From IMG/VR virus record IMGVR_UViG_3300045988_016556, positions 1-40,368 of that record: DNA of 40,368 nt. The stretch is one strand, 5' to 3'. The notes under the pieces are model-generated. The model saw only the letters and a list, made by a program, of their open reading frames with translations, had not been told where the DNA came from and did not search any database. The translations under genes were made by a program, and so were the position numbers. Source of the DNA: a virus. Shown here in pieces: positions 1 to 40,368 of this stretch (position 1 is the stretch's first letter; each line of letters starts with the position of its first letter).

Positions 1-28
1 TGAAATCATTCTACAACTTGAAAAAATA
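1..28. repeat. attL core sequence TGAAATCATTCTACAACTTGAAAAAATA
   Basis: Exact 28/28 identity with 40341-40368. It lies about 60 bp from the integrase 3' end. Confidence 0.85.
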
Positions 29-50
29 AAACGTTGATTTAACAACGTTT
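21..50 (-). terminator. Rho-independent terminator downstream of int
   Basis: The stem is AAACGTTG/CAACGTTT (29-36 / 43-50) with a 6-nt loop. On the minus strand it is followed by TATTTTTT, which runs into the att core. Confidence 0.6.
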
Positions 51-86
51 CTAAGGGCTCTAGGTTAAACCTAGGGTTCTTTTTTT

Positions 87-1259
87 CTACCCAAGGGGCA
101 AGGAAGGGGCAAGATTATTCGTGATGATATCATCTAAAATATTGACCGCTTGATCCTTCATGTTCCTTGTGACGTGTGTATAGATGCTAGTGGTAACTTC
201 CGAATCTGCATGCCCAACCCTATCCATGATGGTTTTTAGTGGCACGTTGTTTTCAGCCAGTATGCTAATTGTGGTGTGTCTGAAAATGTGAGGGGATAGA
301 TGCTTGTCGATAGGTGTTTCTAGTCTGGTGTTAGCTCGTTGGAGTGATGCACTTAGGATTGTGCTGTGGATAGGCTTGCCAGTGTTGGTCGTGAAGATTT
401 TATCGCTATGATACCACTCTGGATTGGTCGATTCGCTTAGCTCTTTCAACTCTAGTATCTGGTCAATGATTTCCATTTCACGATTAGTGAGGTAGGTTGT
501 TCGGTAACTAGCGACGGTTTTCGTTCCCTCGTTCTCTGGGATGTATCTGTTGAAAGAGGTGTGGATATCCAAAGAACGTGTCTCCTTGTGGTAGTCTGAA
601 ACAGTCAGGCCAGCTAATTCACCAATCCGGCAACCGTTTAAAAGCATAAACTCACACGCCAGGGCGTATCTCAGTGTTATGTCCTTTCGGTAGAGCTCTT
701 TCAATAAGCGACTGTATTCGTCCGGTTCTAAGTATTTATTCTTGGCAGCTTGCTGTTTCTCAAGTTTATTGGTCTTCTTTGGTAATCGTGCTTTTCGTGA
801 TGGATTGTCAGAAATAAGTTGTTGATCCATAGCGTAGTCGAAGAATGTATTTAATACGGTTTTGGCACGATACTTTTGTGAATCTGTCCAGTCTTCGGTG
901 TCTAGCAAGGATTGGATAAGTCGGACATTGATATTTGATAGGATAGTCCCTTGTTCGATAGTGTCCGATATTCGTTTAACGGATGCTGCAAGGCTCTTGA
1001 TTGAACTTAACTTAATCTGTTTTTGGTGAAACTCCCACCACTCATTGAAGGCACTATGGAACGATACGTTAGTAGTGATGGATGACTCTATCTTCTGGGC
1101 TATCTTATCATCAAGCAAGCGTTGAGCTTCTTTCTTTGCTCGGTTCGAGCCGCTATTGAGCGTAACAGATACCCGTTTCCATTTTTCAGTGTAAGCATCC
1201 TTGTATCTTTCAAAATATTTATATTTTCTATTCGGTAATTGTTCTACCCACATTGTCAT
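87..1259 (-). CDS. int: Tyrosine recombinase (phage integrase)
   Basis: 390 aa. The C-terminal catalytic region carries GCRIGEL, HIFRHT, and GHADSEVTTSIYTHV (R..HxxR..Y signature). The gene is adjacent to the att core. Confidence 0.95.
   Translation of the reverse strand: MTMWVEQLPNRKYKYFERYKDAYTEKWKRVSVTLNSGSNRAKKEAQRLLDDKIAQKIESSITTNVSFHSAFNEWWEFHQKQIKLSSIKSLAASVKRISDTIEQGTILSNINVRLIQSLLDTEDWTDSQKYRAKTVLNTFFDYAMDQQLISDNPSRKARLPKKTNKLEKQQAAKNKYLEPDEYSRLLKELYRKDITLRYALACEFMLLNGCRIGELAGLTVSDYHKETRSLDIHTSFNRYIPENEGTKTVASYRTTYLTNREMEIIDQILELKELSESTNPEWYHSDKIFTTNTGKPIHSTILSASLQRANTRLETPIDKHLSPHIFRHTTISILAENNVPLKTIMDRVGHADSEVTTSIYTHVTRNMKDQAVNILDDIITNNLAPSLPLG
93..112. repeat. Two AAGGGGCAA motifs 11 bp apart, candidate integrase arm-type sites (left arm)
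   Basis: AAGGGGCAA occurs at 93-101 and 104-112. The same 9-mer pair with the same 11-bp spacing recurs at 40194-40213 in the right arm. Confidence 0.4.
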
Positions 1260-1376
1260 AGCTCCTTAATTTTGGTAAAATGGGCATAGAAAAAAGAAAG
1301 CATAACCTAGTTGCTTTGTTTAATCGTGATTGTATTTTTGTTTTCTGTTTTTCTGTGATGCATAGAGCTCTATAAT

Positions 1377-1769
1377 CTAACTTTGGCGAGGGAGATTATA
1401 GGGCTTTTTTAGTAGTTTCAAATATTCATGTTTTACAAAAGTCTCATCACAAATCGTGGTGAGATTATATTTTTCCATGAAGTGTAAGTAATTGAAGTCG
1501 TCAAGATTTTCATTTTTCAACAACTCATGGATCATAATCCTATTTGCTTGAACCTCATACTTTTCCCGTAGACGCTCATAGTCTTTAGAGTTCTGCTCTA
1601 GGTGGCCCAATTCATGTAAAATGACCTTCAAACGTATTTTTGGGTCTAAATCCTTATTGATATAAACCACCCTGTTTATAGGATCAATAAAGCCGTTTCT
1701 GGGCCACTGGCTAGAGTCGAACTCACAAAGAGACACATTGAACTGCTCAAGCAATTCGTTTTCAGTCAT
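1377..1769 (-). CDS. ImmA/IrrE-family zinc metalloprotease (anti-repressor protease)
   Basis: 130 aa with an HExxH motif (ILHELGHLEQ). It lies immediately downstream of, and co-oriented with, the XRE repressor, which is the ImmR/ImmA arrangement. Confidence 0.8.
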   Translation of the reverse strand: MTENELLEQFNVSLCEFDSSQWPRNGFIDPINRVVYINKDLDPKIRLKVILHELGHLEQNSKDYERLREKYEVQANRIMIHELLKNENLDDFNYLHFMEKYNLTTICDETFVKHEYLKLLKKPYNLPRQS

Positions 1770-1775
1770 AGCACC

Positions 1776-2132
1776 TCACTGTTCCTTACTACTCATGTAG
1801 CCGGCAATTATGCCTCTAATGGCACGCTTATCATCATCAGTAAGCGGTTTGCCATCGAACATCATCGCGTTTTCTATTATGTTATCGATGTCGTGGGAGT
1901 TTTGGTTGTCATTCTGCGAACTTGGCTTAACATTCAAAAACTGTTCTGTTGTCATGCCCAAAGCTTTTGCAAAATCGTCAGCTTTATTCAAAGGAAAAAC
2001 CCTACTTCCCGAAAGATACCTAGATAAAGTCGATTTAGATACCCCAGATTTACTTGCTAATTCAGACATCGACATAGAACTATTGTCTAAATAGCTTTTT
2101 ATTAGCGAAATAATTTCCTCGTTGTTTCTCAT
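1776..2132 (-). CDS. XRE-family (CI-like) phage repressor
   Basis: HTH segment MSMSELASKSGVSKSTLSRYLSG. I moved the start to ATG 2132 (MRNNEEIISL...) rather than the ORF-track start. The gene is divergent from the cro-like gene. Confidence 0.85.
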   Translation of the reverse strand: MRNNEEIISLIKSYLDNSSMSMSELASKSGVSKSTLSRYLSGSRVFPLNKADDFAKALGMTTEQFLNVKPSSQNDNQNSHDIDNIIENAMMFDGKPLTDDDKRAIRGIIAGYMSSKEQ

Positions 2133-2163
2133 ACTCTTTTTCCTTTTATTTAATAGTAAGAAT

Positions 2164-2272
2164 ATTATACAACAGTTCCCGAAAATACACAATACGTTCC
2201 CGAAAATAAACTTTTTTCATATTTTTTTTATTTTAGTGTTGACAAATGGGAACGTGTTAGGTATACTATAAT
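2164..2272. promoter_or_regulatory. Divergent cI/cro switch region: leftward and rightward promoters plus repeated operators
   Basis: The rightward promoter is TTGACA (2239-2244), a 17-nt spacer, then TATACT (2262-2267). The leftward promoter on the minus strand is TTGTGT (2187-2192), a 17-nt spacer, then TATAAT (2164-2169). GTTCCCGAAAATA is repeated at 2175-2187 and 2196-2208 (21-bp period). An inverted GGGAAC half-site at 2248-2253 sits inside the rightward spacer. Confidence 0.7.
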
Positions 2273-2318
2273 TGTTCTAAGGAACAAGCAATAAAAACTA
2301 AATAAACGGAGGTAATCT

Positions 2319-2546
2319 ATGAAAGTTGATTTGCTTCGTGTGAAAGCTGAGCGAGTAGCAAAAGGTTATACTCAAGCGAAAATGGCTGAACTAATGGGTT
2401 TGGCTCGCGATCAGTATAATAAGAGAGAGAATGGGAAAATCTCATTTACCGCTGACGAACTTATCACACTTGCCGACTTACTGGGATACGGTAGGGATGA
2501 AATCGGAATTTTTTTTAAGCAAACTGTTCCCGAAACGCAACAATAA
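2319..2546 (+). CDS. Cro-like XRE-family HTH regulator
   Basis: 75 aa with HTH segment YTQAKMAELMGLARDQYNKRENG. GGAGG lies 7 nt upstream of the ATG. The gene is divergent from the repressor. Confidence 0.85.
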   Translation: MKVDLLRVKAERVAKGYTQAKMAELMGLARDQYNKRENGKISFTADELITLADLLGYGRDEIGIFFKQTVPETQQ

Positions 2547-2634
2547 ATTAAAAGAAAGAGGTGACAACGCAACGTGCATTAGTAACTTAATTAAAACAAC
2601 GTAAAGTAATTTAAATAAAATGAACGGAGCAAAC

Positions 2635-2775
2635 ATGAAACCAAAACGATATCCATATAGTGGAAAGAAAAAAGAATCAAACGCTATTTTGAATATAACG
2701 ATTGATTCTAAAAGACTAGCAAATGTTTCTAATCTTAAATTTTGCCACATGAGACGCCAATTATTTGGTCAATAA
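2635..2775 (+). CDS. Small hypothetical protein (46 aa, basic)
   Basis: ATG at 2635 is preceded by GGAG. The product reads MKPKRYPYSGKKKESNAILN.... It is not in the ORF track because it is under 60 aa. Its 3' end overlaps the convergent gene at 2735-3058 by 41 nt. Confidence 0.3.
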   Translation: MKPKRYPYSGKKKESNAILNITIDSKRLANVSNLKFCHMRRQLFGQ

Positions 2776-3058
2776 ACAAATAAACAAATGGCATCGTTAT
2801 TTTTTGATTTGGACTAGTAACCAAAGTGACATCTACTAAGAGAATAGCTTCGAGTGGGTCGTCGCCGTCGAAAGTATGGCCTAAATTTTTACGAAACTCT
2901 AAAAAATTTTTTATACCATCATAACTTTCATCGGGATTATCAGGAAGTAATTTTCCAAAGTATGTTCCAGCCGCTGTCGATATAGCAATATCATAATCAA
3001 TTTCTGTGGCAAAGAATGCTATATCACCAACTAAGTCAAATTTTTTTGTATTAGACAT
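2735..3058 (-). CDS. Hypothetical acidic 107-aa protein, leftward (lysogeny-oriented) accessory gene
   Basis: Start chosen at MSNTKKFDL (ATG 3058), with AGGAG 7 nt upstream. About 16 D/E versus 8 K/R by eye. I recognise no family. It has its own TTGTGT-17-TATAAT promoter. Confidence 0.65.
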   Translation of the reverse strand: MSNTKKFDLVGDIAFFATEIDYDIAISTAAGTYFGKLLPDNPDESYDGIKNFLEFRKNLGHTFDGDDPLEAILLVDVTLVTSPNQKITMPFVYLFIDQIIGVSCGKI

Positions 3059-3140
3059 ATTAATTCTCCTTTCCATAATATTTGACTAGCGATTTTCATA
3101 AGGAGATGAGAGGCCCTATTTAATCGTTTGTCACGAATTG

Positions 3141-3211
3141 ATTATATCAGAAAGGATAGAATAACACAATATATTGTGTTTTCGATACAATCAAAAACTA
3201 TATATTGTGTT
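3141..3211. promoter_or_regulatory. Second divergent control region with a perfect 18-bp palindromic operator
   Basis: AACACAATATATTGTGTT (3163-3180) is a perfect palindrome. An imperfect copy, AAAACTATATATTGTGTT (3194-3211), is centred 31 bp away. The leftward promoter on the minus strand is TTGTGT (3164-3169), a 17-nt spacer, then TATAAT (3141-3146). Its -35 element lies inside the palindrome. Confidence 0.6.
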
Positions 3212-3223
3212 TTGGGATTAAAC

Positions 3224-3412
3224 ATGAAAAAAACTTTAAGCAAGTTACTGATTGACAGAGGAATGACAGTCACAGAGTTAGCTGAAAAGACTGGTATCAG
3301 CTATAACACGTTGATGAACATCGGAAAGAGAGACCTTTCTTTCAGTAGAATGTTGAAGATCGCTGATGCTTTAGATGTCAGTTTAGACGAATTCAGAAAG
3401 GATAATACATGA
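3224..3412 (+). CDS. Small XRE-type HTH DNA-binding protein
   Basis: 62 aa from ATG 3224 (MKKTLSKLLIDRGMTVTELAEKTGISYNTLMNIGKRD). Its stop overlaps the next start (ATGA). Confidence 0.75.
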   Translation: MKKTLSKLLIDRGMTVTELAEKTGISYNTLMNIGKRDLSFSRMLKIADALDVSLDEFRKDNT

Positions 3413-4308
3413 ACGAAATAGCACTATCAAACAACCTTTCTCAAATTGAATTAGAAATAAACCACCACAAGCAAATAGCTGGGCAATCAATTTGGGAAAT
3501 CGGAAGGCGATTAAAATACGTCAAAGAAAACGACTTGACACACGGTCAATTTAGGGAGTGGCACGAAGGTCTAGGGCTTGATAAAGACTTTGCTTATAAG
3601 TCAATGAAAATCGCTGAGGAATTACCAAATGTCGAAACGTTACGACATTTAGGAACAACCGCCTTACACTTAATCGCAACACTTCCAGAGGAAGCAAAGC
3701 AAGAACAAATTGAAAAGATTGAACAAGGTGAATCACCAACGGTCAGAGAGCTGCAAGAGGTGAAAAAAAAGCTCAAACTCAAAGACCAAGCACTGGAAGC
3801 GGTTAAAGGTGAGTTAGAGCGCACTAGACTTGTCAAACCAACTGAAAAGGTGATTGAAAAGGAAGTCATCCCAGACGATTACAAAGCCACGCAAGAGCTA
3901 AACAAACAGCTACTAGGAAAGAACAGAGACCTAGCGGACGAGCTTGATTCGGTCAAGAGAAGTCTAAGGCTCAAAACGGCTTCTTACGAAATGCTCGAAA
4001 AAGAGACATCCGAGGCGGTCGCTCTAAAAGAGTCTATCGAACACTTACGAGCTGATAAAGAGAAATTAGAAAACAGTGTTTCTAACATCTTTACACTCAG
4101 TAACCTAGTGTCAGAGTTTGAAGATTTCTTTGATAGCAAGATGGCACCGCTCAGATTTAAAACCCTTATCCAAGGGATTGGCAAGGATGCTCAGATTGAG
4201 AAATTAAGAGACATCTTAACACTCACAGAAAACTGGATTGATGAAATGAACAAAATCATTCCAGAAAGTGGAAGAACAATCATAGAAGGAGAAATCATCA
4301 ATGAGTAA
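3409..4308 (+). CDS. DUF3102-like early protein with C-terminal coiled coil
   Basis: The N-terminal segment IWEIGRRLKYVKENDLTHGQFREWHEGLGLDKDFAYKSMKIAEE matches my recollection of the DUF3102 signature. The C-terminal half is rich in E/K/L heptads. Confidence 0.65.
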   Translation: MNEIALSNNLSQIELEINHHKQIAGQSIWEIGRRLKYVKENDLTHGQFREWHEGLGLDKDFAYKSMKIAEELPNVETLRHLGTTALHLIATLPEEAKQEQIEKIEQGESPTVRELQEVKKKLKLKDQALEAVKGELERTRLVKPTEKVIEKEVIPDDYKATQELNKQLLGKNRDLADELDSVKRSLRLKTASYEMLEKETSEAVALKESIEHLRADKEKLENSVSNIFTLSNLVSEFEDFFDSKMAPLRFKTLIQGIGKDAQIEKLRDILTLTENWIDEMNKIIPESGRTIIEGEIINE

Positions 4309-4849
4309 GAAGAACAAGAAAAAAGAAAATTTGCTTGCTGAAACAGTCGAAATGCAGAAAAGACAAGCTATGAATCTTGTGGCACAAAGCACCGTTAACC
4401 AACAACTTTTGGAAGAAGTAATCGGAATCAAGGAAGAAATGGACAGAAATGTTAAAAAGACAAATCAAAAACTCACTGACATTGAGTTGCTGGTTGAAGA
4501 AGTTAACAAGAAAGTTCACATCGACGATGGTGAAGCTACTAAAATCAAGAGCCTTGTTTTCAGCAAAGCTGGTGTTTTCGCAGATATGTACTTCAATGAG
4601 CAGAAATCACACCCTAGCGATAATCTGTTCGCTTCGAAGAAAGGTCAGTTTATTCGCTTGATGTACTCACGCTTGAAGAAAGCCTTTAACGTGACCAAGT
4701 ACACTAATATCAAGCACGTTGAAGCTGAGAAAGCAGTGCAATTCCTAAGAGATTTATCTTACGACGACTTCACGCCGTTTGAAATTCGTGAGACACCAAA
4801 ACAAAAAGAACTTATCGCTCTTGAAAACGGATTGAAAGAAATCGGGTGA
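4301..4849 (+). CDS. ORF6C-domain-like early protein (antirepressor-associated C-terminal domain)
   Basis: 182 aa. The segment GEATKIKSLVFSKAG...FIRLMYSRLKKAFNVTKYTNIKHVEAEKAVQFL resembles the ORF6C pattern. The family call is from memory. Confidence 0.5.
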   Translation: MSKKNKKKENLLAETVEMQKRQAMNLVAQSTVNQQLLEEVIGIKEEMDRNVKKTNQKLTDIELLVEEVNKKVHIDDGEATKIKSLVFSKAGVFADMYFNEQKSHPSDNLFASKKGQFIRLMYSRLKKAFNVTKYTNIKHVEAEKAVQFLRDLSYDDFTPFEIRETPKQKELIALENGLKEIG

Positions 4850-5094
4850 CGCTTATGGAAATCACCTATAAACCAGTCGGTATCAACGAGACGGCTGAGT
4901 GGGGAGACTACGACCACCTCATGCAGAGGTGGGAAGGCCTTGGGAAGTCGATGGCAAAAAACCTCATTCGAGAAATGAGGGATAACAAAGACTTTCGAGG
5001 GTACGTATTCAACCCGACGCACAAACTGGTTTTCATCAACTATGAAGGGTTTAAGTCCTTCATCGAGTGGAAAACTAGAAACAGGTTCAAATAG
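4846..5094 (+). CDS. Hypothetical early protein (possible small DNA-binding or excisionase-like protein, weak)
   Basis: 82-aa ORF with a GTG start overlapping the previous stop. An alternative ATG lies at 4855. There is no secure family assignment. Confidence 0.5.
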   Translation: MTLMEITYKPVGINETAEWGDYDHLMQRWEGLGKSMAKNLIREMRDNKDFRGYVFNPTHKLVFINYEGFKSFIEWKTRNRFK

Positions 5095-5325
5095 CACAAC
5101 ACCCTGGCCGCAGAAGTGAGCTAGTGAGGAGATATAAGCAATACCAACCAAAAAACTACAACGATTTGATATTCATAATTGTCTCCTTAAATATATAAAT
5201 CTATGAAAAAAATCCTCACTAGTTCTCTAGTGCGGTTAGGGAATAAAAAAGGCCAACCACTGCCAGAAAGGAGCATAACCGAATGAAGTATATCTTTCAC
5301 TAATACGGAAGAAAATTACACGAAA

Positions 5326-5652
5326 ATGAATAACAAGTTCTTACAAGATACTAGCTTGAGCTTACAAGCGAAAGGCTTACTTGCTGAAATCTTGATAAAT
5401 AAAAGCGATTGGCGAGTTTATCTGTCAGAACTTGAAAAGAGGTCAACCAACGGGAAAAGCTCACATCGTACAGCGTTTGAAGAATTGAAACGCAAACGGT
5501 ATGTTGTGGTATTTCGTAAAAGCAAGGGCTATAAAAAAGGTTTTGAAATGGTTGTCTGTGCATCAGACATACCCATGACGGACGAATTTATAGAATACCT
5601 TGACAAAAAGTTATCCACAGAGTTATCCACAGGTAGCCTAGAAAATTCATAG
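5326..5652 (+). CDS. Winged-helix (HTH_36 / replication-initiator N-terminal-like) protein, short form
   Basis: 108 aa. The segment LSLQAKGLLAEILINKSDWRVYLSELEKRS...AFEELKRKRYVV resembles the N-terminal DNA-binding domain of phage and plasmid replication organisers. No DnaD-like C-terminal domain follows it. It lies directly upstream of the iterons. Confidence 0.5.
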   Translation: MNNKFLQDTSLSLQAKGLLAEILINKSDWRVYLSELEKRSTNGKSSHRTAFEELKRKRYVVVFRKSKGYKKGFEMVVCASDIPMTDEFIEYLDKKLSTELSTGSLENS

Positions 5653-5885
5653 TTCGATAATTGGAATTTCCATTTAATCAAACGATGATAATTCGTAAGT
5701 TATAAAATTCATACTACGAAAAAATCAAACGATGATAATTCATAGGTTAGAAAATCGGACACTAACAATAACTAATATATAAACAATAACTAATATATAA
5801 CAATATGGTGCTACGCACACTAACCGACAACAATCTAGAGCCTACCGGCACTAACCAGCAATAATAACTAATAGATAACTATACA
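5642..5885. repeat. Iteron-rich AT-rich region, candidate phage origin of replication
   Basis: The 19-mer AATCAAACGATGATAATTC occurs at 5676-5694 and 5723-5741. The tandem 18-mer AACAATAACTAATATATA occurs at 5764-5781 and 5782-5799, with a degenerate third copy near 5860-5884. CACTAAC appears three times (about 5760, 5817 and 5849). AATTCRTA appears four times. The region has no ORF. Confidence 0.55.
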
Positions 5886-5922
5886 GTAATCATAGTTAGA
5901 AGAATAAGAGAGGTAAAAAATC

Positions 5923-6066
5923 ATGAAAAAACTATTTAACTGGATTTGGTCTAAGAAACAAAATGAAGTAGAAGTCTATGAAGTTCCACAATGGGAATCT
6001 TACACAGCTAAAACTGAGCGATTCAACGCTGACCACGGATTGCCGTTAGATCAATTAGTGGGGTAA
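5923..6066 (+). CDS. Small hypothetical protein (47 aa)
   Basis: ATG at 5923 with GAGAGG 9 nt upstream. The product reads MKKLFNWIWSKKQNEVEVYEVPQWESY.... It falls below the ORF-track cutoff. Confidence 0.4.
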   Translation: MKKLFNWIWSKKQNEVEVYEVPQWESYTAKTERFNADHGLPLDQLVG

Positions 6067-6069
6067 CTC

Positions 6070-6189
6070 ATGAAACTACTAAAGAAATTGCTAACCAGAA
6101 AGAAACCCAAACAGCAAGAGCCGTTCTTTGAATGGGTTGAAACCCCAGAGGAAAAGCAAGAACGACTCAAGAACAAGTACACAAAATAA
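6070..6189 (+). CDS. Small hypothetical protein (39 aa, basic)
   Basis: ATG at 6070, 3 nt after the previous stop. The product reads MKLLKKLLTRKKPKQQEPFFEWVETPEEKQERLKNKYTK. The SD is weak. Confidence 0.3.
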   Translation: MKLLKKLLTRKKPKQQEPFFEWVETPEEKQERLKNKYTK

Positions 6190-6400
6190 CATCAACTTTT
6201 CAACGTGCAGCCATGGCCTCGTCGTGGAGTGCATCTTATACCCATAATTTTTCCCCAAAAAATTAACACTTTACTACCCACACAAAAATCTTTCTAAAAA
6301 ACATATTTACAAAGCGGCGAGGTTGTGGGTGCACGTTGAATGCACTAAAAAAGCATGGGTTAGGGCCCATGCAAGAAAAATACACCAAGGAGATTATACC

Positions 6401-8377
6401 ATGAAATCTTTTAACACTCAAACAGTCGCAAAAACTGGATTCACTAAAAGCAAAGCATTTGGATTGTGTGGCACACTTGCCATTGCTACAGCTTTATTGA
6501 TTGGGTCTGGCACAGTATCAGCAGACGAAACCACTCAACCAGTGGCGGACACACAACCAGCGGTAGCTAACATATACACGGCAGATAATGCCGGCAACGT
6601 TACGGTGACACCGTCTGAAACAGTGGCACCAGTAGAAACACCAGCGCCGGTTGAAGCGCAACCTATTGCGGAAACTCCAGCAACAGTCGAAACTACTCCA
6701 GCGGTTGCTACAGAAGCAGCACCAGTGGTAGAAACTCCAGCAACAACTACAGAAGTAGCTCAACCAGTAGCTGAAACGCCTAAACAGCCTACTGAATTTG
6801 TCAAAGAAGACAACGAAATTAAAGTAACTAATCCAGATGTTGTCGTTGACCAATCAAACGGAACTGGTAAATACAGTGGTTTTACAGTGGAATATAAAGA
6901 CGTTAAATTCCCAGATAGCATGCCTATCAACGAAGGGGATAAGGTAACATTCAACCTTCCAAAAGAAATCAACTTCCAAACAAACTATGATTTTGATGTC
7001 TATAACCCAGAAAAAGCTGTTGTTGGTAAGGCTTCAACTGACCCTAAGACACAAACAGTAACAACTGTATTTAACGATTACTTCAAGAACCATCCACTCA
7101 ATAAACAAATGTCATTGAAGCTCGATGCTAAGTGGACTGACAAGGTTGAAAGTGGCAAGCCAGTTAACGTTAATTTCAATGGTACAGTGGTTACTGTAAA
7201 TATTGGAAAAGAGCAAGAAATCGGTAAAGATGAATTGCTTTCTAAATGGGGTAGTCAAGACGAGAATGACCCAACTGTTATCAACTGGACTGCTCGTGTG
7301 AATTACGCTAAGAGAGTGCTCAACTATGTGACTATCATTGATGAAATGTCAGAGAATCAAAAGTTAGTTGATAACTACTTTGAAATTAAAAACATTGAAA
7401 GTGTTGATCCGTGGATTGACAAAGGCTCAGCTATGGACTTAGTTAAGTCTATCAGTAAGTCAGATCGTGGCTTTACTATCAAGATGGATCGCTTGGATCA
7501 CATGATCTACATCAACTATAAGACTAAGCTTGTTAACGCTGTCAAGGACTCAGTTAACCCAACGAACAAAATTGAGTTGAAAGCAGAAACAGATGGAGCT
7601 ACTTCGTATAGCTATGTGCAACTCGTAGGAGGAAAGGGTGATGCGAGCGGTGAAAATAAACCAGAACCTACATTTGAGATTCCTCGTGAAGCTCCAAAAG
7701 TTGACATTCCTGAATTTAACGGCGGCATCCCTGGTATTCCTGAAGAACGTGTGAAACCAGAATATACTGAGCCAATCGGAACTGTTCCGAATGATGCACC
7801 AGTGCTAGACAAACCAGAATGGAACGGTGGAACAGTACCGTTTGACGCCCCACAATATGATAAGCCTGAATGGAATGGTGGGGTAGTGCCAAACGATGCG
7901 CCAGTGTATGATAAACCATCAATCGACATTAACGACATCCCTTTGATGCCACCAGCTCCAGTCGTAGAAATTCCAGAATGGAATGGCGGAACTACTCCAT
8001 TCGATGCACCTAGCATTGATAAGCCAGAATGGTCTGGAGGTGTCGTACCATTTGATGCACCAGTTTTGGACTTGCCAGAGCTTGAAATTCCAGAGGAACC
8101 AACTAAACCAACACCAGAAAAACCTAGCACGCCAGAAAAAGCCCCTAAAACGAGCGTAGAGCGTCCTAATGACAAAGTGGCACAATCTACCACAGTGTCT
8201 TACAAGCTCGATTCTGAGCCAAAAGAGGTGGTAAATACGACAGTTTACGGCGGTGTTCTCCCTAACACTGGTGAAAAAGAGGGCATCATGTCAACTCTTG
8301 GGCTTGTGGTTATCGCTGCAGGCATCACAACTTTGGGATTGAGCTTCAAGAAGTACAACGAAGGTGAGGAAGAATAA
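6401..8377 (+). CDS. YSIRK-type signal / LPXTG cell-wall-anchored surface adhesin with a Cna-like (collagen-binding MSCRAMM-like) A region and proline-rich repeats
   Basis: Start at ATG 6401 with AAGGAG at 6387-6392. The signal peptide is MKSFNTQTVAKTGFTKSKAFGLCGTLAIATALLIGSGTVSADE. The A-region segments VTTVFNDYFKNH...LKLDAKW and VINWTARVNYAKRVLNYVTIIDEMSENQKL resemble Cna/Ace-type adhesins. LPNTGE (8258-8275) is followed by a hydrophobic segment and a KKYNEGEEE tail. Confidence 0.85.
   Translation: MKSFNTQTVAKTGFTKSKAFGLCGTLAIATALLIGSGTVSADETTQPVADTQPAVANIYTADNAGNVTVTPSETVAPVETPAPVEAQPIAETPATVETTPAVATEAAPVVETPATTTEVAQPVAETPKQPTEFVKEDNEIKVTNPDVVVDQSNGTGKYSGFTVEYKDVKFPDSMPINEGDKVTFNLPKEINFQTNYDFDVYNPEKAVVGKASTDPKTQTVTTVFNDYFKNHPLNKQMSLKLDAKWTDKVESGKPVNVNFNGTVVTVNIGKEQEIGKDELLSKWGSQDENDPTVINWTARVNYAKRVLNYVTIIDEMSENQKLVDNYFEIKNIESVDPWIDKGSAMDLVKSISKSDRGFTIKMDRLDHMIYINYKTKLVNAVKDSVNPTNKIELKAETDGATSYSYVQLVGGKGDASGENKPEPTFEIPREAPKVDIPEFNGGIPGIPEERVKPEYTEPIGTVPNDAPVLDKPEWNGGTVPFDAPQYDKPEWNGGVVPNDAPVYDKPSIDINDIPLMPPAPVVEIPEWNGGTTPFDAPSIDKPEWSGGVVPFDAPVLDLPELEIPEEPTKPTPEKPSTPEKAPKTSVERPNDKVAQSTTVSYKLDSEPKEVVNTTVYGGVLPNTGEKEGIMSTLGLVVIAAGITTLGLSFKKYNEGEEE
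7706..8071 (+). repeat. About 17-aa proline-rich repeats KPEWNGG(V/T)VP(F/N)DAPxxD within the adhesin
   Basis: There are four clean copies (KPEWNGGTVPFDAPQYD, KPEWNGGVVPNDAPVYD, IPEWNGGTTPFDAPSID, KPEWSGGVVPFDAPVLD) and two degenerate copies, read from the translation. Confidence 0.8.
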
Positions 8378-8379
8378 TC

Positions 8380-8700
8380 ATGAAACTAACAGAAACACAA
8401 GTCGTATTTTACAATGCTGAAAAAGATGGATTTCTTGAAAAATACAAAGACAGAGGCACCCTAGCATTTGAAGCAGGTTATACTACCGAATTAAGACGTG
8501 CACTAGTCCTGCCGTTCTGCCCGTATGAAAAACAAAAAGACGAGTTCGACAAACTTGCTGATACATTTGGCTGCGAAGTGCTTAATGTGGAAGTTGAATA
8601 CAACGTAACTAAACTTGACGGTTCGGACTTTGAACGCCCAGAGCGTGAAGGATCCTTGAAGAATGGAATCGAAGCGCTTATGGAATTATTGACTAATTAA
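8380..8700 (+). CDS. Hypothetical early protein (106 aa)
   Basis: The ORF starts 2 nt after the adhesin stop. I recognise no family. Confidence 0.6.
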   Translation: MKLTETQVVFYNAEKDGFLEKYKDRGTLAFEAGYTTELRRALVLPFCPYEKQKDEFDKLADTFGCEVLNVEVEYNVTKLDGSDFERPEREGSLKNGIEALMELLTN

Positions 8701-8738
8701 CAAATTAAGCAGTGGTGGGAGGGTAGGCATTAAACGAC

Positions 8739-8921
8739 ATGGAGCAAGAAATTTACAACGTCGAAAACCGTTGGCGGAACAAGTACATGAATTTAGGTCG
8801 CGAGTTGGGCGAGATTATCAACAGCCAACAAGACAGAATCTTGTCGCTATCTCAAGAAAACAACAAGCTCAAACGGGAGAATTGGAACCTAAAAAAGTCA
8901 AAAGGCAGGAAACGGCTTTAA
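8739..8921 (+). CDS. Hypothetical small coiled-coil protein (60 aa)
   Basis: Open frame with charged heptad-like content. The SD is distant, and a competing overlapping frame exists at 8771-8968. Confidence 0.35.
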   Translation: MEQEIYNVENRWRNKYMNLGRELGEIINSQQDRILSLSQENNKLKRENWNLKKSKGRKRL

Positions 8922-9026
8922 AATCGCTTGTAACCGTCTTAAATAATCTAGTGGCACAATTACACTAGAGAAACGGCAAATAACCCCCAAAATTTGAGAA
9001 TTAGGGGCATTTAAAAAGGATATGAC

Positions 9027-9719
9027 ATGGAAAATATGACATTCACAGAGTTGCAGCAAAAAATGCAACTTGAAAAAAAGAAAGAGGGTACAGCTAAGTA
9101 CGCTTCAAGGCACGTCGAGGACATTTACAACTTCTTTAAAAGTTTGAAATCAAATTGGAGCGTTGTCGTCAACTATGATCTAGTCGAATTTTCTGGCAAG
9201 ACTTTTGTCAAAGCTACTGCAACGGCGTCTAACCGAGAGGAAAAAGAGCAAGCAGTAGCTTTCGCAGAATTGTCTCCGGTACCTATTTTGAAAACTCGTA
9301 ACGGTGATTTAAAACAAATGAACGAGCCGCAATGGGTGGGAGCCGTGCAATCATACGCCGGCAAGTACGCCGTGCAAGCGCTGTTTGCAATCGGTGAGGA
9401 AGATGTGGACCATTTTGAAGTGGCGGAGGAAAGTTTGAGGCCAAACCAACCTCACAACTCCAATCAAAACCAGCACCCGCAACAAGTACGCTACGAGTCA
9501 AGAATCGACCAACAACCTAACTTCATCAGCAATGAGCAACATGACACAATCATGCAACTAATCAATGAATTGGCTCTAATTACTGGGCAATCAGTTGAAA
9601 CAGTAGCTAATTACTATTTGAAGAAGTACAAACTCAACGATTTCCATGAGGTACTAGTGCCAGGATTCGACGTGGTAACTAACGACATTCAAGGGCAAAT
9701 CTACCAACGAAAGGGATAG
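9027..9719 (+). CDS. ERF-family single-strand annealing protein
   Basis: 230 aa. The segment QWVGAVQSYAGKYAVQALFAIGEEDVD resembles the conserved ERF core. The gene lies upstream of the DUF1351-like gene and SSB, as in many streptococcal phages. Confidence 0.6.
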   Translation: MENMTFTELQQKMQLEKKKEGTAKYASRHVEDIYNFFKSLKSNWSVVVNYDLVEFSGKTFVKATATASNREEKEQAVAFAELSPVPILKTRNGDLKQMNEPQWVGAVQSYAGKYAVQALFAIGEEDVDHFEVAEESLRPNQPHNSNQNQHPQQVRYESRIDQQPNFISNEQHDTIMQLINELALITGQSVETVANYYLKKYKLNDFHEVLVPGFDVVTNDIQGQIYQRKG

Positions 9720-9722
9720 AAC

Positions 9723-10694
9723 ATGAAGGACGTAACAAATAATTTTTTAGAAACAATCGAACCAATCTATACGCCGGGGACAATTAATTTTGATTTTGAC
9801 AAATTCGATGCAGCTATCCAAGCGGCAGTTAGCGAGCTATCAGATGAACAACTGGACAAACTTGAATATAACGATGTCTTAAAAGAAATCACACGCTTCA
9901 AAGGGCTTGGCGACAAACTTGACGATAAGCGTAAGGAAATCGGAAAAATCTACAAAGACCCACTCACTGAGTTTGAATCTAAACTAGCGACTTCACTAGA
10001 GCCATTGAATGCACTTCTTGACAAACTACGTGCTAAACGTGATGAAGTCAAAGAACACAAAAAAACGCTACGAATTGACCACGTTAGATCAGTTTTTGAA
10101 AGCAAATGCGAGCTAGCCGGACTAGATAAGGACACATTCAAGGACAAGTACGAGAGCTTTTCTAAAGTCGGGGATTTCATGGATAAGAAAATGAAGCTCA
10201 AAAAAGCGACTGAGGAAAAGATTGACGCCCTTGTTTTAGCTGAATATGACCAACTTGAGGAATACAAGGCCAACGTTGCCATGATTGAGGAACAAGCCCT
10301 TGACTATGAATTACCAGCGGAGCCATACACTAGAGCATTGCAGAACGGCACACCTCTAGTTGAAGTCTTGCAACAAATGAAAAAAGACCGAGATGCAGCT
10401 ATTGAACGCAAGCAACAAGCGGAAGCTAAACAAAAAGCAGAAGCGGCACGCCTAGCAGAAATTGAAGCATTGGCCCAGCAGTCAGCGAACGAGGAAATCA
10501 AGGCGGTAAATGCTGAAACTGGTGAAGTTATCGAAGACACTAAACCAGTCGAGGAAGTGCCTAGCAAACCCGCTGAACCTTACAAGGTCAATCTTGTTCT
10601 TACGTTCCACGGTGGAGAAAACCAATGGCATCAATTCGCTAAGCTGTTGGATGACAACTTTGTAAATTATGAAATTCTAGGAGAAAATCAATGA
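9723..10694 (+). CDS. DUF1351-like recombination-module protein (coiled coil)
   Basis: 323 aa, E/K/A-rich. Its position between ERF and SSB is typical for DUF1351 proteins. The family call is from memory. Confidence 0.5.
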
Positions 10695-11212
10695 TCAATT
10701 CGACCGTACTCGTTGGGCGCTTAACTCGTGACCCAGAACTAAAATACACGACCAGCAATATTGCAGTAGCTACATTTAGCCTAGCGGTTAACCGTAACTT
10801 CAAGGACGCTAACGGCGAACGTGAAACAGACTTTATCAACTGCGTTATCTGGCGTCAGCAAGCTGAAAATTTGGCGAATTGGGCTAAAAAGGGAGCGTTG
10901 ATTGGAATCACTGGACGCATCCAGACCCGTAGCTACGAGAATCAGCAAGGTCAACGCGTCTATGTGACTGAGGTTGTCGCTGAGAACTTCCAAATGTTGG
11001 AAAGCCGTGCAGCGCGTGAAGGGAGTAGCGCAAGTCAAGGCAACAATTTCCAAAACGGGAACGGTCAAGGTGGATACAACCAACAGCCAAGCAATCAAGG
11101 CTACCAGCAACAACCGAACTTTGGGCGCAACGACCAAGTGCAGTCGCACGCTGCGAATACTACATGGCAAGGCGATCCGCTAGATATCGATGAAGACAGC
11201 CTTCCGTTCTAG
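10691..11212 (+). CDS. ssb: Single-stranded DNA-binding protein
   Basis: OB-fold N-terminus [20 protein letters not shown]...[12 protein letters not shown], a G/Q/N-rich linker, and an acidic tail DIDEDSLPF. Confidence 0.95.
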
Positions 11213-11226
11213 GAAAGAGGTGGCGC

Positions 11227-11775
11227 ATGGGGTTTAAACCAATTAAAGGGTACGAGGGTATCTATGAAGCGTGTTCCGATGGCACAATTTGGTCGAGTGA
11301 AGGCAAAGTGACTTATAGTAATTGGCACGGAAAGATTAGGAAGCGCGTCTGGAAGCGTAGAGAAATCAAGCCGCAGATACAAAAGCGAGTAAGAAGCGCA
11401 CACAGCGACAAGCGGGTGAAGTTATGGAAAAACGGCGTGGTAAAAACACATCTTGTAAGTAGACTAATAGCCACTGCATTTATTCCCAACCCAGAAAATA
11501 AAGGTTTTGTTAACCACAAAAACGGAAACCCGCTAGACAACTCAGTTAAAAACCTTGAGTGGGTGACTAGGGCGGAAAATCAATTACACGCTTTTAAAAC
11601 GGGGTTAATGAGCACAAACAAAAAAGTTACCTTGAAAGACCTATCAAATGGTGCAGAGTACCGCTTTAACAGCTTGGCAGATGCCAGTCGTTTTCTCGGT
11701 ATGAATCATGGTTTTCTAAGTAACAGACTGAAAAGAGGTAAGGGAGTGGATGGATATGAAGTGGAATTGGTCTAA
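11227..11775 (+). CDS. HNH homing endonuclease (NUMOD4-like N-terminus + HNH_3)
   Basis: Motifs FKPIKGYEGIYEACSDGTIWS and VNHKNGNPLDNSVKNLEWVTRAENQLHA. The gene is inserted between ssb and rusA. Confidence 0.85.
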   Translation: MGFKPIKGYEGIYEACSDGTIWSSEGKVTYSNWHGKIRKRVWKRREIKPQIQKRVRSAHSDKRVKLWKNGVVKTHLVSRLIATAFIPNPENKGFVNHKNGNPLDNSVKNLEWVTRAENQLHAFKTGLMSTNKKVTLKDLSNGAEYRFNSLADASRFLGMNHGFLSNRLKRGKGVDGYEVELV

Positions 11776-11784
11776 GGTGAAGCT

Positions 11785-12246
11785 ATGAAAATGATTTTAA
11801 ACATCGAACCTAAACCACAAACAAGGCCACGATTTAGCAAGTTTGGAACTTATGAAGACCCCAAAATGAAAGCGTGGCGTCGTCAGTGCTCGCAACTTAT
11901 CGAGCAAGAATACGACGGACAATTCTTTGACGGACCGATTATGGTTGATGTCACTTTCTACATGAAAGCCCCGCTGAACGTATCAAAAAAGCCTACGCCA
12001 AAGGCTAGAGCTAAAACGTGGGACAGATTCAAGAAATTCACAGCTGAAAGACTTTGGCATGCTAAAAAACCCGACGTTGACAATCTGGTAAAAGCGCTCT
12101 TTGATAGCATTTCAAACGCTGGATACAACAAAGTGGATAAAAAAGGGATTGTTTGGACGGATGACAGTATTGTTTGTGGTTTAATAGCTCGCAAGAAGTA
12201 CAGTCCTAACCCACGCATTGAATTAGAAATCAAGGAGCTCGGATGA
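11785..12246 (+). CDS. rusA: RusA-family Holliday junction resolvase
   Basis: 153 aa. N-terminal PKPQTRPRF and the conserved KPDVDNLVKALFDSI motif. Confidence 0.85.
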   Translation: MKMILNIEPKPQTRPRFSKFGTYEDPKMKAWRRQCSQLIEQEYDGQFFDGPIMVDVTFYMKAPLNVSKKPTPKARAKTWDRFKKFTAERLWHAKKPDVDNLVKALFDSISNAGYNKVDKKGIVWTDDSIVCGLIARKKYSPNPRIELEIKELG

Positions 12247-12479
12247 ATAGCAGATATAAAGACAAGCTAGTCGGTGTATACGCTCCAGGCAATTATGACC
12301 ACACAAGCGTATTAGGTCAAACGCAAGAGTTTTCGAGATGGTTCTGGGCTAATCGTAAGGACATGGAGCTTATCAGCGTCAAGTTAGGTGTCGACGTAAA
12401 AAAGCTAAATCGTATACTAACACTAGAGCAGTTACCGGATGAGGACTTGTTGAGAAAGATGGTGGAATTATGCAAGTAA
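12243..12479 (+). CDS. Hypothetical protein (78 aa)
   Basis: The ORF overlaps the rusA stop (ATGA). No family recognised. Confidence 0.55.
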   Translation: MNSRYKDKLVGVYAPGNYDHTSVLGQTQEFSRWFWANRKDMELISVKLGVDVKKLNRILTLEQLPDEDLLRKMVELCK

Positions 12480-12640
12480 AGGAATATGCCTTATATAAGG
12501 GCGAGGAACTACTGGCAATGGGAACTAAGCGTGAGATAGCTGAACAACTAGGTGTGTCAGTTAACTCAATCAGTCACTATGGTACACCAGTATATGCTAG
12601 AAGAACCAGCGAGAACGGAAGGAGATTAGTTAAGTTATGA
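12470..12640 (+). CDS. Small hypothetical protein with HTH-like segment (56 aa)
   Basis: ATG at 12470. The product reads MQVKEYALYKGEELLAMGTKREIAEQLGVSVNSISHY.... It falls below the ORF-track cutoff. Its stop overlaps the next start. Confidence 0.45.
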   Translation: MQVKEYALYKGEELLAMGTKREIAEQLGVSVNSISHYGTPVYARRTSENGRRLVKL

Positions 12641-12795
12641 AATATGCGGTAGTAGTGTATTACGACAACATGGAAGACAGTGTCCATGTATTCAACGATA
12701 AGAACGACGCTATCAATGAATTGCACCGCCTAAGAGGTGTTAAATATCGTAATTCGAAGAAGTATACAGTGGAGTTAGTTGAATGCGGTGGATAG
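12637..12795 (+). CDS. Small hypothetical protein (52 aa)
   Basis: ATGA overlap with the previous ORF. The product reads MKYAVVVYYDNMEDSVHVFNDKNDAINELHRLRG.... Confidence 0.4.
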   Translation: MKYAVVVYYDNMEDSVHVFNDKNDAINELHRLRGVKYRNSKKYTVELVECGG

Positions 12796-12944
12796 TAAGA
12801 GTGGCGCGAAATATGGATGATGTGAAAGAGTGCTATTTCACCGACAGGGAGAAAGCACTGGAACGCATTGAGATATTGAAGCGTTTGAGTTTAGCAGTGG
12901 GTGATGTCACTGTTTGGATGGAGGAAATTGACGATGATGAATAA
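12783..12944 (+). CDS. Small hypothetical protein (53 aa)
   Basis: ATG at 12783 overlaps the previous ORF. The product reads MRWIVRVARNMDDVKECYFTDREKALERIEILKRL.... Confidence 0.4.
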   Translation: MRWIVRVARNMDDVKECYFTDREKALERIEILKRLSLAVGDVTVWMEEIDDDE

Positions 12945-13428
12945 GGATGAAGCAGTACAGAAACTAGCAACAGCAGGACGCCTTTCAATAGCCCATGCAG
13001 AAGACTTATATGATTCGCTCTTCCCTAAGCCAGTCGTACCGCAGTATGTTGCGGACTGGTATGAGGAACATAAGGGTAATATCGATTATGGCTTTTGGGA
13101 GTACCTTGTGGATTGGGAACAACAAGAACCTAACGACTTTAAGAATTGGGTCAGCAGAGAGTACAACACAATAACAACCCTCGCCAACATGCACCAGTTT
13201 GGCTACGAGGTGGAGGAAGAGAAGCGGTATACAGTTATGATAAAAGCTGTTCTTGGTCAGTATTTGGGAAGATATTACCTGAATGACGAGGAACTGACAC
13301 CTCAATTCTCAAGAACACAATTTACATTAGATGGAGAACGTCCGACCTTCACCCGCAAAGAGCTAGAAAATGCTGGGTTTGGTTGGGTTTTCAACTGCGA
13401 GGGCATTGAAATCGAGGAGGTGGAATAG
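12934..13428 (+). CDS. Hypothetical protein (possibly DUF1642-like)
   Basis: Start moved to ATG 12934 (MMNKDEAVQKL), with GGAGGA 8 nt upstream. The family call is from memory and weak. Confidence 0.55.
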   Translation: MMNKDEAVQKLATAGRLSIAHAEDLYDSLFPKPVVPQYVADWYEEHKGNIDYGFWEYLVDWEQQEPNDFKNWVSREYNTITTLANMHQFGYEVEEEKRYTVMIKAVLGQYLGRYYLNDEELTPQFSRTQFTLDGERPTFTRKELENAGFGWVFNCEGIEIEEVE

Positions 13429-13647
13429 ATGGCTAAATTTATCAAAATAAACACACTATACCGTGGTTTCATTGAAGAAAGAATTTTGAACGTGGACGAT
13501 ATCTCAAATATACACATCGGGGCCAATATGATTTCCATGAGAACTCCATTTTTAGATGGCTCAAATAATTTATCGGTGACAGAAGAAACCATCAAGAAGT
13601 TAGAAAAAGTTTTAGAAGTGGTAGAGGTGGACGATGGAAACGATTAA
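13429..13647 (+). CDS. Hypothetical protein (72 aa)
   Basis: The ORF starts immediately after the previous stop. No family recognised. Confidence 0.55.
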   Translation: MAKFIKINTLYRGFIEERILNVDDISNIHIGANMISMRTPFLDGSNNLSVTEETIKKLEKVLEVVEVDDGND

Positions 13648-13708
13648 AGCTATTTTGATGGTCGTAGCTGCGGTTTACGCTTGGCGCACATTGTTTGGAG
13701 GTGACTGA
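13634..13708 (+). CDS. Possible 24-aa hydrophobic micro-protein
   Basis: The product is METIKAILMVVAAVYAWRTLFGGD. GAGG lies upstream. The ORF overlaps both neighbours, and its stop overlaps ATG 13708. Confidence 0.25.
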   Translation: METIKAILMVVAAVYAWRTLFGGD

Positions 13709-14133
13709 TGAATAATCTAATCAATAAAATTAACCAATGGGCTATTAGCCACGGGCTAGACAAGGGCAATCCTAAAATCGAATGGATGAAGGTTACTGAA
13801 GAAGTGGGCGAGATTCGAGACGTGTTTCTAAAACCGCATGATTTCGTTGATCCAGAATGGTCGTTAAAAGATGCTATAGGCGATTCTATCGTAACGCTAA
13901 TAGTTTTATGCTTGCAATTAAGCTACGACGTCGAAGAGTGCCTCACAATAGCTTATAACGATATTAAAGACAGAAAGGGAGTAATGATTGATGACAACTT
14001 TGTCAAAACCAAAACGAGACAACCAGCTAACGATAGCCACGATTCTACTACTGGTCTCACTGGCCATCAACGTAACGGCTGTACTACGAGTAGCCAACCG
14101 ACCTATCGAGACGGTGGTTATCCACAAGGCTGA
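13708..14133 (+). CDS. MazG-like nucleotide pyrophosphohydrolase with an atypical C-terminal extension
   Basis: Motifs VTEEVGEIRDVF and AIGDSIVTLIVLCLQLSYDVEECL fit the all-alpha NTP-PPase pattern. The last 45 or so residues are low complexity and overlap the next gene. Confidence 0.6.
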   Translation: MNNLINKINQWAISHGLDKGNPKIEWMKVTEEVGEIRDVFLKPHDFVDPEWSLKDAIGDSIVTLIVLCLQLSYDVEECLTIAYNDIKDRKGVMIDDNFVKTKTRQPANDSHDSTTGLTGHQRNGCTTSSQPTYRDGGYPQG

Positions 14134-14299
14134 CAATGCAGTGGAATTACATGGCAAGGTTACTGGAAAATCTATGGTCGGTAAGCTCTACACTATTGAT
14201 TGTGGGGCTTACGGGAAATTCCTTGTAAGCAAGGAACAGTACGATGCGGTAAACGTTGGGGATGATATTCCTAGCTATCTGAAAGGGAGAGGGCAATGA
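13991..14299 (+). CDS. Small membrane-anchored hypothetical protein
   Basis: ATG at 13991 (or TTG at 13988), with GGGAG upstream. The N-terminal TM segment is LTIATILLLVSLAINVTAVL. Confidence 0.5.
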   Translation: MTTLSKPKRDNQLTIATILLLVSLAINVTAVLRVANRPIETVVIHKADNAVELHGKVTGKSMVGKLYTIDCGAYGKFLVSKEQYDAVNVGDDIPSYLKGRGQ

Positions 14300-14688
14300 T
14301 ACCAAAATTTAGAGCTTATGATGGCGGCTCGCTATGCCGCATGTACAGTCCAGAAGAAGTAATGGTTAGCAATGGCGACATTTGGATTATTGATGAGGAT
14401 GGCGTTGCTGGTGAATGGATTGTGAATAACGATCTATCTCTAATGCAATCAACAGGACTAACCGACAAGAATGGCAAAGAAATCTTCGAAGGGGATATTC
14501 TTGGTACGGATGGGGGATTGTTGGATGGTGTAGTCGAGTACAGAACTGATTTAGGTATGTGGACGAATAGTTTGTTTAGATATAATAATTTTGAACGGCT
14601 ATGCTGCATAGCTAATTCAAGAGAAATTATCGGGAATATATGGGAGAACGGTGAGTTACTTGACGGTGAAAATACAGAAGAAAATTGA
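14296..14688 (+). CDS. YopX-family protein
   Basis: N-terminal MIPKFRAYD, then QSTGLTDKNGKEIFEGDIL and a C-terminal IIGNIWENGELL, which is typical of YopX. Confidence 0.8.
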   Translation: MIPKFRAYDGGSLCRMYSPEEVMVSNGDIWIIDEDGVAGEWIVNNDLSLMQSTGLTDKNGKEIFEGDILGTDGGLLDGVVEYRTDLGMWTNSLFRYNNFERLCCIANSREIIGNIWENGELLDGENTEEN

Positions 14689-15208
14689 GTTCGACAATGA
14701 ATGTAAGTGTCTTGTTGATTATTCTGAATTAGAAAAGGCAATTCTGTGGTATCAGAAAAAACCTTCTTTAAGCAAGAAAAAAATATATTTGCACGGTCAC
14801 TACCCTGCCGTTTCAATCCATAACGAAAAGATTCATGTGCACAGGCTTTTAATGCAATATTGGCTAAGAACAAGAATTCCATTTGAATATAGCGTGCATC
14901 ATTTGAATGAGAATAAGTTGGATGCAAGAAAAGAAAATTTATCTTTGATATTGAATAAAGCTCATAATAGCAAACATAATAAAGGACGTGTTTTTTCAGA
15001 GTCTCACAGGAGAAAAATAAGCATGGCAAATCATAATAGAAAAGGCTTAAAAATGAAAAAGCGCATTTCAATCCCATTGGAAGAGTTAAAAACATTCTTG
15101 GTCGAAGGTAAATCAATAAATTGGATTGCATCACATTACGGGTGCGATTGGTCAACTATTAGAAATAGAATCTACGAGAATCCGGAACTATTAGAGGTGA
15201 TCTCATGA
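14651..15208 (+). CDS. HNH endonuclease with C-terminal HTH
   Basis: Motifs HVHRLLMQYW...VHHLNENKLDARKENL, and C-terminal GKSINWIASHYGCDWSTIRNRI. The GTG start is uncertain. Confidence 0.7.
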   Translation: MSYLTVKIQKKIEFDNECKCLVDYSELEKAILWYQKKPSLSKKKIYLHGHYPAVSIHNEKIHVHRLLMQYWLRTRIPFEYSVHHLNENKLDARKENLSLILNKAHNSKHNKGRVFSESHRRKISMANHNRKGLKMKKRISIPLEELKTFLVEGKSINWIASHYGCDWSTIRNRIYENPELLEVIS

Positions 15209-15915
15209 GTAAAACATACCAATATTCAGGGCTGACACCAGAGCTACATCAGCGGTTGGTTGATGAACATGCAACACTGAAAAAAGCACACAAAAAAGGC
15301 TCTTATAAGCAGTTTTTCCAAGATGTGAAACAGTGCAGTGAAGTACAAGCTCGCATCATTTATCAAGCCTTTAACAGTGCAGTCGTTGAGCGTGCGAGGA
15401 TATCGCCAGCGACAGTCGACAGGTTAGAAGGCATTATCTCCGATGAACTATTCGACGACCTTCAAGACTATCTGTCTACTAATTACACAAGAGGGAAAAC
15501 CACTAAACCAGTTTTGGATAAAATCAACGCAGGACTGCCAGAGGGGCTGTTTAAACGATTTCAAGAAGAAGTGGAAGAACTACGCAAGGAACACCCTAAC
15601 AACCTAAATAACTATATTAGAGACGTCAAGGACTGCGACCAGAAAAATGCTAACAGAACCCAAAACGCCCTCAATCTGTGCTATGCGGAAAAAGCTGCTC
15701 TAACGCCTTTGAAAGCTATTCAAATGGAAGGGCTGCTGACAAGAGAATTGTTCAGCGAAATTATTGATTTTGTTTTCAATAACTACGAATGGAGCGAGAG
15801 GTTGGATAGCGAAGTTAATCGCATCATTCGTAAATATCGGAACAAAGACAAGGTAGGTCGTGAGAAGACCACGGTAAAAAAAGCCTTATATACAGCCTAT
15901 GCACTAGGCGTGTAG
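15205..15915 (+). CDS. Hypothetical protein with an internal tandem duplication
   Basis: 236 aa. The two halves are alignable through the pattern L.K(A/E)H...Y..DVK.C....A....N....E.A...P.....(L/M)EG....ELF....D.....NY. Confidence 0.6.
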   Translation: MSKTYQYSGLTPELHQRLVDEHATLKKAHKKGSYKQFFQDVKQCSEVQARIIYQAFNSAVVERARISPATVDRLEGIISDELFDDLQDYLSTNYTRGKTTKPVLDKINAGLPEGLFKRFQEEVEELRKEHPNNLNNYIRDVKDCDQKNANRTQNALNLCYAEKAALTPLKAIQMEGLLTRELFSEIIDFVFNNYEWSERLDSEVNRIIRKYRNKDKVGREKTTVKKALYTAYALGV

Positions 15916-15960
15916 CTAGAACGGTTTATGAGGGTTCGACTCCCTTGCTAGCTATTACCA
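15914..15960 (+). other. tRNA-like acceptor/T-arm minihelix, copy 1
   Basis: AGCTAG (15914-15919) pairs with CTAGCT (15948-15953). The T-arm-like element is GAGGG-TTCGACT-CCCTT, and ACCA lies at 15957-15960. There is no D arm or anticodon arm. Confidence 0.4.
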
Positions 15961-16156
15961 GTAAATAAGAAATTAGAATCGAGGAGCCTTTTTTATTTCG
16001 TTCACTAATCTAAAGCGTCTTACTGGTGGCGTGATTATTCAAGGCTTTATGCCTGCAAAAAGATATAGGTCAGAAATCTCCATAATTCATCCAACTTAAT
16101 TCTTGTATTATTTCAAAAAAAGGAGGAAAACCTCCAAAATGATTTCACTATATCTA

Positions 16157-16200
16157 GGCTGGAATGGTTACTCAAGGGGTTCGATTCCTCTTGCCAGTCA
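16157..16200 (+). other. tRNA-like acceptor/T-arm minihelix, copy 2 (paralogue of copy 1)
   Basis: GCTGG (16158-16162) pairs with CCAGT (16194-16198). The T-arm-like element is AGGGG-TTCGATT-CCTCT. The sequence aligns with copy 1 over about 45 nt. Confidence 0.4.
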
Positions 16201-16563
16201 TTGTCTGTCATCACTAAAAATAAAAAATGAAGCTAAAAAATAAATATAGATTTTTAGTGGCTTGGACACTTTTTAACACTTTTTTAACACCGGACAAGCT
16301 GACAGACCTTGTCCAAACAAAAACCCAGCAAATTTTAAGAAAAAAGGATGTGAAACACCCTCTTTCTTATTGATATCGCATTACAAATTAAAAAGCCGAA
16401 GACCTTGCTGGTGCCTTTGGCTAGAAAGGAGGTAGCACCAAGGCTCACAAACTCAATCTTTTCATATCTCTTAATAACGAGCCGAAGAAAATAAAAAAGA
16501 CCGACACAATGGCCGGCACTCTTTGAAAGTCAACACTACTATTATACCAGAGAGGGCAGAACA

Positions 16564-16980
16564 ATGCTATTGCCGGAAATTGATGAAAAAGCAACTATTA
16601 AACGTTGCAAGCGCAAACTTCGAGAATATCCAAGATGGCGAGAGATTGCACACGACAGAGCTGAGCAGAAGATTACACAGGAATTCACATTTATGCCCAG
16701 AGGTGGCAGTGGAGTGAGCAGACCTGTGGAAAATATTGCAGTCAGACGTGTCGATGCAATGAACGAGCTAGAAGCCATAGAGCAAGCAGTTAGTGGGCTA
16801 TATCGTCCAGACTATCGCAGGATACTGATAGAGAAATATCTAGCCTATCCACCTAAGCCAAACTGGCAAATCGCCCAAGCAATCGGTTTTGAAAGAACAG
16901 CCTTTCAAGAATTGCTAAATAATGCTATCCTAGCATTTGCAGAATTATACAGAAATGGTCAATTAGTTGTGGAATGCTGA
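16564..16980 (+). CDS. ArpU-family late transcriptional regulator
   Basis: 138 aa. Motifs LPEIDEKATIKRCKRKLREYPRW and GLYRPDYRRILIEKYL. The gene is positioned directly upstream of the terminase genes. Confidence 0.8.
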   Translation: MLLPEIDEKATIKRCKRKLREYPRWREIAHDRAEQKITQEFTFMPRGGSGVSRPVENIAVRRVDAMNELEAIEQAVSGLYRPDYRRILIEKYLAYPPKPNWQIAQAIGFERTAFQELLNNAILAFAELYRNGQLVVEC

Positions 16981-17058
16981 AATTTCGGTATTTTGACGGA
17001 TAAAGCACGGTATCTTACAAGTGTTTAAAGTGGTATTATTATATTATCGAAGAAAAAC

Positions 17059-17090
17059 GGAGACAACTCATTTTGTGGGTTGTCTTTTTT
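17059..17090 (+). terminator. Rho-independent terminator between arpU and terS
   Basis: The stem is AGACAAC/GTTGTCT (17061-17067 / 17079-17085) with an 11-nt loop, followed by a T-run to 17090. Confidence 0.65.
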
Positions 17091-17125
17091 ATGCACAAAA
17101 ATCTAGCAGTGAAGGAGGTGGACAT

Positions 17126-17614
17126 ATTGGGCTAAATCAACGACAGAAATTATTTGCTAGTGAGTACATCAAGTTAGGGAACGCTACACAAGCAGCAATT
17201 AACGCTGGATATAGCGAAAAGACGGCAGGGCGTATCGCTGGACAAAACTTGAAAAAACTTGAAATTAAACGCTTTATCCAAGCCGAAGTTGAGAAGATGC
17301 ACGATGAGAATATCATGGATGCCAAAGAAGCCCTGTCCATTTTATCCGACATTGCAAGGGGCAAACGTGATGAAGAAGTCTTGATGATGAATCCATTGAC
17401 TGGTGAAGTTGAGCGGCTTATGAAGAAGGCTGACAACAACACAGTTATCAAGGCAATCGTTGAAATCTTGAAACGTTATCCAACGGCTAAACAGTCCGAG
17501 AAATTGGAACTTGAAATCAGAAAGCTAAGAGAGCAGCTTGACAGCGGTGTTGAAGGCACAATGAACGTCAACATCATCAACGCATGGGAGGGTATCCCAG
17601 ATGACAACGATTGA
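17126..17614 (+). CDS. terS: Terminase small subunit (Terminase_2-like)
   Basis: The segment RQKLFASEYIKLGNATQAAINAGYSEKTAGRIAGQNLKK is characteristic. The start is uncertain. The only in-frame candidate at proper SD spacing is ATT 17126, 7 nt after AAGGAGG (17112-17118). The ORF-track GTG 17021 would read through a terminator hairpin. Confidence 0.8.
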   Translation: MGLNQRQKLFASEYIKLGNATQAAINAGYSEKTAGRIAGQNLKKLEIKRFIQAEVEKMHDENIMDAKEALSILSDIARGKRDEEVLMMNPLTGEVERLMKKADNNTVIKAIVEILKRYPTAKQSEKLELEIRKLREQLDSGVEGTMNVNIINAWEGIPDDND

Positions 17615-18905
17615 CATTCAGAAAAACGTTAACCCGCATTTCAAATCGGTTTGGCAGTCTAACAAACCTTACAACGTCTTAAAAGGTGGTCGGAACTCTT
17701 TCAAATCCTCGGTTATCGTGCTGAAACTCGTCTATATGATGATTAAGTACATCATGCAAGGTGAAAAAGCAAATGTTGTAGTTATTCGAAAAGTAGCTAA
17801 TACAATCCGTGACAGCGTGTTTAATAAGGTTCAATGGGCCATTAGTCTATTTGGTCTGGACAATCATTTCAGAGCTACCGTAAGCCCGTTTAAGATAGTC
17901 CACAAGCGTACTGGTTCCACCTTCTACTTCTATGGTCAAGACGACTTCCAAAAACTGAAATCAAATGACATTGGAAATATCATCGCAGTCTGGTACGAGG
18001 AAGCAGCTGAGTTTGACAGCGCTGAGGACTTCGACCAATCAAACGTCACTTTCATGCGTCAAAAACATGAGAAAGCCCCGTTTGTGCAATTCTTTTGGTC
18101 GTATAACCCGCCCAGGAACCCATATAGTTGGATAAACGAGTGGTTTGAGGACATCAAGACTAATGATAACTATCTAGCGCATTCAAGCACCTATCTGGAC
18201 GATAAGTTAGGTTTCGTGACTGAGCAAATGCTTGAGGATATCGAACGCATTAAACAGAATGATTACGACTATTACCGCTACTTATATTTAGGTGAAGCGG
18301 TTGGTCTGGGCAATCAGGTCTATAACATGAGCACATTCCATGCTATCGATAGTTTACCGACGGACGATAGACTTATCGGGATATCATTCGCAATGGATAC
18401 CGGACACCAACAATCAGCTACAGCTTGCGGTGCTTATGGATTGACTGCCAAAGGCAACGTGATATTGCTTGATACATTCTATTACAGCCCCGCTGGTCAA
18501 GTAGTTAAAAAGGCACCGAGTGAGTTGACTGTAATGATCAGCAACTTCATCGACAAGGTACTCAAACAGTACCGAGTGCCAAAACTGAGAATGACAATCG
18601 ATAGCGCCGAGGGTGCTTTGAGAAACCAATACTTTAAGGATTTTGGCGAGCGGTGGCATCCAGTTGCTAAGAAGAAGAATCAGACCATGATAGATATGGT
18701 TATCAGTCTATTAGCTGAGGGGCGCTTCTACTACCTCGACATACCAGATAACAAGATATTCTATGAGGAACACAAGATGTATCGATACGATGAGAAGACG
18801 ATACATTCTGACGATCCAAAAGTAATCAAAGAGGATGACCACACAGTCGATGAATTTAAATATTTCGTGTTAGATAATGCCAGGGACTTAGGTCTCAAAG
18901 CATAG
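17601..18905 (+). CDS. terL: Terminase large subunit (PBSX / Terminase_3-like)
   Basis: 434 aa with a Walker-A-like LKGGRNSFKSS. It overlaps the terS 3' end and precedes the portal gene. Confidence 0.9.
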   Translation: MTTIDIQKNVNPHFKSVWQSNKPYNVLKGGRNSFKSSVIVLKLVYMMIKYIMQGEKANVVVIRKVANTIRDSVFNKVQWAISLFGLDNHFRATVSPFKIVHKRTGSTFYFYGQDDFQKLKSNDIGNIIAVWYEEAAEFDSAEDFDQSNVTFMRQKHEKAPFVQFFWSYNPPRNPYSWINEWFEDIKTNDNYLAHSSTYLDDKLGFVTEQMLEDIERIKQNDYDYYRYLYLGEAVGLGNQVYNMSTFHAIDSLPTDDRLIGISFAMDTGHQQSATACGAYGLTAKGNVILLDTFYYSPAGQVVKKAPSELTVMISNFIDKVLKQYRVPKLRMTIDSAEGALRNQYFKDFGERWHPVAKKKNQTMIDMVISLLAEGRFYYLDIPDNKIFYEEHKMYRYDEKTIHSDDPKVIKEDDHTVDEFKYFVLDNARDLGLKA

Positions 18906-18917
18906 GAGAAGAAAAAA

Positions 18918-20426
18918 ATGGGAATCATACAGACCATTAAGGACTTATTCAAAAGGAGTAATTATGTGATGACTAACCAAAGTCTAAACAGTATCACCGA
19001 CCACCCTAAAATAGCTATCTCACCCGAAGAATACAACCGTATCATGGATAATCTCAGATACTTTGCTGGGGCGTTTGACCGTGTGAGCTATCGAGACAGC
19101 AATGGAACAGATTTAAAACGTGATTTTAACCACTTGCCCGTTGGACGTACAGCGTCTAAGAAGGTAGCCAGTCTCGTATTCAACGAACAAGCTAAGATTC
19201 AAGTGGATAATGAGACGGCTAACGATTTCATTAATGAAACACTGAAAACTGATAGATTCAACAAGAACTTTGAGCGCTATCTGGAATCATGCCTGGCTCT
19301 CGGTGGGCTTGCTATGCGTCCATACGTTGACGATGACCGTGTTAGAGTATCATTCGTGCAAGCGCCGGTATTCTTGCCCTTACAATCAAATACGCAAGAT
19401 GTATCGAGTGCTGCTATTGTCACTAAAACACTTAAGACGGAAGGTCAGAAAGTAAAATACTACAGTCTTATTGAGTTTCATGAGTGGACTAAGGACAGTT
19501 ACACAATCAGCAATGAGCTATACGAATCTGAATCTAAAACTCGTATCGGTCAACGTGTCCCTCTATCAATGCTCTATGAGGATTTAGAAGAAACTGTAAC
19601 ACTCAACGGGCTTACAAGACCATTATTCACGTACCTTAAGCCTCCAGGGATGAACAACAAGGACATTAACAGTCCTTTAGGGTTGTCTATCTTCGACAAC
19701 GCTAAAACTACAATGGACTTCATCAATACTACCTATGATGAGTTTATGTGGGAGGTCAAAATGGGCCAGCGTAGGGTTGCTGTACCAACTCAAATGATTA
19801 AGACTGAGTACGATACCAACGGTGAGAAAGTAACAGTCAAGCGTGAGTTTGAGACTGGCCACAATGTCTACGAGCAATTTGATAGCGGCGACATGGATAA
19901 GGGTATCGGTATTACCGACCTTACTACTGACATCCGCTCGGACGACTATATCAAGGCTATCAACAAGGGGCTGAGCTTATTTGAAATGCAACTAGGCGTG
20001 TCCGCTGGCATGTTTAGCTTTGACGGTAAATCTATGAAGACTGCCACTGAGGTCGTATCGGAGCAATCAGACACATATCAAATGCGTAATTCTATCGCTA
20101 CTCTTGTAGAGCAGTCTTTGAAAGAATTGGTAATTTCAATCCTAGAGATTGCTAAAATCTACAATCTATACACTGGTGAAATTCCAACGATGGATGAAAT
20201 CAGTGTTGATTTAGACGATGGTGTATTTACTGATCGTAACGCTGAGTTCGATTACTGGTCTAAGATGGTAGCGTCTGGATTCGCACCTAAAACAATGGCC
20301 ATTGAGAAAACTCTTAATGTCACCGAAGAACAAGCTCAAGAGATTTACCAAGCAATCAATGACGAGACCATGGTAAGCGCTGATAGTTTTAGGACAAGCG
20401 ACGAGGTTGACATCTACGGGGAGTGA
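18918..20426 (+). CDS. Portal protein (SPP1 gp6-like)
   Basis: The call rests on size (502 aa) and position after terL and before the gp7-like head morphogenesis gene. Confidence 0.8.
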   Translation: MGIIQTIKDLFKRSNYVMTNQSLNSITDHPKIAISPEEYNRIMDNLRYFAGAFDRVSYRDSNGTDLKRDFNHLPVGRTASKKVASLVFNEQAKIQVDNETANDFINETLKTDRFNKNFERYLESCLALGGLAMRPYVDDDRVRVSFVQAPVFLPLQSNTQDVSSAAIVTKTLKTEGQKVKYYSLIEFHEWTKDSYTISNELYESESKTRIGQRVPLSMLYEDLEETVTLNGLTRPLFTYLKPPGMNNKDINSPLGLSIFDNAKTTMDFINTTYDEFMWEVKMGQRRVAVPTQMIKTEYDTNGEKVTVKREFETGHNVYEQFDSGDMDKGIGITDLTTDIRSDDYIKAINKGLSLFEMQLGVSAGMFSFDGKSMKTATEVVSEQSDTYQMRNSIATLVEQSLKELVISILEIAKIYNLYTGEIPTMDEISVDLDDGVFTDRNAEFDYWSKMVASGFAPKTMAIEKTLNVTEEQAQEIYQAINDETMVSADSFRTSDEVDIYGE

Positions 20427-20432
20427 TAGGCT

Positions 20433-21623
20433 ATGGCTAAAAAGAAGCGTATCAAGTTAAATGACCAGCAATTAATGTTGATGGCTGATAATGTTTCAGA
20501 TATCTACCGTCAATTATGTAACGACCTATTCGATAATGTGGTTGAACGATTACATGACCGAGGGACTTATTACCTTGACCAACAGCCTTATCTATGGCAA
20601 TTAGAGAAAATGGCTGATGTCGGTATGCTGAACAACCACAATATCAAACTGATTGCTGAGCGGTCTGGGATTGCTGAAAAGCAAATCAAATACATCATTG
20701 AGAACGAGGGTTACAAGGTCTACAAAGATACTCATGAGCAATTAAACTCTAACGCTTACGATTACAATGTTATGAAAGACCTTATCAGCTACTCTAATCA
20801 AGCTATTCATGACGTCCATAATCTTATTAATACGACCTTGCCAAAGAGCGTGCAAGCGACTTACAAGGATATTATCGAAACTACGGTAGCTAAAGTAATT
20901 ACTGGAATGGCTACGCCTCAGAAAGCCCTTGATGAAACGATAATGAAGTTTCAAGAACGTGGTTTCTATGGCTATACTGATAGAGCTGGACGAAGGCAAA
21001 GAGCTGACGCTTACGCTAGGACAGTTATTAAAACGACTGCTAGACGTACATTCAATGAAATGCGAATGAGACCAGCTCAAGAGCTAGGGATTGATACCTT
21101 CTATTACTCAATTAAGGCTGCGGCTCGTGAAATGTGTGCACCTATCCAAAATCAAATTGTAACTACTGGTAACGCTAGGACTGAAGAAGGCGTTAAGATA
21201 TTTGCTCTTGATGATTATGGCTATGGCAAGCCCGGAGGGTGCCAAGGTGTAAACTGTGGGCACACTATGACCCCGTTCATTCCCGGTGTCAACTATATGC
21301 CAGACATTGACGATGACTTAAAGAATCTAACTGAGGAACAAGCTATCAAGAATGCCAATGTCCAGAGCAAACAACGAGCAATGGAACGAGCTATTAGAAG
21401 CACCAAAGAGCGTCTACACGTTGCCGAAACGATGCACAATGAGGAATTGACCGCAAAATACAAAACGAGGCTTACAGAACAGAAGAGAGCCTTGAAATCG
21501 TATGTTGATAAATACCCATTCTTGTATCGAGATAGAGAGCGTGAGAAATACCACGATGACCCACTAGCCAAGACTCGTGAAGCCATTAGGCAACGGGATA
21601 TATTGGCAAAAAAACACGCTTAA
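20433..21623 (+). CDS. Minor head / head-morphogenesis protein (SPP1 gp7 / Mu F-like)
   Basis: 396 aa, located after the portal gene. It has a Cys/His-containing segment GGCQGVNCGHTMTPF and a basic C-terminal tail. Confidence 0.7.
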   Translation: MAKKKRIKLNDQQLMLMADNVSDIYRQLCNDLFDNVVERLHDRGTYYLDQQPYLWQLEKMADVGMLNNHNIKLIAERSGIAEKQIKYIIENEGYKVYKDTHEQLNSNAYDYNVMKDLISYSNQAIHDVHNLINTTLPKSVQATYKDIIETTVAKVITGMATPQKALDETIMKFQERGFYGYTDRAGRRQRADAYARTVIKTTARRTFNEMRMRPAQELGIDTFYYSIKAAAREMCAPIQNQIVTTGNARTEEGVKIFALDDYGYGKPGGCQGVNCGHTMTPFIPGVNYMPDIDDDLKNLTEEQAIKNANVQSKQRAMERAIRSTKERLHVAETMHNEELTAKYKTRLTEQKRALKSYVDKYPFLYRDREREKYHDDPLAKTREAIRQRDILAKKHA

Positions 21624-21724
21624 AAGATGTAAACTAGTATTATTAACAATACTACGTATAGACATGGATTTAAACAGAAAGCTGGTGATCTATTCTTGAC
21701 TCGTAGGAACAGACTACATAAAGA

Positions 21725-21753
21725 ACCGTATCAATTTTGATGCGGTTTTTCTT
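21725..21753 (+). terminator. Rho-independent terminator between the head-morphogenesis and scaffold genes
   Basis: ACCGTATC (21725-21732) pairs with GATGCGGT (21739-21746), including one G-U pair. TTTTT CTT follows. Confidence 0.55.
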
Positions 21754-21823
21754 ATTGACCTGTCGAATGTCGTAAAACTAGGCAAATTCAGTCCACTGGA
21801 CGTAAAACGAAGGAGTTTTAAGC

Positions 21824-22441
21824 ATGAGTTTAAAACGAGATATGTTGATTGAAGCAGGTATCACAGATAAAGCGGTTATCGATTCCTTAATGAATGCGTA
21901 CGGTTCAGGGATTGAGAATGCCAAAGCACAAGCTAAGTCTGAATTGCAAGCTGAAAACGACAGCCTTAAACAACAACTTGAGCAACAAAGCCAAGCACTT
22001 GAGGACTTGAAAGCTAAAGAGGGAGCGAGCGAGGAACTCAAACAACAATTGACGGACTTACAAGCTAAATTCGACACTTACAAGTCAGAGAATGAAGCTA
22101 ATCTTGCTCAAGTTACCAAATCAAACGCTATTCGCCTAGCTTTGAAAGATGTGGATGCTCACAATTCGGATGACCTTGCTAAATTCATCAACTTTGACGA
22201 AATCGAGCTTGATGAAGCTGGAAAACCTAAACTAGACAAGGTCATTAAGGGATTGAAAGAAACAAGCCCGTATCTTTTCAAGCAAGAAGAACAAGCGGCA
22301 CAACCTAAAATCTTCGCTGGTGGAAATCCATCTGCTAGTCAGAACGGACTCACTAAAGAAGATTTTAAACGCATGGGAATCAATGAGCGTCAAGAACTCT
22401 TTGATAAAGACCCAGAGCTATACCAACAATTGAAAGGATGA
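21824..22441 (+). CDS. Capsid scaffolding protein
   Basis: 205 aa. It is highly charged and coiled-coil-like (QAENDSLKQQLEQQSQALEDLKAKEG) and lies directly upstream of the major capsid gene. Confidence 0.75.
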   Translation: MSLKRDMLIEAGITDKAVIDSLMNAYGSGIENAKAQAKSELQAENDSLKQQLEQQSQALEDLKAKEGASEELKQQLTDLQAKFDTYKSENEANLAQVTKSNAIRLALKDVDAHNSDDLAKFINFDEIELDEAGKPKLDKVIKGLKETSPYLFKQEEQAAQPKIFAGGNPSASQNGLTKEDFKRMGINERQELFDKDPELYQQLKG

Positions 22442-22449
22442 TTTAATCT

Positions 22450-23295
22450 ATGGTTCTTGGAACAACAACGACTGCACAAGTCATCAATCCACAGGTTATG
22501 GCTGACATGGTATCAGCTAAATTGCCTAAACTTATCAAATTCACACCACTCGCCGTGGTAGAAACTACCCTTGTAGGTCGTCCAGGTGACGAGCTTACAG
22601 TGCCACAATGGACTTACTCTGGTGATGCCACTGAAATCACTGAAGGCACTGCCATTCCAATCGACCAATTGGGCACAAAAGAAACAAAAATGAAGATCAA
22701 ACAAGCTGGTAAGGCTATTGAAATCACTGACAAAGCCGCTTTGGTTGGACATGGCAACGTCTACGGTGAAGCAACTAACCAGATTGCCCTTGCTATCGCT
22801 AACAAGGTTGACAACGACATCGTTGAGGTTGCTAAAACAGCAACACAAAACATTACTGAAGCTCCTGTTTCAGTAGCAAACATTGACAAAGCCTTGGAAA
22901 TCTTCGCAGACGAAGAAGACGCTCGTTATGTAGCGCTTATCAATCCAAAGGATGCTATCAAATTGCGTGCTGACGCTGGTCAGAACTGGCTTAAAGGCTC
23001 AGAAGTCGGTGCTGATGTTGTCGTTTCTGGTACATTCGGTGAAGTGGCTGGCGTGCAAATCGTCCGCACTAAAAAAGTTGACGAAGGAAAAGGTTTCCTT
23101 GTTAAAGTCTCTTCACTTCAAACTGACACAGACGACGATGCTAAATACGGTGCATTCGTGATCAACTTGAAACGTGATGTCATGATTGAAAACGACCGTG
23201 ACATTTTGAAAAAGACTACTGTCTATTCTGGTGATGAATATTACGGTGTTTATCTCTACGATGACTCTAAGGTGGTTAAGTTCGGAGGTGCTTAA
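22450..23295 (+). CDS. Major capsid protein
   Basis: 281 aa, located after the scaffold gene. The N-terminal QVINPQVMADMVSAKLPKLIKFTPLA resembles the N4-gp56-type capsid family. That family call is from memory. Confidence 0.8.
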   Translation: MVLGTTTTAQVINPQVMADMVSAKLPKLIKFTPLAVVETTLVGRPGDELTVPQWTYSGDATEITEGTAIPIDQLGTKETKMKIKQAGKAIEITDKAALVGHGNVYGEATNQIALAIANKVDNDIVEVAKTATQNITEAPVSVANIDKALEIFADEEDARYVALINPKDAIKLRADAGQNWLKGSEVGADVVVSGTFGEVAGVQIVRTKKVDEGKGFLVKVSSLQTDTDDDAKYGAFVINLKRDVMIENDRDILKKTTVYSGDEYYGVYLYDDSKVVKFGGA

Positions 23296-23480
23296 TGGGT
23301 ATGCTAATGCGTCGTCATTTGAGCGACAACGAACCTACTCCCGCTACTGAAATAGTAGAACAAGTAGCTGAAACACTAGAAGACAAGACCGTTGCTGATT
23401 TGCGTATCATCGCACAACAACGAGGTTTGACTGGTATTTCAGCACTTACCAAAGCGGAACTTTTAGACCTCCTAAAATAG
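23295..23480 (+). CDS. Small head-associated protein with a Rho-N/SAP-like motif
   Basis: The C-terminal segment TVADLRIIAQQRGLTGISALTKAELLDLLK carries the motif. Confidence 0.6.
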   Translation: MGMLMRRHLSDNEPTPATEIVEQVAETLEDKTVADLRIIAQQRGLTGISALTKAELLDLLK

Positions 23481-23496
23481 CAAAGGGGGTGGTTGA

Positions 23497-23886
23497 ATGA
23501 CATATTTAACCGAAACAGAATTTTTGAAACTTGGTTTTGACGATGTAGAAGATTTTGAAAAGCTATCAGCTAGAGCTAGTCTCATAGTCGATGCTTATAT
23601 CAAGAACTTCTACGACTTTACCGATTTTGATACTGATTTCGAACCTCGCAAGAAAGCCGTTAAGAAAGCAGTCGCTTATCAAATCGCTTATCTTGATTCA
23701 AGTGGTGTTATGACCGCTGAAGACAAATCTTCACTAGCAAGTGTGACTGTCGGACGTACTCATGTAAGCTATCAGAACAGCTCTAAATCGTCTAACAGTG
23801 GTCAGAAGTACAACCTATCCCTAGACGCTCTAAACTGGCTGACATTGGCTGGTTTCGGCTATAAGGCGGTGGGCTATGATAGATAA
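23497..23886 (+). CDS. Head-tail connector (gp6-like) protein
   Basis: The call rests on size (129 aa) and position in the connector cluster. Confidence 0.6.
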   Translation: MTYLTETEFLKLGFDDVEDFEKLSARASLIVDAYIKNFYDFTDFDTDFEPRKKAVKKAVAYQIAYLDSSGVMTAEDKSSLASVTVGRTHVSYQNSSKSSNSGQKYNLSLDALNWLTLAGFGYKAVGYDR

Positions 23887-24211
23887 ACGCATGTTAGTTG
23901 ATACTGTCACAATTCAAAAACCGGCGGGAGAGAAGGACGCTTGGGGAAAAGTAATATATGATGAGCCCAAAACCCTTAAACCCGTTAGATTTGATAGGTC
24001 AGTATCTCACACTGGCAGTGGTCAGAACCAAAATGAGAATAATTTCTCAGTCCTCATGGTCTATCCGAAGTATACACCCATCGAGTTGGATGATAGTTGG
24101 TTGAATGGTCGAGTTAATGACACTCACCGAGACTACATCATTCGCAAGATTATCCCTCAGTATCATCCGTTTAAGCACACTATCCTATGCTATGAAATCG
24201 AGGTGATCTAA
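23876..24211 (+). CDS. Head closure / head-tail adaptor protein
   Basis: 111 aa. It overlaps its neighbours and sits in the connector cluster. Confidence 0.55.
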   Translation: MIDKRMLVDTVTIQKPAGEKDAWGKVIYDEPKTLKPVRFDRSVSHTGSGQNQNENNFSVLMVYPKYTPIELDDSWLNGRVNDTHRDYIIRKIIPQYHPFKHTILCYEIEVI

Positions 24212-24606
24212 TGGGTGCCGATGTAACTATCAAGGTAGATTTGCAGGGTCTCGAAAAGAAATGCAGTCCTGAAGCGGTCAGACGTGGTCAGATTGCCATG
24301 AGTAATCAAATGCTCTTGGACATGAACAAGTACACACCAGTTCAATCTGGGCACTTGCGAGGCAGCGGACATTCTAACGTTGATACGTTGGTATGGTCAA
24401 CACCTTATGCACGAATTAGGTTCTACAATCGTAGACTTAAGCTATTCTTTTCAGAAAAACAACGGAAGTTCTTCTTTGCGAATAAGGACAGACTGCTAGC
24501 ACAGAAACCGAAGCCCGGTACTGGTGGGCGTTGGGATAAGAAGGCTGCTGCCAAACACAGTAAGCAGTGGGGGCAAGTAGCAATTAGAGCAATGGGAGTT
24601 AGATAG
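24211..24606 (+). CDS. Minor capsid / tail-completion protein (Minor_capsid_1-like)
   Basis: 131 aa. The segment MSNQMLLDMNKYTPVQSGHLRGS resembles that family. The call is from memory. Confidence 0.55.
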   Translation: MGADVTIKVDLQGLEKKCSPEAVRRGQIAMSNQMLLDMNKYTPVQSGHLRGSGHSNVDTLVWSTPYARIRFYNRRLKLFFSEKQRKFFFANKDRLLAQKPKPGTGGRWDKKAAAKHSKQWGQVAIRAMGVR

Positions 24607-25010
24607 TGAACAATAATGATTTTTCAGTGGTGTTAAAAGATTTCCTAACTGGTCTAGGCTTGCCACTGACACCTCGATTAGATTACCTAAATGAAGGTGA
24701 AGACTTGGTAATATACGCATTGCCTGGTGGCAAGGTTGAAGACGAGGATATGGCTGGCACACAGATTCTGTCGCTGCCTTATGAAATCGCCATTAAGTCC
24801 AAAGACCAACAGAAAGTCAATGCTACTCTTTGGAAAATCAACACTGAGCTTTCCAAAATCGGTCTTGAATTACCAAGTTTAAACAATTCTTATACATTCT
24901 TGTCATTGAAGGTCGAAACACCAAGTTTAAACGATGTCAATGACCAAGACTATTACATTTACTTGCTTGACTTACAAGCAACTATTGAAGTAGAAAGGAG
25001 CCTTAATTAA
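24606..25010 (+). CDS. Minor capsid / tail terminator-like protein
   Basis: 134 aa with a GTG start overlapping the previous stop. It lies immediately upstream of the major tail gene. Confidence 0.5.
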   Translation: MNNNDFSVVLKDFLTGLGLPLTPRLDYLNEGEDLVIYALPGGKVEDEDMAGTQILSLPYEIAIKSKDQQKVNATLWKINTELSKIGLELPSLNNSYTFLSLKVETPSLNDVNDQDYYIYLLDLQATIEVERSLN

Positions 25011-25567
25011 TGGCTAAATTTAAAAATGCGATTCGCAAACACTATATCGCACCGTTCGACTCAGAGAATCCAGATAAAGTCCCAACAGAGGACAAATACA
25101 TGTGGATTGCCAAGGGCATCAAAGAATCTGCACCAGAGAATGACGCAGAAGACGATGACGTGGCTTACTTTGACGGTGATGGTACTAAAGAGAAAGTTAT
25201 CACATCTAAATCACGTGGACGCTCATTTGAAGGGCACCGTGACTATGCTGATAAAGCTCAAAATTTTGTCGTAGATAAGGAAGATGCCGTAGCAGACGAT
25301 CTCATCGTTTGGTACAAAGAAGTTACCGCTGATGGTAAGACTTACAAAGAAGGTCTTGCTCGACTTTCTGAAATCGAAGTGGGTGACGGTGAAGCGTCTG
25401 AGCTTGAAACAATCAAGTTCCAAGTAAACTGGTCTCGTACACCAGAGAAACACGAAGTTACATCAGCACCAGCCGCAGCAGTAGCGGGAGCTGGTTCAGA
25501 AACCTCTGGACGTGTTGCTCGTTCTGGTGCATCATCAGAAACTGGTACACCAGTCGTAGGCGGATAA
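25010..25567 (+). CDS. Major tail protein
   Basis: 185 aa, followed by a strong terminator and then the chaperone genes and the TMP. It has an A/G/S-rich C-terminal tail. Confidence 0.75.
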   Translation: MAKFKNAIRKHYIAPFDSENPDKVPTEDKYMWIAKGIKESAPENDAEDDDVAYFDGDGTKEKVITSKSRGRSFEGHRDYADKAQNFVVDKEDAVADDLIVWYKEVTADGKTYKEGLARLSEIEVGDGEASELETIKFQVNWSRTPEKHEVTSAPAAAVAGAGSETSGRVARSGASSETGTPVVGG

Positions 25568-25598
25568 TCTAACTAAATAAAACAAAGATAAGACAACT

Positions 25599-25632
25599 AG
25601 AGGGTGGGGTTTAGCCCTTACCCTCTTTTTTT
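25599..25632 (+). terminator. Rho-independent terminator after the major tail gene
   Basis: The stem is AGAGGGT/ACCCTCT (25599-25605 / 25620-25626), followed by a run of T. Confidence 0.75.
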
Positions 25633-25656
25633 CGTATTAGAAGGAGAATTTAAAAC

Positions 25657-26019
25657 ATGGTAGTAATTAAAAAACGTAGCAATGTGATCCCTGTCGATTT
25701 CGGTGAGTTCCAACTTAATTTCCCAGTGTCAGACGGTAATATTCAACGCATGAAGGCGGTTGGTGAGGATTTGCAAGCCAAAGGGCAAGCGTTCCAAGAA
25801 ACAAGCGATGAAGAAGCCCTCGGAGCGTTGAAAGCATTGGTAGAAGATGGTTTCAACCAAGTATTTGATGATGAAGAAGCCTTTAAGCAAGTGTATGAGT
25901 TTGCTGGACAGTCAACGATTAACGCTATGTTCTATCTCATTGAAGCCATCAAAGGTATTTCAGAGGAATTTGAAAACCAAAACTCAAAAGCAGCCCTCGA
26001 TAAGTATTTGAATGCTTGA
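25657..26019 (+). CDS. Tail assembly chaperone (gpG-like)
   Basis: An acidic 120-aa protein located between the major tail gene and the TMP. Confidence 0.6.
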   Translation: MVVIKKRSNVIPVDFGEFQLNFPVSDGNIQRMKAVGEDLQAKGQAFQETSDEEALGALKALVEDGFNQVFDDEEAFKQVYEFAGQSTINAMFYLIEAIKGISEEFENQNSKAALDKYLNA

Positions 26020-26674
26020 TTTATCACGAAGACTAACAGACAAGTTAGTTATTGATGATAAAGAGTACGCCCTGGACTTGTCCTTCGATAATGTCCTTAA
26101 AATGTTCGAGATGATGAGGGATGATGATATCCCAGAATACATCAAACCTCATTTTGCCATTCGGATGCTGATCAGCAAAAGCCTAGCTGGTACTACCAGA
26201 GAGGAAAAAGCTAAATCATTTAACAATGACTTTGAAAACTACTCGATTGAAGAGATGTCAAAGGTCTTCAAGTCGGTATTTGAGGAGCATATCAGCTTGT
26301 CAGACGTTAAGGACAATCATGTTGAGTATGACTTGGCTGGGAATCCGATGAAGACCACGGCTAGCGACGATACGAAACAGAGGGCACCTTATGATATCCG
26401 ATACGACGGTGACTATATCTATGCTTCGTTCTTGCAAGCCTATGGCATTGACTTGTTCGATGTTCAAGGGGAACTTCACTGGAAAAAGTTTAACGCTCTA
26501 CTATCCGGATTGCCAGAGGGCACGAAATTCATGGAAGTTGTCAAAATCCGGAAATGGAAACCGCAAAAGGGCGACTCAGCCGAGTACAAAGAGGAAATGC
26601 GTAGGCTTCAAAAAGATTATGCCCTTCCTAACGACATTATCGAGGATGAAGAATACGAAGAAGAAGAATTTTAG
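26012..26674 (+). CDS. Gp15-family tail assembly protein
   Basis: The segment EYALDLSFDNVLKMFEMMRDDDI matches my recollection of the phage Gp15 family. It lies immediately upstream of the TMP and has an acidic C-terminus. Confidence 0.65.
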   Translation: MLDLSRRLTDKLVIDDKEYALDLSFDNVLKMFEMMRDDDIPEYIKPHFAIRMLISKSLAGTTREEKAKSFNNDFENYSIEEMSKVFKSVFEEHISLSDVKDNHVEYDLAGNPMKTTASDDTKQRAPYDIRYDGDYIYASFLQAYGIDLFDVQGELHWKKFNALLSGLPEGTKFMEVVKIRKWKPQKGDSAEYKEEMRRLQKDYALPNDIIEDEEYEEEEF

Positions 26675-26690
26675 AAAGGAGGGATAATCT

Positions 26691-29600
26691 ATGGCAGATG
26701 GTACAGTCACCATCAAAGCGTTGTTCGATGGAAAGGACGCCGAAAGTGGGGCTAAACGCATTAAGAGCTCTTTAGAAGGCTTGAAAGGGTCAGCCGGTAA
26801 GGTTGGTTCGGTGTTTAAGTCTGTCCTCGGTGCTAACTTAATCGGTGGTGCCATTATGGGCGGTATCAGCGCTCTTGGTAACGGCATGAAGTCAATGGTG
26901 GGTGAGCTTAACAGCTCGACTAAAGCATGGAAGACCTTTGAAGGCAACATGCAGCAGATTAACATGCCTACTGACCAAATCAAGCAGGTTAAAGGCGAGT
27001 TGCAAGATTTTGCGACAAAAACCATCTATTCAGCGTCCGACATGGCCAGCACTTACTCACAGTTAGCGGCAGTTGGTACGAAGAATACAACCGAGCTCGT
27101 TAAGGGCTTTGGTGGTCTTGCAGCAGCGGCAGAGAATCCGCAACAAGCCATGAAGACATTGAGCCAACAAGCCACTCAAATGGCGGCTAAGCCTAAAGTG
27201 CAATGGCAAGACTTCAAACTCATGCTGGAACAAACGCCAGCCGGTATTGCTGCGATTGCCAAAGAAATGGGCATGAGCACTGCCGAGATGGTGCAAGCTG
27301 TCCAGGACGGCAAGATTAAGACCGAGGACTTCTTTGACGCTATCGCCAAGGTCGGGAATAACGACACATTCAGCAAGATGGCCACAGAATTCAAGACTGT
27401 CGACCAAGCTATCGACGGGATGAAGGAATCTCTTGCTAACAAGCTAATGCCACAGTTTGAGAAACTCAATCAAATCGGTATCAAAGCAGTCGTAGGGCTT
27501 ACTGATGCATTAGAGAGAGTTGATATCAACGGAATTGCTGACAAGATTGGCAGTGGGTTGTCTTCGCTTTGGCAAGGTTTCTCAAATACAGGAGCTTTAA
27601 AAAATCTTGGGGCGACTTTCACATATATCTCAAGCTCAATCAAGCAACTATTTAGCAACATCGACGGCAGTAAGCTCATGCAGGGCATCGGCTCGGTGTT
27701 CGGTGACATTGCTAATGGTATCTCGCAAGCTCTAAATATCGCTACGACCTCAGTTAGAAGTTTCATCAGCTCATTTGCTGACACTGGAGCGTTTCAATCG
27801 TTTAAAGCAGCGGTCGAAGATACTTGGAACGCCCTCAAGGCTATCGGTTCATCATTTGGTGAGGTATTAGGTAGCTCACAAATGCAGTCGATTATTGCAG
27901 GTATTGGCTCAGCTCTTGGAACGCTTGTAAACTGGATATCACAAGCTATTTCAGCGGTGTCTAAGTTTGTCAGCTCGTTGCCACCGGGTGTTCTAAACGG
28001 CATTACTAGCGGTATTTTGGCAATGGTAGCAGGTTTTATGACCGCAAAAGCTGGTATTTCAGCCGTCAGTGCGGCGTTGAGAGGCTTGGACTTCCTTAAA
28101 AGTCTCAATCCGTTCAAGAAATTCGGAGCGGATGCGGCAGAAGGCATGGCCGAAGCTGCTACTAGTGCAAGCAGTGGCAAGAGCAAGATTGCCCAAGTGT
28201 TTGAGAGCATTGGCGGTGTGATTAAAAACGCTGGTTCAGCAATATCGCAAGCTGCTAAGGGTATCGGAACGGGTATCTCTACAGCATTTAAGGGAATTGG
28301 TACAGCTATCAATATTGCCTTACAAGGTTTGAGAGGGTTAAACCCAGCCACCTTGCTATCATTCGGTGCATCCGTAGCCATTGCAGCAGTTGGAATCGGT
28401 GCCGGTATTGGTATCATCGTCGCTTCATTCACATTGTTAGCAACACAATCCCAAGGCGTTTCCCAAATTTTAAATGCCATTGGCTCAGCGTTCGGAACGG
28501 TTGTCGAATCGATTGGTAAAGCAGCAGGAACTATCATTGAAGCATTCGGGACTGCTTTCGGTATTGTTGTTAAAGCAGTCGGTGAAGCAGCACCAGGACT
28601 CGCCAAGCTTTCACCACTTGTTGAAGCTATCGGCACTGCTCTAGGCAATGCAGCACCATTCATTACAGCGTTTGGTAATGCTTGGACTTCTATTTTAGGA
28701 ACGCTCCCAGCTATTATCAGTGCATTTAGCGGGTTGGTTGGTGCCATTGGTTCTGCAATCAGTCAAGTAGCTACCGCTATCACTCCGATTGTTCAAATTA
28801 TCGGAAATACTATCACGGCAGTAGCTCAAATCATTGCTAATGCCATCGTGGCAATCGCTCCGGTAATTTCAAATTGTATCGTCCAAGTTGCTCAAGTAAT
28901 CGGGCAATTCGGACCACAGATTGCAATGGTTTTACAAGTGATTGTACAAGCCATTCAAGCAACGGCACCAGTTATTATGACTTTGATTCAAGGGATTGTT
29001 ACAGTTGTTCAAACAATGGCACCAGTCATTAGTCAAGTGATTTCTGCTATTGTTACAGTCGTTCAAACATTGGCGCCAATAATCAGCCAAATCATTTCAG
29101 CGATTGTTACTGCAATAACGCAAATCGTGCCGATCATCACGGCCATTGGTGGTGTGATTAGTGCTGCATTCAGTGGCATTGCATCGGTTGTGTCAGCAGC
29201 AGGAATGGCAATTGCTACCGCTGCAATGGGTATCGGTACGGCTATTAGTACGGCTCTTAGTGGTGTGGCAAGTATCATTAGTGCTACTGGCTCAGCCATT
29301 GGTGCAGCCTTGCAGGGTATTGCTAGTGTAGTGCAGTCAGTCGGGACATCAATCAGCACAGCGGCTCAAGGTATCGGAAACGGTATCAAGTCAGCGTTTG
29401 AAGGAATTTCAAGCGTAATTACATCCGCTGGGAGTGCAATCAGTAGCGTATTGAATAGCTTGGCTAATGTGTTCAACTCAATCGGTACGGCTGCTCAAAA
29501 AGCGGGGTCTGGCTTCAATCAGCTTGCTAATGGTGTCGTTAAGATTACCAATACCAACTTAGGAGACATGGCTGCATCTCTTGCGGCAGTTGCCAAAGGA

Positions 29601-31298
29601 GTTGGGTCAATTGGTAACAACTCAGCAGGGCTTGCTCAAGCTGGTACTGGTATGACTAAGCTCGGAGATGGCATGAGTAAGGTGTCTAGCTCAGCATCTA
29701 GTGCTGTGGCAGGTCTAAGCTCATTCTCAAGTACGATTACAAGTATTCAATCATCATTCACAAGCCTACAATCATTGTTGACTACAGCAGGAACAGCGTT
29801 CAGCACGTTCTCTAGTCAAGCTAGTCAATCGCTTGCTGGTTTAACGGCTATTGTAGCCCCTATCACTGCATTTAGAACACAAATCATGACACTAGCACCG
29901 GCTTTGATGGTTGCTGCTACTGGTTTAACTCAGTTCAGTACCGTTTCAATGTCATTGACTGCTAGCATGACTTCTATCAGCTCAAGCATGACTATGTTAA
30001 CTACTAGCTTAACTATGCTAGCTACTCAATTAACTATGATCACTACGAGCATGACCATGATGGCCACTAGCTCAACAATGCTAGGCACTAGCTTAACTCT
30101 TGTAGGTACTCAGTTCACCATGATTGGTACATCACTCATGATGCTTAACAGTCAATTCATGGTATTCGCTACTAGCTTGATGCAAATGACTTCACAACTC
30201 ATGATGGCAGGTTCAGCAGTGACCATGTTTGGTGCTCAACTCATGACTGCTCAAACTGGTTTCAGTATGGTTTCCCTGATGGCTACTATGGTATCTAGTC
30301 AACTTGCTATGCTTGCTAGCTCAGCTCAAATGGCAGGGGCGGGGCTTGCAATGGTAAGTGCTCAAGTAATGATGTTAGCTAGTGTGTTCGCTACTGTTGG
30401 AGCGGCGGCAATGACATTACAAGCTACAATGATGTCACTTGGTATGGCAGTTAGTGCAGGCATGATGTCAGCGGTTCAAGCTGTAACGTCTGGAGCTATG
30501 CAAATGACTGCGGCTCTACGTTCTAGCGGTACTCAAATGGTTGCTAGCACACAAGCCTTCATGAATCAGATTGTTTCAGCAGTCCGAAACGGCATGAACC
30601 AAGTGGTTGCGGCCATCCGTGCCGGTGGTGCTCAAATGGTATCAGCCATGCAAGCAAGCGGTCAGCAATTAGTTGCAGTTACGCAAGCAGCCGTTAACCA
30701 AGCAGCAGCCGCAGCAAGAGCCGGTTACGGAGCTTTCTTCTCAGCCGGTGCTTACATGGGTCAAGGTCTTGCCGCTGGTCTGATGTCAGCTCTTGGAGCA
30801 GTTACAGCAGCAGCTAACGCCTTGGTAGCACAAGCAGAGCGTGCTGCACAAGCTAAAGCCAAAATCCATTCACCTTCACACCTCTTCCGTGACCAAGTTG
30901 GTTGGTATATTGGTCTTGGTATTGCTCGAGGTATCGACGAATCAGCTCCAGAGGTTGCGAACAGTCTTGATTATATCCGTGACCAAGTCAACGGCTTCAA
31001 TGTTCGAGCTAATGCAATGTTGACTGGTGCTACTTCAAACATGGCTAGTCAGTTGAAGATGGAAGTCTTGCGAGATAAAACCCCAGACGCTACGATTTCA
31101 GCACGTCAAGAAGCATACGCTGCACACTCAGCGGGCTTGCTTAACGATGTGATTGACGCTCTTGTAGACGTTAAGGAACAAATTGCACAGGGTCAAAACA
31201 TGGTGCTTGACACTGGTGCTCTTGTAGGCGGTACAGTCAACAACTTCAACAGTGCTATCGACACAATCAAAACATTGAAAGGACGTCATAGGCTATGA
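26691..31298 (+). CDS. Tail tape measure protein (TP901-type N-terminal core)
   Basis: 1535 aa. The N-terminal segment is YSASDMASTYSQLAAVGTKNTTELVKGFGGLAAAAENPQQAM. Long hendecad and heptad periodic A/I/S/T/M-rich regions follow. The gene sits before Dit and Tal. Confidence 0.95.
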   Translation: MADGTVTIKALFDGKDAESGAKRIKSSLEGLKGSAGKVGSVFKSVLGANLIGGAIMGGISALGNGMKSMVGELNSSTKAWKTFEGNMQQINMPTDQIKQVKGELQDFATKTIYSASDMASTYSQLAAVGTKNTTELVKGFGGLAAAAENPQQAMKTLSQQATQMAAKPKVQWQDFKLMLEQTPAGIAAIAKEMGMSTAEMVQAVQDGKIKTEDFFDAIAKVGNNDTFSKMATEFKTVDQAIDGMKESLANKLMPQFEKLNQIGIKAVVGLTDALERVDINGIADKIGSGLSSLWQGFSNTGALKNLGATFTYISSSIKQLFSNIDGSKLMQGIGSVFGDIANGISQALNIATTSVRSFISSFADTGAFQSFKAAVEDTWNALKAIGSSFGEVLGSSQMQSIIAGIGSALGTLVNWISQAISAVSKFVSSLPPGVLNGITSGILAMVAGFMTAKAGISAVSAALRGLDFLKSLNPFKKFGADAAEGMAEAATSASSGKSKIAQVFESIGGVIKNAGSAISQAAKGIGTGISTAFKGIGTAINIALQGLRGLNPATLLSFGASVAIAAVGIGAGIGIIVASFTLLATQSQGVSQILNAIGSAFGTVVESIGKAAGTIIEAFGTAFGIVVKAVGEAAPGLAKLSPLVEAIGTALGNAAPFITAFGNAWTSILGTLPAIISAFSGLVGAIGSAISQVATAITPIVQIIGNTITAVAQIIANAIVAIAPVISNCIVQVAQVIGQFGPQIAMVLQVIVQAIQATAPVIMTLIQGIVTVVQTMAPVISQVISAIVTVVQTLAPIISQIISAIVTAITQIVPIITAIGGVISAAFSGIASVVSAAGMAIATAAMGIGTAISTALSGVASIISATGSAIGAALQGIASVVQSVGTSISTAAQGIGNGIKSAFEGISSVITSAGSAISSVLNSLANVFNSIGTAAQKAGSGFNQLANGVVKITNTNLGDMAASLAAVAKGVGSIGNNSAGLAQAGTGMTKLGDGMSKVSSSASSAVAGLSSFSSTITSIQSSFTSLQSLLTTAGTAFSTFSSQASQSLAGLTAIVAPITAFRTQIMTLAPALMVAATGLTQFSTVSMSLTASMTSISSSMTMLTTSLTMLATQLTMITTSMTMMATSSTMLGTSLTLVGTQFTMIGTSLMMLNSQFMVFATSLMQMTSQLMMAGSAVTMFGAQLMTAQTGFSMVSLMATMVSSQLAMLASSAQMAGAGLAMVSAQVMMLASVFATVGAAAMTLQATMMSLGMAVSAGMMSAVQAVTSGAMQMTAALRSSGTQMVASTQAFMNQIVSAVRNGMNQVVAAIRAGGAQMVSAMQASGQQLVAVTQAAVNQAAAAARAGYGAFFSAGAYMGQGLAAGLMSALGAVTAAANALVAQAERAAQAKAKIHSPSHLFRDQVGWYIGLGIARGIDESAPEVANSLDYIRDQVNGFNVRANAMLTGATSNMASQLKMEVLRDKTPDATISARQEAYAAHSAGLLNDVIDALVDVKEQIAQGQNMVLDTGALVGGTVNNFNSAIDTIKTLKGRHRL

Positions 31299-32023
31299 TT
31301 ACTAAAATTAAAGAATATATATCATTCGGCGATTTTAATAGTCGTGACGCCGGATGGTATCTACAGAAACGTGAAGCACCAACCCCAGACGAGAAAGAGA
31401 TTGTCGAGTCTATCCCCTTCATGCAAGGGGTGCTTGACTTCTCTAGTGTCTTGGGTGAGCGTGTCTTTGAGCCTAGAGAAATAACGTATGAGTTTAAATT
31501 GCCTTTTACGGAATACGAAGACCGCAAGACGGCAGAACGCATGATTAAGTCGCAAATGGTGACTAAAACAGAGCGCAAGCTGTTTGATACGCATGACCGT
31601 CGATATTATTGGATGGGTAAGATTAAGCATATCAAGGTGGCAGACGACCCGATTAAAAAGAATCTGGTCGCTACCATCGTATTCAAGTGCTACCCGTTCG
31701 CATTCCACGAAAACGAGTATTTCGATGATGTCTGGGATACTTTCGATTTTGAGAGTGATGATTCAACATGGACTAAGTGGCAGTTAGGCTATACAAGGTC
31801 GGAAAGGACAATCTATTTTGTTAATTCTGGCGACACGTCAATCAGTCCAGTTATCTATTGTGATGAAGACATCACGCTTACCGATTCAGAAGGGGTTATT
31901 TACAACCTTAAGCGTGGTGAAAATAGGGAGTTTGCATTGACCTTATATCAAGGTATTAACTACTTTAAAGCTAAAGGCAATGGCACGATTGCCATGCACT
32001 ACAATAACGAGGTGATGGCATGA
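31295..32023 (+). CDS. Distal tail protein (Dit)
   Basis: 242 aa, immediately after the TMP and overlapping both neighbours. Confidence 0.75.
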   Translation: MITKIKEYISFGDFNSRDAGWYLQKREAPTPDEKEIVESIPFMQGVLDFSSVLGERVFEPREITYEFKLPFTEYEDRKTAERMIKSQMVTKTERKLFDTHDRRYYWMGKIKHIKVADDPIKKNLVATIVFKCYPFAFHENEYFDDVWDTFDFESDDSTWTKWQLGYTRSERTIYFVNSGDTSISPVIYCDEDITLTDSEGVIYNLKRGENREFALTLYQGINYFKAKGNGTIAMHYNNEVMA

Positions 32024-33882
32024 GTGCTAGCGGTAAAATCGAAGTATTTAACATTAGTCACACAGGGTACGCTGTTAAAGTCTCGAATCTCAGAAATGAT
32101 ACTGGTATCAAAGGGGTATCATTCCCAACGTGGAGCAGAAAAACAAACTACTCGCCTAGCGCAAACAAAGTTATCGACCAGGACGATATTATTTGGTATG
32201 ACGGTGTTGAGTGGGGTGGTAACTGGTACTGCACTGTTAACGTCTCAGACCATAACGACGAGCGCGGGGAGTTTCTAACGCATATCTATGTATCTGACAA
32301 TAATGGGCAACTTGTCGGAGTTGGCGGTGAAAAAATCGTCGTTCCAGAACCGCCCGAAACTGCTAAACAAAAAGGCGGGTATGCTGTTTACTGGTGGAGC
32401 GACTTCAACGCTAGACGTTGGGATAAGCTAAACCGCACCACGCATGGACGCAAGACGATTCACGATCCGTACAGCCCAAGAGGTGGTACGGTTATCGTTG
32501 GTGAAATCAACCAAGCTCTAAACACGATTCATGAGTTCTCGTTTGCTATCCCTTTCACGCACCCCCTCTATAACAAGATGGTGCCGTTTAAGTCTATTGT
32601 CGAAGTGGTCAATCTATACGATGGGAAGGTTGAGTTTGTGGGCAGGGTTTTGACGTCAACGAATGAAATGACAACGGACGGATTCGCTCAGAAAGTGACC
32701 TGTGAGGACTTCCTTTCATTCCTTCATGATTCCGCTCAATGGTTCCAGAAATTACCAAACCAAGGAGCAGCACCTTACTTAACTGAAATTTTAAGGGTTG
32801 CTAACGGCGAGGTTGAGGACTACAAACGCATTAATCTTGGCGTTTGCACGGTTAACAGTAGGACAGATAAACCTTGGCGTTATCTCGGTTATGAAAGCAC
32901 TTGGGACTGTGTCAGAGAGCGGATTGTCAATAACATCGGTGGTTATTTAACCATCTACGAGCGGAATACTCGCCTATATGTGGACTGGACTTCCCAAATT
33001 GGTGAAACTAAGAAATCACCCCTTCAAATTGGGAAGAACATCAAATCTGCCAGCCGGGCACTTGATTTTGACGGATTGGCTACTCAAATTATGCCAATCG
33101 GGGCAGATATTCAAAAGGAACATCCAGACGAGGACCAAAGCCCAGATGTTACAAGGGAACAGCTAACCATTTGGCATGTTAACAATAACAGCGCCTACTT
33201 AGAAGACAAAGAGCTTATTAAAGAGTTCGGTATTATTCGTAAAGCTGTCATTTGGACAGAAATTGACAATCCTAGTGTCCTGTTAGCGCGTGGCAAGCAG
33301 TATTTGAGAAATCAAAAAATCGCACTCGCAAAATGGACGATTTCAGCGGTAGAGCGCTACTTAATTGATAATCGTTACGATAAATTTGAAATCGGGAATA
33401 AACACCCGCTTATCAATGCACCTTTATCTGGGATTGAAACTTTGCAAATCTTAGAGAAAAAAATTGATATCCTAAACCCACAGAGCGTTGATCTAACTAT
33501 CGGTTCACAATCTCAATCGCTCGCAACATATCAATTGCAACTACAAGAAGCTGAAAACTCAATCGAGCGTGTTAAACAGAATACGTCAACGGCTAACAAG
33601 GAAAAACGCTTGAAGGCTTTACAAAGTCAACTTGCAGCGCTCAAGAACAAGCCTAGCACAGCACCAACGCCACCAACAGCACCTACACCGCCTAGCCCTA
33701 ACGCATCAGCGGACGAGCTCGCAGCTTATGATAAGGCATACGCTGATTATCTTGTAGCCAAGGCTAACTATGATAATCAGTTAGCGTCATTCAACATGGA
33801 CGAGCAAGAGCGTACTAGGACGATTAAGGACGTTGAAGCTGAAATCGCTAGATTACAAAAAGAACTAAATGGAGGTAATTAA
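32020..33882 (+). CDS. Tail-associated protein (Tal, prophage-tail endopeptidase-like) with an N-terminal GBS Bsp-like repeat
   Basis: The N-terminal segment GYAVKVSNLRNDTGIKGVSFPTWS...QDDIIWYDG...HNDERGEFLTHIYV resembles the Bsp-like repeat pattern. The central region is typical of phage minor structural proteins. The C-terminus has a coiled coil and APTPPTAPTPPSP. Confidence 0.7.
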   Translation: MSASGKIEVFNISHTGYAVKVSNLRNDTGIKGVSFPTWSRKTNYSPSANKVIDQDDIIWYDGVEWGGNWYCTVNVSDHNDERGEFLTHIYVSDNNGQLVGVGGEKIVVPEPPETAKQKGGYAVYWWSDFNARRWDKLNRTTHGRKTIHDPYSPRGGTVIVGEINQALNTIHEFSFAIPFTHPLYNKMVPFKSIVEVVNLYDGKVEFVGRVLTSTNEMTTDGFAQKVTCEDFLSFLHDSAQWFQKLPNQGAAPYLTEILRVANGEVEDYKRINLGVCTVNSRTDKPWRYLGYESTWDCVRERIVNNIGGYLTIYERNTRLYVDWTSQIGETKKSPLQIGKNIKSASRALDFDGLATQIMPIGADIQKEHPDEDQSPDVTREQLTIWHVNNNSAYLEDKELIKEFGIIRKAVIWTEIDNPSVLLARGKQYLRNQKIALAKWTISAVERYLIDNRYDKFEIGNKHPLINAPLSGIETLQILEKKIDILNPQSVDLTIGSQSQSLATYQLQLQEAENSIERVKQNTSTANKEKRLKALQSQLAALKNKPSTAPTPPTAPTPPSPNASADELAAYDKAYADYLVAKANYDNQLASFNMDEQERTRTIKDVEAEIARLQKELNGGN

Positions 33883-33884
33883 AC

Positions 33885-36452
33885 ATGCCAGAAACTGAAG
33901 CAGAGGGACGTTTGAACCTCTACGATGATGTGACGCCTTTGGAGAACACTAAGAATATTAATGTTTTGACTAAGGCAATCCGAAAGAAGACAAGAGGGGC
34001 GGACGTTCGGGAAGCCATCGCCAAGGCTATTGAAACGACTTATGCTGACGGTGCCACTAATGGCAACACAAATATGGAAGTTATCAAAGCCCGTGGTCTT
34101 ACTGGAAATCTTGATGATCGTCTCAGCACTATCGAGAACACTCTAAACGGCAAGGCGAGCGCTGAATTTGTCGAAAAGAAATTCAACAAGATTGAATCCA
34201 ACGCTCCGAAAGCCGTCCTCAGCTCACTATCTGAAATCAGTAGCACTTACCCAAACGGTGCCAACGGCATCGTGGTAGCGAAAGACACGGGCAAGTGGTA
34301 TTACTACGACGAAGGGGCTCGCTCTTGGAAAGAAGGGGGCGTCTATCAATCCCGTGGCCTTGGTGGTAACGAAGTAACCGCTGATAACATTGACTTCGCC
34401 CAAGGTATTAAGCAAATGCTTACTGACCGCATTACCGGTACTTTCTGGGTAGAAAACAACGGTAAGATTATCAACGACGTTGCCGGCGGATGGAGTCGCT
34501 ACTTGCCAGTTAATCTATACAAGGGGAAAACCTATTACATCGTCGGTGTCCGAGGATTCCTTACTTATGTGACATCAGCGGACGGAAGCCGTGTAATCAA
34601 GAAATTAGCTAACAACGACACAGTGATTAGCACAGAATACACGCCAACAGAAGACTCGATTCTGTACGTATCTACTCAAAATAGCGATCCAAAACCAAAA
34701 GTTTTCAACGCATCAGTGGCAGAGTTAGCCGCTGCTAATGTTGATATGAACAATCTTCCAGACGGTTATATTTCGCTCAAGATTCCAAAATTGTCAGTCG
34801 ACGTCAAGGCTACAGACCTTGATTTTGTAACAGAAATCAAGCAGATCCTTGATGAGAATACGTTTATTCGAGGTAAATTCTATACCGGCAACGGCCAAGA
34901 CAAAGCGGATGCGCAAGATTGGGGTGTGTATCCCCCAATCACCCTAAAAAAAGGCGTTAAATACGGTTTGAAAGATGTTCGTGGGGTGTTTACTTACTTC
35001 CTCAGCGTCGATAACCGTAAACTCAAGCAATTCTCAACAAAAGATGAATTGATTAGCGGGGATTACACAGCGCCAGAGAACGGTTATTTGTTGATTACAA
35101 GACAGCTAAGAGACCCGCAATCAAAACTTATTCAAGGCGGGCTTTCTAAAGCGTCGTTGCTTAAGAATTTAGACTATGGGACTTCTGCCCTAGAATCTAC
35201 TGTCAATTTCTTAAGCGCTGACAACAATAGCACTCGATTTGGCCAAAAGATTGACGGTATCGATTCAACGCAAAAAACCACGGTCAATAACCTAGCTTAT
35301 ATGTCTCCTGTTGATACATGGACTAAAACAAAGGGTTTTATCGACAGTGTGGATGTCTATGTTAAGGATGCAGGGACATATAATTTTGCTATTGGGAACA
35401 TCGACCAAAACCAGTTGATTGTGTCACCTCGGACGTTCACTAAAGAACTCAGTGCGGGCTATAACCGATTGAGTTTAAGACATGAGAATATCTCTATTTT
35501 CTACGGAGAGCAGTTATTCTTTGAATCTAAAGACAATACTGTCTACGCCTCAAAAGGTGAACAGAACTTGATTCAGGACGCTCAACATACAACTAGCAAT
35601 GCTGGGTATGCTGGTAAAATCATGTACCGAACCAACAATGCTATTCCGTTCACTTACACAGTCGCAGAAGAAAGTGCCAACGAAAAAGTGGAAGACTTAA
35701 AACGTACCACTGACAAACTAGAGCCGATTGTTTCAGAACTTGAGATTTTTAAACGCACACCGATGGTTGTCAGTCCAAACGGCACTAAATTCCGTTTGTT
35801 AGTCGATAACAACGGTAATTTATCAACAGTTTCAAACATTCCTAAACGTGTCGCCGTTTTTGGTAACTCAATCGCAAGCCATGGATGGTTGAAAGGAATT
35901 GGGATGGCTGCCAGCTCACAAGATAAGGACTACTTCACTCTTGTTAGAAAGTATATTCAATCCAAGAATCCAGATGCTGTCGTAGAACGTGGGAACGGGG
36001 CATCATGGGAGTCAGAACCTAACACCCGTCGTCAAACATTCGAGAACAAAATGATGTTGACGTTGAAACCGGACACGGATATCGTCATTTTGCAGTTTGG
36101 AGATAACTTGAACAACGACGAAAAACGAAGAAATCTGGAAACAGATATTCCAAATCTTATCAGTTGGATTCGCAATGCATCACCTAAGGCGTTGATTTAC
36201 TGGGTCGGGGTGTACTACGCTTCACAAGATTTTGTAGACCGCTTGAAACGTATCTGTGCCCCTCTTGATGTTACTTTCGTTGACATCTACAAGTTCTCTA
36301 AGGACCCTAAATATAAGTCTTATGTCGGGGCTATCATTGACTTGCCAGACGGTACTAAGTACACAGTCACTGACCCTGGTGTGGCGAGTCACCCGGGAGA
36401 TTTAGGACACAAGGCTATTGCGGATGAAATCATCAAGAATTTCTTATTCTAA
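33885..36452 (+). CDS. Receptor-binding / tail fibre protein with a C-terminal SGNH (GDSL-like) hydrolase domain
   Basis: 855 aa. SGNH-like blocks are VAVFGNSIASHG (block I), ILQFGDNLNND (block III) and HPGDLGH (DxxH, block V). Two tandem homologous domains of about 125 aa lie in the middle. Confidence 0.75.
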   Translation: MPETEAEGRLNLYDDVTPLENTKNINVLTKAIRKKTRGADVREAIAKAIETTYADGATNGNTNMEVIKARGLTGNLDDRLSTIENTLNGKASAEFVEKKFNKIESNAPKAVLSSLSEISSTYPNGANGIVVAKDTGKWYYYDEGARSWKEGGVYQSRGLGGNEVTADNIDFAQGIKQMLTDRITGTFWVENNGKIINDVAGGWSRYLPVNLYKGKTYYIVGVRGFLTYVTSADGSRVIKKLANNDTVISTEYTPTEDSILYVSTQNSDPKPKVFNASVAELAAANVDMNNLPDGYISLKIPKLSVDVKATDLDFVTEIKQILDENTFIRGKFYTGNGQDKADAQDWGVYPPITLKKGVKYGLKDVRGVFTYFLSVDNRKLKQFSTKDELISGDYTAPENGYLLITRQLRDPQSKLIQGGLSKASLLKNLDYGTSALESTVNFLSADNNSTRFGQKIDGIDSTQKTTVNNLAYMSPVDTWTKTKGFIDSVDVYVKDAGTYNFAIGNIDQNQLIVSPRTFTKELSAGYNRLSLRHENISIFYGEQLFFESKDNTVYASKGEQNLIQDAQHTTSNAGYAGKIMYRTNNAIPFTYTVAEESANEKVEDLKRTTDKLEPIVSELEIFKRTPMVVSPNGTKFRLLVDNNGNLSTVSNIPKRVAVFGNSIASHGWLKGIGMAASSQDKDYFTLVRKYIQSKNPDAVVERGNGASWESEPNTRRQTFENKMMLTLKPDTDIVILQFGDNLNNDEKRRNLETDIPNLISWIRNASPKALIYWVGVYYASQDFVDRLKRICAPLDVTFVDIYKFSKDPKYKSYVGAIIDLPDGTKYTVTDPGVASHPGDLGHKAIADEIIKNFLF

Positions 36453-36487
36453 AAAATGGGGGTTAATAAAATGTTAAGGAGTGTTAA

Positions 36488-36928
36488 ATGCACAAACCAG
36501 ATGGAATCTTTGGTATCTTCCAAGTGGTCAAAGATTTCTATGAGCACGGCATAGACGAACACCCTTGGGTGTTTCTCTTAATGGTTGTTATAGCTGCTGA
36601 CATTGTTCTGGGCGTATCCAGAGCGTGGGCTTTCCATGAGCTTTCAAGCTCTAAATTCAGAAAAGGGCTTGTCAGCCATGCGGCTATGTTTACCTTCGTG
36701 GCAATCTTCTACCCATTCGCTGTTTTTATGAATCTGGGCAGTGTGATAGATACGTTTATCTTCGCTATGATTGCAGCCTATGGCTCTAGTATTCTAGCTA
36801 GCTTGTCAGCGTTGGGAGTAGAAATCCCATACTTTGATAAGTACATTAAGCAAAATATCGACAAAGAAAAATTTAATTTAACCTCAGAAAACGAGGGAAA
36901 AGACAAAGGAGAAAAAGAAAATGATTAA
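36488..36928 (+). CDS. Holin (phage_holin_4-like, 3 TM)
   Basis: Three hydrophobic segments. The motif AADIVLGVSRAW...SSKFRKGLVSH is present. The C-terminal tail is charged. Confidence 0.75.
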   Translation: MHKPDGIFGIFQVVKDFYEHGIDEHPWVFLLMVVIAADIVLGVSRAWAFHELSSSKFRKGLVSHAAMFTFVAIFYPFAVFMNLGSVIDTFIFAMIAAYGSSILASLSALGVEIPYFDKYIKQNIDKEKFNLTSENEGKDKGEKEND

Positions 36929-37151
36929 CTTTAAACTACGCTTGCAAAACAAAACAACTTTGGTAGCACTTATCTCAGCAGTATTCTTGATGTTGCAACA
37001 ATTCGGACTTACAATCCCTAGCAATATTCAAGAGGGCGTTAATACCCTCGTTGTGATCTTGGTAATTCTTGGAATCGTAACGGACCCAACAACTAAGGGC
37101 GTTGCAGATAGTGAGCGTGCATTAAACTATCATCAACCTCGTGAGGACTAG
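36921..37151 (+). CDS. Holin (phi LC3-family-like, 76 aa)
   Basis: N-terminal MINFKLRLQNKTTLVALISAVFLMLQQFGL plus a second TM segment. Confidence 0.75.
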   Translation: MINFKLRLQNKTTLVALISAVFLMLQQFGLTIPSNIQEGVNTLVVILVILGIVTDPTTKGVADSERALNYHQPRED

Positions 37152-37154
37152 CTT

Positions 37155-37610
37155 ATGGCTAAGCTCATGACTTCCATCAACCAAATCAAAGGAGGGGATG
37201 TTCTCAAGTCTGGGGACACCACTTCCGTATTTGGTTTTGAGATTCTAGGGTACGATGGGAAACGCATGGAACTATCCAGCACTGGTAAGCTAACACTGTC
37301 CAACGATGAAACGGTGGCACTATACCAAGATGTCGCCGTTGAAAACGGGACATTCTCGTTCTCAATGGGTAGTGTGGTAGCTACTGGCACTTACTACCTT
37401 GAAATCAAACTAGATGGGCATATCTTCCCGTCAAATAATTTCAAGGTAAAAGTGAAGAGTTCACTAAATGCAGACAGTGCCATTCCATCAGACAAAAGCC
37501 CTAAATTAAAACTACTAGCTGATGAATTGCGAGAATCTGGGCTAATCACCGGTAGTGGTGGTGAAGTTACCGAAGACCTCGTTAATATCTACAATCTAGC
37601 TAAAATTTGA
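37155..37610 (+). CDS. Hypothetical fibre/baseplate-like protein (Ig-like N-terminal region)
   Basis: 151 aa with GAGGA upstream. The C-terminus EDLVNIYNLAKI is shared with the next gene product. Confidence 0.55.
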   Translation: MAKLMTSINQIKGGDVLKSGDTTSVFGFEILGYDGKRMELSSTGKLTLSNDETVALYQDVAVENGTFSFSMGSVVATGTYYLEIKLDGHIFPSNNFKVKVKSSLNADSAIPSDKSPKLKLLADELRESGLITGSGGEVTEDLVNIYNLAKI

Positions 37611-37623
37611 AAGGAATAATTAA

Positions 37624-37932
37624 ATGAGTAAATTACATGATTTCGCCCAAGCTGTTGGTGCAGATATCAAAGAAATCAAGGCATCTATTGCCAGCAAGCC
37701 GGCTGGTGTCAGTGAAGAACGCTTGACGCAAGCTATTACGCAAGTTAAGACAGATATCATCGGTAATGCACCAGAAGAGCTTGACACACTCAAGGAAATT
37801 GCTGATAAAATCACCGCAGCGGGTGGCAACACAGACAGCGGTATTATCTCTAAAATGACTGAGTTGGGCACTCGCCTCGACACCATTGAGCAAGAAGACC
37901 TTGTAAGTGTATATAACTCTGCGAAAGCGTGA
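37624..37932 (+). CDS. Hypothetical protein with a tail-fibre-repeat-like motif
   Basis: 102 aa with AAAGGA upstream. The motif GNAPEELDTLKEIADKI resembles the tail-fibre repeat signature. The N-terminus is MSKLHDFAQAVGADIKEIK and the C-terminus is EDLVSVYNSAKA. Confidence 0.55.
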   Translation: MSKLHDFAQAVGADIKEIKASIASKPAGVSEERLTQAITQVKTDIIGNAPEELDTLKEIADKITAAGGNTDSGIISKMTELGTRLDTIEQEDLVSVYNSAKA

Positions 37933-37937
37933 GCGCT

Positions 37938-38210
37938 ATGAGTAAGTTCACAGAATTTGCTCAAGCGGTGGGGGCGGACATTAAGGAGATTAAAGACAAG
38001 CAATCTTCATCATTGTCTGTCAGCCAAGCATATGGATTATTCCCAACGTACAATAACTTTTTTCTACAGGTTTTAGAACAAAACAAATTTGCGCAAGACC
38101 CGCTTGTAACAAAATCGCAATTACCTACAAGTGAAATTGACGCTTTAAAACAGAAGGTTGAAGAGTTGGAGAGAACTATCTCGGAGATTAAACAATCTAT
38201 TCAAAAATAA
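37938..38210 (+). CDS. Hypothetical protein, N-terminal paralogue of the previous gene
   Basis: ATG at 37938 (or GTG at 37929). The N-terminus is MSKFTEFAQAVGADIKEIK. The C-terminus has a coiled coil (IDALKQKVEELERTISEIKQ). Confidence 0.5.
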   Translation: MSKFTEFAQAVGADIKEIKDKQSSSLSVSQAYGLFPTYNNFFLQVLEQNKFAQDPLVTKSQLPTSEIDALKQKVEELERTISEIKQSIQK

Positions 38211-38227
38211 TTTGAGAAAGGAGACCT

Positions 38228-39613
38228 ATGACATCAAAAACACAGTTATTAAACACGCTTGAGAGCCTAGTCAATCAACGTGTAACCGTGCCCACAAATC
38301 CTTATGGCGGGCAGTGTATAAGTTTGATTGACAATGTTTTGCAATATCAAGGCTTGTTTAACCTTGATTTCAGCTATCTCAATGCCATTGACGGCTTAAG
38401 TCGAGCTGAAAATTTAGGGTTGAAAGTAACACGATTCAACGGGGCTAACAATCCACCGGTAGGGAGTGTTTGGGTAACTAACTGCTTGCCATATCACCAA
38501 TTTGGCCATATCGGTTTTGTGGTCGCAGAAAATCCAGACGGTACAGTTACCACCGTCGAGCAGAATATTGACGGTAACGCTGACTGTCTATATAATGGCG
38601 GTTGGACACGCAAGGTGACACGTAACCTTGATAGCGCTGGTAATTTCAGCTATATTGACTGGAATGCACCAACTCAACAAATGGTGGGATGGTTTGAGTT
38701 GCCATTTGATGGCATGGCACAAGATAATTATTTTATCGACGTGTCAGCTTATCAATCGGGCGACTTAACAGCTATCTGTCAAGCTAGTGGGACTAATAAC
38801 ACAGTGATTAAAGTAACTGAGGGCGTGGGCTGGGTTAGTCCAGTAGCTGGTCAGCAAACTAGCACAAGTAACTGTATCGGTTACTATCACTTCGCCCGTT
38901 TCGGTGGAGATGTAGGCACTGCACAAGCTGAAGCGAATTACTTTATCAGCAATCTGCCATCACACCCACGCTATTTAGTGTGTGATTATGAGGATGGGGC
39001 AAGTGGAGACAAGCAAGCTAACACTAATGCAGTATTGGCGTTTATGGACGTTTGTAAGTCAAACGGCTTTGAGCCTATCTATTACAGTTACAAGCCTTAT
39101 ACGTTAGCAAATGTATATGTAGATCAAATCACAGCACGTTATCCAAATAGCTTATGGATTGCAGCGTACCCAGATTATGAAGTGCGTCCAGAACCTTATT
39201 GGGGTGTGTATCCAAACATGGAGCACACACGCTGGTGGCAGTTCACTAGCACGGGTCTAGCGGGTGGATTGGATAAGAACGTAGTCATTATTAATGATGG
39301 CGACAATCTAGTAAATAAGAAAGAGGAAGAAGAAAATATGGATTATGTAGTACGTAGCGAAAGCGGAAGTCAAGGATATGTTGGTGTAGTTAATGGTCGT
39401 GTGTTTGGTATCGGCTCAATGGGAACAGTAGACGCTCTACGTTCAGCGGGAGCTAAACACTTGACATTGCCAGACGATGATTTTGACCGTTTCTTGAATA
39501 GCCAATCAAACGACACGGCAGCGGTTTCTAAGGCAATCAATGAAGCTAGCGCTTCAGTAGTTAAGGCTATCGAAGAACGTGCACAAGCCACACAAGGCCA
39601 AACTGGTAAATAG
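38228..39613 (+). CDS. Endolysin: CHAP + GH25 muramidase + C-terminal putative wall-binding domain
   Basis: CHAP is supported by GGQCISLIDNV (Cys) and QFGHIGFVV (His). GH25 is supported by YFIDVSAYQ...IKVTEG...GYYHFARF...CDYEDG. The C-terminal 90 aa or so is unassigned. Confidence 0.9.
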   Translation: MTSKTQLLNTLESLVNQRVTVPTNPYGGQCISLIDNVLQYQGLFNLDFSYLNAIDGLSRAENLGLKVTRFNGANNPPVGSVWVTNCLPYHQFGHIGFVVAENPDGTVTTVEQNIDGNADCLYNGGWTRKVTRNLDSAGNFSYIDWNAPTQQMVGWFELPFDGMAQDNYFIDVSAYQSGDLTAICQASGTNNTVIKVTEGVGWVSPVAGQQTSTSNCIGYYHFARFGGDVGTAQAEANYFISNLPSHPRYLVCDYEDGASGDKQANTNAVLAFMDVCKSNGFEPIYYSYKPYTLANVYVDQITARYPNSLWIAAYPDYEVRPEPYWGVYPNMEHTRWWQFTSTGLAGGLDKNVVIINDGDNLVNKKEEEENMDYVVRSESGSQGYVGVVNGRVFGIGSMGTVDALRSAGAKHLTLPDDDFDRFLNSQSNDTAAVSKAINEASASVVKAIEERAQATQGQTGK

Positions 39614-39693
39614 ACCACGAAAACTATAAAATAAAAAAGGAGTATATCACCTCCCGACAGACCACAGTTCGGACATCATGGTGGTAGTGGTCG

Positions 39694-39722
39694 AAGCCCT
39701 GGCATTTGCTGGGGCTTTTTTT
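39694..39722 (+). terminator. Rho-independent terminator after the endolysin
   Basis: The stem is AAGCCCT/GGGGCTT (39694-39700 / 39711-39717) with a 10-nt loop, followed by a T-run. Confidence 0.7.
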
Positions 39723-39797
39723 GTGTTATAATATATATGAAATGACAATCCCCCTGCATCCATTATGGACAGATACGCTCTGACGCAGGGCTTTTTT
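39722..39797 (+). ncRNA. Orphan promoter-terminator unit 1 (candidate sRNA of about 55 nt)
   Basis: An extended -10 element TGTGTTATAAT (39722-39732). The stem is CCCTGC/GCAGGG (39752-39757 / 39785-39790), followed by C TTTTTT. No ORF is present. Confidence 0.4.
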
Positions 39798-39804
39798 AAT
39801 TTTC

Positions 39805-40021
39805 TGTGTTATAATATACCTACAGCAAAAACGAGATTTCGAAAAGAAAAGTGTCAGTAACTCTACGGGGTCTGATGCACAAACAATCTCTATTTTTGAC
39901 TGTTCCAAAGACTGATTGAGTTCAGCGCCATGTAAGCTATGTGCACGTAGCCCGATGGAATTTCTGGAATGGTTGCAATAGCGACTTACTGAAAAGGGCT
40001 ATTTGAGAGAGGGCCCTTTTT
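39805..40021 (+). ncRNA. Orphan promoter-terminator unit 2 (candidate RNA of about 200 nt)
   Basis: TGTGTTATAAT at 39805-39815. The terminator stem is AAAGGGC/GCCCTTT (39993-39999 / 40013-40019), followed by T residues. Only ORFs of 14 codons or fewer, lacking an SD, are present. Confidence 0.4.
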
Positions 40022-40082
40022 GTGTTATAATGAATATCCATCATAGGCAAAGAGCTACGAGGAAACTCATAGCTCTTTTTTA
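40021..40082 (+). ncRNA. Orphan promoter-terminator unit 3 (candidate sRNA of about 45 nt)
   Basis: TGTGTTATAAT at 40021-40031. The stem is AGAGCTA/TAGCTCT (40051-40057 / 40070-40076), followed by TTTTTT. Confidence 0.45.
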
Positions 40083-40085
40083 TAT

Positions 40086-40185
40086 TTGCTAATCTCCACG
40101 ATAAGTGATAACATAGATTTCGGAATACTTGGTATCATTTCGATAAATTCCTCGAACTGTCCCCCGGCTTTTAGTCGGGGTTTTT
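40086..40185 (+). ncRNA. Orphan promoter-terminator unit 4 (candidate sRNA of about 65 nt)
   Basis: TTGCTA (40086-40091), a 17-nt spacer, then TG-extended TAACAT (40106-40114). There is an internal GGAAT/ATTCC stem. The terminator stem is CCCCGGC/GTCGGGG (40062-40068 / 40074-40080), followed by TTTTT. Confidence 0.4.
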
Positions 40186-40193
40186 GTATTGAA

Positions 40194-40213
40194 AAGGGGC
40201 AAATAAGGGGCAA
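40194..40213. repeat. Two AAGGGGCAA motifs 11 bp apart, candidate integrase arm-type sites (right arm)
   Basis: AAGGGGCAA occurs at 40194-40202 and 40205-40213. The motif, orientation and spacing match those at 93-112. Confidence 0.4.
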
Positions 40214-40274
40214 TAAGTGTGAACTTTAGTAACTTTATGTGAGTTTTACCGTCTACATCTTACACGCATATATC

Positions 40275-40307
40275 CGTATATAATAGGTTTTCTTCCTATT
40301 ATATACG
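40275..40307. repeat. Perfect 13-bp inverted repeat near attR
   Basis: CGTATATAATAGG (40275-40287), a 7-nt spacer, then CCTATTATATACG (40295-40307). Confidence 0.6.
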
Positions 40308-40340
40308 CATTTAAAACTGCACTAACAGAATACCGTGGTT

Positions 40341-40368
40341 TGAAATCATTCTACAACTTGAAAAAATA
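40341..40368. repeat. attR core sequence (identical to 1-28)
   Basis: Exact 28/28 identity with the window start. Confidence 0.85.

Follow-up and report, generated by a model that had tools for sequence, protein, structure and literature searches.

[quoted passage not shown] The ATG of the next early gene follows at 8380, after a gap of 2 nt. The initial annotation had taken the product for an MSCRAMM-type wall-anchored adhesin encoded in the early operon, and ORF anatomy, HMMs and a fold match confirm the architecture behind this. Its placement of the gene between the putative origin and the ERF/SSB module, 2 nt ahead of the next gene, was likewise borne out: the iteron-like repeats lie upstream, and Erf (9027-9719) and SSB (10691-11212) lie downstream. 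Upstream of the repeats, a 108-aa ORF (5326-5652) with PHROG matches to phrog_1456, 4707 and 428 resembles the N-terminal part of replication-initiator or DNA-binding proteins. The features of the locus are as follows.

5651-5883, plus strand: iteron-like direct repeats (repeat families D1-D4), putative origin region
5923-6189, plus strand: two small early ORFs, 5923-6066 (47 aa, phrog_1022) and 6070-6189 (39 aa)
6199-6340, plus strand: long-range helix of the leader RNA, 5' arm at about 6199-6231 and 3' arm at about 6310-6340
6353-6372, plus strand: conserved GC-rich hairpin GCATGGG-TTAGGG-CCCATGC with A-runs on either side
6387-6403, plus strand: Shine-Dalgarno AAGGAG (6387-6392), spacer ATTATACC and ATG (6401-6403)
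6393-6421, minus strand: promoter-like site TTGAGT-17-TATAAT with extended TG, 10/12 matches
6401-6526, plus strand: signal peptide, residues 1-42, with the motif FTKSKAFGLCG, a hydrophobic core and a VSA/DE cleavage site
6527-6805, plus strand: low-complexity spacer rich in T/V/A/P/E, residues 43-135, for which AlphaFold gave no confident structure
6806-7660, plus strand: A region, residues 136-420, two IgG-like MSCRAMM subdomains (Big_8 and Collagen_bind)
7709-8074, plus strand: SIALI-17 repeat region, residues 437-558 (NF043031, 76 bits, five stretches)
8075-8257, plus strand: Pro/Lys/Glu-rich segment, residues 559-619, presumed to span the wall
8258-8377, plus strand: sorting signal with LPNTG (620-624), hydrophobic segment, KKYNEGEEE tail and stop codon, from sequence inspection and HMMs
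8380-8700, plus strand: next early gene, 106 aa, phrog_2486, which directly follows the leader in empty-site phages

Anatomy of the adhesin

The signal peptide reads MKSFNTQTVAKTGFTKSKAFGLCGTLAIATALLIGSGTVSA/DE, the slash marking the cleavage site. It had been described as YSIRK-type, but it is not a canonical YSIRK peptide: the YSIRK_signal models (PF04650 / TIGR01168) gave no match at E <= 1, and none at E <= 10 for six N-termini. The YSIRK-related streptococcal model TIGR03726 (strep_RK_lipo, cut-off 20.85 bits) matched instead, near threshold, with 17.7 bits for the window's copy and 14.0, 19.3, 20.6 and 21.9 bits for four of five other adhesin N-termini, the fifth having no match. Judged from sequence, the signal peptides clearly resemble this family, with the window's copy falling below the cut-off. 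The spacer that follows is as rich in T, V, A, P and E as annotated (83 of the 108 residues from 43 to 150), and its dN/dS is 0.25.

Resemblance of the A region to collagen-binding MSCRAMMs was upheld by HMM, by a profile search against the PDB and by fold search. Pfam Big_8 (residues 168-248, E 9.7e-13) and Collagen_bind (residues 278-383, E 7.3e-12) both scored above their gathering thresholds. A phmmer search of the PDB with the whole adhesin returned no matches and an alignment profile was needed; built from 40 diverse relatives, it found Cna (2f68) best, at E 8.5e-14, and also Cnm (8jl8), SdrE, SdrG, RspB, Bbp and ClfB. AlphaFold reached a pLDDT of 33.6 with the single adhesin sequence, and AF2 with a 40-sequence alignment gave a model of the A region at pLDDT 94.7 and pTM 0.86. 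In Foldseek this model matched Bbp (3e-18), then SdrG, ClfA, Cna, Cnm, RspB and Ace. It superposes on Cna, Cnm, SdrG, ClfA and Bbp with TMq 0.58-0.72 (highest, 0.72, for Cna 2f68), so that the proposed comparison with Cna and Ace folds came out in favour of the assignment. The motif VTTVFNDYF (219-227) aligns with ITFNDKV of Cna, and the Gly-rich residues 411-418 (GKGDASGE) form a confidently predicted terminal strand. K282, D314 and N389, near-invariant among relatives, make up a candidate isopeptide triad. K282 and D314 align exactly with K176 and D209 of the Cna isopeptide triad, and N389 falls within one residue of its third member, N293.

Of the profiles named in the initial annotation, Collagen_bind scored above threshold, Cna_B and YSIRK_signal had no match (E <= 1), and Gram_pos_anchor stayed below its cut-off. 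In place of Cna_B repeats, the stalk consists of SIALI-17 repeats and the Pro-rich segment. Four clean 17-aa units with the pattern KPEW[NS]GGxxPxDAPxxD start at residues 472, 489, 525 and 542, two degenerate units lie at about 437-471, and an insert of ~19 aa interrupts the region. These copies had been counted correctly, but the repeat is not unplaceable, as had been thought: it belongs to NCBIfam SIALI-17 (NF043031, E 1.2e-21, cut-off 30 bits), and the NCBI name "SIALI-17 repeat-containing surface protein" is also attached to an 88%-identical S. salivarius protein. A literature search for "SIALI-17" found no papers. The repeats are conserved at the protein level only, and Tandem Repeats Finder detected no DNA tandem repeats in the gene. 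Copy number ranges from 0 to 5 among alleles, the window's allele having the most (five PEWNGG-type units). The Pro/Lys/Glu-rich segment is the least conserved region of the adhesin (mean pairwise identity 0.63). The LPNTG sorting signal was found as annotated, with its hydrophobic stretch and KK...EEE tail. The corresponding HMMs score just under threshold (Gram_pos_anchor 15.6 bits, cut-off 20; TIGR01167 15.0 bits, cut-off 15.9), and an LPxTG motif occurs in 75 of 76 adhesin alleles. The acidic end of the C-terminal tail is atypical.

Which known proteins does the adhesin resemble? Cna of S. aureus and Cnm of S. mutans are put together in the same way, from signal peptide, an IgG-like A region of two subdomains, stalk and LPXTG anchor. 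The best TM-score and the best profile match both went to Cna, with which the adhesin can be aligned at the TFNDxxxK motif and at the Lys/Asp/Asn triad in the second subdomain. Unlike these two proteins, to which its identity is ~16%, the phage adhesin has no Cna_B repeats in its stalk, carries a long low-complexity spacer before the A region and is phage-borne. In Foldseek the lowest E-values (3e-18 to 1e-16) were those of SdrG, ClfA, Bbp and SdrE; the two-domain architecture is shared, and the predicted Gly-rich C-terminal strand would occupy the place of their latch, but the phage adhesin lacks an SD-repeat region and identity is 12-15%. Ligand capture is by a "collagen hug" in Cna and Cnm and by "dock, lock and latch" in SdrG-type proteins. 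Because sequence identity of the A region to solved MSCRAMMs is just 12-17%, its ligand and mechanism are assigned by analogy: the two subdomains would catch a peptide or protein ligand in one of these ways, with collagen as a candidate. Closest are the homologs in YMC-2011 (Ssal_phage00024), Javan534/535/536/539 and SA-TP2, true orthologs or alleles that are 50-66% identical and occupy the matching slot behind the same leader, the window's allele being the longest and richest in repeats. In the databases they go by various names ("sialidase", "hypothetical", "LPXTG ... collagen binding"). Taken together, the gene product is probably a sortase-anchored MSCRAMM-type surface adhesin, encoded by an optional cassette of temperate siphophages from the S. 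salivarius group.

A cassette behind a conserved leader RNA

The adhesin gene is a cassette, present in some phages and absent from others, with one fixed place of insertion: immediately behind a conserved, structured leader RNA and immediately before the gene that opens the replication module. At least four different kinds of such module adjoin it. In a sample of 117 IMG/VR leaders, 99 have an adhesin-like ORF behind them, and the others lead directly into the 106-aa gene, a replisome organizer or a Gp157-like gene. Comparison with related prophages, which the initial annotation had proposed, revealed a discrete insertion between otherwise adjacent genes: at two empty sites (L114 and L181) the 106-aa gene directly follows the leader. 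The location had been called unusual; given these counts and the same slot in YMC-2011, Javan534/535/536/539 and SA-TP2, it is not so for this phage group. In IMG/VR, relatives of the adhesin turn up on at least 243 contigs, and flanks are phage-like at 17 of 19 genome loci with an A-region relative. Phages of S. salivarius, S. parasanguinis and S. mitis, all mucosal species, often have the gene, but dairy S. thermophilus phages lack it, including those with the same leader. Such genes are already annotated in related phages; the SVep1 paper and an S. salivarius lysin preprint do not mention the adhesin gene.

The cassette is under purifying selection. Among the 99 cassettes, all 78 ORFs not cut by a contig end are intact, and dN/dS of the A region is 0.07-0.10. 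For these two reasons we consider the adhesin functional.

Situated at a module junction in both dairy and oral phages of streptococci, the leader is an RNA motif that is well supported and carries no annotation; although a by-product of this analysis, it is more novel than the adhesin itself. Its long helix, which contains the inverted repeat I1 (6199-6224 / 6315-6340), encloses an A/T-rich loop of ~80-90 nt. The MFE fold has a z-score of -5.3. RNAalifold on 72 distinct leaders found 25 pairs in the long helix, 10 of them with compensatory changes, and the GC-rich hairpin covaries in two of its seven pairs (UA/CG 41/31, GC/AU 46/26). Over all 32 base pairs of the leader structure, 346 G.U on the plus strand stand against 18 A.C, and a DNA cruciform or origin as the meaning of the inverted repeat was rejected on this count. 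Rfam returned chance-level matches only for 5600-6500. On the minus strand the hairpin, followed by T6, is a canonical intrinsic terminator, and the promoter-like site on that strand faces it from 21 nt away. In 117 of 124 distinct leaders an extended -10 is located 18-24 nt upstream of hairpin and T-run, and in one leader (L012) the entire hairpin is inverted. Going by these elements, the candidate minus-strand promoter could give an antisense RNA of ~40 nt.

The initial annotation had spoken of the adhesin gene's own structured leader. The leader is real, with strong covariation, but it does not belong to the adhesin gene: it also occurs in virulent and adhesin-less phages, before replication genes, and in the adhesin-less S. 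thermophilus phage 20617 it precedes the replisome-organizer gene. The Shine-Dalgarno/ATG junction sequence is common to adhesin-less phages too, and the small ORFs stand before the leader in every related phage examined (Javan535/536, SA-TP2, YMC-2011 and 20617 (e7)). The link between leader and 106-aa gene is absent from S. pneumoniae IPP37, S. pyogenes Javan491 and S. gallolyticus Javan235, where the 106-aa gene lies inside tightly packed replication modules.

Expression and possible roles

The best plus-strand promoter-like sites of the window are at 2239-2267 (11/12) and 3052-3079. On the same strand none was found in 5000-6400 by a scan for consensus promoters only, in phages that are known for extended -10 promoters. 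A sigma-A promoter in the leader loop was rejected, as neither eye nor scan found a convincing conserved -35/-10; a weak or unconventional promoter may lie inside the leader. Between ~2900 and 11600 the plus strand has no terminator-like site of more than 5 stem pairs, the sole candidate being a weak, 5-pair site at 4560-4572, and none was found after the adhesin gene. Having no consensus promoter or terminator of its own, the adhesin is therefore most likely expressed with the rightward early operon, and the proposed embedding in that operon gains support from both the 2-nt gap and the terminator scan. In S. thermophilus phages, genes downstream of the cro promoters are part of the earliest transcription programme (PMC13575424).

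How might the adhesin reach the surface, and to what end? From its anatomy we infer that the pre-protein would be exported by Sec through its YSIRK-related streptococcal signal peptide, that the host housekeeping sortase would cut LPNT/G and link the adhesin to peptidoglycan, and that the Pro-rich segment together with the variable number of SIALI-17 repeats would serve as wall-spanning stalk. We envision that the gene would be transcribed as the first behind the leader in a long rightward early operon, and that the adhesin would appear chiefly upon infection or induction, and in those cells of a lysogenic culture that are induced spontaneously, rather than as the product of a constitutive moron. 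The benefit would presumably lie in altered adhesion or aggregation of infected or lysogenic hosts on oral and gut surfaces. An adhesin made only in the short lytic cycle would bring no obvious benefit, which argues for some expression in lysogens.

Alternatively, the gene might be a classical lysogenic-conversion moron, expressed in the lysogen from an unrecognised promoter or by read-through and selected with its prophage through host fitness, possibly by helping S. salivarius to adhere better to host matrix, pellicle or partner bacteria; we hold this conceivable, if rather unlikely. The present/absent state of the cassette, its frequency in phages of mucosal species as against its absence from dairy S. 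thermophilus phages, and purifying selection on the ligand-binding region are all consistent with such a moron, as are prophage-borne LPXTG precedents. SasX of S. aureus is one of these, and SasX and SesI are sortase-anchored proteins of staphylococcal SPbeta-like prophages. Together with the LPXTG gene of GBS phiD12-like prophages they resemble the adhesin in being prophage-encoded and wall-anchored, and a role in colonisation has been proposed or shown for them, whereas their folds and sequences are unrelated and a position at the head of the replication operon is not described there. In the GBS prophages, too, the surface protein is sortase-anchored (PMC6546898). What speaks against a moron is the local transcription pattern: the stretch from the small ORFs to the ATG has no consensus promoter, the gene is not followed by a terminator, the upstream leader is common to virulent and adhesin-less phages, and the rightward operon is normally silenced by repressors.

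It is also imaginable, though we think it unlikely, that the adhesin belongs to the early lytic or infection phase, redecorating the wall of a just-entered or induced cell, and that this is gated by the undescribed salivarius-group leader RNA. If so, the cell would be tethered to tissue or to susceptible streptococci and progeny freed among dense hosts, or receptors would be shielded. Phage early operons include RNase III sites and small antisense RNAs, such as the T7 R sites, SP82 early RNA, lambda oop and P22 sar. By analogy, the conserved, imperfect ~25-bp helix in a polycistronic early transcript may be an RNase III processing site, and the conserved convergent extended -10 promoter with its own terminator could make the short antisense RNA near the RBS, comparable to oop- or sar-type RNAs. 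The leader differs from these systems in having no Rfam match and in that cleavage and antisense transcription are putative.

A role in phage-phage competition appears very improbable. An early surface protein would here mask or bind the wall receptor or incoming tails in the style of T5 Llp or S. thermophilus Ltp, resulting in superinfection exclusion or in progeny being kept from adsorbing to debris. The early-operon position and the high diversity of adhesin alleles would fit, and the prophage has no Ltp-type gene between integrase and repressor, where phage 20617 has one; but some adhesin-carrying relatives also have a gene in the Ltp position, the adhesin shows no similarity to Ltp and no match to PADLOC models, its dN/dS is low rather than diversifying, and the MSCRAMM fold is known for host peptides or proteins, not for phage parts or wall glycans. 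We give hardly any credence to a sialidase, a virion component or decaying, non-functional cargo: the "sialidase" annotation of the Javan534/535/539 homologs most likely comes from the shared SIALI-17 repeat, since Pfam and NCBIfam results contain no sialidase/BNR domain; Sec signal and LPXTG point to wall anchoring rather than virion assembly and, with no PHROG family matched, agree with the earlier view that the protein is neither a virion nor a replication protein; and the ORFs are intact and under purifying selection.

Few bacteria colonise the human mouth and small intestine as abundantly as S. salivarius. An MSCRAMM-type adhesin, intact and maintained by selection, is found in the majority of the temperate phages sampled from this group. 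Its position is unusual too, first behind a conserved, structured early-operon leader and without a moron-type promoter, and raises the question of at what stage, and to what end, a phage would put an adhesin on the surface of its host. If the adhesin alters attachment, aggregation or biofilm, phage carriage would be a mobile niche determinant for a major commensal, and one that would spread across S. salivarius, S. parasanguinis and S. mitis.

Architecture and fold of the adhesin

As initially annotated, the adhesin gene (window 6401-8377, + strand) encodes 658 aa and ends 2 nt before the next gene, and its product comprises a T/P/A/E/V-rich spacer, four clean and two degenerate copies of a 17-aa unit, and an LPNTG motif with hydrophobic segment and tail. 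The repeat, previously considered unplaceable, belongs to the curated NCBIfam family NF043031, 'SIALI-17 repeat-containing surface protein' (76 bits in five stretches; cut-off 30 bits), and an S. salivarius protein 88% identical to the adhesin carries this name at NCBI. Among the profiles proposed for searching, Collagen_bind matched residues 278-383 (E 7.3e-12) and Gram_pos_anchor scored slightly under threshold; YSIRK_signal gave no match. Pfam also placed a Big_8 domain at residues 168-248 (E 9.7e-13), and neither a Cna_B nor a sialidase domain was found in the protein with Pfam and NCBIfam. The homologs of prophages Javan535 (MK448799.1 4744-6465) and Javan534/539 are named 'sialidase' in their records; the same databases detect no sialidase domain in the family, and the label is a misnomer that probably stems from the SIALI-17 repeat.

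The signal peptide had been called YSIRK-type. YSIRK models did not match it at E <= 10, and its conserved N-terminus, K-[PT]-[SG]-[YF]-[VT]-K-[TS]-K-A-[FY]-G-L-C-G-T-L-A...VSA/DE, instead resembles TIGR03726 'strep_RK_lipo', whose description is a streptococcal cross-wall-targeting signal related to YSIRK (17.7 bits for this copy, up to 21.9 among alleles, cut-off 20.85). The designation is therefore only approximately right.

Searched against 1.84 billion representatives, the A region (residues 136-420) returned only 304 relatives at E <= 0.001, and most full-length ones terminate in LPxTG. A profile of 40 diverse relatives matched Cna in the PDB (2f68, E 8.5e-14) as well as Cnm, SdrE, SdrG, RspB, Bbp and ClfB. 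The model that AlphaFold built from the same alignment is all-beta, with two domains, and confident (pLDDT 94.7, pTM 0.86); with it, Foldseek retrieved the ligand-binding regions of Bbp (3e-18), SdrE, SdrG, ClfA, ClfB, Cna (TMq 0.72), Cnm, RspB and Ace, bearing out the suggested likeness to Cna and Ace. Sequence identity to solved structures is 12-17%. K282 and D314, both near-invariant, fall exactly on Cna K176 and D209 in the alignment, and near-invariant N389 lies within one residue of Cna N293; in Cna, these three residues form an intramolecular isopeptide bond. The segment VTTVFNDYF aligns with ITFNDKV of Cna, and in the model the Gly-rich end (residues 411-418) forms a confident terminal strand positioned like an MSCRAMM latch. 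On this predicted structure, the fold and probable mechanism of the A region can be regarded as established, with collagen no more than a candidate ligand. Known viral proteins rarely have this fold; a viral structure library yielded a single good match, the 'clumping factor' of a metagenomic siphovirus.

A phage-associated cassette in the early region

In its 40.4 kb the window comprises a complete prophage, a temperate siphovirus from the group of S. salivarius / S. thermophilus phages.

Early region of the prophage (window coordinates, strand, feature; genes named by PHROGs)
87-1259, -, integrase
1377-1769, -, ImmA-like metalloprotease
1776-2192, -, repressor
2239-2267 (11/12) and 3052-3079, +, best promoter-like sites, at the genetic switch (consensus scan)
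3128-3412, +, cro-like regulator
4301-4849, +, antirepressor
4846-5094, +, excisionase
5326-5652, +, 108-aa ORF whose similarity to phage replication initiators is confined to their N-terminal DNA-binding part
5651-5883, several families of iteron-like direct repeats, downstream of the 108-aa ORF
5923-6066 and 6070-6189, +, two small ORFs
~6199-6231 and 6310-6340, +, arms of a predicted long-range helix (~25 bp)
6353-6372, +, predicted GC-rich hairpin, then an unpaired ribosome-binding site
6401-8377, +, adhesin
8380-8700, +, 106-aa gene (phrog_2486)
9027-9719, +, Erf
9723-10694, +, phrog_674 protein (PF07083, DUF1351, in an identical metagenome locus)
10691-11212, +, SSB
11227-11775, +, HNH endonuclease
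11785-12246, +, RusA
downstream of RusA, packaging, head, tail and lysis genes

The Erf/SSB module showed no gene for a full-length initiator, a helicase or a primase. The HNH endonuclease gene separates SSB and RusA, which are neighbours in S. thermophilus phage 20617, and looks like a homing-type insertion. The nearest deposited phages are S. salivarius Javan534/535/539 (86% identity across 46% of the first 25 kb). The exact adhesin is also encoded in a human metagenome, on a contig of 100 kb in which the prophage adjoins the enolase gene, the location also occupied by 20617.

Sequence comparison identifies the adhesin gene as a functional, phage-associated cassette. Relatives turn up on at least 243 IMG/VR contigs, and a homologous-protein search gave thousands of matches, many from contigs of ~40 kb. 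Homologs occupy the identical slot, behind the leader, in Javan534/535/539, Javan536, SA-TP2 and YMC-2011 (Ssal_phage00024, annotated 'LPXTG ... collagen binding domain protein'); versions sharing 70-77% identity are found at other early-region positions in Javan311 (S. mitis) and Javan371 (S. parasanguinis), and homologs adjoin at least four different replication modules. In species-representative genomes, close A regions occur at 19 loci (S. salivarius, several S. parasanguinis lineages, S. gingivalis and others), 17 of them with phage-like flanks. The proposed comparison with related prophages revealed exact empty sites in two loci (L114, L181), where the 106-aa gene, a widespread early gene in streptococcal phages, directly follows the leader. 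Other phages have a replisome organizer or Gp157-like gene there, and in S. vestibularis SVep1 a 191-aa cytoplasmic beta-solenoid (YdcK-repeat) protein replaces the adhesin (L092:2696-3271); the slot thus accepts different cargo.

Among 76 distinct alleles (543-658 aa, 0-5 PEWNGG-type units), the window's is the longest with the most units, and 75 keep the LPxTG motif. The A region has a dN/dS of 0.07-0.10, spacer and stalk one of 0.22-0.26; judged by substitution patterns, the binding region is under purifying selection.

MW057932.1, recorded as 'Campylobacter phage CJLB-5', has DNA matches to this streptococcal prophage and encodes a copy of the A region and repeats at 40% identity; misassignment or contamination of the record is the probable explanation. 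In a related prophage that also carries the adhesin, an AcrIIA6-family anti-CRISPR is encoded between lysis module and integrase (L006:6063-6614).

A shared leader RNA and expression of the adhesin

The 210 nt preceding the adhesin ATG fold far better than shuffled sequences (z = -5.3). Across 72 distinct leaders, RNAalifold found 32 pairs, 12 with compensatory double changes; 99.1% of cells were paired, versus 23-46% with partners slid 1-3 columns, and 0/500 shuffles reached the observed covariation. A DNA cruciform is ruled out by 346 G.U pairs on the + strand versus 18 A.C, and the covarying structure is therefore + strand RNA. Rfam returned no match for it. The leader had been taken for the adhesin's own. 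In adhesin-less 20617 this leader, altered by further compensatory differences, stands before the replisome-organizer gene; it is also found in virulent S. thermophilus phages, P7954 among them, and is common to phages of S. salivarius, S. vestibularis and S. thermophilus regardless of the next gene; the adhesin follows 99 of 117 leaders sampled from IMG/VR. It is therefore an element of the early-operon junction. By analogy, the helix might serve for RNase III-type processing and the hairpin might stabilise the 5' end. In one related phage (L012:3953-3972) the 20-nt hairpin is inverted to its exact reverse complement; this preserves the stem and flips the loop, which would be expected were only the stem important.

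On the - strand (window 6421-6347), the SD-ATG spacer is overlapped by a promoter-like site with an extended -10 (TGgTATAAT), and the hairpin reads as a textbook terminator 21 nt away; this -10 lies 18-24 nt upstream of the terminator in 117 of 124 distinct leaders. The pair could yield a ~40-nt antisense RNA. Alternatively, it could be a by-product of recombination-junction conservation.

How might the adhesin be expressed? No + strand consensus promoter was found at 5000-6400 and no + strand terminator-like site with more than five stem pairs from ~2900 to 11600, a weak 5-pair site (4560-4572) being the only one. In S. thermophilus phages, genes behind cro-type promoters constitute the earliest transcription programme (PMC13575424). 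Together with the promoter-like sites at the switch, this layout fits the proposed embedding in the early operon, and co-transcription with the early genes would be the most economical reading, which weakens the interpretation as lysogenic-conversion cargo.

Prophage-borne LPXTG proteins are a known kind, SasX being one, and GenBank phage records already annotate the adhesin gene. Further precedent comes from phiD12-like prophages of GBS (PMC6546898). The adhesin's prevalence, cassette nature and MSCRAMM fold had not been described before, nor had its first-gene position behind a shared structured leader or the leader RNA as such, which is a separate lead worth following.

What the first reader, a model, noticed from the sequence alone, without database searches (positions are those of the whole stretch)
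39722..40185. Tandem array of four ORF-less promoter-terminator cassettes in the lysin-attR moron slot
The 730 bp between the endolysin terminator and attR hold no credible protein gene. Temperate streptococcal phages usually carry toxin, paratox or defence cargo at this position.

Instead there are four same-strand units, each with a strong sigma-70-type promoter followed 45-200 nt later by an intrinsic terminator.
- Three units use the identical extended -10 element TGTGTTATAAT (39722, 39805, 40021). In each case the element sits directly on the T-run of the preceding terminator.
- The fourth unit has TTGCTA, a 17-nt spacer, then TGATAACAT.

All four units point outward toward attR and the host flank. 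Units 1 and 3 share an exposed ATCCATYATRG motif (39758-39768 and 40036-40046), which could act as a common seed. This looks like a prophage-encoded small-RNA island: lysogenic-conversion riboregulators, RNA antitoxins or decoys, or an anti-phage RNA module. I do not recognise any of the four sequences as a known RNA family.
Basis: partly seen in the sequence, partly recalled or inferred. Interest (0 to 1): 0.72.

Follow-up and report, generated by a model that had tools for sequence, protein, structure and literature searches.

The report
Orphan Abi-antitoxin-like small RNA array
The gene-free stretch after the lysin gene of this streptococcal prophage is a row of four small non-coding RNA genes, at least two of which copy the RNA antitoxins of AbiD/AbiF abortive-infection toxins without the toxin, so they are probably phage decoys against that defence.

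Summary
Window 39722-40185 holds four same-strand promoter/terminator units with no credible ORF and no Rfam hit above threshold.

The array is conserved. More than 300 Streptococcus thermophilus/salivarius phage records, virulent and temperate, match this post-lysin region, mostly its lysin-proximal part. 60 distinct arrays hold 0-5 recognised cassette types, in a roughly fixed order.

The new result is a link to Abi_2 (AbiD/AbiF-family HEPN) toxin genes:
- Unit 1 matches the leader RNA of the Abi_2 gene of Lactococcus prophage TP712 at 47 of 59 bases. The same RNA precedes Abi_2 genes in S. agalactiae Javan17 and five IMG/VR loci.
- Both structured modules of unit 2 also have Abi_2-linked homologues.
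- The window has no Abi_2 gene.

AbiF-family upstream RNAs are published type III antitoxins. The best reading is therefore an array of orphan antitoxin-like RNAs acting in trans against AbiD/F defence. This step is inferred, not shown.

Units 3 and 4 are a conserved pair. I found no toxin partner for them.

There are no transcript data. Verdict: new variant of a known kind.

The parts
38228..39613 (+). Endolysin gene (CHAP + GH25), the last late gene upstream of the array
   Evidence: Pfam Glyco_hydro_25 E 1.5e-25 and CHAP E 3.7e-8
39614..39721 (+). Conserved lysin 3' UTR (GGAGTATATCACCTCC hairpin at 39639-39654) and lysin terminator (39693-39718 plus T-run). This is the left boundary of the array.
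   Evidence: Terminator scan. 80-94% identity to the same element in 331 phage records, starting at the lysin stop even where the lysin gene differs.
39722..39732 (+). Unit 1 promoter: extended -10 TGTGTTATAAT
   Evidence: Aligns with the TTTTGTTATAAT promoter of the TP712 abi leader.
39739..39797 (+). Unit 1 RNA (cassette A, about 59 nt). 5' nCAA, then outer stem P1 39752-57/39785-90, which doubles as the terminator stem. P1 encloses P2 39759-62/39766-69 and P3 CAGA-UACGC-UCUG 39770-73/39779-82. U-run 39792-97. Orphan homologue of Abi_2 leader ncRNAs.
   Evidence: Fold. 17 of 18 distinct family members fold into the same architecture with different P1 and P2 sequences. 47 of 59 bases identical to the TP712 Abi_2 leader, z about 11 against shuffles. 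The same RNA lies upstream of Abi_2 genes in L119, L139, L120, L129, L137, Javan17 and TP712.
39805..39815 (+). Unit 2 promoter: TGTGTTATAAT
39822..40020 (+). Unit 2 RNA (about 200 nt, composite cassette D-in-G) with terminator 39992-40020
   Evidence: Fold z = -2.4. 21 distinct homologues. The D module is inserted in the apical loop of the 5' stem ACAGCAA...TTGACTGT, which stays intact.
39851..39878 (+). D hairpin inside unit 2: GUGUCAG-UAACUCUACGGGGU-CUGAUGC
   Evidence: Compensatory change against the Sfi21-type GUGCCAG/CUGGUGC. 32 of 34 bases identical to the hairpin of an RNA placed promoter-RNA-U-run directly upstream of a 315-aa Abi_2 ORF in L255 and L256.
39897..39986 (+). G core of unit 2. 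First hairpin CUGA-UUGAGU-UCAG, second hairpin CCAU..GCUAUG-UGCA-CGUAGC..AUGG, and an optional hairpin at 39971-39986.
   Evidence: The core AAGACUGAUUnnGUUCAGCGCC is shared with an ncRNA lying 26-28 nt downstream of about 295-aa Abi_2 genes in about 25 sibling prophage loci. The optional hairpin covaries: GGUUGC/GCGACU against GGGUGC/GCGCCC.
40021..40031 (+). Unit 3 promoter: TGTGTTATAAT, with TTGAGA 17 nt upstream
40037..40083 (+). Unit 3 RNA (cassette C, about 45 nt). Near-invariant 5' single strand UCCAUCAUAGGCAA, then terminator hairpin 40049-40078.
   Evidence: Fold z = -5.5. The 5' segment is almost invariant in 17 of 20 aligned variants, while the promoter-proximal spacer and the hairpin loop vary. 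More than 110 copies in IMG/VR, all inside post-lysin arrays.
40086..40114 (+). Unit 4 promoter: TTGCTA, 17-nt spacer, TG-n-TAACAT
   Evidence: Across 30 variants the -10 reads TAnnAT, with only positions 3 and 4 varying, and GATAAGTG upstream is conserved.
40120..40185 (+). Unit 4 RNA (cassette B, about 66 nt). P1 GGAAU 40122-26/AUUCC 40147-51, loop motif UUCGAUAA, single strand UCGAACUGU, terminator 40162-68/40174-80.
   Evidence: Pair counts: 92% of cells paired against 30-55% when the partner is slid. G-U, G-C and A-U alternate and A-C never occurs. The Sfi21-type variant keeps P1 as GAGU/ACUC. Follows cassette C in 96 of about 115 arrays.
40186..40340 (.). attP arm, not part of the RNA array. 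Carries AAGGGGCAA repeats and the inverted repeat 40269-40313.
   Evidence: 87-92% identical to attP-proximal DNA of phages 20617 and 5093. The repeat also occurs at window 93-112.
40341..40368 (.). attR core, identical to attL core 1-28. It encodes the last codons of the host eno gene.
   Evidence: Read directly, it translates ..KSFYNLKK*. φ20617, which shares this attP arm, integrates at the 3' end of eno (PMC6237837).

Best explanation
**What it is.** Window 39722-40185 is a tandem array of four autonomous small non-coding RNA genes. Each has a sigma-A extended -10 promoter and its own intrinsic terminator.

**Shown by sequence comparison:**
- Unit 1, and both structured modules of unit 2 (the D hairpin and the G core), are homologues of ncRNAs found in related Lactobacillales prophages.
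- In those prophages the ncRNAs sit directly beside Abi_2 (AbiD/AbiF-family HEPN RNase) toxin genes.
- The window prophage has no Abi_2 gene.

**Established for the family elsewhere (papers):** the AbiF-associated upstream ncRNA is a type III antitoxin. It binds the toxin and blocks its HEPN site, and it works in trans.

**Inferred:**
- The orphan copies here are made constitutively, from the prophage and immediately on infection.
- They act in trans as decoy antitoxins. They would neutralise AbiD/F-type abortive-infection toxins carried by the host or by resident prophages.
- The array would then be an RNA counter-defence locus. In relatives it sits next to the protein anti-CRISPR operon.

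Units 3 and 4 are a conserved structured-RNA pair in the same array. Their partner is unidentified.
For: **The units are real.**
- 331 phage records match the post-lysin region, mostly the lysin 3' end, terminator and first promoter; 89 match the unit 3/4 stretch.
- 60 distinct arrays hold 0-5 recognised cassette types in a roughly collinear order. 20 of them end at an attP arm with no downstream operon.

**Selection acts at the RNA level.**
- Cassette A: 17 of 18 variants fold to one architecture with many different P1 and P2 sequences.
- Cassette B: G-U, G-C and A-U alternate with no A-C, and 1-nt indels are tolerated.
- Cassette G: whole hairpins are inserted in loops while the closing stems are kept.

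**The toxin link.**
- Cassette A lies upstream of Abi_2 genes in L119, L139, L120, L129 and L137 (Pfam E 1e-34 and 9e-38; PADLOC AbiD E 2e-33 and 5e-45).
- It also lies upstream of the Abi_2 genes of TP712 and Javan17, in the same post-lysin slot (Pfam E 4e-41 and 6e-42).
- Unit 1 is 47 of 59 bases identical to the TP712 leader.
- The G core lies 26-28 nt downstream of Abi_2 genes in about 25 loci (Pfam E 1e-19).
- The D hairpin lies upstream of an Abi_2 gene in L255 and L256 (Pfam E 3e-39).
- The window has no Abi_2 ORF.

**Mechanistic precedent from papers.**
- PMC12373285: RCd22 neutralises AbiF in cis and in trans by direct binding.
Against: - There are no transcript data for any unit.
- A 2026 RNA-seq paper on phage 2972 mentions one small ORF with low expression. 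It could be the ORF driven by the homologous promoter, but I could not confirm which ORF is meant.
- None of the RNAs matches the curated abiF motif RF03085. The link rests on adjacency to Abi_2 genes, not on a shared known RNA fold.
- The array G RNA differs from the Abi-linked G RNA in its second hairpin, so binding to the same toxin is not assured.
- Units 3 and 4 have no toxin-linked homologue in about 300 loci or in the plasmid collection.
- Orphan antitoxins can be relics of toxin loss. L028, L166 and L167 show exactly that decay.
- Overall cassette identity of 80-92% is no higher than that of the neighbouring coding DNA. Only the pattern of variation within cassettes argues for selection.
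Confidence: 0.55

Rival explanations
1. The cassettes are relics. They are leaders or antitoxins left behind when the linked abi or other moron genes were deleted. They persist by inertia or only as transcription terminators and have no function in trans.
For: - Toxin decay with the RNA retained is seen directly in L028, L166 and L167. There the last ~100 nt of the abi gene (about 110 nt in L167) and the RNA remain.
- In TP-J34 and phage 2972 the same promoter drives small ORFs instead.
- Cassette identity is no higher than that of the coding DNA.
Against: - The cassettes are kept in virulent phages with compact genomes.
- The essential -10 positions are intact in every copy.
- Compensatory changes keep the stems paired across deep divergence.
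- The invariant P3 hairpin of cassette A is the same in orphan and toxin-linked copies.
- Cassette order is conserved across 60 arrays.
Confidence: 0.2
2. The units are classical base-pairing riboregulators. They use conserved single-stranded segments, such as UCCAUCAUAGGCAA in unit 3 and UCGAACUGU in unit 4, to control host or phage mRNAs during takeover or lysogeny.
For: - The 5' single strand of unit 3 is near-invariant, while its flanks and hairpin loop vary.
- The architecture is a seed plus a terminator.
- Phage-encoded base-pairing sRNAs are known in enterobacteria (PMC12197685).
Against: - No target stands out among 162 translation-initiation regions of this prophage. The best duplex energies lie within the range for shuffled seeds.
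- No extended antisense match exists in the window.
- Units 1 and 2 are better explained by the Abi_2 link.
- Host targets could not be searched.
Confidence: 0.13
3. The units are cis-acting punctuation only. Stacked terminators and promoters insulate late from early transcription, or from the host flank. They also act as homologous junctions for module exchange, and the short transcripts are by-products.
For: - Each cassette is bounded by nearly identical junctions of about 20 bp: T-run plus TGTGTTATAAT (family D1).
- Cassette content varies by whole units.
- The array lies exactly at the late/early boundary described in PMC13575424.
Against: - Insulation needs no conserved payload, no invariant internal hairpins and no covarying inner stems.
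- In relatives the early operon has its own consensus promoter downstream of the array.
- 20 arrays end at an attP arm with nothing to regulate.
Confidence: 0.08
4. The units are RNA anti-CRISPRs or CRISPR-related decoys: mimics of CRISPR repeats or tracrRNA, or expendable transcribed targets that attract type III spacer acquisition.
For: - In relatives the array lies immediately upstream of AcrIIA5/AcrIIA6 operons.
- Natural type III-A spacers are enriched just downstream of lysin (PMC13575424).
Against: - Similarity to the four S. thermophilus repeats and two tracrRNAs is no better than for shuffled sequence. Those sequences were recalled from memory, so this is only a weak test.
- The six spacer matches listed for TP-J34 all lie outside its cassettes.
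Confidence: 0.03

Closest known systems
AbiD/AbiF (Abi_2) type III toxin-antitoxin ncRNAs. Examples: RCd22 of the C. difficile phi027 prophage, the ncRNA of the Prevotellaceae AbiF, and the upstream RNAs of lactococcal AbiD, AbiD1 and AbiF.
   Same: - Sigma-A promoter, a structured RNA of 50-130 nt and a Rho-independent terminator.
- Typical position in a prophage just after the lysis genes.
- Homologues of unit 1, of the D hairpin and of the G core are physically attached to Abi_2 genes.
   Different: - No toxin gene is present here.
- Several different RNAs are stacked in tandem.
- None matches the curated abiF motif RF03085.
- One class (G) lies downstream of its Abi_2 gene, with its promoter inside the gene's 3' end, rather than upstream.
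Phage RNA inhibitors of type III toxins: the pseudo-ToxI RNA of phage PhiTE against ToxIN (recalled from memory) and the cos-site hairpin of phage sk1 against AbiF (PMC13064643).
   Same: A phage carries an antitoxin-like or inhibitory RNA without the toxin, and so escapes abortive infection.
   Different: - Those cases are single elements found through escape mutants.
- Here there is a conserved multi-cassette locus with dedicated promoters, present in many wild phages.
- Activity is untested.
Rfam salivarius-1 RNA (RF03030; crystal structure PDB 9G4Q)
   Same: - An outer stem encloses two hairpins.
- Unit 1 reproduces the consensus outer stem CCcUgc/gcAgGG and the AUCCA..UGG start of the first hairpin.
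   Different: - The score is 12.8 bits against a gathering score of 50.
- The inner hairpins do not fit the model.
- No gathering-level hit in 20 related loci.
Morons (autonomous promoter-gene-terminator insertions in prophages)
   Same: - Each unit has its own promoter and terminator.
- Presence or absence varies between related phages.
- The position is the lysin-att slot.
   Different: The payloads are non-coding RNAs, and the units form a collinear array rather than single insertions.
Protein anti-CRISPR operons of S. thermophilus phages (AcrIIA5, AcrIIA6)
   Same: They occupy the same genomic neighbourhood, directly downstream of the array in Sfi21, 20617, 5093, TP-J34 and L028. They are expressed early from host-type promoters and their content varies.
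   Different: Those are protein inhibitors of Cas9. This window lacks that operon entirely, and its cassettes show no resemblance to CRISPR repeats.

Membership tests
AbiD/F (Abi_2) type III TA ncRNA antitoxin | Encoded next to an Abi_2 toxin gene | tested here: not met
   No Abi_2-like ORF in the window (phmmer E<=10 finds none). Homologous RNAs are adjacent to Abi_2 genes elsewhere. The window copies are therefore orphans.
AbiD/F (Abi_2) type III TA ncRNA antitoxin | Sequence and structure homology to a toxin-linked ncRNA | tested here: met
   - Unit 1 against the TP712 leader: 47 of 59 identical, z about 11.
- D hairpin: 32 of 34 identical to the L255 leader.
- G core: first hairpin and flank shared with the ncRNA of the L181-type Abi_2 gene.
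AbiD/F (Abi_2) type III TA ncRNA antitoxin | Own sigma-A promoter, short structured RNA and Rho-independent terminator | tested here: met
   Sequence-level prediction only. No transcript mapping.
AbiD/F (Abi_2) type III TA ncRNA antitoxin | Contains the curated abiF RNA motif (Rfam RF03085) | tested here: not met
   No abiF hit at E<=10 for unit 1, for the whole region or for the TP712 leader, nor at E<=1 for L119, L120 and L139, nor for the L028 G-type RNA.
AbiD/F (Abi_2) type III TA ncRNA antitoxin | RNA binds the toxin and neutralises it | not testable with these tools
   Needs co-expression, pull-down or EMSA.
Rfam salivarius-1 (RF03030) | Covariance-model score at or above the gathering score of 50 bits | tested here: not met
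   12.8 bits, E = 2.2 in a 68-nt search.
Moron | Autonomous promoter and terminator, with presence or absence varying among related phages | tested here: met
Moron | Protein-coding payload | tested here: not met
   No conserved ORF. 1-nt indels occur inside cassettes. No Pfam or PHROG hit.
RNA anti-CRISPR (solitary repeat unit or tracrRNA mimic) | Resemblance to a CRISPR repeat or tracrRNA of the host | tested here: inconclusive
   Local alignment scores lie within the shuffle range for four repeats and two tracrRNAs. Those sequences were recalled from memory and were not verified.
Dispersed host intergenic repeat | Many copies scattered through host chromosomes | tested here: not met
   The 18-nt unit 3 seed gives 18 hits in 185,579 species genomes. 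About that many are expected by chance. The only streptococcal hit is a single copy in a S. salivarius prophage right arm. Only this one cassette was tested.
csRNA (CiaR-dependent streptococcal sRNAs) | CiaR box TTTAAG-N5-TTTAAG upstream of the -10, or a match to the Rfam model | tested here: not met
   No such box is seen on reading the four promoters. The definition of the box is from memory. No Rfam hit.

The most novel reading that the evidence does not exclude
Salivarius-group streptococcal phages, including the dairy phages used as CRISPR models, carry an RNA counter-defence locus. It is a variable array of decoy antitoxin RNAs, each matched to a different AbiD/F-family (Cas13-ancestor) HEPN toxin carried by rival prophages. 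It sits beside the protein anti-CRISPR operon and is exchanged as cassettes through shared promoter/terminator junctions. On this reading units 3 and 4 would be decoys for toxins or sensors that are still unknown.
Probability: 0.4. Interest if true: 0.85.

Novelty: new variant of a known kind. Interest (0 to 1): 0.74.

Why it matters
- AbiD/F proteins are widespread HEPN toxins and the proposed ancestors of Cas13. Their RNA antitoxins were characterised only in 2025.
- If phages routinely carry toxin-less copies of those RNAs under strong promoters, this would be a natural, RNA-based anti-abortive-infection strategy. It would exist in phages that matter to the dairy industry and serve as CRISPR models.
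- The array gives at least three RNA/Abi_2 pairings that can be tested directly.
- Two conserved RNAs (units 3 and 4) could lead to partners that are still unknown.
- Annotation is affected too. This region is left blank in most phage records, carries spurious 'hypothetical protein' calls in some of them, and is trimmed off the Javan prophage records.

Tried and rejected
- **Rfam.** Searches of the region and of related loci gave nothing near threshold. The only suggestive weak hit was salivarius-1.
- **tRNA or tmRNA.** None found.
- **CRISPR repeat or tracrRNA mimicry.** Scores lie within the shuffle range, using recalled sequences.
- **Small peptides.** No conserved frame, and 1-nt indels are tolerated. 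The mini-ORFs ATGAAATGA in unit 1 and MEFLEWLQ in unit 2 are not conserved.
- **Targets in the prophage itself.** BLAST-short and RNAduplex against 162 translation-initiation regions gave nothing beyond shuffled seeds. An earlier genome-wide duplex scan timed out.
- **Dispersed host repeat.** Rejected for unit 3.
- **Toxin-linked relatives of units 3 and 4.**
  - A covariance-model search of 100 loci found only array copies.
  - An exact-seed scan of IMG/VR also found only array copies.
  - BLAST against plasmids found nothing.
- **Literature.**
  - Searches by sequence words found no description of these cassettes.
  - Topic searches on S. thermophilus phage small RNAs, and a 2025 review of phage sRNAs, found none either.
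  - The supplements of the type III spacer paper are not held.
  - The Sfi19 transcription-map paper is not held.
- **G-like RNA as leader of the ImmA-like protease gene.** Rejected. The RNA belongs to the Abi_2 gene inserted upstream.
Full report
**1. Setting**

The window is a whole prophage cut from att to att. A 28-bp core, TGAAATCATTCTACAACTTGAAAAAATA, occupies 1-28 and 40341-40368. A tyrosine integrase lies at 87-1259 on the minus strand, and a CHAP+GH25 endolysin lies at 38228-39613.

The nearest annotated relatives are the S. salivarius prophages Javan534, 535 and 539, at 84.5% identity. Those records stop at the lysin stop codon.

The core encodes the last codons of enolase (..KSFYNLKK*). 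The attP-proximal 160 bp match phages 20617 and 5093. Phage 20617 is published as integrating at the 3' end of eno, between eno and ltaS (PMC6237837).

**2. Observation**

- Three exact TGTGTTATAAT elements lie at 39722, 39805 and 40021 and nowhere else in 40 kb. TGNTATAAT is over-represented: 6 found against 1.9 expected.
- The fourth promoter, TTGCTA-17-TGATAACAT, is at 40086-40114.
- Four hairpin/U-run terminators are present.
- There is no ORF above 60 aa, and no protein-family hit for the small ORFs.
- There is no tRNA and no Rfam family.

**3. The array is conserved**

The DNA from the lysin stop codon onward matches 331 phage records. All are phages of S. thermophilus or S. salivarius, virulent as well as temperate. 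This holds even where the lysin gene itself is unrelated. Most of these matches cover only the lysin 3' end, terminator and first promoter; 89 records match the unit 3/4 stretch.

In Sfi21, 20617, 5093, TP-J34 and CHPC879 the homologous stretch is the unannotated spacer of about 250-750 bp between lysin and the first early gene. In several of these phages that gene belongs to an AcrIIA5 or AcrIIA6 operon. A 2026 paper describes this neighbourhood as the early 'variable region', with consensus promoters and anti-CRISPR genes. It does not mention the small cassettes (PMC13575424).

Pattern scans of IMG/VR brought in about 300 loci. Among them, 60 distinct arrays contain 0-5 recognised cassette types. 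I labelled the types A to I. Their order is roughly fixed: A/D/E/F, then G, then C/I, then B, then H.
- 24 arrays end at the early promoter.
- 20 end directly at an attP arm, as in the window.
- The window reads A-D-G-C-B.

Cassettes are bounded by near-identical junctions of T-run plus TGnTATAAT.

**4. Evidence that the payloads are RNAs under selection**

*Promoters.* TG-n-TATAAT is intact in every cassette. In cassette B the -10 reads TAnnAT and only positions 3 and 4 vary.

*Cassette A (unit 1).* 23 distinct variants share a 5' nCAA and an invariant hairpin, CAGA-UACGY-UCUG. The enclosing stem P1 and the first inner hairpin P2 change sequence freely:
- P1 appears as CCCUGC/GCAGGG, CUUCCC/GGGAAG, GUCUACCC/GGGUAGAC, CUCCCAC/GUGGGAG and others.
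- 17 of 18 sequences folded on their own give the same architecture.
- Part of the invariance follows from the search pattern. The CAA motif and the stems do not.

*Cassette B (unit 4).* 92% of cells pair in the proposed structure, against 30-55% when the partners are slid. One P1 pair alternates G-U, G-C and A-U and is never A-C, which points to the plus-strand RNA. The Sfi21-type variant replaces GGAAU/AUUCC with GAGU/ACUC around the conserved loop UUCGAUAA. 1-nt indels exclude coding.

*Cassette G (unit 2).* The core is too conserved to show covariation. However, one optional hairpin covaries. In the window type, the D hairpin is inserted into the apical loop of the 5' stem, and that stem is preserved.

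*Cassette C (unit 3).* It has a near-invariant 5' single strand next to a variable spacer and a variable hairpin loop.

*Caveat.* Overall identity between cassettes (80-92%) is similar to that of the neighbouring coding DNA. The argument therefore rests on the pattern of variation, not on its amount.

**5. The link to Abi_2 toxins**

*Cassette A.* A scan for the invariant hairpin of cassette A also returned loci in which the same RNA is followed, straight after its U-run, by a ribosome-binding site and an ORF of 306-321 aa. These ORFs are Abi_2/AbiD proteins (Pfam E 1e-34 and 9e-38; PADLOC AbiD E 2e-33 and 5e-45).

Annotated relatives show the same arrangement in the post-lysin slot:
- Lactococcus prophage TP712 (orf57, Abi_2 E 4e-41).
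- S. agalactiae prophage Javan17 (E 6e-42).

The TP712 leader is 47 of 59 bases identical to window unit 1. The global alignment score is 36, against -10.7 +/- 4.1 for shuffles. Even the promoter aligns.

*Cassette G.* A scan for the first hairpin of cassette G found it 26-28 nt downstream of Abi_2 genes of about 295 aa (Pfam E 1e-19; HEPN motif RNACAHN). These genes are inserted between the CI-like repressor and the ImmA-like protease in the lysogeny modules of sibling prophages. The RNA's own promoter lies inside the end of the abi gene. In L028, L166 and L167 the toxin gene has decayed and only its last ~100 nt (about 110 nt in L167) and the RNA remain.

*Cassette D.* A scan for the D loop found the identical hairpin (32 of 34 bases) in an RNA directly upstream of a third Abi_2 subfamily (315 aa, Pfam E 3e-39) in L255 and L256.

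*The window.* It has no Abi_2 ORF.

**6. What is known about such RNAs**

- In the C. difficile phi027 prophage, the ncRNA RCd22 lies between the holin gene and abiF. It has a sigma-A promoter, is about 100-130 nt long and ends in a Rho-independent terminator.
- RCd22 attenuates abiF in cis. It also neutralises the toxin in trans by direct binding, as a type III antitoxin does (PMC12373285).
[quoted passage not shown] - None of the streptococcal or lactococcal RNAs found here matches the curated abiF motif RF03085. They appear to be different RNA classes paired with different Abi_2 subfamilies.
- Unit 1 has a weak but visually specific resemblance to Rfam salivarius-1 (12.8 bits against a gathering score of 50). 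That RNA has a solved structure, and none of the texts I could search gives it a function.

**7. Interpretation**

*Shown.* There are four ORF-less cassettes with conserved promoters and terminators. Three of the RNA modules are homologous to Abi_2-linked ncRNAs. No toxin gene is present in the window.

*Established elsewhere.* AbiF-family ncRNAs act as trans-acting antitoxins.

*Inferred.* The orphan RNAs are expressed, and they neutralise AbiD/F-type toxins of the host or of resident prophages, so the array acts as a counter-defence locus.

The setting is plausible, because the G-linked Abi_2 genes sit in prophages of the same phage group. The array persists in virulent phages and in 20 arrays that have no downstream operon, which argues against a purely cis-regulatory role.

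Units 3 and 4 travel together: C is followed by B in 96 of about 115 arrays. They have no identified partner.

*Main rival.* The orphans may be relics of toxin loss.

*Other readings.* Base-pairing riboregulators, mere insulators or recombination junctions, and CRISPR-related decoys are less well supported.

**8. Novelty and limits**

I found no description of these cassettes in the searchable literature. That library is incomplete, and the older Sfi19 and Sfi21 transcription papers are not held.

The kind of element is known: the type III antitoxin RNA of AbiD/F, and phage RNA inhibitors of such toxins. The variant is new in three ways:
- The copies lack a toxin gene.
- They are stacked as a conserved, variable array.
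- They belong to RNA classes outside Rfam.

All functional statements await transcript mapping and toxin-rescue experiments.

Noticed in passing
window 1-86 and 40341-40368; L075 3481-3555: The att core is the 3' end of the host enolase gene (..KSFYNLKK*, stop codon at 27-29). Window 29-86 carries a phage-borne copy of the eno terminator region. In S. salivarius 85-06 the same roughly 75 bp follow attR, so the attP/attB homology probably extends beyond the 28-bp repeat captured in the window.
   Followed up: partly
window 93-112 and 40194-40213: AAGGGGCAA repeats lie on both arms of attP and are also present in related phages. They look like arm-type integrase binding sites. An imperfect inverted repeat at 40269-40313 lies between them and the core.
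   Followed up: no
window 39609-39721 compared with 331 phage records: DNA homology to S. thermophilus phages begins at the lysin stop codon, although the lysin genes differ (461-aa CHAP+GH25 here, about 281 aa there). The conserved 3' UTR, with the GGAGTATATCACCTCC hairpin and the terminator, looks like a fixed recombination junction.
   Followed up: partly
window 40186-40340 compared with L001, L003, L005, L006 and L028: This prophage lacks the early 'variable region' operon (AcrIIA5/AcrIIA6 and neighbouring genes) and its UP-element/TTGACA promoter. In Sfi21, 20617, 5093, TP-J34 and L028 that operon follows cassette B. Here cassette B abuts the attP arm.
   Followed up: partly
window 1377-2192 (-); L181, L094, L174, L189, L201 and others: In the window the CI-like repressor (1776-2192) and the ImmA/IrrE-like metalloprotease (1377-1769) are adjacent. 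In many sibling prophages an Abi_2 gene plus its ncRNA is inserted between them. L028 carries a DUF6414 gene there instead, next to an orphan copy of the ncRNA.
   Followed up: partly
L090 (phage 2972) 3080-3260; L005 (phage 20617) 290-400; L001 (TP-J34) 2620-3070: In some phages the post-lysin slot holds a small ORF instead of an RNA. In 2972 and TP-J34 (orf55) it follows the same TGTGTTATAAT promoter; in 20617 it lies downstream of cassette B2. The ORFs encode tiny hydrophobic peptides in 2972 and 20617 and a 74-aa ORF in TP-J34. In 2972 the annotated orf30 frame may be wrong: another frame gives a peptide resembling the one in 20617.
   Followed up: no
L059, L010, L012 and L016, just after the lysin terminator: Two to five tandem copies of TGCTATAAAA precede the functional TGCTATAAT. 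This looks like slippage or duplication of the -10 region.
   Followed up: no
Javan534/535/539 records; P7132, P7572 and phage 53 records: Public prophage records are trimmed at the lysin stop, so they omit the array. Some phage records annotate 'hypothetical proteins' over cassette B. PHROGs 32855 and 37770, which give weak hits to spurious ORFs here, may be built from such calls.
   Followed up: no
L142 and L149 (phages with choline-binding-repeat lysins); L011, L014, L025 and others: Further cassette types exist that are not in the window:
- H: TTAGACAT..CTTGGTAGC..GCTGCCAAG, placed after B.
- I: CCTTCATAGGTAGA.
- E: ..CTACGGGTCCC..
- F.
- An extra cassette before the A-type RNA in mitis- or pneumococcus-like phages.

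None was examined for gene-linked homologues.
   Followed up: no
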